Origin: Eledone cirrhosa
Lineage: Eukaryota
NCBI GenBank assembly: GCA_964016885.1
Contig: OZ024760.1
Location: 7,688,001 to 7,752,000, forward strand
Length of the DNA stretch: 64,000 bases
Direction: 5' to 3'
Part shown: positions 1 to 64,000 of the stretch, one piece after another
Layout of the letters: each line of letters starts with the position of its first letter
How positions within the stretch are numbered: the first letter of the stretch is position 1
The notes under the pieces: generated by a model
What the model was told of the DNA's origin: nothing
The model's database searches: none
The model's input: the letters and a program-made list of their open reading frames with translations, nothing else
Program-made: the position numbers and the translations under genes

Positions 1-166
1 AAAGTAAAGGCTTTACCCCACATAATATCAAATCTATGAGATTTTGATATTTATTTTGAGGACAATACCTTAACATAGGTATGAGTGGCCGGTTACGGCC
101 AGTTTGAAGAGAAAGTGGTAAGAGAATTCTGGCTCGATACGGGCGGTTTAAATGCTAAAGGGTTAG
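1..166. mobile_element. piggyBac-like MITE, truncated by the window edge
   Basis: Ends TTTAAATGCTAAAGGG; same body as the complete copies at 8790 and 38879. Confidence 0.7.
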
Positions 167-329
167 TCTCACTTTGAATTGGCAAATTTTACCAAGGAAA
201 ATAAGAGTTGTTAAAACGTCAGTATGTTTTGCAGTATTCGTTTCGTCTCTGCTTTCTCGGGTTCAAATCCCACCAAAGTGAATTTTGCCTTTCATTCTTT
301 CAATTTCTTCTATCCTTCTCCAAGAAATG

Positions 330-460
330 CTGTATGCCACTACGGTACCCCTACGACTCCATCAGGTGTTAAAGGACCATACCATACCAAGGAAAACACT
401 GACATTTGAAATGAGATGCTACAGAAAATTCATGGGCCTCTCCTACACACAACATCAATA
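330..460 (+). mobile_element. Old RTE-type LINE fragment
   Basis: Translation RKTLTFEMRCYRKFMGLSYTQH resembles the RTE post-RT motif AFEMWCYRRML-x-ISW. Confidence 0.45.
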
Positions 461-558
461 CATTGCATTTCCCTGATTCTCTTAACAGTTATTCAATATT
501 TCTACTAAAAGTATATTTCATATACTTAAAAATCACCATATTTTGGGGGGGTTTATAA

Positions 559-930
559 CAGCAGTCGCCAACCTTTCAAACCTCACAGACCACTAAATTC
601 ATAATTAAAAATGCCCTGGACAACTAATATGAATTTTTTTAAAAGGGTAAATATTATTTGTAAAAAAAAAAATCAGAGAACTTCCATTTTATTAAACAAT
701 ACTGAAACGTACGGGTGTCATATTGTCGATAGATGATACATATATGTAAAATTCTTTCATGTATGTTAGTTTGTTACTGAGGAGAAACATTTTTTTAGGA
801 GTGTTATAAAATATATTTTAACCAAATATTATTTTTGCTTTATTATAAACAAAACACAAAAATTAAAAATGTCAAAAAAAATTTGCAGACCACCAAAATT
901 TTCTCTCGGACAACCGGTTGGCACCTGCTG
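559..930. mobile_element. hAT (Charlie/Buster-like) MITE
   Basis: Termini CAGCAGTCGCCAACC ... GGTTGGCACCTGCTG; perfect 8-bp TSD GTTTATAA. Confidence 0.85.
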
Positions 931-1043
931 GTTTATAAGATACACTTTTTTTTTTAATTTCAAAATCCTCTTGTGTCCTATACATCCAATAAAAATATTA
1001 CATACAACTTTTTCTCAAAAGTATAGATAGAGCTTATATAAAT

Positions 1044-1236
1044 GCGAGGATAGACTGAAAAGTTCATAGACTGACTATGATGGAGTGATGCTAGTGTTGT
1101 GAAATCTTGCAAGCATTAATTTCAACTCTTAATAACTGCATTGTTTCTTTCCAGAGACTATGTTGAAAAATAAACTTTATTAGGTCATTCCATCAGAGTA
1201 TCTTGGTCAGCCTACAAACTTTTCAGTGAACCCTAG
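1044..1236. mobile_element. mariner-like MITE; related pieces at about 12450-12710 and 21940-22115
   Basis: Imperfect TIRs CGAGGATAGACTGAAAAGTT ... AACTTTTCAGTGAACCCTAG; shared internal GTGAAATCTTGCA and GTTGAAAAATAAAC blocks. Confidence 0.6.
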
Positions 1237-1316
1237 TACATTTATGATGTATCTTATACACCTCCATGCACCCAAAAAAATACAGTAATCTTTTTTTTAA
1301 AAAAAGTTTTTCTTAC

Positions 1317-1361
1317 CACGTCTGTTGATGACTTTTTCAACTTGGTCCTATCAATTTTCAT
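1317..1361 (-). CDS. HUWE1: First coding exon segment of HECT E3 ubiquitin ligase HUWE1 (MKIDRTKLKKSSTDV). Whole exon is 1405-1317; the gene continues left of the window.
   Basis: Minus strand reads ttgttttgtttttag|AAACAC...CAAC ATG AAA ATT GAT AGG ACC AAG TTG AAA AAG TCA TCA ACA GAC GTG|gtaaga. Acceptor and donor are canonical and an in-frame upstream TGA fixes the start. The 15 aa match the HUWE1 N-terminus as recalled (human MKVDRTKLKKTPTEA). Confidence 0.88.
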
Positions 1362-1473
1362 GTTGAATCGACAGTTTGATCTTCAATCATTTGATTCATG
1401 TGTTTCTAAAAACAAAACAACACAGTTTAGTTTTATAAGACAGAACAGAAACAGAAAGAAAATATATTTAGCT

Positions 1474-3243
1474 CACTGATTCCCAACGTGGGGTGCACAC
1501 CCCATGGGGGAGCAATTTGAAAATGTTAATGAGAAACACTTAAGGTTTTACTTTATTACTTTTACACCAAGAAAACTTTGGTACAGATTACTGTAAGAAA
1601 CTCCTGCCACACCTCCTCCACCACGTTATTGTGTATCTGGCAACACCTATATGGTACACATTACTGTCAGGAACTCCTGTCTCACCTCCTCCACCACGTT
1701 ATTGTGTATCTGGCACCACCTATATGGTACACATTACTGTCAGGAACTCCTGTCTCACCTCCTCCACCACGTTATTGTGTATCTGGCACCGCCTATATGG
1801 TACACATTACTGTAAGAAACTCCTGCGTCACCTCCTCCACCACGTTGTATCTGGCACCGCCTATATGGTACACATTACTGTCAGAAACTCCTGTCTCACC
1901 TCCTCCACCACGTTATTGTGTATCTGGCACCACCTATATGGTACACATTACTGTCAGAAACTCCTGCCACACCTCCTCCACCACGTTATTGTGTATCTGG
2001 CAACACCTATATGGTACACATTACTGTCAGGAACTCCTGTCTCACCTCCTCCACCACGTTATTGTGTATCTGGCACCACCTATATGGTACACATTACTGT
2101 CAGGAACTCCTGCCACACCTCCTCCACCACGTTATTGTGTATCTGGCAACACCTATATGGTACACATTACTGTCAGGAACTCCTGTCTCACCTCCTCCAC
2201 CACATGTTATTGTGTATCTGGCACCACCTATATGGTACACATTACTGTCAGGAACTCCTGTCTCACCTCCTCCACCACATGTTATTGTGTATCTGGCACC
2301 ACCTATATGGTACACATTACTGTCAGGAACTCCTGTCTCACCTCCTCCACCACATGTTATTGTGTATCTGGCACCACCTATATGGTACACATTACTGTAA
2401 GAAACTCCTGCCACACCTCCTCCACCACATGTTATTGTGTATCTGGCACCACCTATATGGTACACATTACTGTCAGGAACTCCTGTCTCACCTCCTCCAC
2501 CACATTATTGAGTATCTGGCACCACCTATATGGTACACATTACTGTCAGGAACTCCTGTCTCACCTCCTCCACCACGTTATTGAGTATCTGGCACCACCT
2601 ATATGGTACACATTACTGTCAGGAACTCCTGTCTCACCTCCTCCACCACATTATTGAGTATCTGGCACCACCTATATGGTACACATTACTGTCAGGAACT
2701 CCTGTCTCACCTCCTCCACCACATTATTGAGTATCTGGCACCACCTATATGGTACACATTACTGTCAGGAACTCCTGTCTCACCTCCTCCACCACATGTT
2801 ATTGAGTATCTGGCACCGCCTATATGGTACACATTACTGTCAGGAACTCCCGTCTCACCTCCTCCACCAAGTTATTGTGTATCTGGCAACACCTATATGG
2901 TACACATTACTGTCAGGAACTCCTGTCTCACCTCCTCCACCACATGTTATTGAGTATCTGGCACCGCCTATATGGTACACATTACTGTCAGGAACTCCTG
3001 TCTCACCTCCTCCACCACATGTTATTGTGTATCTGGCACCACCTATATGGTACACATTACTGTCAGGAACTCCTGTCTCACCTCCTCCACCACATGTTAT
3101 TGTGTATCTGGCAACACCTATACACCAATTTGTTTACACTTTGCAGTTGATCATTGCTGTTTTCATATCATCATATCAGGGGGGGGGGGTAATTGTTTAG
3201 ATGTTGAGGTGGGGCATAGTATACAAAAGGTTGGAAACCACTG
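1474..3243. mobile_element. hAT MITE containing an internal minisatellite
   Basis: CACTGATTCCCAAC ... GTTGGAAACCACTG; flanks ATTTAGCT/ATTTAGAC (6/8 match). Confidence 0.65.
1578..3122. repeat. 73/75-bp minisatellite, about 21 copies
   Basis: Unit TATGGTACACATTACTGTCAGGAACTCCTGTCTCACCTCCTCCACCAC(AT)GTTATTGTGTATCTGGCACCACCTA, repeated head to tail. Confidence 0.97.
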
Positions 3244-3446
3244 ATTTAGACCATTATGATCTAATCAGAAACAGTGTGGATCTAGTTTAGAATAGGTATA
3301 CTGCATCCCTGCATTTCATATGAAGTACTCATGGGTCTCGAATAATTGTTCCCCCTTCCCTATCAAATTTTGTTTATCTCTGGCAAAATTTTATTTCAAA
3401 TGGTAGCATTCCTGTGACAATTTCCTTTAGACAAAAAACATTCAGT

Positions 3447-3700
3447 GATGGCTGAGTGCTTAGAGAATTGGATTGGTAATCATGAGGTTGTGAGTTCGAC
3501 TCCCAGATTGGGAGATGCGTTATATCCTTGAGCAAGACATTATTTCACGTTGCTCCTTCTGCCTGGATTTGCAACTGACAGATAGTATTAGCAATTGGAA
3601 AGATGAATGGAAACATTGTTTCCTCGGTCCGAATTGACGAGCTCCACCCAACTCGTTAAGCAAATAAGATCTGGGATCTTGTCAATCAACTATCGATATA
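3447..3700 (+). mobile_element. tRNA-derived CORE-like SINE, tail type B; also 39585-39806 (-) and tail only at 31005-31115
   Basis: B-box GAGTTCGACTCC, CORE-like CCTTGAGCAAGACA, tail GATAGTATTAGCAATTGGAAAG...GAAACATTGTTTCC. Confidence 0.65.
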
Positions 3701-6437
3701 TGATTTTTTTTTAAATACATTACTAGAAATCCCATACATTATAAAATAAATAGGATGGGCTGGGATCTGAATATATAAATTAAACAATTAATTGTTTGTT
3801 TTTTAATATCAATGGAAACAACCTAGAAAGATCACCGATTTTCCAACCCACCCGCAATCTATTGTTTGGGATCCGAGAGTAACTACTTAAAAGGTCAAGT
3901 CACATCAGGTAAGCCATCTGGCTGCAAAACATTGCCTTAAAAACCACCTGCACCTTGGAGACCAATGGTTACAGTAGGTGAAAGTTTTTGTTTTTATGTT
4001 AACCTTTTAGCATTTACATTACTCTATATTTACTATTATATTTTCATAGTAATATCGAATCTATTTTGAAAACAATAGTCTGTTTATATTTTCATGTGAG
4101 CTTTGTATATTGCTTTAAAGAAACATCCCTTATATTGAAATGACAAGTCAGTTTTTCCTTTTGTGTGGAATAATATAGGATATTAAATAGATTTAGACCT
4201 TGTGTGGAATAATATTTATAGGTTATTAAATAGATTTAGTCCTTAGTGTGTTTTATCACAATGCTAATGATAGATTGTCAAAATTATTTCAGTGAAATGT
4301 TTTAGGCAGATTAGTCTAAATAGCTTCCTAACCAGATTAGCCGGTCTTTTTCTGTGGCTGCTTTCCCAATTTTTACTTTAGATAAAACAAACTTTTGGCA
4401 CTTATTCACAATTCATCTAACATTCTCTTCAATTTGCTATATAATCTTAGTGTTTTCAAGAGTTTTCAATTACAAGAAACTATATTTTCTGCTTACCCTA
4501 TCAAGTACAGCATACAAGACTAGTTTGGTTTTAAATTTTACGAAGTTTAAATGACTGATAAGTTTCAGAAAGCCGGTATAATCTAATAGAAATATATAAA
4601 GAGCAAAGGATGGCAAATAAAACAAAATGTTTTACCCAGTATATTTCAACATGATATTTCAGGGCTATTACCCTCTTTTCAAATGTAAAACAAAATGGGT
4701 GATTGATGTGTTCTTCTCTAACTAGGTTCAATTCCAAGAAAGCTTTACTAAATTTCACTGTATTGATAAAATTGTATTATCTTTACTTCTGTACACAACT
4801 AAATAAAATATTAGTGTCTCCAGTGGCATATCTAGTGTGTGCCATCTGGAGCAATCCTTGAGTTTGGACCCTCCCTCCTTGGGTTGCAGAGTGACTCCTT
4901 AAAGTTATATATCTTCTTCACTCACTTATTCTTGAGAAAATCAAGGATCGTCATGTGTGGGGTCTTAAGATGCATATTCCAGAGGATACTGAGGAAAGGA
5001 TCCTCACACACCATCCAAAGGGTCCTACAAGAAGCAATTGTCTTCAAATGAGCATAGATCTTAAATTCTTGATCAGTTTGTTTCACTCTTCGCACATGTA
5101 GCAACATTAACAGTAATTCGGTTGGAAAATCCGCAGTAATATTATTATATTTGGAACTTGAAGGCAGTGGATTGGCAGTAGTAGTGGTAGAGCATTGGAC
5201 AACATGCTTTGTAGCATAAAGTTACAGCCCTGTTGGAGGAACCCCTTCCTGATTGACCTCCACCTCTTTCTGTTTTAAGTCATGTCTTTATGGGTGTAAC
5301 TGTACTCATCATGCTTGGTCAATTGCAGGTTATGAGGTTATTTAACCCATAGTTGGGGTAGATGGCCATTGACTGAGGAGTTCATGTGCCCTTTTCAATA
5401 TCATATTTCTAATGAACAACAATACCTATGGCTTTCAAATTATTTTTAAAACAATCCAGTCTCTGTTGTCTTTAGAACATAATTGAAAGGTTCTTAGATA
5501 AAATTATAATGGAAGGCTTTTAAATAAATCTAACCACTTTGCTCAAGAATGCAGCACAGCCTGGTCCATGAATCAAATCCATGTCCATATGACCACGAGT
5601 CCAACAAACCAACCGAATAATTCTGTATCTTCCTCAATGATTCTCTTTAATGTCTTGAGAGGTCTTCAGTGTTTGCGTTTCACATTAGTGGGTTCCCATA
5701 GTAAAGGTTTCATAGCAGGTTTGTTGCTTTTCATGACATGACCTGGAATCAATCTTACTGTATTCCTGTGAATCCTTGATCAGTGACAACACCTATCACC
5801 AAAGTTTTAAATCTTGCTACACCTGAATGTTAAGAAGGATACAGCAACCTCCTGCCCATTAGCCATACCATTTGTATCAGGTATCTTCAACTTTCAAATT
5901 ATCTAAACCCTTTTTAATCTTCAAATTGGATCTAAGTATAAACGTTGATGCATTACTACCCACCCATTAGAATAACTTGAGACACTTAAAATGATTTAAT
6001 TACAGTTATTTTCATTCCACCATCATCTGCTGAGATGGTCACCAGATTCAATTTTTATATCTATTTTCTCCAAGCTCCAATGGACTGAACAAATCCGACA
6101 TGACTGTGGTTTCATGACCCTGGGGTTTCAGATGCCATTCCTCTACGCAGCACCTCCGACAAATCCCTTGTGAATGAATTTGATAACAAAAACTGTAAAG
6201 AACCCGTACGTGCGCGTGTTTACTACATGCAATTTTCATACCATTTAAAACAACCAATGCTTGTTTATGTCCCGCATAAACACCATGTCCCACAGAATAG
6301 CAGTTCAACGACAATGAGGTATCAGAAAGAGCCTCCATCCATTAAAAACTACCTGGAAAAATCTAATCTGTCCTATACCAGCATGGAAAAGTAAAGCAAA
6401 TGATGATGCCCTATTATACCTATTCAAGAATGATCAA

Positions 6438-7054
6438 CTGTATATACTTGTATATAAGTCCAGAAATATGTAACAGAAAGGTTTATGTAAAATGAGGATA
6501 GATTATATTCAAGGTTATTTTGCTGTACTGTATACACTCATAAGCTGAGAAATATGTATATGTGACAGAAAAATATATGGCAAATTGGGGAGGGTTATTC
6601 AAGGTCAAAATTTTGCTGCACTGTATACACATGTATATAAGCTGAGAAATAAATTGGTGGTAAAATGGGAGGTCAATATTTTGCCAATTTTCACTAACTT
6701 CAAAATTGTACATAAAACAAAGTGCTAAAATATTTTCACTTTGGAAGTGAATATTACACCAGTTTCGCTTTCAATGGGAAATTCATATTTCCTATTGTTT
6801 GTGATGTTTTGATGAATATGGCCTCCAAAACAGTTGGAAATCGGTTTTAAAATAGTATTGCGTTGTGAAAAAAAATATACACTAAACGACACTTTAAACA
6901 TTTTAAATATCAAAACTTCATAAACATTCTCCACCCATGAGAATTTCAAAACTGCACGATGTTGATTAGCTGCCTCAGATTATAAACAGGATTTAGATTT
7001 TTAACCATTTCTCAGACAAAATATGGGGTCGGTTTATATTCAAATATATACGGT
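6438..7054. mobile_element. Tc2/pogo-like non-autonomous element; related copy at 9257-9460
   Basis: Ends (C/T)GTATATACTTGTATATAAG ... TTATATTCAAATATATACGG-TA; internal GATTAGCTGCCTC block shared with the 9257 copy. Confidence 0.55.
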
Positions 7055-7063
7055 AAGTATATA

Positions 7064-7621
7064 CAGGGTGTTTCAAAAAATTAGGTATCATGAGATGTAA
7101 ATATTCCAGAAACTACTACATATTGTGAATTAGTGTTATAATGTTGACAAACCTTGAAGAATAAATCTTATGTTGCTTAACATTAACCCTCTCTATATTT
7201 ACTATATATTTTCATGGTAAATCCTTTATTTCACAGTATCGAATCTATGAGAATTTGATATTTATTTTGAGAACAATACTTTAACCCTTTAACATTTACA
7301 TTACTCTATATATATACTACTATTATTTTCACAGTAAAGTCTTTACCTCATATAATATCGAATCTATGAGATTTTGATAATTTATTTTGAGAATAATACC
7401 CTAACATCAGTATGAGAGACCAGTTACAGCCAGCAGCTTGTATAGAAAAGGGTGAGAGAATTCTAGCCAGATACAGCCAGTTTAAATGCTGGCCACAACA
7501 ATGCCATCAAAGGTACAACCTCCATATGTGGGATGTCGGTGATTTTAGCCTTATTATCCTAAACTGTAGTTTCTGGGATATTTACATCTCAAATGATATC
7601 TAATTCTTTTAAAACACCCTG
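7064..7621. mobile_element. Tc1-like MITE with nested piggyBac-like MITE pieces (about 7184-7490)
   Basis: TA-CAGGGTGTTTCAAAAAATTAG...GAGATGTAAATATTCCAGAAACTAC mirrored by GTAGTTTCTGGGATATTTACATCTC...AAAACACCCTG-TA. Second, interrupted copy starts at 9083. Confidence 0.75.
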
Positions 7622-7983
7622 TATATTTTCTCAAATCTTTCTTGGCTTACTTCTGCCACAAGTGCCTATCAACAACACTGCACCTCTTCACCTAACATAA
7701 ATCAACCCACTCAGGCTAAAATGTCAAAAGCCAACATAATCCAATAATCAGCTCTCCTGCCTGTATACCATTCAACAACACAAAGAATATAGCAGCACCA
7801 TAGAGAGATTTTAATAATACAAGTTCTGTTTATAAACAACTTTCAACATTTAATAACAGAACAAATTGTAACGATCACAAAACAAAAACGAAATTTTGAA
7901 GACTAAATAATAATAAATTGAACACTATAAATACTTGAGGGGGCAGGATACTGCACTCTTATTTTTTCAACTATTATCTATAG

Positions 7984-8303
7984 CAACATTTCTCAACCGG
8001 TGATCCCTGGAAGCCAAGGGTTCCACAAGAAGTTGGTAGGTGTTCCATGAGAAACAGTGATAAATAAGCTAATAAATTTTTAAGTAATTTTTGTTTAATT
8101 TTATATTCGTAATTTTACTAAACAAGTATGACATATTGTTGGAAAATCCTTGGTTATTATAATAAAAGCATCAACCTCTTATATTATTCATAAAAAAATA
8201 TAAAAAAGAAATAGATATTAATATTCGGTATATAATAATTTTTATGTAGGGGTTCCCTACTATTTCAAGAGTTCCACAAGAGCAAAAGGGTTGAGAAATG
8301 CTG
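7984..8303. mobile_element. hAT MITE
   Basis: CAACATTTCTCAACC ... GGTTGAGAAATGCTG; perfect TSD ATCTATAG. Confidence 0.85.
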
Positions 8304-8317
8304 ATCTATAGTGATGA

Positions 8318-8730
8318 AAGTGGTAGATTGGCAGAATTGTTAGCGAGTTAGACAAATGGGTAGCAATATTTGTTACAGCTCTACTATGACGGGAGTTCAA
8401 ATCCCATCAAAGCCAACTGCCTTTCATCCTTCCAAGATCAATAAAATTAAGGACCAGTCAAGTGCTGGGATTGATATAATCGACTTTCCTCTCCTCAAAA
8501 ATTATTGGCCTTGTGGTTATTAGGACGGTAGATTGGCAATATTGGTAGAGCATTAGACAACATGCATTGAGGCATATAGTTACGGTCTTCTATGTTCTAA
8601 GTTCAAATCCTGCTGAGGTTAGCTTTGCATTTCATCCTTACTAGTTGGATAAAGTACCAGTAACATACTGGGGATGATTTAATCAACCTCCACCCTAAAA
8701 CTTTTGGCTTTGTAACTAAATCAAATCATT
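8318..8730 (+). mobile_element. Two tandem copies of a tRNA-derived SINE (GCCTTTCATCC...GTCGATAAAATAAAGTACCAG family)
   Basis: A-box-like TGGCAGAAT..GGTAGAGC, B-box GTTCAAATCC, common body, GGCCTTGTGCC end. Confidence 0.7.
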
Positions 8731-8789
8731 ATTTATACTTATTTTAGTCATTTGCACTGGGATAACATTTCAAATTTTATTAATGCCCA

Positions 8790-8995
8790 TTAACCCTTTA
8801 GCATTTACATTACTCTATATCTACTATCGTATTTTGGGGGTAAAGGCTTTACCTCACAATTATCTCACATCATATCAAATCTATGAGATTTTGATATTCA
8901 TTTTGAGAACAATACCTTATCGGTACGAGTGGCCAGTTACAGAAAGAGGTGAAATCATTCTGGCCAGATACGGTTAGTTTAAATGCTAAAGTTAA
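8790..8995. mobile_element. piggyBac-like MITE
   Basis: TTAA-CCCTTTAGCATTTA ... TAAATGCTAAAG-TTAA. Confidence 0.8.
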
Positions 8996-9974
8996 CTAGA
9001 TATCTAAAAGAAAAAAAATGTTCCCATGACCAAACATCCATAAACAAAAAAACAGGCATGTATTCTCATATCTTCCACAATACAGGGTATCTAAAAAAAT
9101 TAGATATCATTTGGGATGTAAATATCCCAGAAACTACAAAGTCTAGAACAATGAGACTAAACAGACTTAATGTTGACCAGCATGAGATTTATTTCTCAAA
9201 ATTTGAATGTGAAATTCAAAAGAATGTGGATTCCATGAACAATTTCTGAGATATTTACCATATATACTCGAATATAAGCTGAATGTGTGTGGGGAGGGGG
9301 GGGGGGGGGTCTATGGTAAAATGCGTGAAGTGGTGTCGGCTTATATTCACCACCTAAAAAATGTATTGATTAGCTGCCTCGGCTTATAAATGGGATTTGG
9401 ATTTTTGCCCATTTCTCAGGCATAAAGTAGGGGCGTGACTTATATTCAAGTATATATAATATATCCAGGTTTTTAGAATAGGTGCAATGTATCCCAACAT
9501 GGCCACGAGAAGTAATTAGACAATTTTGGTGATTATTTACTTTCTAAGACAACTGTTGAATATTTCCTTTTTTTGGAAAACTGCCCTATCTATTTCATTT
9601 ATTTTTTTAAACAGTAACAAATGTTTTGTTCACATAAAGTCATAGACTCAGCGGAGACGACAAAGGAATGTGACAAGTGGAGAGATGTTCTGCAGAAAAG
9701 GGCCCATCCAATCCTTGTGAACGTGGAAAAATGGACGTAAACATGATAATGATGATATGGTAAATTCTGAAATACATTTAAATTTGTCACATCACTTCAT
9801 TTTACACTGCAATCAATCACAGCCCTTCTTTTACTAAATAAATATCTGAGAGAAGCACTTATTTTAGGCCAGAGGTTCTCAAACTTTTTTTACCACCGCT
9901 CAAGGACACACCTGTCAAGTGCTGGGATTGATATAAACGTTTTTGACCACCGCCCCCGCTCAATCATAATGTTT

Positions 9975-10745
9975 ATCATCATCATCATCATCAGGTTTAG
10001 CGTCCGTGTTCCACGCTTGCATGGGTTTGGACGGGGGTTTTCCCACTTGAGGCAAGAGTGGTTGTCTTGCTCGCATAGGACTGTCTGGCGGGTTTTCTAC
10101 AGTTGGATGCCCTTCCTAACACCAACCACATTTACAGTGTGGGGCTGGGAGGTTTTTACCGTGTTGCCTACACGGCCACATTACAGCGTGGACTGTCTGG
10201 CGGGTTTTCTACAGCTGGATGCCCTTCCTAACACCAACCACATTTACAGTGTGGGGCTGGGAGGTTTTTACCGTGTTGCCTACACGGCCACATTTACAGC
10301 GTGGACTGTGTGTTTTTTGTCGTGACACCTACACGATCTCATTTGTTTCGGCCTGGATGTTGTGGGACCAACATAACTTTACATTGAAAGGGGCGGTGTG
10401 GGTGGGGTGGAGGTGGTGGAACGGGGGTGTGTTTTGATAGAGATGCCTACTGACTGTAGTAGGTTTTTACTTTGTATTTAGGTAAGGCGGGTCTTCTCTA
10501 TTACTGAGTACCGCCAAAGGTCTCGGTCCAGTGACATTGTCTTGGAGAGGTGTAAGCGTGTGAGGTCGGAATTTATCAGCTCGTCCCATGTTTTTCTGGG
10601 TCTGCCTACTCCGTGGCTACCGTCTATCTTTATTGCCCTGCACTTTGTTATACAGCTGTCGTCTTTCATGCGCATCACGTGACCGTACCAACGTAGCCTT
10701 CTCTCGAGTAAACAACATCTGATCCCTCTTATTTCTAATTTTGTC
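9975..10745 (-). mobile_element. RTE LINE 3' end with 3' UTR and (ATG)n tail
   Basis: [15 protein letters not shown]...GRPRKTWDE...DRDLWR on the minus strand; internal tandem duplication of about 110 bp in the UTR. Confidence 0.85.
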
Positions 10746-10930
10746 GCTAATTTTCTCCTTTTTCATTACATTTCACCGTAATGCAGTTAATATATAATAT
10801 CGTCTTTTTTAAGTGTATCATGGATTACTTTACTGCTAACAGAAGACAGTGTAACACAGCCTCTCTTCTTCAATTTCTGTACATATTGTCAATTAAGATT
10901 TTATTTGATGTATCATATCTACATACATGT

Positions 10931-11262
10931 ATTTCATTTTACGTCCACTTTTCCCTGCTTGCAAGGGTGGGACGGGAACTGATTCTGGCTTGATTTCTAC
11001 AGCTGGATGCCCTTCCTAACACCAACCTCATTTACAGTGAGTGCTGGGTGCTTTTTTTTGCCGTGGCACCTCCACGTCCACTTTGCAGTGGAATGATAGA
11101 GAACCCAGTCCCTTTCATCTCATTTCTACAGCTGAGTAAACTGGAGCAATGTGAAATAAAGTGTCTTGCTCAAGGAAACAACACATCACCCGGTCTGAGA
11201 ATTGAACTCACAACCTTTCGATTGCAAGGCTAATGCTCTAACCACTAAGCCATGTGCTTCCA
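10931..11262 (-). mobile_element. CORE-like SINE, tail type A (RTE-derived 3' end)
   Basis: Near-identical to 49893-50222 and 52165-52495: tRNA head, CCTTGAGCAAGACACTTTA, tail CCCTTGCAAGCAGGGAAAAGTGGACGTAAAATGA. Confidence 0.8.
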
Positions 11263-12109
11263 TATCATATCAATATGCACACTAGACATGCTAGCAGAAA
11301 ACCACTTGAAGGGTGGTTTTTCTGCTAGTAATATATAATAAATAAAATCATTAATTTATATATAATAAATATATACAATGTATAAATAAATAAATATATT
11401 TTTTATTTTACTATATTTATATGTAATATGTATGATTGGATATTTAATATACTATTATATCATCTCAACTGCACCACCACCTCCTTAGGCCCCAGTGCCC
11501 ACTCCCCCTTCCCCGGGAGGGGGGAGGGTTAGCAGCCTCATTGAGAAGCACTGTTTTAGGCAATCACACAATTCTTAAAACTTTCTCAAACTACCGAGCT
11601 AGTTAACTATCCTAATCAATAATCCACTTCCTTACTGCTTACAACTATATCTAGGGATTTTTGTTTTTCTTTGTGACGAACTGGATTATACATATTTTAA
11701 ATACTTCAAACCTTCTCGAGTTCAGCATGACCTTTGACATTGAACACAGTATCTGGGACAGTACTGACTTATTGTATACCTATTGCTTTCTCTGCAATCA
11801 ATACTCCTATTCTATCTCACCACCATTGACTTTGAACACCTATACCTACATATATTACCTACCAATAGACTTGTATATTTTTAGCATGTACACATTTATT
11901 TATTTATATTTATATAAATAAATAAATGGTCCTGAATTTTTGCATATACACACACACAAACACTCATGCTTGTGTAAACATAGATTATACATATAGCTAC
12001 TTTGTGTGTGTAGTTCTATAAATATTTCCATGGTCAGACACCAAACAAGATGTAATAAAATACTTTCACTCACTGCCTCCGTCTCTCTCGCTCTCCCCAT
12101 CATTCACTA

Positions 12110-12445
12110 TTATAAGCAAATGGGGGCCCACAACCCCGGCGGACAGAACAGAGAAGGCATTTACTTGGAGGATGGTGAGGGAAACACGTTGGAATGGCCA
12201 TTCCAGCTCACACCTACGGGTAGCAAACTCATTGCCGGCGGTGGTGAGTAGCGAGGTGGTCCTAGGGCCAAGGACACCAAATGTTTCCACTGTACAGGCT
12301 TGACCGCAAACCTGTTGGAGACTGACCGATACCTGGAAAGTTTAGCCTCCTTGGACCGAAGTGCACCAGAGCCTGGATTAGTCGCAGACTGCACCAGGTT
12401 GCCGCATGTTTGTATTGTATGCACACATTTCATCCAATCCACATA
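12110..12445 (-). mobile_element. CRE-clade (restriction-like endonuclease) non-LTR retrotransposon, C-terminal fragment
   Basis: SATNPGSGALRSKEAKLSRYRSVSNRFAVKPV, one frameshift, then VETFGVLGP...EWPFQRVSLTILQVNAFSVL. Fits the recalled CRE RLE pattern AE-x-x-K-x-x-KY...P-x-AVET-x-G-x-x-G...QR-x-S-x-x-x-QRGNA. Confidence 0.7.
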
Positions 12446-12730
12446 TACTAAAGACTATGAGGGAATGATGCTAGAGCTGTGAAATCTTGCAAACATTAAG
12501 TTCAACTATTCTTAACTATATTGTTTCTTTCTAGGGACTATGTTGAAAAATAAACCTCATTTTATCATTCCATGAGAGTAATAAGAGTACCTTGGTTATA
12601 GGCTGACTATGAAGGAGTCATGCTAAAGCTGTGAAATCTTGCATGCATTAATTCCAACTATTCTTAATAACTATGTTGAAAAATAAACCTCAATTGGTCA
12701 GTCCAAGAGTATTATTTTATATTCTTTTAT

Positions 12731-12930
12731 AGGCGGTGAATTGGCAGTATCGGTAGAGGGTTGGACACCATGCTTTGATGCATAGAGTTACGGCCCTTGC
12801 CATTCTGAGTTCAAATCCTGCCTAGGTTAACTTTGCCTTTCATCCTTACGGGGTCGATAAAATAAAGTACCAGTAATACACTGGGATAATTGCTGGCCTT
12901 GTGCCAAAAGTAGAAACAATTATTATTATT
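12731..12930 (+). mobile_element. tRNA-derived SINE, full copy with ATT tail
   Basis: GGCGGTGAATTGGCAG...GAGTTCAAATCC...GCCTTTCATCCTTACGGGGTCGATAAAATAAAGTACCAG...AGAAACAATTATT. Confidence 0.8.
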
Positions 12931-13029
12931 TTCTTTTCTGGCATATTTCTTTTTTCAGCTTATTCAATTAACAAAAAAAAAAAAAATGAAATTTGAAGGG
13001 AAAGCTGCTTTGCCCAATTATTGCTGAGA

Positions 13030-13170
13030 GGGCCATGGTGGCAGAATCCTCAAACACTCCTAGTTGGTCTTGTCAGAAGCAACCGTCTCCAACCGATCCA
13101 GCTGAGTCCCTAGGCAAGACCGGCTGAGCTCTTGGATGTTATCCAACCATCTTGCTTGGGTCTATCTCGG
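13030..13170 (-). mobile_element. RTE-type LINE 3' fragment from a different subfamily
   Basis: Degenerate RP-x-ARWLDNIQE...VASDK translation resembling RGRP-x-x-RW-x-D-x-I...A-x-DR. Confidence 0.45.
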
Positions 13171-14220
13171 AGTCTCCTACCAGGTGGTTTTGCCCGTAAA
13201 ATCTGTCCTTAATGTCGGAGCTGTGATCTCTCAATTTAGAGAAATAGTGGCTCTACCTGAAGTGACTGATCTCCGAGCTACAGCGATTCTTTCCAGAGAC
13301 ATTCTAATTTCATGTCCATAATATCAGAGCTGTAATCTCTCAATTCAGAGTAGTGGCTCTACCTGGAACAACTCTCAGTGAAAGCTTAATATTTAAATAC
13401 ATTTTAAATATTAAGACATTACAAGCACCAATTTGAGGCCACAAAAAATAACAAGCCCACTAACAGGATTTGGGCCACATATCTATTGTGCACTTTGTTT
13501 TGTTTCAAATTGTGCTCAATATGAAATGAAAATGAATAAAATTTACAGGTCAAACGCCCATAGAAGATTAGCTGGCCTCCTATGTTGTATCTCATAGGTT
13601 TCTTGGGTGATTTAATGGTAACAGCCACCAGTCCTACTGTGAAAAGCAACATGAAATGAAGTGTCTTGCTCAAAAACACATGCCGCACATTCCAAGAATC
13701 AAACCCACGATTTTATGATCATGAGTTCAACACAAACTACTAAGCCACGTTCTTTCACATCACAGCTGGGTTCATATCAAAGGTGTTAAATGCCCTCCAC
13801 ACCCTGAAACATCATGATTACATGAGGAGTTGTTGAAACTAAGGAATTTGACTTTGAAATTCGCTCAAATGTCTAGCAGAGTAGCATTTCACCTCCAATA
13901 CTTTTCAATTGTGTGCGTGTGTGTATAATATATAGAATCCCAATGTAAATCAGGAGGCGACCACTATCAAAAAGGGTTCTCGATACTTTAGTAGAGTATA
14001 GGCGTATTCATTTAATTACAGAAATGACTACATAACTAGAACTGTTTCGATCGTGTATACACACACACACCACACACAATCATCATCATTTAATGTCCAT
14101 CTTCACTGCTAGCAAGTGTTGTATCAGCCTTCACAGACCATGCCAGTACTCAAGTAGAGTTACTGTCCTCTAAGATGAGCAAGTGGCCTGGCTTATATCT
14201 CATATTCCCATGCTCTACAG

Positions 14221-14451
14221 CAAAGATTCTCAAAGTGGGTGCTACCACTCCCTGGGGGGCATTGAGAAGGTTCAGGGGGCCCTGAGGCCTAAGGGGGGCC
14301 AGTGGTAGAGATGATATAATAGAATATTAAATATCAAATGATACATATATATAAATATAGTAAAATAAAAAAATATATAATATTTATTTATACATAGTAT
14401 ATATTATATTATATATAAATTAATAATATTATATATGTTTGAGAGCCTCTG
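14221..14451. mobile_element. hAT MITE
   Basis: CAAAGATTCTCAAA ... TTTGAGAGCCTCTG; TSD CTCTACAG/CTCTAGAG. Confidence 0.75.
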
Positions 14452-15997
14452 CTCTAGAGTACATTTGAAAATGACACCAGTAATAGGGAGGTCATCCTGC
14501 CCTTGACACAGCTGAACAGTCCTCCTGACCCTTTGTTTGGTATATATAAATATATAAACGAATTCCAGCTACACTGGGTTGCATTCACATTTTCTGACAA
14601 ACAGGCCAGCTATAATAGTCAACATCCCTCAAAGGATTAATATGGAAAAGGTCAAATGTTTCACTGGAAACCGATGATGGATGATTGGAGAGCACATGTA
14701 GAGAGATTAGCACCATAACATTTCCTAACTGAATCGCCAGATCAACTTGAAACTGGACTTGGGCCAAAATATTTTACAAACCTGCTAGATTAAGTTACTT
14801 GGTACCAAACCTCCTGAAAACTCACCCTGGTTCTACAATATAATATTGTTTGTTTGTTAAGTGTTTAATCCTTTAACATTTAAAGGGACCATATCCAGCC
14901 AGGGTTCTCACCTCTTTCTGTTCGAACCATCCGTAACTGGCCACTCATACCAACATTAAGGTATTGTTCTCAAAATAAATAACATCAAAATCTCAGATTC
15001 GATATTATATTGGTTTCTCTTTCATTTCCTTTTCCTTATTTTTTACAAACAGTCCCAACCTACCCTGTAAAATGGTCATGTTGGTGAGACAATAAAAGCT
15101 CCTAGTCCACCCTATAAGGTGCTCATGCTGGTGAAAGAGCACCCAGCCCGCTCTGTAAGGTGGAAGAGCAAGTGACAACAAAAAACACCCAGTCCACACA
15201 GTAAAGTGGTCATGTTGATGACTCGACAAAAAGCACCCAGTCCATTCGGTAAAGTCATCGTTTTCATGCCACAACAAAAAACACTCAATCCAACCTGTCA
15301 GTTGGTCACCACAATAAAAAGCACCCAGTCCATGCTGTAAATGTGGTTGGTCTTAAGAATGGCATCTAGCAGTAGAAACCAAACCAGAAACAGTTGTGTG
15401 AGCTAGATGGGGTCATCTGATCTGATCTGACCTGTCTCACAATGGGACAAGTTGTCTAACCCATGCTAGCGTGGAAAAATGGACAGAGAAAAAGACTGCA
15501 GAGGAAAGATGTTGGTGTCGTCCTATGTACAACAAACATTTGATGGAACCAGAGTGTGTGGGCAAGTTAGAAATGGTCCTCGGTCAGTTTCAACGATGAG
15601 TGTCCTAGCTGTTAGATCAAGGGAACGGCCAGCTCAAGAAATTAACCGGTAAGTGGCTAAATATTCCACAGACACATGTGCCCTTAATGTAATTCTCAGG
15701 GAGATTCAGTGGACAGTGTGGGTGTGTGTGTGTCACAAGGCTGGCCCTTTGAATTACAGGTAAAGTCATTGTATTACAGTGTAAGTGGCTGAGCATTCCA
15801 GACATGCGTACCCTTAATCTCAGGGAGATTCAGCATGACACAACTGGCTTTTTCAATTACAGTCTATTTGTCGGACTTCCAAACAGTTTCTGCCTACCAA
15901 CTTTCACTTGCATTTGCCCTAAGATGCCAGCCACATCATGTGATCAAACCTGGAACCTAACAATTACGAAACAAACTTTGTAACCATTTGGCTAGAG

Positions 15998-16244
15998 CAG
16001 AGGTTCCCAACTTTTGGGACCAGCGTCCCCTTCATGGCCACGTAATATCCTCAGTGACCCCACCCCTATTTCCAGGGATACCTGCCTACACACAAATATG
16101 TAATATGTATCATTTGATATACTATTATATTATTTCAACCACTTCCTCACTGCTCCCCTAAGCACCAGCACCCCTGGACCTTCTCAACGCCCCCCCCCCC
16201 CTTCGTGGGGGGAGGGGGTGTAGTACCCACTTTCAGAACCTCTG
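15998..16244. mobile_element. hAT MITE
   Basis: CAGAGGTTCCCAA ... TTCAGAACCTCTG; TSD GGCTAGAG/GGCTAGAT. Confidence 0.78.
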
Positions 16245-16525
16245 GGCTAGATCAAGTTAAAGAAGTGGTCAAGAGATAAGGTGTAGAAAGGAAGTACTTA
16301 TGACAGTGAGAAAAATAAGACAATTCGGACAAGGTGAAGGAAAACTGAAAATCATAAGTATAAAATCAAAGTTAATTTAACACAAAGTTTACAACCAAGC
16401 CCACAAACCCCACTGTTTTGCCTGGTATTTTATTTCTAATGAAATGTACTTGTTACTTTCAAAATCAATTTGAAAAATAATCCAGAATTTGAAGGTATTT
16501 AGTAAAATAAGTAATTTTGCCATTA

Positions 16526-17096
16526 TTGACCCTTTCATGACCATATTTCTAATGCAAAATAATTAATTAATAAAGAATTTTGAGGGATTTACTAAAATTA
16601 TCAAATATTTCATTACTAAGATAGTAACTTAATGTTACTTAAGATAGTAACTTATATAAAATTATGCTGCAAGTTTTTTTTATTTAAATTGGAAACCTTT
16701 AAAACAGGTCAATTTATTTCATAGAACCAGAGTTGGTTTTGGCCAGGATGGTAAGATAGTAACTTAGTGTAAGGTTCTCATATAAAATTATGTTAGAATA
16801 TTTTAATTCTATTGGAAACCTCTAACAATTAAGCCGGTTGTATCCAGTCAGAATTCTCTTGCCTCTTTCTGTTCATAAACTGGTCATAACCGGCCACTCA
16901 TACCAACATTAAGGTAGAGTTCTCAAAATAAATAATATCAAAATCTTGTAGATTCAATATTATCTTTGATAAAGCCTTTACCATGAAAATACAATAGTAA
17001 ATATAGAGTAATGTAAATGTTAAAGGGTTAAAATAGGTGGATTTATTTCATAGAACCAGAGCAGGTTTTGGTCGGGTTGGTAACTAAAGGGTTAAA
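16526..17096. mobile_element. Second piggyBac-like MITE family with a nested first-family copy (about 16830-17031)
   Basis: CCCTTTCATGACCA ... TGGTAACTAAAGGG-TTAA; the inner copy ends AAATGTTAAAGGG-TTAA. Confidence 0.55.
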
Positions 17097-17516
17097 CTTG
17101 GTTTTTTCAGAACATCTGTTCTAGTGGTTCTGTCAATTCACCACTGCCTTACCATAATAAATATTTTAATTAGTCATAACACCAATGTATACTGGAATCC
17201 AAAGTACTTCACTTGCATCTCATGATCGACTCCTCAGGGAGAGAATAAAAAAAAATAAAAATAAAAAAAACTTTGTTGCCGTTACATAAAAAACAACAAC
17301 GGCAAAAATAACATTTAACTTGTTGCAGAACAGGAAAGAATACACAGAGCAGACATGTAAATCTATTTAGCTAGAGACCCCAGCTATGGATAAATCGAAT
17401 CAATAATAACAATGTTAGAAATTTCACTGCACTGTTTCTAGCCATCGTTGACAATAAGAAATTAAAAATATCTTGTCAGGTTTAATGGATTCATTTTGCA
17501 TGCACTGCTCATTATA

Positions 17517-17549
<33 letters not shown>

Positions 17550-18218
17550 TGGGAGGATGCTCAGTCGTGTCATGCATGACAGCCTCCTCAATATTGGTGA
17601 TCTATACAATAAACACACCCATCACACACTGTAAAGTGGTTGATGATAGGAGGAGAATCCAGCCATAGAAAGCTTGCCAAACAAAGGGTCCTCCTGACCC
17701 TTGAGTTGTGTCAAAGACATGACAACCTCTCCCATGCCATTGGTAGAACATGTGACCATACATAAGCGAGATCCCTGGTTTCTCTGAGAGGTCACTAGCC
17801 CTGCTTCAGTACCGACTTGGTCTACCCAGACCCATCCTACTCTTGCTAGCAAGGAAACTAGGCATTAAAATGATGATGGGGAGGGGGGGGGGGGTCACTA
17901 ATTACATATTTTCAATTCTTTTTAAATCCGAACTGGCCCCTAATCACTACACATGGATCCCTTTAAGATAAATAGATTAAAAAAAGTGCAAAGTGAATCT
18001 TGTAGAAGTTTGACGAGTAACAAACCCTAAACATAACATTAATGTCCAATAATGAGGTTAACTTTGCCTTTCATCCTTACGGGGTCGATAAAATAAAGTA
18101 CCAGTAATGCACTGGGTAATTGCTGGCCTTGTGCCAAAAGTAGAAACAATTAATGTCCAATAAATCCAGTCTTATTTTGAGATTTATTGACAATAACTCC
18201 CTAGTTGTGTATGGTCTA

Positions 18219-18845
18219 GTGTGGTGTGCTCCCATGTGTAGTGTGTGTGGTGTGTCTCCATGTGTAGTGTGTGTGGTGTGTCTCCATGTGTAGTGTGTGT
18301 GGTGTGTCTCCATGTGTAGTGTGTGTGGTGTGTCTCCATGTGTAGTGTGTGTGGTGTGTCTCCATGTGTAGTGTGTGTGGTGTGTCTCCATGTGTATGTG
18401 TGTGGTGTGTCTCCATGTGTATGTGTGTGGTGTGTCTCCATGTGTACGTGTGTGGTGTGTCTCCATGTGTACGTGTGTGGTGTGTCTCCATGTGTATGTG
18501 TGTGGTGTGTCTCCATGTGTAGTGTGTGTGGTGTGTCTCCATGTGTAGTGTGTGTGGTGTGTCTCCATGTGTAGTGTGTGTGGTGTGTCTCCATGTGTAC
18601 GTGTGTGGTGTGTCTCCATGTGTACGTGTGTGGTGTGTCTCCATGTGTACGTGTGTGGTGTGTCTCCATGTGTACGTGTGTGGTGTGTCTCCATGTGTAC
18701 GTGTGTGGTGTGTCTCCATGTGTACGTGTGTGGTGTGTCTCCATGTGTACGTGTGTGGTGTGTCTCCATGTGTGTGTGTGTGGTGTGTCTCCATGTGTAC
18801 GTGTGTGTGGTGTGTCTCCATGTGTACGTGTGTGGTGTGGTGTGT
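18219..18845. repeat. 26-bp GT-rich minisatellite, about 24 copies
   Basis: Unit CTCCATGTGTA(GT/C/T)GTGTGTGGTGTGT. Confidence 0.95.
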
Positions 18846-19926
18846 CAGTGTTGTGTATCCTCACCCCAACAACAACACATATATACACACACAAACACAT
18901 ACACAGAGTAAAGAAATTTAACAAAAGCCACCACACTAACACAGACAGTTCATATTAACTGGAATATTGATCAAATGACACAGCTTCTAGATATTATGTA
19001 ATAATGGCTTCTTGCCTTCGTGGAGAAGAAACTAACAACAACAAAACCAACAAACTAACGTAGACTAAACAAACATACATTTTCAGTGGAGAACCTTATA
19101 GTAAAATCAATTTAAAATAAACATATACACACAAAATAGATTAATTTCTATTAATATAATAAATTTTGTTTCGTCATCTCAATCCCCACCAACACCACCT
19201 TTGCTCAACCTTGTAACGAAACAAGTTTATAGCATAGGCACAAGGCCAGCAATTAGGGCGGCGGCGGGGGGGGGGGGGGGGAGAGGAAAGTCATAATAAA
19301 CTCACCTCAGTATTTTACTGGTACTTTTTTTTTAATCGACTCCCTAAAAAAGGAGAAACAGCGAAGTTGAGCTCGACAGGACCTGAACTCTTAACGTAAA
19401 GAGGCCCTGTGGGTGATCTTACGATTCTGTCAATCCAGTGGTGGCAAGGAGGAGGGCTGAGGTACATAAACGATACTACCTCCACCTAACTCCAGTTTAA
19501 AAAATAAAACCATCGATGGAATTTTATTTTAATAAAACAAAAAGAAAAAAAATCATGTGAAACCAAATCTTGTTAACCCCACGTTTTTTAAGGCCAGAGA
19601 CAACTTTCGGTAACTTCCGTGAGTGGAAATTGTTGGGTTTTTAAGAATTTTTAATAATTTGGGTTTTTAAGAATTTTTAATAATTTTTATTTTTATCAAC
19701 ATAATTATAAACACCTTCGAACATGTCTCTTTGCTTGCAAAATGTGAATTAAGAAAATTATCAGGAGGGGGGGGGGGGGGTATAAACTGGAGCTATGCCG
19801 TCTGTGCGTGTACTATATATATACACACACACACAGAGACAGACATTTACACATACACTACCTCCCCAAGTATCGGGTACTTAGCTGGACATGGTAAACC
19901 CCCAATCTCTCTCTCTATGTATCTAT

Positions 19927-19968
<42 letters not shown>

Positions 19969-20574
19969 TGGATGTATACACACCATCTATATTATACATA
20001 CATACACCTACAGGTTAGTGTCCCCACTCAGAGACAGACAGCACACAGGTGAGTGTCACACAGCGTAGCGTGTCTTGGGGGGGGGGGGGCATTTTTAAAC
20101 ATAGCGGATCTCATTCCCTCTCCAGGTCTGAACACAAACGATTTCTACCGGAGAACAGGGGGGGGGGGGGGGGGGAATCGACCCCAGTACTGGACTGGAT
20201 TTTTTTTCTTTTTTAATTTATCCATCTTGAAATGATTAAAGTGCCCATCCATAACTTTATTTTTTAAATATACTCCGTTAGTATATATGAAGATTACCCC
20301 ACCCCCCTTTTATATATATATAATTTTTTTTTTTTTTTTTTGCCAACCTAACAAACAACCGAAGGGTTGGTTAGATTATAGCCATCATAAAATTAAATCA
20401 AAAACTCAACATTCACTCGCGGAAATTACCAGAATTGGTCTGATCTTAAAACGAGGATTACCCAAGGAAATGCTTGACTACATCAGATATATTTAAACAA
20501 TAACAATACACTCTTTTCAGTAACCACTCTCAATAAACGATTTATATATATATATATATATATAACATATATAC

Positions 20575-20606
<32 letters not shown>

Positions 20607-20729
20607 CAAAGAAAAATGAAGTTTCCTTTACATGTATTCTAAATATGTATAAACGAAACTTTGTCGTTTTTAATACACACTGCCTGAGCAGCGAGTGCTC
20701 GTTTTGGTACCATCAGTAATTCACTGAAT

Positions 20730-20771
<42 letters not shown>

Positions 20772-20903
20772 CACACACACACAAGTTTAAAAGTTATATG
20801 GAGAGAGAGAATTATTGCCACCTAAAAGTATGTATATTTTCCTAAATATTGTTTGCTCTACATGTGTACAAAATGTTGCGTTTCAAATTATGTGCTTTTT
20901 CAT

Positions 20904-20943
<40 letters not shown>

Positions 20944-21120
20944 GATATTAACAAATGGAAACTATATTTATAAAACCATATTTATTTTATTATACATATT
21001 TCAAGGACACCACGTTAAATTGTGCTTTCATCAGACAAAATACAATATAGATCAGTTTTATAAATAAATATTGACATACCCTTAAAAAATGCAACCATTA
21101 CTGTTGGAAGCTCCCGGATA

Positions 21121-21161
<41 letters not shown>

Positions 21162-21542
21162 TAACAGATTAATATATAAATAACAGGTTTAATATATAAA
21201 TAACAGGTTTAATATATAAATATATATATATATTTTAAACTTGTATAATTTACGCTCTGAACTAAAAGTCCATTGAGCTTCTTTTTATAGAGAAACATGA
21301 TGGTTATACATTTAATATGTATTAACACCATAACTTTATATATATATATATATATTCAATTAGAGAAAGTTGGTAGATTGAAAATCTGCCGACTTTTGAC
21401 CGGTTGCATATCAACGGATATTTACATCTGTGGATTTTATCTGAAGAGAACACGTTGGCAGATGTTATACAAAAGACATACGTCTTCGAAATACGTATAA
21501 CAGGATGGACTAATGTAACCGTCTTACTTGTTTTTTATTATT

Positions 21543-21573
<31 letters not shown>

Positions 21574-24061
21574 GTTATACTCGGGGAGGGTCATATTTGT
21601 GTAATATTGCCATTTTAAACTTGTATAGCTAACTGTCAAACATACACTCCTACTTCCACCGATTTCGGAAATTAGAATTATATTTAGTAAAAAAAAGAAA
21701 AAAAGAAAAAAAATATATATATATATAATGGCTTCTGATTTAGACACATGGCGAAGAATTAGGGGAAGGGCGATTAAATCGACCCCACTAGTACTTTATT
21801 GTATCGACCATGTAAGGATGAAAGGCAAAGCAATAATAATTAAGGCTTAGATATAACTTTACAGCATAGTTTCGATATTAAATCCAACATTACTGAGCGG
21901 TTAGTGAAGCAACAAGCCAAGGATGTGTGTGTGTGTAAGGGTGGACAGAAAAGTTAATTGGCTGGCTATGCAGGGGTGATGCAAGAGCTATGAAATCTTG
22001 CATGCATCAATTTCAACTCTTATTAATAACTGCTTTATCTATGTTGAAAAGTAAACTTCCTTTGGTCATTCCATGAAAGTATCTTGGCCAGACTGAACTT
22101 TTCATCCAACCCCTGTGTGTGTGTATATGTAGAAATAATTTAACCGTTCCCAAGGAAATGTACTGAAGTCTGGTGTTTCTCTTACATTTATACAAAAAAA
22201 AAACAATAAAAAAAACAACCAATCAAACTACTTAGGAAGTCAGATGGATATAAGGTAAGACTAATACGATAGAGGTCGATAAAGAATTTTTTTTTAAAGT
22301 AGCAATCCAGTACTGGGATTGATTCTCCTTGAAAGAAATCAGCTTTGTTCAGACATGGCGTGGGGATGAGCTCCGCCAGGTTTTTAAATGTCCCACTACC
22401 ATCATCAGTACAAAAAACAGGCCGCACCCTAACCACTCCACCTGGTGTTACGCGTCCGTACACACCTTACGATGAATAATAATGTGAAAAAAAATAAAAC
22501 AACTACAGATATATCAGCAAAAAAAAAAAAAATCTGATGTCAATCAAGGACAATCGGTTACGTGCTCGACTCTACTCTTGTGCAAGTGTCCACACACTTT
22601 CACACAAAATCAAGATACGCTGCTGGTGGCCGATAAAATCCCATGTTTTTGTTTAATAACGTCTCTTTACATTCTGGGTTCAAATCCCGCCGAGTCTACT
22701 TCGATGTTTACCCTATTAATTAAGTACTGGGGATAGAAACAACTAAATAGACATTATTTCGCCCCTAGACGGTATTTATATTTACAGAGAGAGAGAGAAA
22801 GAAAGAGAGCCTGCGGTGCTGAGACAGGGGCGACCGTGTGTGTGTGTGTGTGTGTGTGTACAAACCGTAAATGGAAACAACAATGACTATATTAGTTCAA
22901 TGCTTGATACAATAGGAAAATAATCGTAACGTTTCAGACACTAGTCCTTCATCAGAAGATAAAATGAGAAATAGAGAAGATAGATAGAGCTGGACCTTGA
23001 AAGGGAACGAAAAGACCAAGTTCCTTCGATAGGATATGAACTCAGATTACAGAGGGAACGAATGCTGCAAATCATTCTATCCGAAACTCTAACGACTCTA
23101 CAAATCCGCATACTCGTGTGCGTGTGTGTGTCCTTTCCTTAAACACACCTATTATGCTTAATGCGAGAGTAGGAATATTTTCCGAGGGGGAGGGCAGAGG
23201 GCGGGAAGAAAGCACTGTTAAATAAGGTACTCAATACATTAATAGAGAAGATACATATTTCATAGAGAAATGACTTCGACAGGAATAGAACATTCGTCTG
23301 AAGTCATCGGGAATGTCCTAATGATATACAAGTAACTTCACGTGTGTGTGCGTGCGTATATATACATATATATATACATATACATATATATATATAAACG
23401 CGAAGAAAAGCGAGCAGAATCCTGCTTTACTCATATTTGTAATTTTCACGACCCCCCAACCCCCTTATTTACTCTTTCCGATGTGTTCTTCTAATTTCGA
23501 TTACCCCATTGAAAACTGTTTCTAAATTTGGCACGAGGCCCACACACATTTAGATTAAAGCTGCATTCTCCTAACAAAAGACAGACATTACTCACACGGA
23601 GTGACTAGAATAATAAAAATAATAATAATAATAATAGTAATATTATTATTATTACTAGTTCTTTATTGGCCACAGGGGCTGAAAAACACGAAGGACATTA
23701 CAAAAACAGGGACAGTCGGGGAGGGGAGGGCATAAAATCGAGTAAAAATGATAAAATACATAAAATTTCTCAAATAGCGGGGGAGTACCACCCAGGAGTG
23801 GCATAGGAAGAACCACCACTGATCTTAAACCACCCTACTCACCAAGAGCACCCATGAAGGGCGCTCCTTATATTTCCATATTAATCACAAGGGGTCCGAC
23901 ATATAGAAGACAATACAGAGAACAAGGACAGCAGGGGTTTACATAGAACTCAAGTAAAATGTAGCAAACAAAATATAATGAAAATTCCTTGGGGGGGGGG
24001 GTACCACCCAGGGGTGACTTAAGAGCCCTTACAGATCCTAAACCACCATAGGAGGGCGCCA

Positions 24062-24497
24062 CTAATAATTGTTTCTACTTTTGGTACAAGGCCAGCAATT
24101 ATGCCAGTGCATTACAGGTACTTTATTTTATCGACCCCAGATACAAGGCCAACAATTTGGGGAAAGAGAAAGTCGATTAAATTGATCCCAGTGCGTTACT
24201 GGTACTTTATTTTATCGACACTACCCCGTAAGGATGAAAGGCAAAGCCAATCTCGAGGGGATTTGAACACACTGCCCTTAATAATGATGATTTCTGATTT
24301 AGACACAAGACCAACAATTTTGAGGGAGGGGGGAAAGTCGATTAAATCAACCCTCAGAGCGTTACTGGTACTTTATTTTATCGATCCGACCCCGTAAGGA
24401 TGAAAAGCAAAGCTAACCTCGGCGGGATTTGAACTCAGAATGTAAAGCATGCTGTCCGGCGCTCTACCAATTCTATAGACAATCCAACGCCCTAATA
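24062..24497 (-). mobile_element. Cluster of tRNA-SINE copies and fragments; others at about 19235-19440, 21735-21830 and 26777-27130
   Basis: Reverse complement of the 12731 family: CTGGTACTTTATTTTATCGAC...GGATGAAAGGCAAAG...GATTTGAACTCAGAA. Confidence 0.75.
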
Positions 24498-25393
24498 ATA
24501 ATATTACGAAATGAAAGGGAACCTGCTTCGAACTAAACCCGATATTCAACATTTCTTTACTATTGATATATATAAAAAGGGAGAACACCTTTTTTCCTAT
24601 TTAAAATAGGAAAACAATATATAGATCTAGATCAATAAAATTAAATCGAAAACAAAAATGGAAATCATGTGTCTACTTTTGAGTTTTGTTAGTTGTTTCT
24701 TGTTTTTCTTTTTTTACCACCATTTCTTGTATTGTATGTTTTAATGGCTAAACGTGAGGTATAAACGACCAGATTTACACATTTAGGACTATGTGTGTGT
24801 GTGTATATATATATATACATATATATACACATACATACAAACACGTATATAATATACATATATATATTATATACATACATACATGTATATACATATATAT
24901 TATATATACATGAGTGTGCAAGACGCGTATTGTTCTGCTAGAGACATATATAAGCGAGCAAATTTAAAGTTTAGGAAAAGGTGGAAAGTGGAATAGAAAA
25001 ATATATATATTATATAGATATATACATACACACACTATATATACATACATACATCCAGGGAGATTGTAAAAGCAAATAAACTGTAGATGAGTTTTTACTA
25101 TATTATACAAAAAGTGGGTGAAAGACTACGTTAATCAAAGTATATATAATATACACACAAAATATACTTCGTTAGATCATACAAAAGAAGCATGTATACA
25201 CTAATTACAAATATATACATATATATATACAATTATATATACATACATATATAAATATGTCTCATAATGTATGTATGTGTATTAGAAACCGAAAAACGAA
25301 TATATACGAAGATTTAGTAACGAAAATACACCATATAAAATACGAAAATATGATGGATATAAAGTTTTTTTTTTTACATAGCGATTACGTTTT

Positions 25394-25431
<38 letters not shown>

Positions 25432-25715
25432 TTATATATATACAATACATTATATACGCAAACACATATATATATACGTATATATTATATTCAAGATTTG
25501 TTTTATGCATTTCATCTAAGCGACACAAAGGAGAAAGAAACATGAGTCTTGCACATAGAAGAGAGGGAGAGAGTAAGAGGGAGGGAGAATAGAGAGAGGT
25601 GGAAATAAAGCGAGGAGAGGCATTTTTTATCCTTCCCCCCTCTCTCTCTCTTTCTACATAGATGACTGTGTATGTGTAAATATATATATATATACATATA
25701 TATATCAATGTGTAT

Positions 25716-25781
<66 letters not shown>

Positions 25782-26277
25782 AAAGAGGATATATGAGAGT
25801 AAAATGTGTGAGGGGGAGAAAAGATCTATGTATATATTAATGTGAAAGTATGAGTATATATATTTCTATATATATATATATATTATATATATAACAATGC
25901 ACTGAGTAAAAGAATATATATATATATACACTTACATACACACACATATATATATTATATTATATATATGTATATATTGACCATAAATGAGAGAGTATAG
26001 CGAAGATATACAACAGAAAATTCTAGATAAACATGGTGAAACAAAGATTATAAAGAAGAGGGCATCACAAGCAATTAAATTGAAGCATAGAAGTATATCG
26101 TATATATGTAGTTATATATATATATTATAAAGGTTAACAAATCAATAACACACATATACATAAATAATATATCTAGAGAGAATGAGACACATATATATTT
26201 AGATATGCTATCCTACATTTACAAACCAAGTCGCAATTTGGCTCAAAAGATCTACAAAAAAACGAACAGGTTTTTAC

Positions 26278-26530
26278 CTTTCACTGCCAAGGGGAAAAAA
26301 AAAAGCGAAGAGGCTGAAACAGAGAAGATGTGCGTTTCCCCCGTAGTCGTCTTATTGGTAATAGGACACCATGGTACAGCAGTGATGTTGATCGGCAGGA
26401 AGGTGATGCAAAAGACACACTCAAGTGTTGTAAAACACCTCGAATTTCAGGAGCAAGCTGCCATCTTGTAAAAAGCGTTCAACAGTACCCGGATAAGCCT
26501 CGTTTTCGCCAGGCCACTCGAGCAAAACCG
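26278..26530 (-). other. Probable non-coding first exon of HUWE1 (5' boundary approximate)
   Basis: Unique, CpG-containing island among AT microsatellites. Minus-strand donor GAAAG|gtaaaa at 26278/26277. It is the first promoter-like region seen upstream of the start exon; linkage to HUWE1 is inferred. Confidence 0.55.
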
Positions 26531-26605
26531 GAATGATTCGTGCAACATCGGAGATATCCGGAAATGTTCGGAATGTTAGTTAGATCTTAGATGGAGGCGG
26601 ACAGA
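26457..26605 (-). promoter_or_regulatory. Housekeeping-type promoter motifs (YY1-like, two ETS cores, GC-box-like)
   Basis: CAAGATGGCAGC on minus strand at 26468-26457; CCGGAA at 26528 and 26558; GGAGGCGGAC near 26592. Confidence 0.5.
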
Positions 26606-27226
26606 AAAAAAAATATTAGAGGCGAAATTTTCTTTTTCTTTTCCCTGTCTTTCTTTTTCTTGTCATTTTCCTTTTCTTTTTTTTTTTAAGTTAACGTTTA
26701 TTATTGAACTTAAATCTCAACTTTTTCAACAAAAAATTTTTGCGGGGTTAATGTGAAAAAATATTTCATATAGTTAATGGTTTCTGATTTAGGCATAGGG
26801 CCAACAATTTTCGGGGATTGGAAAGTCGATCAAATCGACCCCAGTGCGTTATTGGTACCTTATTTTAATCGACCACTGTAAAGATGAAAGGTAAAGCTAT
26901 CATCGACAGGATTTGAATTCGGGATGTAAAGGGCCGTAACTCTATATCGCAAATTAGCACTAGGCCAGCAATTGTTTTTTTGGGGGGAGGGGTCGATTAT
27001 ATCGACCCAGTATCCAATATTTGACTGTCACTTGATTTTATCACACACACACCCCAATCCCCCAGAAATATGAAAGGCTGAGATTTGAACTCAGAACGTA
27101 AAGAAAGATGACACTCTAACGAATCTCCAATCATCATTGACTTCTAAAAGAGAGAAATAGAGACTCAAGACCACAATTTTTTTAGGTATGTGTGTGGGTG
27201 TATTGTCAGTTGTAGAAACCATAGAC

Positions 27227-27547
27227 CAGGGGCGTGCAACAGGTGGCCCGTAGGCCACATTCCGGCTCGCCAGATCAGTCAGAGAGGCCCACGATGACCA
27301 TTTTTTTTATTTTTACCTTGTATGCTTATTTAGAATTTTTTTCGTAACCGTAATACAATTTTCTGTTAGTTGACCTATACTAAAGGGCTTCACTGATAGG
27401 GTTATGTGTGTTATAATTTTCCAGTTCCATGTTATGGAAAGAAGTTGTGGTGAATCTTTGGAATAGTGTTTAATAAATATTAATGCCCCTAATAGTTATT
27501 CCAATGTTCAAAAGTAGCCCATCAATGGAATATGTTGCACACCCCTG
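27227..27547. mobile_element. hAT MITE
   Basis: CAGGGGCGTGCAAC ... GTTGCACACCCCTG; flanks CCATAGAC/TCATTGAC. Confidence 0.75.
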
Positions 27548-27775
27548 TCATTGACCATGCCAAAAAAATCCACCCAGTCCACGCTGCAAAGTGGTTGGCA
27601 TTATGAAGAGTATCCACCGATAGAAACCATGCTAAAATGGGATCATCATCATCACTATATTTTCTATGTTTGTGAGGGTTAGATGGTGTACACCCTACAA
27701 GTTTTGCTGGTCAATGCTTTCCGCACAAAAGATGAGATGGTTTCAGACCTCTTGTTGTAGGAGATCTCCTCTACC

Positions 27776-28992
27776 AGAAAGCTCAGATGTCTGGCTACCA
27801 TAGCAAGGGACACTGGAATTGACAAAGAAGACCTAAAAACATTGGTGCGAAAACAAAGACTGTTGACCTGAAGTTGTGTTTGCTGTCTCACCTAAGGGCA
27901 GTGTATAAGAAGACAGAAAGCTCAGATGTCTGGCTACCATAGCAAGGAACATTGGAATTGACAAAGAAGACCTAAAAACCTTGATTGGGAAACAGACTGT
28001 TGGCCTGAAGTTGTGTTTGCTGTCTCACCTAAGGGCAGTGGATAAGAAGACAGAAAGCTCAGATGTCTGGCTACCATAGCAAGGAACATTGGAATTGACA
28101 AAGAAGACCTAAAAACCTTGATTGGGAAACAGACTGTTGGCCTGAAGTTGTGTTTGCTGTCTCACCTAAGGGCAGTGGATAAGAAGACAGAAAGCTCAGA
28201 TGTCTGGCTACCATAGCAAGGAACATTGGAATTGACAAAGAAGACCTAAAAACCTTGATTGGGAAACAGACTGTTGGCCTGAAGTTGTGTTTGCTGTCTC
28301 ACCTAAGGGCAGTGGATAAGAAGACAGAAAGCTCAGATGTCTGGCTACCATAGCAAGGAACATTGGAATTGACAAAGAAGACCTAAAAACCTTGATTGGG
28401 AAACAGACTGTTGGCCTGAAGTTGTGTTTGCTGTCTCACCTAAGGGCAGTGGATAAGAAGACAGAAAGCTCAGATGTCTGGCTACCATAGCAAGGAACAT
28501 TGGAATTGACAAAGAAGACCTAAAAACCTTGATTGGGAAACAGACTGTTGGCCTGAAGTTGTGTTTGCTGTCTCACCTAAGGGCAGTGGATAAGAAGACA
28601 GAAAGCTCAGATATCAGGCTACCATAGCAAGGAACATTGGAATTGACAAAGAAGACCTAAAAACCTTGATTGGGAAACAGACTGTTGACCTGAAGTTGTG
28701 TTTGCTGTCTCACCTAAGGGCAGTGGATAAGAAGACAGAAAGCTCAGATGTCTGGCTACCATAGCAAGGAACATTGGAATTGACAAAGAAGACCTAAAAA
28801 CCTTGATTGGGAAACAGACTGTTGGCCTGAAGTTGTGTTTGCTGTCTCACCTAAGGGCAGTGGATAAGAAGACAGAAAACTCAGATGTCAGGCTAACATA
28901 GCAAGGAACATTGGAATTGACAAAGAAGACCTAAAAACCTTGATTGGGAAACAGACTGTTGGTGTGAAGTTGTACGTCATGTCTCGCCTAAG
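27776..28992. repeat. 137-bp tandem repeat, about 9 copies
   Basis: GCTCAGATGTCTGGCTACC recurs at 27781, 27920, 28057, 28194 and onward; internal copies are near identical. Confidence 0.97.
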
Positions 28993-29091
28993 TGTAAAGA
29001 ATTATTTCCTGTCGTGTCCACAAGAGTGTCAGTTAAAAAGCTTGGCTAAATGTAGTTCCCCCACAGCTGAACACATTGCTGTCCTTTCTCA

Positions 29092-29285
29092 TTAAACTCT
29101 ACCAAGTCTACCTGCTCTGCAGGAGTGTTCCATCAGGGGGCATATCAGGAGGTGATGTGTAGTCTGTGGTTCGATGCCGCAGTCACACACAACATCCCCA
29201 TCCTTTAAATATCCCCATTTTTCAAGAGTGACTTTTGCACATCCAACACCAGATCTTAGTCTGTTTAGGCATTTGCGCACTGCAT
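29092..29285 (-). mobile_element. I-group (Ingi/Vingi-like) LINE C-terminal zinc-knuckle fragment
   Basis: LNRLRSGVG...EKWGY...CDCGIEPQTTHHLLICP motif. Confidence 0.7.
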
Positions 29286-29404
29286 AGTGCTATGAATAAA
29301 ATATAAGATTAGAGGTCAGACAGGTCATATGATCACATCTTATTCATTAGTTCTGTTTTGGGGGCTTGAATTTTTTTTAACAATTGGATGCCCTTCTTAA
29401 TGCC

Positions 29405-30040
29405 AACCTACAGGGTTTACTAAGTGCTTTTTCTCCTAGCACCAGCATGTCAACCTTACAGGGTTTATTGAGTGCTTTTTCTCCTAGCACCAGCATGTCA
29501 ACCTTACAGGGTTTATTGAGTGCTTTTTCTCCTAGCACCAGTATGACGACCTTACAGGGTTTATTGAGTGCTTTTTCTCCTAGCACCAGCATGACAACCT
29601 TACAGGGTTTACTGAGTGCTTTTTCTCCTAGCACCAGCATGACAACCTTACAGGGTTTACTGAGTGGTTTTTGTCCTAGCACCAGCATGTCAACCTTACA
29701 GGGTTTACTGAGTGCTTTTTCTCCTAGCACCAGCATGACAACCTTACAGGGTTTACTGAGTGGTTTTTGTCCTAGCACCAGCATGACAACCTTACAGGGT
29801 TTACTGAGTGCTTTTTCTCCTAGCACCAGCATGACAACCTTACAGGGTTTACTGAGTGGTTTTTGTCCTAGCACCAGCATGACAACCTTACAGGGTTTAC
29901 TGAGTGCTTTTTCTTCTAGCACCAGCATGACAACCTTACAGGGTTTACTGAGTGGTTTTTGTCCTAGCACCAGCATGACAACCTTACAGGGTTTACTGAG
30001 TGCTTTTTCTCCTAGCACCAACACAATCATCTTACAGGTT
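29405..30040. repeat. 48-bp minisatellite, about 13 copies, derived from a retroposon tail subrepeat
   Basis: Unit ACCTTACAGGGTTTACTGAGTGCTTTTTCTCCTAGCACCAGCATGACA; starts right after GGATGCCCTTC..AATGCCAACC. Confidence 0.95.
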
Positions 30041-30308
30041 GGGCAGGGTGATTTTTGTCCTGGCACCTGTACAAGTATGACCTCTTTACATGATGATGAT
30101 GATGATGGTGGTGGTGATAATGATAAATGATATATCTTACATCCCTAAAAAAAAACAAAAAAAACCTAAAATGACCTCCTTGTTAGTTTAGGGTCCTTCA
30201 ATGATTCCTAGGTCCCTTAATCCATGATCAGCAGACAAGAATGTTCTGAAATACAGTTCCTGCTCTTCATTCCTACCATTTTCAATTAATATATTCTCTT
30301 TAAAATGT

Positions 30309-30558
30309 CAACAACGACAACAACAATATCAACATCATCATCAACAACAACTACAGCAACAACAACAACAACAATAACAATTATAAGAACAACAGCAACA
30401 ACAATAACATCAGCAGTAACAACAACAGAAACAACATTAACATCAATAGCAAAAACAACAACAGCAGTAACAACAACAGCAACAACAACAACAACAACAA
30501 TAACAACAACAACAAAAACAACAACAGCAGCAATAACAACAATAACAACAACAAAAAA

Positions 30559-30593
<35 letters not shown>

Positions 30594-30836
30594 ACAACAA
30601 TAACAACATTAACAACATCACCAGCAGCAACAGCAACAATGACATCAACAGCAATATCAACAACAACAACAACAATAGCAATATCAACATCATCAACAAC
30701 AATAATATCAATAGCAACAACATCAGCAGTTACAACAACAACAACAACAACAACAACAACAGCAACAGCAACAACAACAGTTACAATAACAACAAGAAGA
30801 AAAATAACAGTAGCAATAACAACAACAACAACAACA
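30309..30836. repeat. Degenerate (CAA)n/(CAT)n microsatellite
   Basis: Directly visible. Confidence 0.95.
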
Positions 30837-31576
30837 GGTACAAAAATAACCCCATAAAGAAGATACTTTTGATGTTTAACATAATCAGGTTTGTAAAGGT
30901 CACCACCAAAGCACTTCTACCTGGAAATTAACATATTCCTAGTGAACCATTTCAAAATTAATCAAAGATTATTGCAAAGATTTAATAATATATTTCTCAG
31001 CAGGTAGATAGTATTAGCAATTGGAAAGTCCAATCGAAACATTGTTTCCTTGGTCCAATTTAACGAGTTGCATCCTCGGTAAGTGAATGAGGTCAGGGAT
31101 CTTGTCGATTGTTTAAAGAAAGGATATATATGTATGTATATATATATGTATGTATATATATTTGTCAAGGCAGAATTCTAGGAGAAGGAAAACTCTGATA
31201 TAACACCTGCAACCCTGATGGTATCCAATGATGTTGACTTGTTCTTCTTTTTGGTAAATATCATCTTGGTTAAGAGAGTGGGACTGGCTTTGTGCAGTGC
31301 CTTTGCTTACTATAAAAGCTTCACGGCACAGGCATTGCTTTATATCTGGAGATCTCTCTGCACTTGTTGTCACATGGTACCATGGGCCCAGCACTCTGTG
31401 TCAATAATTGTCACAGGTGTAGTGTTTGTACCAGAGTTTTCAAGTCGCTGGCTGGACTAAAAAGCCACACTCGTTCAGCGCATCGGTAGGGGTTCTCCTA
31501 CATGGATATAAAGTAGTGGCCGTACTCGAAAACGAGTTGGCAGCCACCATATATATATATATATATATATATATGT

Positions 31577-32739
<1,163 letters not shown>

Positions 32740-33197
32740 ATGTAATAAACATCATACAATAATTATTTCATTGGTAAATGAAATAATTATCTTATGTTGT
32801 TTATTACTTAACTAAAAAGCTCTGTAGCCTACATAGAGCACTCTCTTTTCCTTTACCTTTCCCTCGGAAATACTTCATTCAATTATATATATATATACAT
32901 ATATATAAATAAATGCTAATAATAGTATTTATACTTATATATGAGTTATATACAATTATAAATATGGAAGGGTAGTATGCTGCACTACCTGGTTACCAAT
33001 AAGAGAAATATCTCAATGTAAATTATCAGATCTATTATTACAGAGCAGAAATACAAAATATAAAACAATCAAATTTTTGCTTAATACATTTAATTGCTGA
33101 CGATCGTTTCTTCCAGACAACTGTATGATATCATCAGAGTTTACACAATGTTTAAACAAGTAATTACAATCCTAGTCTCTTTATATATATATATATA

Positions 33198-33560
33198 CGA
33201 GGTGTGTCAGAAAAGTTCCAGGACTGATGTCACAAAAGATTTATTTCAAACCCAAACTTCACACTAAGAGTTTTCTCCTTCAAAGTAATCCCCCTGGAGT
33301 CTAATGCACTTTTCCTTCCTTTTCTGTCACGCTTGCATGCACTCCTGGAAGGATTCTTCCAGGATCCTCCGCAGTTCCGTCGTCACGGCCTTTTTGATGT
33401 CATCCACGTCTTCAAAACAGGTCCCCTCTGGGTCGTACTCGAAGATCCATGACTCTTCGCCGGTGATGACTGTCCCTAGCAAGTCTGGTTCGGTTTCAAG
33501 ACGGTCGAGGATGTCCTGGCACACTTGCAAGCGTCAACCCTTCTGGTCATCGTTCAGCTG
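33198..33560 (-). mobile_element. Internally deleted mariner element
   Basis: TA-CGAGGTGTGTCAGAAAAGTTCC terminus. Transposase remnant VITGEESWIFEYDPE fused directly to the C-terminal GTCFEDVDDIKKAVTTEL. Confidence 0.85.
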
Positions 33561-33629
33561 ATGGGATGACAATGAAGAATCAATAAGAGATGGTAATGGT
33601 ATTTGAAGACACTGCATTCCTCATATATA

Positions 33630-33790
33630 CCGTATTTCCCAGTGTCAAAGACGCTACTTTATTCCTAAAATAAGTCTCAAAAATCTACCATGGAGGCCGA
33701 AGGTTGTTTATTATTTTTTTTCAAATTTTTGATTGCCAAAATTAGGGTGCGTTCTCGAGGATGAAGTGTCTTTGCGCCGGGAAAATACGG
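33630..33790. mobile_element. Tc2-like MITE
   Basis: TA-CCGTATTTCCC.GTGTCAAAGAC ... GTCTTTGCGCCGGGAAAATACGG-TA. Confidence 0.75.
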
Positions 33791-33821
<31 letters not shown>

Positions 33822-36803
33822 ATGTTTATGTATGTATATATCTATGGGTGTATGTATATATATATATGTATGTATATGTATGTATATGTTTATGTATGTA
33901 TATATGTATGGGTGTATGTATATATATATATGTATGTATATGTTTATGTATGTATATATGTATGGATGTATGTATATATATGTATGTATATGTTTATGTA
34001 TGTATATATGTATGGGTGTATGTATATATATGTATGTATGTATATGTTTATGTATGTATATATGTATGGCTGTATGTATATATATGTATGTATATGTATG
34101 TATATGTTTATGTATGTATATATGTATGGGTGTATGTATATATATATATGTATGTATATGTTTATGTATGTATATGTGTATGGGTGTATGTATATATATA
34201 TATGTATGTATGTATATGTATGTATATGTTTATGTATGTATATATGTATGGGTGTATGTATATATATATATGTATGTATATGTATGTATATGTTTATGTA
34301 TGTATATATGTATGGGTGTATGTATATATATATATGTATGTATATGTTTATGTATGTATATATGTATGGATGTATGTATATATATGTATGTATATGTTTA
34401 TGTATGTATATATGTATGGGTGTATGTATATATATATATGTATGTATATGTATGTATATGTTTATGTATGTATATGTGTATGGGTGTATGTATATATATA
34501 TGTATGTATGTATATGTATGTATATGTTTATGTATGTATATGTGTATGGGTGTATGTATATATATATATATATGTATGTATATGTATGTATATATTTATG
34601 TATGTATATATGTATGGGTGTATGTATATATATGTATGTATATGTATGTATATGTTTATGTATGTATATATGTATGGGTGTATGTATATATATATATGTA
34701 TGTATATGTTTATGTATGTATATATGTATGGATGTATGTATATATATGTATGTATATGTTTATGTATGTATATATGTATGGGTGTATGTATATATATATA
34801 TGTATGTATATGTATGTATATGTATGTATATGTTTATGTATGTATATGTGTATGGGTGTATGTATATATATATGTATGTATGTATATGTATGTATATGTT
34901 TATGTATGTATATGTGTATGGGTGTATGTATATATATATGTATGTATATGTATGTATATGTTTATGTATGTATATATGTATGGGTGTATGTATATATATG
35001 TATGTATATGTATGTATATGTTTATGTATGTATATATGTATGGGTGTATGTATATATATATATGTATGTATATGTTTATGTATGTATATATGTATGGATG
35101 TATGTATATATATGTATGTATATGTTTATGTATGTATATATGTATGGGTGTATGTATATATGTATGTATATGTATGTATATGTTTATGTATGTATATGTG
35201 TATGGGTGTATGTATATATATATATGTATGTATGTATATGTATGTATATGTTTATGTATGTATATGTGTATGGGTGTATGTATATATATATGTATGTATA
35301 TGTATGTATATGTTTATGTATGTATATATGTATGGGTGTATGTATATATATATATATGTATGTATATGTTTATGTATGTATATATGTATGGATGTATGTA
35401 TATGTATGTATATATATGTATGTATATGTTTATGTATGTATATATGTATGGGTGTATGTATATATATGTATGTATATGTATGTATATGTTTATGTATGTA
35501 TATATGTATGGGTGTATGTATATATATGTATGTATGTATATGTTTATGTATGTATATATGTATGGCTGTATGTATATATATGTATGTATATGTATGTATA
35601 TGTTTATGTATGTATATATGTATGGGTGTATGTATATATATATATGTATGTATATGTTTATGTATGTATATGTGTATGGGTGTATGTATATATATATATG
35701 TATGTATGTATATGTATGTATATGTTTATGTATGTATATATGTATGGGTGTATGTATATATATATATGTATGTATATGTATGTATATGTTTATGTATGTA
35801 TATATGTATGGGTGTATGTATATATATATATATGTATGTATATGTTTATGTATGTATATATGTATGGATGTATGTATATATATGTATGTATATGTTTATG
35901 TATGTATATATGTATGGGTGTATGTATATATATATATGTATGTATATGTATGTATATGTTTATGTATGTATATGTGTATGGGTGTATGTATATATATATA
36001 TGTATGTATGTATATGTATGTATATGTTTATGTATGTATATATGTATGGGTGTATGTATATATATATATGTATGTATATGTATGTATATGTTTATGTATG
36101 TATATATGTATGGGTGTATGTATATATATATATGTATGTATATGTTTATGTATGTATATATGTATGGATGTATGTATATATATGTATGTATATGTTTATG
36201 TATGTATATATGTATGGGTGTATGTATATATATATATGTATGTATATGTATGTATATGTTTATGTATGTATATATGTATGGGTGTATGTATATATATGTA
36301 TGTATGTATATATATGTATATGTTTATGTATGTATATATGTATGGGTGTATATATATGTATGTATATGTATGTATATGTTTATATATGTATATATGTATG
36401 GGTGTATGTATATATATGTATGTATATGTATGTATATGTTTATGTATGTATATATGTATGGGTGTATGTATATATATATATGTATGTATATGTATGTATA
36501 TGTTTATGTATGCATATGTGTATGGGTGTATGTATATATATATATGTATGTATATGTATGTATATGTATGTATATGTTTATGTATGTATATATGTATGGG
36601 TGTATGTATATATATATATGTATGTATATGTATGTATATGTATGTATATGTTTATGTATGTATATATGTATGGGTGTATGTATATATGTATATATATATA
36701 TGTATGTATATGTATGTATATGTATGTATATGTTTATGTATGTATATATGTATGGGTGTATGTATATATATATCTATGTATATATGTATGTGTGTGTGTG
36801 TGT
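33791..36803. repeat. 3-kb compound TA/TATG satellite with a period of about 45-65 bp
   Basis: Recurring TATGTTTATGTATGTATATATGTATGGGTGTATG anchor separated by variable TA/TATG runs. Confidence 0.97.
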
Positions 36804-36836
<33 letters not shown>

Positions 36837-37382
36837 GTCATCGCCTTCACATCCGCTTTCCTTCTAGCAAGGGTTTGGATGGGTTTACATAGACTAAATC
36901 AATACTGAAGTAGGACTCCTGATCTCCCAGACAGGCTAGGGATCTGTCATATTGCTTCTGGACAGTCTCACGTTTGACCAAATAAATAGGGAAGGTTGTC
37001 ATGTCTTCGACACAACTGAGTGTCCTCCCAACCCCTTGTCTCTTCAAGCTTTCTATGGCTGCATGCCCTTCCTATCACCAACCCCTTTACAGCATGTATT
37101 GGGTGCATTTATCATGTAGATCGCCAAACATTAGGGAGATTGTCATGTCCTTGACATGACTGAAGGGTCCACCTGATCCCATTTTTGGCAAACTTTCTAC
37201 AGCTGGATGCCCTTGAGGAAATAAATTTATAAGAAGACGTAGGGTGCTTAGGCACCGAATAAAAACTACAATTGCAGTGAGTTCCTATAAAATAGCTTAT
37301 AAAAATCGGGTAAAAATACTTTCTGTACCTGAATATCATGTCTTCTCATGTCTTCTCATAAATGTTCTTATTATTGAGCTAA

Positions 37383-38008
37383 TTACTGGCCTTGTGCCTA
37401 AAGTAGAAACAATTATTGAGCTAACGTGAGGGTGGTGGATTGGCAGAATCAGTAGAGCATCAGACAAAATGCTTTGCAGCATATAGTAACGTCCCTTTAC
37501 GTTCTGAGTTCAAATCCTGTCAGTTTTACCTGTCATCCTTCCGGAGGTCAATAAAATTAAGTACCAGTAATGTACGGGGGTTGTTATAATCAACTCTCCC
37601 CTTGATGTAAATTGTTGGTCTTGTGCCTAATTAGATATACCTAGGGTGGTGGATTGGCAGTAATCGGTAGAGTGTCAGACAACATGGTTTGTGGCATATG
37701 GTTACGTCCCTTTACGTTCTGAGTTCAAATCCTGCTGAGGTCAACTTTGCCTTTCATCCTTCTGAGATTGATGAAATAAAGTACCAGTAATACACTGGGT
37801 TTCCACTCTTCCCTTCAAATTCCTAACCTTGTACCGAATGTAGAAACACTTATTAAGCTGGTGTGAGGGGATGGGGGATTGGCAGAATCAGTAGAGCATT
37901 GGCCAACATGCTTTAAAGCATATAGTTACATCCCTTTATATTCTGAGTTCAAATTCCATCCCAGGGTTTCCCTTCAAAATGTTGGCCTCGTGCCTAAATC
38001 AGAAACCC

Positions 38009-38051
<43 letters not shown>

Positions 38052-38307
38052 GGGCCTACTCTGAGTATGTGTCTGTAAATTAAAGGTGGAAAACTGGGAG
38101 AGGGTCACTGTGGCTTTTTAATGGGCTTTCTCCACGAATGTCCCTCGGAAGTCTCCCCCCTATTGGGGAATTTTTTCATTGTTCTATTATTACATCCTCT
38201 GTTTCTTGTTTTTTTACATGCAGAAATGCCCATTTGTACCGTCCTGTATTGTCCTGTACTGTCCTTAATGTCTACTTTATGTAAACCCTTGTGGTTAATA
38301 AAGAAAG

Positions 38308-38351
<44 letters not shown>

Positions 38352-38680
38352 GGGCGGTGGATTGACAGTACCAGTGGAGCGTCAGACGCCATGCTTTGCA
38401 GCATAGAGTTACGGCCCTTTATGATCTGAGTTCAAATCCTGCCGAGGTTAACTTTGCCTTTCATCCTTACGGGGTCGATAATATAAAGTACCAGTAATGT
38501 ACTGGGTAATTGCTGGCCTTGTGCCTAAAGTAGAAACAATTATTATTATTATTATTATTATCGGCTGAACATCAGACACCATGCTTTTCAGCATAGAGTT
38601 ATGGCCCTTTATGTTCTGTCTTCAAATCCTGCCGAGGTTAACTTTACCATTCATCTTAACGGGGTCAATAAAATAGAGGA
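37383..38680 (+). mobile_element. Head-to-tail cluster of at least 5 tRNA-SINE copies with (ATT)n tails
   Basis: Heads GGTGGATTGGCAG near 37432, 37645, 37875 and 38352; partial copy at 38565. Confidence 0.8.
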
Positions 38681-38878
38681 CCAGCCCACATTGTAAGGTG
38701 GTCGTGATGGCAGCAGAGCAAAAAAGCACCCAGCCCACTCTGTAAAGTGGTCGTGTAGGTGTCACGACTAAAAGGACCCACCACTCACTGTAAAGTGGTC
38801 ATGTAGGTGTCATGACAAAAAGCACCCAGTCCACCCTGTAAAGTGTTGGTAAGTAACTTGATTCATGACAGTGCTGTG

Positions 38879-39106
38879 TTAACCCTTTAGCATTTAAACC
38901 GGTCATATCCAGCCAGAATTCTCTCACCTCTTTCTGTTCAAACTGGCTGCAACTGGCAGCTTATACTGATGTTAAAGTATTATTTTCAAAATAAATAATA
39001 TCAAAATCTCATAGATTCGACATTGTGTGAGATATTATGTGAGATAAAGCCTTTATCATGAAAATACAATAGTATATACAGAGTAATGTAAATGCTAAAG
39101 GGTTAA
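38879..39106. mobile_element. Complete piggyBac-like MITE
   Basis: TTAA-CCCTTTAGCATTTA ... TAAATGCTAAAGGG-TTAA. Confidence 0.88.
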
Positions 39107-39804
39107 CTGCTAAAGGGTTAACTGCTAAAGGGTTAACTGAAGCAGTTACATTGTAGAAGAATCATTTTTGGTAAATCAAAACAAACACACATACACAGAC
39201 ACACACAAACACGTATGCACACACACACACACACACAAGCATACGCACATACATATACAAACACACATACAAGTATACAAACACACATACAAGACCCGAC
39301 AAAGGGCTGAGGAACTCAGCAGATTCAACGGCCATCCAAATAGTGTTTTTTTTTTATGTGAGGGTTGTCGTCGTATTTTCCATGGCAAACATTTGTGCCA
39401 AAGATAGGTGTCGTCAGTTCCAAAAAGTGTGGTTGGTCCTACACAAGCCTTCACCACTTAAAACAAAACTTTGTGTGGATAGTTCAACATCAGTCCACTT
39501 TCTCACATTTAACTTTTGTTGGACACTCATACGTTGGATATCAATGGAAGAGTCCATCATATATACATATATATATATATATATTTTTGGATCGATCGAC
39601 TTTCGTCAAATCGGACCTAGGAAACAATGTTTCCGTTGGTCTTTCCAATTGCTAATACTATCTATCGGTCGCAACTCCAGGTAGAAGGAGCAACGTGAAA
39701 TAAAGTGTCTTGCTCAAGGACATAACGCATCGCCCGGTTCAGGAATCGAGCTCACAACCTCAAGATTGTGAATCCAATTGTCTAACCACTCTGCCACACG
39801 CCTT

Positions 39805-40172
<368 letters not shown>

Positions 40173-40203
40173 CAATGTAAGTAGTGTATATATAATATAT
40201 ATA

Positions 40204-40838
40204 TTTTCAGATGCAGGAGGGCGCTATAGAAGTGGTGGATAGCTTCCGGTACCTAGGAGATCAGATTAGCATGGGAGGAGGGTGTTCCGAGGCCATAGTA
40301 TCTAGAATAAGGACGGGTTGGAAGAAGTTTAGGGAGCTGCTTCCTCTGTTGATGAAGAAGCGTTTCTCCCTGCGTACGAAAGGCCGGTTGTATGATGCCT
40401 GTGTGAGGAGCACGATGCTGCATGGTAGTGAGACATAGGTAGCAACTGCAGAGGATATACGACGGCTGGAGAGAAATGAGGCAAGCATGCTCCGTTGGAT
40501 GTGCAGTGTAAATGTGCGTGAACGACCCAGCATAAATGTGTTGAGAGAGAAACTGTGTCTGAGAGGGATAGACTGTAGTGTACGGGAGAGGAGACTGAGG
40601 TGGTATGGACATGTGATGCGCATGGAGGATGACCGATGGGTGAAGAAATGCCAGGAAATGCCAGTTGAAGGAAGACGTGGTAGAGGTAGACCACGAAAGA
40701 CATGGGCGGAGGTGGTGAGAACAGACCTCAGATCATTGAAGCTCATGGTAGAGATGACGAAGGACCGTGACGAGTGGAGAGATGCTGTGCTGAATAAGAC
40801 CCGTCCCACCCTTGCAAGCAGGGAAAAGCGGACGTAAA

Positions 40839-40870
<32 letters not shown>
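40204..40870 (+). mobile_element. 5'-truncated RTE LINE
   Basis: [16 protein letters not shown]...TLASREKRT* followed by (ATG)n; one in-frame stop; closely similar to the 31.6-32.2 kb copy. Confidence 0.92.
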
Positions 40871-41499
40871 ATGGTGTATATATCAGTTGCCATGCAACTG
40901 GTGCCAAGTTGTATCACCCATTGCTTTTCCCTTGGACAACATCAGTGGCGTGGAGAGGGAAGATTGGTATGCATGGGTGACTGCTGGTCTTCCACAAACA
41001 ACCTAGCCTGGACTTGTGTCTCGGAGTGGAACTTTCTAGGCACAAATCCCATGGTCATTCGTGACCGAAGGGGCTCTTTAGCCCTTACCCGTTATATACA
41101 TATATTTATATATTTCACTGGCCATGGTGAGCCTGCTGGAAGATTGCTCTGCTTGACTCCATATGCAAAGAAATCAGTTGGCTGGCTGTATATTCCCTTC
41201 CAAACAATCACGAAGATGGACACATGCCCCAAAGGAACAAATCTGCGTGCTGACAGATGACTCTGGAGCTTAATCTTTGTCTACACCATACAACTGATTT
41301 AAGGCATCAGATGTCTCCCATCGGGTGCTAGGACAAAATTATGAATCTTCCTAATTTTGTCCTAGTGCCCGATGAGAGACCAGTAATGAAGCAATTCTTC
41401 CACTATACAGTGGTGGCCATAAATGGACCCCAAAACTTAAGGTCACAGATACATGTTAAGTGTTTGAAACTTTATCATCATTATCACCATGTTACGTCC

Positions 41500-42806
41500 A
41501 TTCTTCCAAATTAGATGAGATGCAGTTTAGTTTTGTGCCTGGGAAAAGTACAACAGATTCCCTCTTCTTAATGAGACAATTACAAGAGAGGTTCTTAGAG
41601 AAGAATAAGCCACTATACTTACCTTTTGTTGACCTAGAGAAGGCCTTTGATAGAGTACTCCGATCTGTCATCTGGTGATACCTAAGGAAACTAGGTGTAG
41701 AGGAATGGCTTGTGAGGACAGTGCAAACTATGTACAGAGGTGCTGTCAGTTTAGTGAGGAATTCCAGATACAAGTAGGAGTACATCAGGGTTCAGTCCTC
41801 AGCCCGCTCTTGTTCATTATAGTTTTCCAAGCCTTAACAGAGGAGTTTAAGACTGGCTGCCCATGGGAACTTCTCTATGCTGACGATCTGGTTCTTATAG
41901 CAGAATCATTAGAGGAGCTAGAGATTAAATTCTGGCTATGGAAACAGCAGTTGGAATCAAGAGGACTGAGAGTGAACCTAGCTAAGACTAAAGTGTGGAT
42001 AAGTAGAAAAGAGGACAAAACTCTGATTCCATCAGAGAAATGGCCATGTTCGATATGTAGAAAAAGAGTTGGCATAAATTCTATAGAATGTACACAATGC
42101 AGATCTTGGGAACACAAGAGATGTAGTGGGATAGCAGGCAAACTAACAAGTAGGGAAAACAACATATGCAGTAGATGTTCAGGGAAATTTGACGGTAGAA
42201 GTCACAGTGATAGACACATTTTTCAAATGCAGGTAGGATCTATAGAGCTGGTTGATAGCTACCAATACCTAGGCGATCGGATTAGCAAGGGAGGAGGGTG
42301 CTCCGAGGCCACAGTATCTAGAATAAAGATGGGCTGGAAGAAGTTTAGAGAGCTGCTTCCTCTGTTGACAAAGAACGAAAAAGCTGGTTATGTGATGCCT
42401 GTGCGAGATGTGCGCTGATGCATGGTAGTGAGGCATGGGCAGCAACTGCGGAGGATATGTGACGGCTGGAGAGAAATGAAGCAAGCATGCTCCGTTGGAT
42501 GTGCAATGTCAATGTGTGTGAACGATCAAGCATAGATGAAATGAGAGAGAAACTGCGTTGGTATGGACATGTGATGCACATGGAGGATGACCGCTGGGTA
42601 AAGCAGTGCCAAGAAATCCCAGTAGAAGGAAGGCGCAATAGAGGAAGACTACAAAAATCATGGGCGGAGATGGTGACAGCTGACCTCAGATCGCTGAAGC
42701 TCACGGAGATGACAAAGGACTGTGACAAATGGAGAGATGCTGTGCTGAATAGGACCCATCCCACTCTTGTAAGCAGGGAAAAGCAGAAGTAAAATGATGA
42801 TGATGA
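41500..42806 (+). mobile_element. RTE LINE fragment with reverse transcriptase core (disrupted)
   Basis: QFSFVPGKSTTD, FVDLEKAFDRV, GVHQGSVLSPLLF, LLYADD, PHD-like finger and 3' tail; contains stops and deletions. Confidence 0.93.
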
Positions 42807-42815
42807 TATATATAT

Positions 42816-42941
42816 ATAGGAACGAGTAGGACCCCGACGGCTGAGCTCAAGCCGTTTCGACGGCTAATTCTGGACATTTTAGTCCAGAATTAGCTGTCGA
42901 AATGGCTTGAGCTCAGCCGTCGGGGTCCTACTCGTTCCTAT
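42816..42941. repeat. Palindrome with 60-bp arms and a 6-nt loop at the end of a dispersed repeat (second copy 45900-46010)
   Basis: Arms 42816-42875 and 42882-42941 differ at 2 positions. Confidence 0.92.
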
Positions 42942-43017
42942 TACCCACTCTACTACCCTAAGTATTGAGTACTTTGGTGCGTTATGGTCCACCTGGTTCC
43001 TTACCACATTTCCTTCG

Positions 43018-43068
<51 letters not shown>

Positions 43069-43137
43069 AAGTGCATTATTCTTCCCCAGTTTGGATTCCA
43101 CTCCTGTTTGTGAATCACTGCCCTATAGGGTATAAGG

Positions 43138-43920
43138 CCTCAAAATCAAAGTGCTGGGTGGTGGTAGTGGTGATGGTGAGGGATCCCTCAATTCAAAGTG
43201 CTGGGTGGTGGTAGTGGTGATGGTGAGGGATCCCTCAATTCAAAGTGGTGTGGTGTGTGGTAGTGGTGATGGCGAAGGTTCCCTCAAATCAAAGTGGTGT
43301 AGTGTGTGGTGATGGTGGCGGTGATGGTGAGGGTTCCGTCAAATCAAAGTGGTGTAGTGTGTTGTGGTGGTGGTGGTGGTGATGGCGAGGGTTCCCTCAA
43401 ATCAAAGTGGTGTAGTGTGTGGTGGTGGCGGTGGTGATGGCGAGGGTTCCCTCAAATCAAAGTGGTGAAGTGTGTGGTGGTGGTGGTGGTGATGGTGAGG
43501 GTTCCCTCAATTCAAAGTGGTGTAGTGTGTGGTGGTGGCGGTGGTGATGGCGAGGGTTCCCTCAAATCAAAGTGGTGAAGTGTGTGGTGATGGTGGTGGT
43601 GATGGTGAGGGTTCCGTCAAATCAAAGTGGTGTAGTGTGTGGTGATGGTGGTGGTGATGGTGAGGGTTCCCTCAATTCAAAGTGGTGTAGTGTGTGGTGG
43701 TGGTGGTGGTGATGGTGAGGGTTCCCTCAATTCAAAGTGGTGTGGTGTGTGGTGATGGTGATGGTTAGGGTTCCGTCAAATCAAAGTGGTGTAGTGTGTG
43801 GTGGTGGTGGTGGTGATGGTGGTGGTGATGGTGAGGGTTCCCTCAAATCAAAGTGGTGTAGTGTGTGGTGGTGGTGAAGGATCATTCAAATAAAATTAGT
43901 GCGTAGTGGTGATGGTGAGA
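43138..43920. repeat. G-rich minisatellite of about 57 bp
   Basis: GAGGGTTCCCTCAAATCAAAGTGGTGTAGTGTGT(GGT)nGATGGT repeated about 13 times; inverted copies at about 44200-44375. Confidence 0.92.
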
Positions 43921-44599
43921 GTTGGATTTAGACTTTGGGGGGGCCTGGGGCACTTCAGGTTTGAGGGCCCCTCATACACAACAAACACCTTAATTTTACA
44001 TATCAAAGTAATTGGAATTGAACAGTTATACATGCAGGTATTAAATTCAAAAATTCTAACCATCCTAAAACTAAAAAGCCTAGCTGCATCCTGGGGCAAT
44101 TGCCCCTCCCCCATTAAATTCGGCTCCTGGTGGTGAAGGCGGACCCATAACCAGGTGGGGCCGGATGTCACTACTCCACCCCTACCTGGGGATAGGTGTC
44201 CGACCTCCCCACCACCATACCACCACACACACACTACTTTGATTTGGTGAACTTTCACCCTCTCACCATTTTCATTTGGGGGCGGGACCCCTCACCACCA
44301 CCAGAACTACTTCTATTTAGGGAACCTTCCCCCCCCCCACCACCACTTTGATTTGAACGGACCCTTACCACCCCCACCTAATCAACGAAAAAAAAAAAAA
44401 ACATTAGTTAAAATAACGCAAGAAGCAAACAAAAAAAAAAAAAAACGAAAAAAAGGTTTTAAACATTTTTATCTGAAAGGTCCTCAAAATATTTTTAAAG
44501 GTAACTAAAAACAACAACAACAACAACAATAAAAACAACTAAAAAAGAAGAAACATAATAATACGAGAGAGAGGGGAAGGGCAGGTTTTTATGTAAGAG

Positions 44600-44645
44600 A
44601 TGTTCTGATTGGTTGAACTGTGCAGGCTGAGCCAATCGTGTGGCG
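44600..44645 (+). promoter_or_regulatory. Paired CCAAT boxes (NF-Y type), probable promoter of the Crypton-derived gene
   Basis: TGATTGGTT at 44606-44614 and AGCCAATCG at 44630-44638, about 330 bp upstream of a perfect splice donor. Confidence 0.5.
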
Positions 44646-44659
44646 TCTGTTGTGAGCTA

Positions 44660-44967
44660 GCAGGGTCATGTTTCTGTACCATCACAATTGTAACAATGAG
44701 CTGAGTGAGAAAAAAAATAAACACAATTCTCTCTTTTGGACGAAAAAAAAATATTAAAACTCTACACATCACTGCTAAATGATTCATCTGATAAACGGGG
44801 AGAAAAACACAACCAAACTCGGAGGAAAATGTCGGATTGGTATTAATCCTTTGTTTACACATGATATATCTGTATATATACACACTTATATATATCTTGC
44901 ATATTTATATATACATACATATGTATATATATATACACCTTACTCTCGTTTGGACGCCTTCATCTAG
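44660..44967 (+). other. Probable non-coding first exon of the Crypton-derived gene (start approximate)
   Basis: Consensus donor CTAG|GTGAGT at 44967/44968 downstream of the CCAAT pair. Strong candidate acceptor tttttgtctttccag at 52974, with alternatives at 53298 and 53464. Confidence 0.5.
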
Positions 44968-45005
44968 GTGAGTTTCATAAGATTTTTTGTTTATATATAT
45001 ATATA

Positions 45006-45055
<50 letters not shown>

Positions 45056-45081
45056 CTTATATGTATATATATATATGTGTT

Positions 45082-45156
<75 letters not shown>

Positions 45157-45215
45157 AGATCCTGACGTAGATTGAACCCCCAGACAAGGATTTCGACCAT
45201 CTCTAATACCCAAGG

Positions 45216-45272
<57 letters not shown>

Positions 45273-45496
45273 TATAGACACACACGTAGAACCCTGCACC
45301 AATCGTGCATGTGTTTCGGCCCTTAAACTTCTTCAAGGGCCAAAACACTTGCATCAAGGGGGGAGGGAGTGTTCTTCTCTGGACCTTCTGTTGTCTAATG
45401 GCCAGTCAAACTCTTCTGAGAGTTTCCAACTGGACTTTTGATTATACAGATATGAGTTTGCATGAGTGCATCTGCGTGCACACGTATAATTATAAG

Positions 45497-45558
<62 letters not shown>

Positions 45559-45694
45559 GATCTGTTTACATAAGCATATAGTTTAATATTTATGTACATA
45601 AGAATCTGATCTGTGATTTAGACACACACCCAAACACGCATAAACACACACGTGTGTGTATTTATAAATAAATATATATATATATATGTATATA

Positions 45695-45727
<33 letters not shown>

Positions 45728-45835
45728 TGGCAGTGATGATGATGGTATATTGGTAGTTATGATTCTTGTTACTCTGGAATTTCACCTGTGTAGCGTACTC
45801 ACAAGATCATATACACACCCATAGTTGTGTGTCTG

Positions 45836-45902
<67 letters not shown>

Positions 45903-46004
45903 CGAAGGAAAAGTGGTAAGGAACCAGGTGGACCATAACGCACCAAAGTACTCAGAATTAGCCGTCGAAACGGCTTGAGCTCAGCCGTCGGGGTCTTACT
46001 TGTT

Positions 46005-46055
<51 letters not shown>

Positions 46056-46369
46056 ATATATATATGTATATAAAAGGAAAACAGAAATAACAATACAATC
46101 GGTACAGTATATGGAAGGTATATATTAGGTTAACGCTTGATATGGCAGGAAGAGGGTCTAACGTTTCGGACACTTGTCCTTCACCAGAAGAAAGAATGAG
46201 AAATAAGATAGATTGAGGGGACGGGCAGGTTGGAATTGTGAAAAATGTCTTTAGATTAAAAATAGCAGGTCCATTCATGTTGCAATCTCTGGAATAGAGA
46301 ATTAAAATATTTCCAATGAATTACAAAGCATTAAATGATTTAAGAATTTTTTTCTATGATCTGAATCTG

Positions 46370-46412
<43 letters not shown>

Positions 46413-46554
46413 CTCTGATTTATCCAAATTATTGAGCCCTCTGCCACACATATCGGATTTGTTTATCGTTAATTCGTAGGCTGTTTTTCCGATCCTCGAT
46501 TATTCTACTATATATATATATAGAATTCACAAGAATCAAAGCTGTGTTCAAAGC

Positions 46555-46612
<58 letters not shown>

Positions 46613-46854
46613 TGTGTGTATATATATATCGTGTATATATATATATATATATATATATCGTGTGTGTATATATATATCGTGTATATATATATATATATAT
46701 ATATCGTGTGTGTATATATATATCGTGTATATATATATATATATATATATATCGTGTGTGTATATATATATCGTGTATATATATATATATATCGTGTGTG
46801 TATATATATATATATCGTGTGTGTATATATATATCGTGTATATATATATATATC

Positions 46855-46908
<54 letters not shown>

Positions 46909-47568
46909 TGTGTGTATATATATATCGTGTATATATATACACACCTGATGTACCCCTTCCCTACACATGCACACATGTGTATATCATGACTCATGCCCTG
47001 TTCATTTTCCTGACGTTTGTACATTACCCTATGTACTATACATACACCTTTGATGAGTTGTAGTGCACCTGAGCACTGTACACAATATTTCATTATTATT
47101 ATTAGTATATATATATATTGTGTATGTATATATATATCATGTATATATCTATATATCTATATCTATATATCGTGTATATATATATTGGATCTGGATTTAT
47201 AATAATATAAGTTTCAAGTTTACTTAATTTAATCATCATCATAAACAACAAGCATCATCATCACAATCATCAGTCTATGTAATCAATGTCATCATTTGTT
47301 GTCTCGTTTCCTTGATTGTGTGTCTACTGTTGTTGTTATTGTTGTACCTAATTTAATTTCAACGTATGTGAGTGAATATGTGCGTCTAATAATACTCGAT
47401 CCTGCCCTCATTTCCGTTTTGAAATAGACTTGACCTGCACCAGTCTGGGATGTTTATATATGTGTATATATAATATATATATTATATATATATTATATAT
47501 ATATATATAATATTATATATTATATATATATTATCTTGTTGAATCCCAACAAATTAAATATAACCTCT

Positions 47569-47618
<50 letters not shown>

Positions 47619-47735
47619 TATATATATTTTTTAAATATAGAAAAGCTTCTACAGGACTAAAACATTTATACTCTGCTATGTATTGAGTACCTTATTGTGG
47701 TTACACCCGATTCAACCCGGAATAACTTATATATA

Positions 47736-47810
<75 letters not shown>

Positions 47811-48231
47811 ATAATATATATATATATAGATACACACATTATTAAGGCTAAACTTGAGTTTCTCCAGACCATTAATACTAAGCGTGTATGTGTAAATAAA
47901 TATACATGCGTGTGTACGTTTGCACGCGTATATATATATATATATATATATATAAGTAGAAGGGATATTTAATTTGTTGGAAATCCAACAAATATAAATG
48001 TTCATAACTGATTCAGAGCACTCGACAGCTTTCTGGAGTAAATATTCAATGATATTAAATAAATGGAAACTATATATATACATATATATAAATATCCCTT
48101 CTACTATATATATATCGTTATTTAGCCAAACAACTTCCTCATAGGGATATAATGTGTGTATGTGTATATATAATATGCGTGTATGAATGTATATCTATAT
48201 ATATATCTATATATATATCTATATATATATC

Positions 48232-48291
<60 letters not shown>

Positions 48292-48467
48292 ATATAGCTA
48301 TCTGCTGAGAGAAGCCAGCATTATTTTAGTGTAGGTACCATTAAGGCTAGACAAATCGATCTTAAGTCGACACTACAGGCTGTCTGGAACAGTTTCACTT
48401 TAGTTCAATCTTTTTGTTTTGTTTCCCATTATACGAAGCAATTATCATGAAATTCACAATCTATCGG

Positions 48468-48508
<41 letters not shown>

Positions 48509-48681
48509 TGTTTTTTGTAAAGGAATTCCCCGTCGCCCAAATTAAAAACGTATTTTTCTTGAGAACCTTTCGTTTGTCAAATGGATAGATGGAGTGTTCT
48601 CAACAAATCTCCCATGGAGATGAAAACACACACACACACACACATATATATTTATATACACATTTGAAATGATGCCAAATT

Positions 48682-48752
<71 letters not shown>

Positions 48753-48801
48753 TTGTGTATATGAGTACAATCATCATGATTTAAGACATTAAAATGATTA
48801 C

Positions 48802-48849
<48 letters not shown>

Positions 48850-49172
48850 AAATGTCTTCTATGGGATTAGAACAGTTTCATTCGCAAGAAATCACCAGGA
48901 AAGATATTCCGAGTTATCTCTTACGAAAGAAACAGTTCTAGTCGTGTAGAAGTGATTTCTGTATATAATGAATATACCTACACTCTACTAACGTATTGAG
49001 TACCTTCTTTAACTGCGGTCACCTCCCGATAATACATCGGAAATCCACTTATATATATATATATATATATATATATAATCTAGGGTGCTATTACAGTTAG
49101 TTGAACACGTATTGCAATTGCAAATGTCCTTCGTTTGTACTGATAGAATCTTAAACAGTCATGTATATATAG

Positions 49173-49258
<86 letters not shown>

Positions 49259-49449
49259 AAAGTTATATTTAAATTGTTGGGTTACAACTAGTAAATATTT
49301 ATAACTGATATAAAAGCACTCGACAAATATTTGGAGTATATTTACAATATTAAATAAATGGAAACTATATTTATAAATGGAAACTATATTTATATTTATA
49401 TTTATATTTATAAATATGGTTTTATAAATATAGTTTCCATTTATTTAAT

Positions 49450-49503
<54 letters not shown>

Positions 49504-49879
49504 ATTAGAATTTTATTTCTCGCCCTAGCACAGCTGGTACATAAATGTAAGTATGCACACGTATACACACTCACACACACACACATATATATATACATAT
49601 ATACATACACACACATATGTACATATGTACGTATTGTGTCATATCGTAATAATGTTCGATTCGTTTGTAAACAAACGATCCGATTTGAAGCTGTGCCGTG
49701 CCGATGACTGTTTGTTTAACACTGGCTTTGAGGAACAATCAACATGTTTCTGGGTCATTACCCTTCATTTGGTCTGTATACCTCTGCCAGTCTGTTGAAC
49801 GGTTGAAAATATAGAGTATTTTAAGTACACATCGGCTGATATATATGTGTGTCTACGTGTGCATACTTATACATATATC

Positions 49880-50222
49880 ATCATTCATCATCATTTCATT
49901 TTACGTCCACTTTTCCCTGCTTGCAAGGGTGGGACGGGAACTGATGCTGGCTTGATTTCTACAGCTGGATGCCCTTCCTAACACCAACCTCATTTACAGT
50001 GAGTGCTGGGTGCTTTTTTGCCGTGGCACCTCCACGACCACTTTGCAGTGGAATGATAGGGACCCCAGTCCCTATCATCTCATTTCTACAGCTGAGTAAA
50101 CTGGAGCAATGTGAAATAAAGTGTCTTGCTCAAGGAAACAACACATCACCCAGTCTGAGAATTGAACTCACAACCTTTCGATTGCAAGGCCAATGCTCCA
50201 ACCACTAAGCCATGTGCCTCCA
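49880..50222 (-). mobile_element. CORE-like SINE, tail type A
   Basis: Same family as 10931-11262. Confidence 0.85.
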
Positions 50223-50377
50223 TATATATATATATATATGTCTATTTATGTCTATTTATAAAACTGTTATATATTGTATTTTGTCTGATAAAGGCATACC
50301 ATAATTTAACTTGGTATCCTTGAAATATATATAATGAAATAAATATGGTTTTATAAATATAGTTTCCATTTATTAAT

Positions 50378-50415
<38 letters not shown>

Positions 50416-50804
50416 AAAAGTTATGAAACGAAAGGAGCTGTGTGGTTACTAAAAACAAGGTTTAGGATGGTGGTTAGGACGGAACAGGAGGAGAAAGGAA
50501 GAAAGGAGTTTCCATCGTCAGCTGTAAATGTTTCCCGAACCGATGTTTCGGTGCTGAATTACAGGACATCGGTGTAGTTCAGGTGCGCCCGAGGCCTTTT
50601 ATTAATCATTTAACATTTTTCTTATCATCAACAAGAAAAAGCCACAAATAAATAATAGATTTGAAATGCTACTATAATGGCTCCACATATGCATATTTTA
50701 GACACTTAGACCAGTTAGGGAAAAATGCATCAATCGTTTGTTTTGAACTGTTTTTGTTTCATCTTTGAAGAGAGGGTATTAGCCCCGAAATATCATGTTG
50801 AAAT

Positions 50805-52031
50805 TCCAAACCTCTAAAGTATGGCCTAGAAACAAAGAGTCTTAAAGTCAGCCTGACAAAGATTAAGGTAAGTAGAAGGGAATGGTCTTGCTCAGTGTGT
50901 AGGAAAGGTGTTGGTAGAAATTCCATCCACTGTCCCAAATGCAAACTATAGGTACACAAGAGATGTAGTGGTATCTCAGGTAGTTTAGCTAAAAACAGGT
51001 TTTACATGTAGCTGTTGCACTGGAGCGGTAAGTAGCAAATGACCACAGGAAACAAGCGCTCTCAAATTCTGGTACGGTTTGGTAGAAGCGGTAGACAGCT
51101 TCTGCTACCTAGGAGACCAAATTAACAGTGGAGGTGGGTGTTCTGAAAGTACAGTAGCCAGAGTGAGGATGGGATGGAAGAAGTTCAGGGAACTACTACC
51201 ACTGCTAGCTACAAAGGGCTTTCCCTTCAAAATTAAAAGCAGACTGTACGTTGCATGTATACGAGCAGTAATGTTTCATGGTAGTGAAACCTGGGCATTG
51301 TGTGTAGAGGACTTACGTAGATTGGAAAGAAATGAAGCTTGCATGCTTCAGTGGATGTGTAATAGTAATATACGTCAACGATAAAGCATAAATGAATTGA
51401 GAGAGAAACTTGGCATAAGAGGAATCAGATGCAGTGTGCAGGAGATTGTGTTGGTATGAACATGTGATGCATATGAAGGGTGACAGCTGCATGGAAGCCA
51501 TGGAGTAGGAGGACCCAGGAAGGCAAAAGCTGACCTTGCACAATTGCACCTCTCAATGGCAATGACGCAGGACCGGGATCCCTGGCGTTGTGCAGTTATA
51601 CAGAAGACCCGCCTTCCCATGAGTACAGGCTGAAGCATACATATAGTATTCATCTCCACCCCACCCCCTCCATACACCTCCCATGGGCACAAGCTGAAGC
51701 ATACATCTGGTATGTACCACTTTCACCTACACACCTCCCACATCCTAACACTCTGCCCCTCACACACGCCCATATAGTGGTTGTGATGCCGGCACAAAAA
51801 GCGCCCAGCCTACACTGTAAGGTGGTCGTGTAGGTGTCATGACAAAAAGCACCGAACCCACACTGTAAATGTGGTTGGCATTAGGAAGGGCATAGTAACC
51901 AGCCATAGTAACCAAGCAAAAATTGGTTCTGTATGAGCAAGACATGGTCATCTGACCTTGACTTTCCTTAAATAGGACAACCCATCTAACCCATGCTAGC
52001 ATGGAAAATGGATATTAAACAGTAATGATGA
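50805..52031 (+). mobile_element. Degenerate RTE LINE insertion with TSD TGAAAT
   Basis: GLETKSLKV...VDSFCYLGD...FHGSETW, then 3' UTR subrepeats and GATGAT tail; TGAAAT at 50799-50804 and 52032-52037. Confidence 0.85.
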
Positions 52032-52164
52032 TGAAATATACTGGGTAAAACATTACATAATTTTGTTTTATTTGTCATCCTTTGTCCTTTGTATATTTCT
52101 ACTGTATTGTATTTGCTTTCTGAAACTTATCAGTCATTTATTACATATATGTATATATATATGT

Positions 52165-52495
52165 GTGGTTAGAGCATTGGCCTTGCAATCGAAAGGTTGT
52201 GAGTTCAATTCTCAGACCGGGTGATGTGTTGTTTCCTTGAGCAAGACACTTTATTTCACATTGCTCCAGTTTACTCAGCTGTAGAAATGAGATGATAGGG
52301 ACTGGGGTCCCTATCATTCCACTGCAAAGTGGTTGTGGAGGTGCCACGGCAAAAAAGCACCCAGCACTCACTGTAAATGAGGTTGGTGTTAGGAAGGGCA
52401 TCCAGCTGTAGAAATCAAGCCAGAATCAGTTCCCGTCCCACCCTTGCAAGCAGGGAAAAGTGGACGTAAAATGAAATGATGATGATGATGATGAT
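52165..52495 (+). mobile_element. CORE-like SINE, tail type A
   Basis: Inverted, near-identical copy of 49893-50206. Confidence 0.85.
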
Positions 52496-53527
52496 ATACA
52501 CTTATACAAATGGAAGTTCAGTAGAATCGAAGCTCTAGCTGCGGCCAAGCTAACGAATGCAATCTGGAATGTGCAGCTAAGCACTCAATAAGGTAGTTTC
52601 ACCTTAGAGTAATAACATACGTTTAGACAGCTTGACAAATTGAAGACTGGCATAAACTTGTGGTGAGCCAGCCGCAAGGACCAAATACTTGTATAAATAA
52701 CGAGTTAGGGAAAAACATCGATCGTTCATTTTATTTTGAACCATTTTCATTTCACATTTGAAAAGAGGGTACTAGCCCTGAAATATCATATTGAAATATA
52801 CTGAGTAAAACATTATTTTGTTTTGTTTTATTTGTCATCCGCTACCCTTTATATATTTCTACCACATTGTACTGGGTTTCTGAAACTTAGCCATTTATTA
52901 TTAATACATATCTCACAATACTTCAAAAATGTTTAATCTTTTTTTTTTAATTGTCTGTATTTTTGTCTTTCCAGAGTGTTCCTGGCAGTGAATGATCCAG
53001 TTTTATGGAATCAAATATTTTTTAATATTTAAAGAAAAGAAAAAAGAAAACTTCACAAGACTCCATTGACTTCAGTAAAAAATAAAAGTTGGCCAAATAC
53101 TTCTGAGAAGCTGGTGCTATCAGGCTCATACGCACACTAACATACTCATACATTTATACACGTATACTCATACACACACTCTCACAGTTAACATCTGAAA
53201 GAAAGAAAGAATAAGTCTGTTTTTTATGTTTGCTAGTAGTTGAGGTTCTACTGCATCGCTGTCCAATGTCAACTGTTTCATGTCCTTCCCTGTTACAGCC
53301 TTCATCATAATGCTGCTCACAAAATGGTTGGCATCAGTGAAGTAATTTGGTTATTGGCTTTGCACCCCATCTGTACTGTCAGAACTTTTTGAAGTGGAGA
53401 GAAAGAGAGAGGAGATTTTAATTTGTTAGCTTAGTTTGGAATTCCTTGTGTGTCATGTTTCTAGTTGGTGAATCATTTTAACTTGTGTGGCTGGGGGGAA
53501 AAAAACAACTTTGTTTGTTTTGTAAAA

Positions 53528-54652
53528 ATGGACCCGACAAGAGACATTGCCAAAGCAGAGATGTCTGCCAACATCTTGGAAATTCCGTTTGATCTGAAGA
53601 TGAGTTCTAGCCGGACAATTCGGTCGAATAAGACCGCAGCAAATAACTTCCGGGAATATCTGAGGGAGAAAGGATTCAATCAGAAATTCGAAAACTTTGA
53701 TGTACCAACATTGAACAAAAGTCTTGGAAATTTCTACATCGATGCCAGGCAAGCCGATGGCACTCACTACAAAGTGAATTCCTTAGAGAACTTCCGATAT
53801 GGGCTGAACCGTTATTTGAGGTCAGCTCCCTATTTTCGAAAAATTGACATCATCAAAGATAATGAGTTTTGCGATGCTAATCAGTTTTTTAAGGCGGCGA
53901 TCATGGAATTGAAAAGACTTGGCAAAGGTGATGTGGAACATCACCCTGTGATAACAAACCCTGATCTTAAGTCCCTGTATGAGTCTGCTTACTTCGACCC
54001 GACTACACCAGCTGGATTACTGAATAAGGTTCAGTTTGACATACGCATGTATTTCTTTCGCCGAGGAATGGAAAACATGTCGAAGATGACGAAGTCGACG
54101 TTTGCCGTCATGAAGGATCCAGACTCTGGCTTAAAGGTCGTCATCAAAGTCGATGAGTTTGGGTCTAGTCCGAAAGAGAACCAGTCTGAGAGTATAACCG
54201 GAGTTATGCCGGAGTCGGTCGGCAGCCGTATGTGTCCGGTGAAGTCGTTTCAACTGTACCTGAGCAAACTGCATCCAGACTGCGACAGACTCTGGCAGAG
54301 GCCCAGGGAGAACTCGTTCTTTGATGACGACATCTGGTATTGTAGGTCTGCTGTCGGTGAGAAAAACTTGGCCAAATTTATGTCTGGCCTGAGTAGGACT
54401 TGTTCTTTGTCCAGGACGTATACCAACCATTCTATACGAGCAACAGGGGCAGCCATACTACGTAAATACTTTGAATCAAATATGATAATGGCTGTAATGG
54501 GACAGAAGTCGGCTTCCTATCTGTCTGGCTATCAACGTATTAGCAACAAAGACAAGATCTTTATGGGTCAAGCAATAACTGAAAACCTTTGCAGTGCTGG
54601 GTCGTCATCTGCGGAGAACTCATTTGCAGACGAGGAGAAGAACACGCAGCAG
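53528..54652 (+). CDS. Crypton-derived tyrosine-recombinase-fold (DUF3504; KCTD1/KIAA1958/ZMYM/QRICH1-like) protein, first coding exon, 375 codons
   Basis: The only long, uninterrupted, non-repetitive ORF in the window. Start context aaaaATGg. Motifs FY-x-DAR-x-x-DG-x-x-YK, GLNRYL, YFFRRGMEN, CPVKSF-x-x-YLSKLHP, LWQRP, WY, YTNHSIRATG and MGQKS-x6-Y. Phase-0 donor CAG|GTAAGG at 54652. Confidence 0.87.
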
Positions 54653-54769
54653 GTAAGGACGGATCTCTTTTATAGAATGTGCAAATTGTTGGTCACCTTT
54701 ATATGCGTGTAGTTATATGTAATTCCTGTGAAGGTGTGTGGCTGAGTGGTTAGTGTTGGACTCACGATC

Positions 54770-55250
54770 ACAACCTCCACTACCAACACCACCACCACCA
54801 CCACCACCACTAACAACAATACCAACACCACCACCACCATCACTAACAACAACACCTACAGCACCACCACCATCACTAACAACAATACCAACACTACCAC
54901 CATCACTAACAACACCACCACCACCACCATCACTAACAACAATACCAACACCACTACCACAACAGCACATCACCACCAACAACAGCAATATCAACACCAC
55001 CAACAACAATACCAACACCACTACCACAACAGCACATCACCACCAACAACAGCAATATCAACACCACCAACAACAATACCAACACCACTACCACACCAGC
55101 ACATCACCACCAACAACAACAATATCAACACCACCAACAACAGTACCAACACCAACAACCAGAACCTCCACCATTGTCATGGCTTCTACTAACGACACCA
55201 ACACCAACAACAGCATATTACCACCAATAACACCACCACCACCACCACAC
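54770..55250. repeat. (CAC/CAA)n compound repeat, intronic
   Basis: Directly visible; lies 3' of the 54652 donor. Confidence 0.9.
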
Positions 55251-55299
55251 TTACATTAACATGAATAAGGCTAAACAAACATCTACTGTTCAGACTATA

Positions 55300-55346
<47 letters not shown>

Positions 55347-55468
55347 TTCCTGATGATTTCCTTCGAATGAAACAGTTCTAGTCTTGTAGAAGCCATTTCT
55401 ATATTAAATATTTACACTCTGCTATGTATTGAGTACCTTACTTACTGTGGTTACCCCCAATTAAACCC

Positions 55469-55506
<38 letters not shown>

Positions 55507-55674
55507 GAGAGAGATAGTTTGTTCGCTTAACCTTCAGCATGCACTAGGTGCATTATGTCATGTCACCAGTAGAATAATCTCCCCTTAATACATAATGCAG
55601 TGTCAAGGAAAGCAATTCATAAAAAAATTCAGCTTGCTAAAGGTTAAAGTAAACTGAAAGATAGTCGACTATAC

Positions 55675-56200
55675 TGAGGTTGATAAAATAAAGTTCCAGT
55701 AATGCTCTGAGGTTGATTTAATCAGCTTTTCCCTCCCACCCCCGAATTACTGGTCTTGTGCCTAGATTAGAAACAATTTAAAAAAAATGAGAAATTATTA
55801 TTATTGGGCAGTGGATTGGAAGTTGTATCGGTAGAGCGTCTGACAACATACTTTGTGATCATGTAGTTAAGTCCCTTTATGTTTTCAGTTCAGATCCCAC
55901 CAATGTTAGCTTTGCCTTCCATCCCTCTGAAGTCGATAAAATAAAGTACCAGTAATGCACTGGGGTCGGTTTAATCGACTTTACTCTCCCCAAAAATTAT
56001 AAGTCAGAAACCATTTTTTAGTTTAAATCCCGTTGAGGTTAGCTTTGCCTTCCATCTTTACAGGGTTGATAAAATAAAGTACCAGGAATACACTGGGGTT
56101 GATAAAATAAAGTACCAGTAACACACTGGGGTTGATTTAATCGACTTTCCCTTACCCCCTAAATTGTTGACCTTGTGCCTAAATTAGAAACCATTAGTAT
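55675..56200 (+). mobile_element. tRNA-SINE cluster
   Basis: Repeated GATAAAATAAAGTACCAG...GTGCCTAAATTAGAAAC blocks. Confidence 0.75.
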
Positions 56201-56385
56201 TATTTATATTTTAAAGGAAGTATGTTTGGAATATGGCGAGCGAAGTTTTGAATTGAAAATAGAAAAAGAAGCTTCGCTTTAATATTTTGATTAAATTATA
56301 TAGTCTAATAATGGGGCATATAAACCCACCGAATGGAAAAAGATGGGTATCTTTTTCTATTTCAATTCCTATTTATATTTTACAG

Positions 56386-56464
56386 ACCACACCAACTACA
56401 TCTGAAAATTCAACAAAAACGTCATCACAGCTACAAAATTTTGGTCTCAGTGACTACACTAAAG
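56386..56464 (+). CDS. Second coding exon of the Crypton-derived gene (TTPTTSENSTKTSSQLQNFGLSDYTK-G)
   Basis: atttatattttacag| acceptor and AAG|gtaaga donor. 79 nt, open in phase 0 (matching the upstream donor), ends in phase 1. Confidence 0.72.
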
Positions 56465-56625
56465 GTAAGAAGTTAACCCTTTCAGGACCAAGAACATATT
56501 TATATTATCATCATCATCATCATCATCATCGTTTAACGTCCATCTTCCACGCTTGCATATATTTAAAAATAAAATTAGAATTTTATGTCTCGCCCGAGCA
56601 CAGGTGATACATAAATGTAAGTATG

Positions 56626-56665
<40 letters not shown>

Positions 56666-56676
56666 CATATATATAT

Positions 56677-57752
56677 ATCATCATCTTCATCATTTTATGT
56701 CCGCTTTTCCCTGCTTGCAAGGGTTGGATGGGTCCTATTCAACACAGCATCTCTCCACTTGTCACGGTCCTTCGTCATCTCCTCGGTGAGTTTCAGCGAT
56801 CTGAGGTCTGCTCTCACCACCTCCGCCCATGTTTTTCGTGGTCTACCTCTATTGCATTTTCCTTCTACTGGGATTTCTTGGCACTTCTTTACTCAGCAGT
56901 CATCCTTCATGTGCATCACATGTCCATACCATCTCAGCTTTCTCTCCTGCACACCACAACTTATCCCTCTTATACCCAGTTTCTTTCTCAACTCGTCTAT
57001 GCTTGGTTGTTCACGCACATTGGCATTGCACATCCAACGGAGCATACTTGCTTCATTTCTCTCCAGCCATCACATATCTTCTGCAGTTGCTGCCCATGTC
57101 TCACTACCATGCAGCATCACGCATCTCACACTTGCATCATATAACCGTCCTTTTGTAAGCAGTGAGAAACCCTTCTTTGTCAACAGAGGAAGCAACTCCC
57201 TAAACTTCTTCCAACCCGTCCTTATTCTAGATACTGTGGCCTCGAAGCACCCCCCCTCCCATGCTTATTTGATCACCTAGGTACCGGAAGCTATCAACCA
57301 CTTCTATAGAACCCACCTGCATTGGAAAAGTGTGTCTAACACTGCGATTACTAATGTCAACTTTCCCTGTATATCTACTGCATACGTAGTTTTCCCTACC
57401 TGTTAGTTTGCCTGCTATCCCACTACATCTCTTGTGTTCCCAAGATCTGCATTGTGTACATTTTATGGAATTTATGCCAGTTCCTTTCCTACATATCGAA
57501 CATGGCCATTTCCCTGATGGAATCAGAGTATTGTCCTCTCTTCTACTTATCAACACTTTTGTTTTAGCTATGTTCACTCACAGGCTTCTTGATTCCAACT
57601 GCTGTTTCCATAGCCAGAATTTATTCTCTAGGTCCTCTACTGATCTGCTATAAGAACCAGATCATCAGCATAGAGAAGTTCCCATGGGCAGCCAGTCTTA
57701 AACTCCTCTGTTATGGCTTGGAGGACTATAATGAACAAGAGTGGGCTGAGGA
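56677..57752 (-). mobile_element. 5'-truncated RTE LINE, antisense in an intron
   Basis: LSPLLF...WELLYADDL...KTKVL...WPCSIC...FRYLGDQ...3' tail. Confidence 0.92.
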
Positions 57753-58118
57753 GTAGTTAAAAAAAAAATTCCATTTCCTATTCTGCTAGTAGTAAAGAGA
57801 CATGGCTTAGTGGTTAAAGTGTTTGGTTCCTGGTCTAGGCTGTTGATTGTGTCCTTGATCAAGACTCACTTTTTCCTGATGCTCCAGTTAACTCAGCATT
57901 CAACTGTAAAAAAACAAACAAATACCAGTAACAGCTTGGGCTTAACTCTTCAATGGACCAGCACACTATCCAGGGGGTGGGAAGTCTTGTACTCTCAGTC
58001 ACGCAACCCTACACAGAATAAAGAAGCTATTTCAATTACTCCTTCTTTGGGGGAGGGATGCTACCGTTAAAAAAATGTTTTTACTTCAATTGCTTTTTTT
58101 TTTTTTTTTTTATTCTAG

Positions 58119-58210
58119 GGGCCAACCATTCAATGGATATACCTTTAAATCAGAGTCCTTGTTCTACAGACAACTCCTGGTTAAATAAAGAACTGTCAGC
58201 AAAGCTACAG
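58119..58210 (+). CDS. Third coding exon of the Crypton-derived gene (G-ANHSMDIPLNQSPCSTDNSWLNKELSAKLQ); no stop codon reached
   Basis: Poly-T tract plus attctag| acceptor and CAG|gtaaca donor. 92 nt, open when entered in phase 1 (G+GG=Gly), ends in phase 0. Confidence 0.72.
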
Positions 58211-58287
58211 GTAACACCTCAATACCTCCTACTCCTCTTATAGTCTAACAGCTTTTTCCTCTTCCTCTCTCTATATCCAGTCTATAC

Positions 58288-58597
58288 CAGTTCCCAAACT
58301 TTCTCTGGGCTGCATTTTCGAAATGAAAATTTGCTCGCGTCTCACCAAATTTTATGATAAAAAGTACATTTAACAATAAAAAACAACTAATAGTGTGTTA
58401 AATATAATATATAACATAAATAACTTATAATACGAAAGGTAAGAACTTGCTTTTGACCAGTAATTTCCTTTGTATTAGGTCTAATTTGAGATAAATTCTC
58501 ATCTCCTCATCTTTGGTTGTCTTTCAATCATTGCGCCTCACTTGCTATCCTCTTCTGCTGCACCTATGAGATGCGCCGCACCGTTTGGTAACCACTG
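58288..58597. mobile_element. hAT MITE
   Basis: CAGTTCCCAAAC ... GTTTGGTAACCACTG; flanks GTCTATAC/GTCTATTG. Confidence 0.65.
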
Positions 58598-58605
58598 GTC
58601 TATTG

Positions 58606-61600
58606 CCTCTACACCCCTCTCTATTTACAGTCTAACACCTCTACACCCCTCTCTATTTACAGTCTAACACCTCTACACCCCTCTCTATTTACAGTCTAAC
58701 ACCTCTACACCCTCTCTATTTACTGTCTAACACCTCTACACCCCTCTCTATTTACAGTCTAACACCTCTACACCCCTCTCTATCAACAGTCTAACACCTC
58801 TACACCCCTCTCTATCTACAGTCTAACACCTCTACACCCCTCTCTATTTACAGTCTAACACCTCTACACCCCTCTCTATTTACAGTCTAACACCTCTACA
58901 CCCCTCTCTATTTACAGTCTAACACCTCTACACCCCTCTCTATTTACAGTCTAACACCTCTACACCCCTCTCTATTTACAGTCTAACACCTCTACACCCC
59001 TCTCTATTTACAGTCTAACACCTCTACACCCTCTCTCTATTTACAGTCTAACACCTCTACACCCTCTCTCTATTTACAGTCTAACACCTCTACACCCTCT
59101 CTCTCTTACAGTCTAACACCTCTACACCCCTCTCTATCTACAGTCTAACACCTCTACACCCTCTCTCTCTTACAGTCTAACACCTCTACACCCCTCTCTA
59201 TCTACAGTCTAACACCTCTACACCCTCTCTCTCTTACAGTCTAACACCTCTACACCCCTCTCTATCAACAGTCTAACACCTCTACACCCCTCTCTATCTA
59301 CAGTCTAACACCTCTACACCCTCTCTCTATTTACAGTCTAACACCTCTACACCCTCTCTCTCTTACAGTCTAACACCTCTACACCCCTCTCTATCTACAG
59401 TCTAACACCTCTACACCCTCTCTCTCTTACAGTCTAACACCTCTACACCCCTCTCTATCTACAGTCTAACACCTCTACACCCTCTCTCTCTTACAGTCTA
59501 ACACCTCTACACCCCTCTCTATCAACAGTCTAACACCTCTACACCCCTCTCTATCTACAGTCTAACACCTCTACACCCTCTCTCTCTTACAGTCTAACAC
59601 CTCTACACCCCTCTCTCTATTTACAGTCTAACACCTCTACACCCCTCTCTCTATTTACAGTCTAACACCTCTACACCCTCTCTCTATCTACAGTCTAACA
59701 CCTCTACACCCTCTCTCTATCTACAGTCTAACACCTCTACACCCCTCTCTATTTACAGTCTAACACCTCTACACCCTCTCTCTATCTACAGTCTATCACC
59801 TCTACCTCCTCTCTATCTACAGTCTAACACCTCTACACCCCTCTCTATTTACAGTCTAACACCTCTACACCCCTCTCTATCTACAGTCTGGTCTAACACC
59901 TCTACACCCCTCTCTATTTACAGTCTAACACCTCTACACCCTCTCTATTTACGGTCTAACACCTCTACACCCCTCTCTATTTACAGTCTAACACCTCTAC
60001 ACCCCTCTCTATCAACAGTCTAACACCTCTACACCCCTCTCTATCTACAGTCTAACACCTCTACACCCCTCTCTATTTACAGTCTAACACCTCTACACCC
60101 CTCTCTATCTACAGTCTAACACCTCTACACTCTCTCTATTTACAGTCTAACACCTCTACACCCCTCTCTATTTACAGTCTAACACCTCTACACCCCTCTC
60201 TCTATTTACAGTCTAACACCTCTACACCCCTCTCTATCTACAGTCTAACACCTCTACACCCCTCTCTATCAACAGTCTAACACCTCTACACCCTCTCTCT
60301 ATCTACAGTCTAACACCTCTACACCCCTCTCTATTTACAGTCTAACACCTCTACACCCTCTCTATTTACAGTCTAACACCTCTACACCCTCTCTATTTAC
60401 AGTCTAACACCTCTACACCCCTCTCTATCAACAGTCTAACACCTCTACACCCCTCTCTATCTACAGTCTGGTCTAACACCTCTACACCCCTCTCTATTTA
60501 CAGTCTAACACCTCTACACCCTCTCTATTTACAGTCTAACACCTCTACACCCCTCTCTATTTACAGTCTAACACCTCTACACCCCTCTCTATCAACAGTC
60601 TAACACCTCTACACCCCTCTCTATCTACAGTCTAACACCTCTACACCCCTCTCTATTTACAGTCTAACACCTCTACACTCTCTCTCTATTTACAGTCTAA
60701 CACCTCTACACCCTCTCTATTTACAGTCTAACACCTCTACACCCCTCTCTATTTACAGTCTAACACCTCTACACCCCTCTCTCTATTTACAGTCTAACAC
60801 CTCTACACCCCTCTCTATCTACAGTCTAACACCTCTACACCCCTCTCTATCTACAGTCTAACACCTCTACACCCCTCTCTATTTACAGTCTAACACCTCA
60901 ACACTCTCTCTCTATTTACAGTCTAACACCTCTACACCCCTCTCTATCAACAGTCTAACACCTCTACACCCCTCTCTATTTACAGTCTAACACCTCTACA
61001 CCCCTCTCTATCTACAGTCTAACACCTCTACACCCCTCTCTATCTACAGTCTAACACCTCTACACCCTCTCTATTTACAGTCTAACACCTCTACACCCCT
61101 CTCTATTTACAGTCTAACACCTCTACACTCTCTCTCTATTTACAGTCTAACACCTCTACACCCTCTCTATTTACAGTCTAACACCTCTACACCCCTCTCT
61201 GTTTACAGTCTAACACCTCTACACCCCTCTCTATCAACAGTCTAACACCTCTACACCCCTCTCTATCAACAGTCTAACACCTCTACACCCCTCTCTATCA
61301 ACAGTCTAACACCTCTACACCCCTCTCTATCTACAGTCTAACACCTCTACACCCCTCTATTTACAGTCTAGCACCTCTACACTCTCTCTCTATTTACAGT
61401 CTAACACCTCTACACCCCTCTCTATTTACAGTCTAACACCTCTACACCCCTCTCTCTATTTACAGTCTAACACCTCTACACCCCTCTCTATCTACAGTCT
61501 AACACCTCTACACCCCTCTCTATTTACAGTCTAACACCTCTACACTCCTCTCTCTATTTACAGTCTAACACCTCTACACCCCTCTCTCTATTTACAGTCT

Positions 61601-64000
61601 AACACCTCTACACCCCTCTCTCTATTTACAGTCTAACACCTCTACACCCCTCTCTATCTACAGTCTAACACCTCTACACCCCTCTCTATCTACAGTCTAA
61701 CACCTCTACACCCCTCTCTCTATCTACAGTCTAACACCTCTACACCCTCTCTCTATCAACAGTCTAACACCTCTACACCCCTCTCTCTATCTACAGTCTA
61801 ACACCTCTACACCCCTCTCTATCTACAGTCTAACACCTCTACACCCCTCTCTCTATCTACAGTCTAACACCTCTACACCCTCTCTCTATCAACAGTCTAA
61901 CACCTCTACACCCCTCTCTCTATCTACAGTCTAACACCTCTACACCCCTCTCTCTATTTACAGTCTAACACCTCTACACCCTCTCTCTCTTACAGTCTAA
62001 CACCTCTAGACCCTCTCTCTATCTACAGTCTAACACCTCTACACCCCTCTCTATCTACAGTCTAACACCTCTACACCCTCTCTCTATCTACAGTCTAACA
62101 CCTCTACACCCCTCTCTATCAACAGTCTAACACCTCTACACCCTTCTCTATCTACAGTCTAACACCTCTACACCCCTCTCTCTCTTACAGTCTAACACCT
62201 CTACACCCCTCTCTATTTACAGTCTAACACCTCTACACCCCTCTCTATTTACAGTCTAACACCTCTACACCCTCTCTCTATCTACAGTCTAACACCTCTA
62301 CACCCTCTCTCTATTTACAGTCTAACACCTCAACACCTCTCTCTATCTACAGTCTAACACCTCTACACCCTCTCTCTATCTACAGTCTAACACCTCTACA
62401 CCCTTCTCTATTTACAGTCTAACACCTCTACACCCTCTCTCTCTTACAGTCTAGCACCTCTACACCCCTCTCTATTTACAGTCTAACACCTCTACCTCCA
62501 CCTCTCTCTATTTACAGTCTAACACCTCTACACCCCTCACTATTTACAGTCTAACACCTCTACACCCCTCTCTATCTACAGTCTAACACCTCTACACCCC
62601 TCTCTATCTACAGTCTAACACCTCTACACCCTCTCTCTATTTACAGTCTAACACCTCTACACCCCTCTCTATTTACAGTCTAACACCTTTACCTCTACCT
62701 CTCTCTATTTACAGTCTAACACCTCTACACCGTCTCTCTATCTACAGTCTAACACCACTACACCCCTCTCTCTATTTACAGTCTAACACCTCTACACACC
62801 TCTCTATTTACAGTCTAACACCTCTACACCCTCTCTCTCTTACAGTCTAACACCTCTACACCCCTCTCTATTTACAGTCTAACACCTCTACCTCCACCTC
62901 TCTCTATTTACAGTCTAACACCTCTACACCCCTCTCTATCTACAGTCTAACACCTCTACACCCTCTCTCTATCAACAGTCTAACACCTCTACACCCTCTC
63001 TCTCTTACAGTCTAACACCTCTACACCCCTCACTATTTACAGTCTAACACCTCTACACCCCTCTCTATCTACAGTCTAACACCTCTACACCCTCTCTCTC
63101 TTACAGTCTAACACCTCTACACCCCTCTCTATTTACAGTCTAACACCTCTACACCCCTCTCTATTTACAGTCTAACACCTCTACACCCCTCTCTATTTAC
63201 AGTCTAACACCTCTACACCCTCTCTCTATCTACAGTCTAACACCTCTACACCCTCTCTCTATCTACAGTCTAACACCTCTACACCCCTCTCTATTTACAG
63301 TCTAACACCTCTACACCCCTCTCTATTTACAGTCTAACACCTCTACACCCCTCTCTATTTACAGTCTAACACCTCTACACCCCTCTCTATTTACAGTCTA
63401 ACACCTCTACACCCCTCTCTATCAACAGTCTAACACCTCTACACCCCTCTCTCTATCTACAGTCTAATACCTCTACACCCCTCTCTATCAACAGTCTAAC
63501 ACCTCTACACCTCCTCCTCTCTCTCTTACAGTCTAACACCTCTACACCCCTCTCTATCAACAGTCTAACACCTCTACACCTCCTCCTCTCTCTCTTACAG
63601 TCTAACACCTCTACACCCCTCTCTCTATCAACAGTCTAACACCTCTACACCCCTCTCTCTATCAACAGTCTAACACCTCTACACCCCTCTCTATCAACAG
63701 TCTAACACCTCTACACCCCTCTCTCTATTTACAGTCTAACACCTCTACACCCTCTCTCTATTTACAGTCTAACACCTCTACACCCCTCTCTATCAACAGT
63801 CTAACACCTCTACACCCTCTCTCTCTTACAGTCTAACACCTCTACACCCCTCTCTATCTACAGTCTAACACCTCTACACCCCTCTCTATCTACAGTCTAA
63901 CACCTCTACACCCTCTCACTCTTACAGTCTAACACCTGTACACCCCTCTCTATTTACAGTCTAACACCTCTACACCCCTCTCTATCTACAGTCTAACACC
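58606..64000. repeat. Satellite of about 32 bp, at least 5.4 kb, runs off the window
   Basis: Unit ACCTCTACACCCCTCTCTAT(T/C)TACAGTCTAAC with CT-length variants. Confidence 0.98.

Follow-up and report, generated by a model that had tools for sequence, protein, structure and literature searches.

Six domesticated DUF3504 genes have been described in vertebrates, all of which no longer have either the catalytic tyrosine or the second arginine of the tyrosine recombinase (YR), and in the domesticated genes of Kojima and Jurka the DUF3504 sits within a longer, conserved host protein. The nearest in layout is KCTD1, isoform b of which has a Crypton YR/DUF3504 exon upstream of a BTB domain, with the DUF3504 at the N-terminus and both the tyrosine and the second arginine lost (PMC3212892); the BTB of a KCTD1-type protein (P0259) is of the BTB_2 class (PF02214) and is accompanied by a KCTD1-15_CTD domain. 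The same fold is domesticated in QRICH1, WOC and ZMYM2-4, likewise without the tyrosine and second arginine, and it is C-terminal in QRICH1. Active CryptonA elements encode the YR alone with no added host domain, occur as many similar dispersed copies and have the R-H-R-Y tetrad together with a catalytic Lys and a second His/Trp. At the family level, mod(mdg4) and lola of Drosophila also combine BTB with varied DNA-binding modules, the variable part being C-terminal and the TTK-type BTB arthropod-specific (PMC11426971). THAP and CENPB factors bearing BTB/POZ were reported from Octopus by Mukherjee and Moroz (2023; PMC10027918), who treated the BTB as part of the transposon; the main text of that paper contains no mention of Crypton, DUF3504, tyrosine recombinase or isoform.

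The window analysed here is a stretch of 64,000 nucleotides from Eledone cirrhosa (contig OZ024760.1, positions 7,688,001 to 7,752,000, forward strand). It contains the first exons of a gene (Table 1) that we read, with a rough probability of 0.7, as a single-copy octopus gene in which a Cre-like head, likely captured from a Crypton, is joined to a BTB domain, the product being likely to regulate transcription or chromatin and to hold on to DNA without cleaving it. It belongs to a family of BTB genes whose heads come from transposons, and what sets it apart is a catalytic site that is half retained.

Table 1. Features of the head-plus-BTB gene; positions are those of the window unless stated, and identities refer to XP_014773042.1 of Octopus bimaculoides.
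Feature	Position	Strand	Identity
Coding exon 1, Crypton-derived tyrosine-recombinase (DUF3504) head, 375 codons	53528..54652	+	359/375
Coding exon 2, Ser/Thr-rich linker, 79 nt, phase 0 to 1	56386..56464	+	21/26
Coding exon 3, linker, 92 nt, phase 1 to 0	58119..58210	+	27/31
Intron 3, extends past window end	58211..64000	+	
Exon 4, linker	G000:C21:7752335-7752483 (= 64335-64483, window numbering extended)	+	41/49
Exon 5, acidic stretch and first BTB part	G000:C21:7753091-7753367 (= 65091-65367, numbering extended)	+	86/93
Exon 6, remaining BTB (PF00651), tail and stop	G000:C21:7757391-7758593 (= 69391-70593, numbering extended)	+	330/400

The first-pass annotation had proposed a host gene with an intact N-terminal YR exon ending at a consensus donor, two small downstream exons, a linker rich in Ser/Thr and a C-terminal part not yet in view, all of which was borne out. 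Exon 1 opens with an ATG, runs without a stop to a CAG/GTAAGG donor and matches Pfam DUF3504 at 35.9 bits (cut-off 29.7). Exons 2 and 3 have AG/GT ends, chain in phases 0, 1, 0 and are free of stops, and since both match the O. bimaculoides protein they are not chance splice signals. Downstream assembly and a Pfam run, both suggested by the annotation, yielded three more exons and supplied the C-terminal part, a BTB of class PF00651 and a tail. The predicted spliced product of 974 aa, encoded by six coding exons with five GT-AG introns and no internal stops, has the order Cre-like head, linker, BTB domain and low-complexity tail, and is identical to XP_014773042.1 at 864 of 974 positions. Past the BTB, no further Pfam family was detected in the tail, which gave no usable structural-atlas match either. 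BTBs of the ZBTB type homodimerise by way of an N-terminal extension, and clusters of mollusc BTB and ZBTB proteins are among the structural neighbours of the Atlas model (TM 0.76-0.86). A second head upstream was not detected by Pfam in 150 of the 205 complex frames of at least 60 aa (the 55 omitted were largely frames in satellite, LINE or intronic sequence or overlapping the YR), nor when the window plus 20 kb was searched by tblastn with 17 known heads, a search that short or divergent heads could escape.

Regarding the catalytic site, the head keeps R179, E182, H301, R304 and Y335, with the H, R and Y positions anchored through a profile alignment to XerA. The tetrad R179-H301-R304-Y335 is shared with active CryptonA, and the head differs from the six vertebrate genes, from KCTD1 and from QRICH1/WOC/ZMYM2-4 in having both the tyrosine and the second arginine. 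The catalytic Lys and second His/Trp of active CryptonA are, however, replaced (S213 and Q326). Column 213 holds Lys in 100 of the 106 homologues having a residue there, but the window and each of the five orthologous sequences have S or G; the second His is present in 64/64 tetrad-complete homologues and is Gln in all orthologues. Residues 321-340 around Y335 are among the best-conserved blocks, with 17 of 20 positions invariant across the window and the five orthologous sequences, and the retention of R-H-R-Y, E182 and this tyrosine block goes beyond the strict needs of a dead site, which counts against the non-cutting reading. Being nearest to intact Cryptons and midway in catalytic decay, the head is a good test case for the role of DUF3504 and for which residues go first as a recombinase turns regulator.

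The tetrad is retained by one of the eight heads in this genome; the other seven YR heads are without the tyrosine. All eight Crypton-like heads found lie upstream of the same BTB family, which also bears THAP, CENP-B-type HTH and FLYWCH heads, and this variety of heads together with the seven tyrosine-less YR heads suggests that selection has favoured binding rather than catalysis. In this family the BTB is interrupted by a phase-0 intron ahead of a VHK-type motif, its acceptor being identically placed in 18 of the 18 genome loci examined. The Octopus multi-head locus LOC106877732 / LOC115209932 (in the present genome at C4:234.67-234.78 Mb) has the same BTB family, the same phase-0 intron and transposon-type heads in front, three YR heads among them having been mapped, and the BTB of the present gene is 57-60% identical to the C4 BTB. 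The C4 locus, however, has many alternative heads (isoform numbers up to X32), with the tyrosine missing from its YR heads, whereas a single head was found for the present gene and it keeps the tyrosine; in contrast to mod(mdg4) and lola, this apparently single head is N-terminal. A single origin for all eight heads was rejected (AU p=1e-17, from a quick tree with long branches that set 11 rows of heads against 18 of the Crypton-type homologues), and the heads derive from several captures. The gene is an example of a broader cephalopod habit, and the eight heads do not form one clade.

The head is single-copy, the next-best of eight genome matches being only 48% identical in a lower-bound search, and DNA read depth across exon 1 was 7-13, the same as in unique flanks, with repeats at 10^3-10^6 (four read runs that behave as DNA and have no exon joint among the joints listed, with no bearing on expression). 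There were thus no near-identical dispersed copies of the kind expected of active CryptonA, and the gene has five further exons including the BTB. Cuttlefish-type orthologous heads are 74-77% identical and show the same head-plus-BTB fusion; since the head is also single-copy, this is a gene domesticated in coleoids and no live Crypton. Like the domesticated genes of Kojima and Jurka, it has its DUF3504 within a longer, conserved host protein. A rival reading is a Crypton insertion, recent or live, with a splice to the BTB exons that is accidental or a gene-prediction artefact. This would fit a single-exon YR with an intact tetrad and 55% identity to catalytically complete bivalve Crypton-type proteins, and the Octopus orthologue being a predicted model, but it is highly improbable, being contradicted by the single copy, by the identical donor position in the read-through form P0002, by joined 926-927-aa YR+BTB proteins carried by 24 and by 103 Logan contigs, all short (<=4.6 kb), and by a His-to-Gln change common to octopods and cuttlefish-type records. 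Lying on short contigs and sharing a cluster with unspliced read-through forms, these joined proteins may reflect spliced mRNA of the cuttlefish-type orthologues.

Quick trees place the head with P0141, P0118 and P0119 at SH-aLRT 100 (in one tree also with P0135). P0118, whose cluster contains a Sepia pharaonis record, and P0119 carry DUF3504+BTB and rank 1 and 2 among 18 matches to this gene's BTB. In the BTB tree, however, the gene sits with P0151 at 86 and is not resolved with P0118/P0119, and there is no alignment of the linker exons to cuttlefish short of a forced one (10/26, 5/31 and 14/49). It is therefore mainly the head that carries the case for orthology of the whole gene. Against O. 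bimaculoides there are 10 differences in 331 head residues vs 17 in 106 linker residues (Fisher p=1.1e-5), a protein-level contrast used as the measure of constraint in place of dN/dS. The 25 long or multi-stretch matches picked from the best 150 representatives included one KCTD1-type protein and two with DUF3504+PF00651, namely O. sinensis LOC115220336 and P0176 (85% to L003 of the same genome); long matches from abalone, Littorina, oyster and arachnid were without BTB, which is weak evidence of absence outside cephalopods. A cephalopod- or mollusc-specific domestication or fusion had been suggested, and among the sequences searched the fused head was found only in coleoid-type records.

Orthology to KCTD1 was rejected in a test of a common head clade (AU p=9.6e-5; one KCTD1-type sequence, quick tree), and the BTB class differs as well, PF00651 here with no KCTD1-15_CTD. 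The head-plus-BTB layout therefore arose twice, the octopus gene representing a Crypton domesticated independently of the vertebrate cases, which has converged on the layout of KCTD1 while using another class of BTB. The head is 55% identical to bivalve Crypton-type proteins vs 38% to the KCTD1-type protein. WOC, ZMYM and QRICH1 have a C-terminal DUF3504, and WOC and ZMYM proteins carry MYM fingers; the head here is N-terminal and single-exon, and P0141 had no zf-FCS match at E<=0.1 (Pfam). A separate intron-split DUF3504 gene, putatively WOC, is present on C26 of the same genome.

As to how the gene arose, a Crypton would have inserted upstream of a BTB gene before the octopod/decapodiform split, acquiring a phase-0 donor behind its ORF. 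The head would have lost the general-acid Lys and the second His while both clamp lobes and the phosphate-binding R-H-R were kept. Through the BTB two such clamps would form a dimer, or this head would be paired with heads on other members of the BTB family, the tail serving to recruit co-regulators. For the retained tyrosine the simplest explanation would be a structural role, or survival as a relic in the capture that has eroded least.

Cephalopods have a large C2H2 expansion, which counts for another, unlikely, reading in which the head is a co-regulator that mainly docks proteins, as QRICH1 does in Zincore, and meets zinc-finger factors on DNA without reading sequence itself. The head model (pLDDT 86) has a Cre-like fold, which favours the main reading, and its best Foldseek match is human QRICH1 in the structure 'Zincore (SEPHS1:QRICH1) binding to ZFP91 on DNA' (9HJT_H, E 1.4e-8), with Cre next. 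The identity is only 16-17%, however, Cre fits better by VIA-align (Z 17.3, rmsd 3.8, 272 aligned) than QRICH1 does (Z 13.7, rmsd 18.1, 252 aligned), and the head is far nearer to bivalve Crypton-type proteins than to the KCTD1-type protein.

Somewhat more doubtful than docking is a domesticated recombinase whose chemistry persists in residual or slow form or with the help of a partner (as nicking, as relaxation of the topoisomerase kind, or with Y335 supplied in trans), in which the BTB replaces or reinforces synapsis. Retention of the tetrad and E182 in octopod and cuttlefish-type orthologues, though in only one of eight genome heads, the conserved Y335 block and a long helix after the tyrosine in the model are in its favour, and a comparable possibility was put forward by Kojima and Jurka for the ATF7IP exon of birds (PMC3212892, section 9). 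Against it, the Lys, described as the general acid of the tyrosine recombinase family (PMC13465315), and the second His are replaced in every orthologue, K216 close by varies (N in P0119), and segment 328-334 directly before the tyrosine has a pLDDT under 50. Still less probable is its fullest form, a coleoid-wide, BTB-oligomerised host enzyme that nicks, relaxes or rearranges the animal's own DNA through some R-H-R-Y chemistry, among otherwise non-catalytic transposon-head BTB regulators; if chemistry survives, this would be a host-encoded animal tyrosine recombinase.

No description of a cephalopod Crypton-BTB fusion was found among the best matches in a mostly open-access literature and no paper on the accession XP_014773042.1 was found, but this direct orthologue, matched in all six exons, is already modelled as a 'putative uncharacterized protein' in RefSeq and a 'BTB domain-containing protein' in UniRef, a database model whose name gives no transposon origin.

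Regarding the neighbourhood, the annotation's argument from missing terminal repeats is uninformative here, since animal Cryptons have none (PMC3212892). Its decayed transposon coding fragments were recovered as a partial RVT_1 at 41654-42415, the sole Pfam match above cut-off in the 150 upstream frames, with an additional sub-cut-off piece in a different frame at 41460-41675. HUWE1 is a divergent neighbour on the minus strand, with its likely start codon at 1361, 52 kb from the gene. Intron 3 contains a minisatellite with a 32-bp unit, starting at 58606 and present in about 166 copies within the window, the unit being a copy of the exon-4 acceptor and first exon-4 bases.

The window spans G000:C21:7688001-7752000, and protein matches assign the genome to the octopods. 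The gene on contig C21 joins a DUF3504 tyrosine-recombinase (YR) head, likely derived from a Crypton, to a BTB domain and is termed here the YR-BTB gene. As the first-pass annotation had described, exon 1 has 375 open codons, carries a DUF3504 domain (here 35.9 bits by Pfam) and ends at a consensus donor (CAG/GTAAGG), and the two small exons behind it fit one stop-free frame; the unseen C-terminal part it had postulated was assembled from three further exons close beyond the window end, containing a BTB and a tail. These were traced with P0141 (Octopus bimaculoides XP_014773042.1, reached via the cluster of P0002, which is 94% identical) against the window and 100 kb downstream. The six-exon product has 974 aa and no internal stops, all five introns are GT-AG (phases 0, 1, 0, 2, 0), and 864 of the 974 residues are identical to P0141, in which the BTB (PF00651, 45 bits) occupies residues 555-656, in the C-terminal part; no recognised domain was found in the tail by Pfam or a structure-atlas search. 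Some 550 nt ahead of the ATG stands a polypyrimidine tract with AG, and exon 1 may be internal, with a long 5' UTR and an upstream non-coding exon feeding into it.

Features of the window, its surroundings and related loci of the genome (G000; C, contigs; plain positions refer to the window)
Feature	Position	Strand	Remarks
HUWE1, likely first coding exon	1317-1361	minus	N-terminal motif
HUWE1 DUF908	C21:7679877-7680029	as 1317-1361
HUWE1 HECT	C21:7587199-7590065	as 1317-1361
LINE-type fragment, decayed	31803-32762		by likeness of translation
LINE-type fragment, decayed	40264-42863		RVT_1 match, 41460-42415
Polypyrimidine tract + AG	52955-52975
YR-BTB exon 1	53528-54652	plus	ATG 53528
LINE-type fragment, decayed	56621-57753		by likeness of translation
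32-bp minisatellite	58606-64000, on to G000:C21:7752334
YR head	C21	as BTB match	joined in P0141
YR heads (three)	C4	as BTB match	joined in P0123, P0143, P0147, mapped there
YR head	C23	as BTB match
YR heads (two)	C11	as BTB match	83-133 kb away
YR head	C10	as BTB match
YR head L003 (one of the heads listed above)			joined in P0176 (85% to L003)
YR head L007 (one of the heads listed above)			joined in P0230 (matched by inspection)
DUF3504 gene	L059 3732-5582 (G000:C11:4119732-4121582)		617-codon frame
BTB tandem clusters (L023, L027-L034, L036)	G000:C4:285.95-286.08 Mb; 297.95-298.33 Mb

Regarding the fold, the AlphaFold model of the head (63-sequence alignment; mean pLDDT 86, pTM 0.78) aligns with Cre over both lobes (VIA-align, Z 17.3, rmsd 3.8, 272 residues), and Foldseek ranked QRICH1 in the Zincore-ZFP91-DNA complex first and Cre next. 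Profile alignment to XerA fixes the positions of H-x-x-R, the GH histidine and the tyrosine, and R179, E182, H301, R304 and Y335 are all retained. The active-site survey covered 115 homologues, treated as Crypton-type from protein size and complete sites, of which 72 span all five tested columns; the tetrad R179-H301-R304-Y335 is complete in 64, all with His at column 326, where the YR-BTB gene and all orthologues have Gln. Column 213 is Lys in 100 of the 106 homologues having a residue there, Ser in the octopod sequences and Gly in the cuttlefish-type ones. From the invariance of this Lys, and from its position in the loop joining strands 203-207 and 226-228, we infer that it is the putative general acid, a known family role (PMC13465315, available sections). 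According to the available sections of Kojima and Jurka (PMC3212892), the tyrosine and the second arginine are gone from each of the six vertebrate DUF3504 genes, whereas the head retains both, and its decay pattern therefore differs; those of PMC8371274 give general YR background only. None of the seven other YR heads of the genome retains the tyrosine.

The head is probably (about 0.7) a non-cutting DNA clamp: its two lobes would grip DNA without cutting, the BTB would dimerise the clamp, and the pair would affect transcription or chromatin. The fusion, the fold, the constraint and the loss of residues stand as results of the analysis; DNA binding, dimerisation and regulation we infer from family knowledge (parts of PMC3212892 and PMC11426971). 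Protein docking of the Zincore kind, towards which the top Foldseek match points, appears unlikely; Zincore is known here through sections of citing papers (PMC13538652, PMC13383152). Slightly less likely still is residual chemistry in a head that keeps the tetrad.

The layout of a DUF3504 head upstream and a BTB downstream is known from KCTD1 (isoform b), although its BTB class differs; this difference and the rejection of a shared head clade rule out KCTD1 identity. This locus contributes a tetrad-retaining head lacking the Lys and His, conserved across coleoids. Literature searches found no description of a cephalopod Crypton-BTB fusion; Mukherjee and Moroz (PMC10027918) report that Octopus factors of the THAP and CENPB types carry BTB, and the available main text does not mention Crypton, DUF3504 or isoforms, while the supplements could bear on the point.

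A genome protein search with the head gave eight matches from ten candidates (3.0-Gb genome), the other seven being 31-48% identical, all with open frames, and DNA read depth across exon 1 is 7-13, similar to unique flanks (three runs of one sample, possibly the assembly's source). The copy-number check proposed in the first-pass annotation thus yielded no near-identical copies, and these identities and depths rule out a live transposon, leaving a very small probability for an artefact or live element. The first-pass annotation's appeal to missing terminal repeats falls away, because animal Cryptons have none anyway (PMC3212892, available sections). The head is constrained, with 10/331 differences from O. 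bimaculoides against 17/106 in the linker (Fisher p=1.1e-5). Among the decayed LINE-type fragments, that in intron 2 is of very high copy by read depth.

A search for longer proteins returned P0118 (926 aa, 77%; one alignment stretch covering residues 2-657) and P0119 (966 aa, 74%), both DUF3504+BTB. The 90% cluster of P0118 includes a Sepia pharaonis record, intron read-through forms and forms that join head and BTB, seen on 24 and 103 contigs (<=4.6 kb), the latter presumably transcripts. The window's head groups with those of P0141, P0118, P0119 and P0135 in one clade (SH-aLRT 100), which falls within bivalve-type Crypton proteins with support 95 in a 69-row tree and more weakly in smaller trees; the five orthologous sequences (P0141, P0002, P0118, P0119, P0135) represent only three 90% clusters. 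Since octopods and cuttlefish-type sequences share DUF3504+BTB and one head clade, the capture is likely older than the split between octopods and decapodiforms some 270 My ago. P0118 and P0119 are the top two of 18 matches to the gene's BTB. Against whole-gene orthology, the BTB tree (85 columns) places them with the YR-BTB gene in one open fork, and the linkers do not align.

Searching the genome with the BTB gave 52 matches; all eight YR heads lie upstream of a same-strand match, and database proteins join head and BTB for six (all except L004 and L006). The acceptor is at the same place in all 18 BTB loci examined. A single clade for all YR heads is rejected (AU p=1e-17). At the multi-head C4 locus, four of nine tested non-YR isoform heads mapped inside the 140 kb fetched, one giving CENP-B-type Pfam matches. 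The stretch from HUWE1 to exon 1 yielded no second head (150 frames by Pfam, tblastn of 17 known heads), and no other-headed protein sharing the BTB occurred among the matches of the BTB protein search, so the YR-BTB gene seems single-headed.

Two extra DUF3504 loci are genes in their own right, an intron-split one on C26 and another at C11:4.12 Mb; the latter, a single exon without a BTB match in the 20 kb fetched, may be KIAA1958-like. Judging from sequences, Crypton capture seems commoner than the six described genes. Database DUF3504 fusions (P0245, P0203, P0266, P0212, P0177) comprise KRAB+YR, YR+MYM finger (a spider and scorpions) and YR+C2H2 (a catfish).

HUWE1, whose likely start is the N-terminal motif near the window start, and the YR-BTB gene are head-to-head neighbours with 52 kb between them. 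A minisatellite fills intron 3 and repeats the exon-4 acceptor junction in amplified form; only the last of its 166 ACAG/TCTAAC junctions precedes an open in-frame exon 4, leaving about 165 predicted decoy 3' splice sites ahead of the real acceptor. The C4 tandem clusters consist of further BTB genes from the same family, the first with six or more second-exon matches and the second with four or more.
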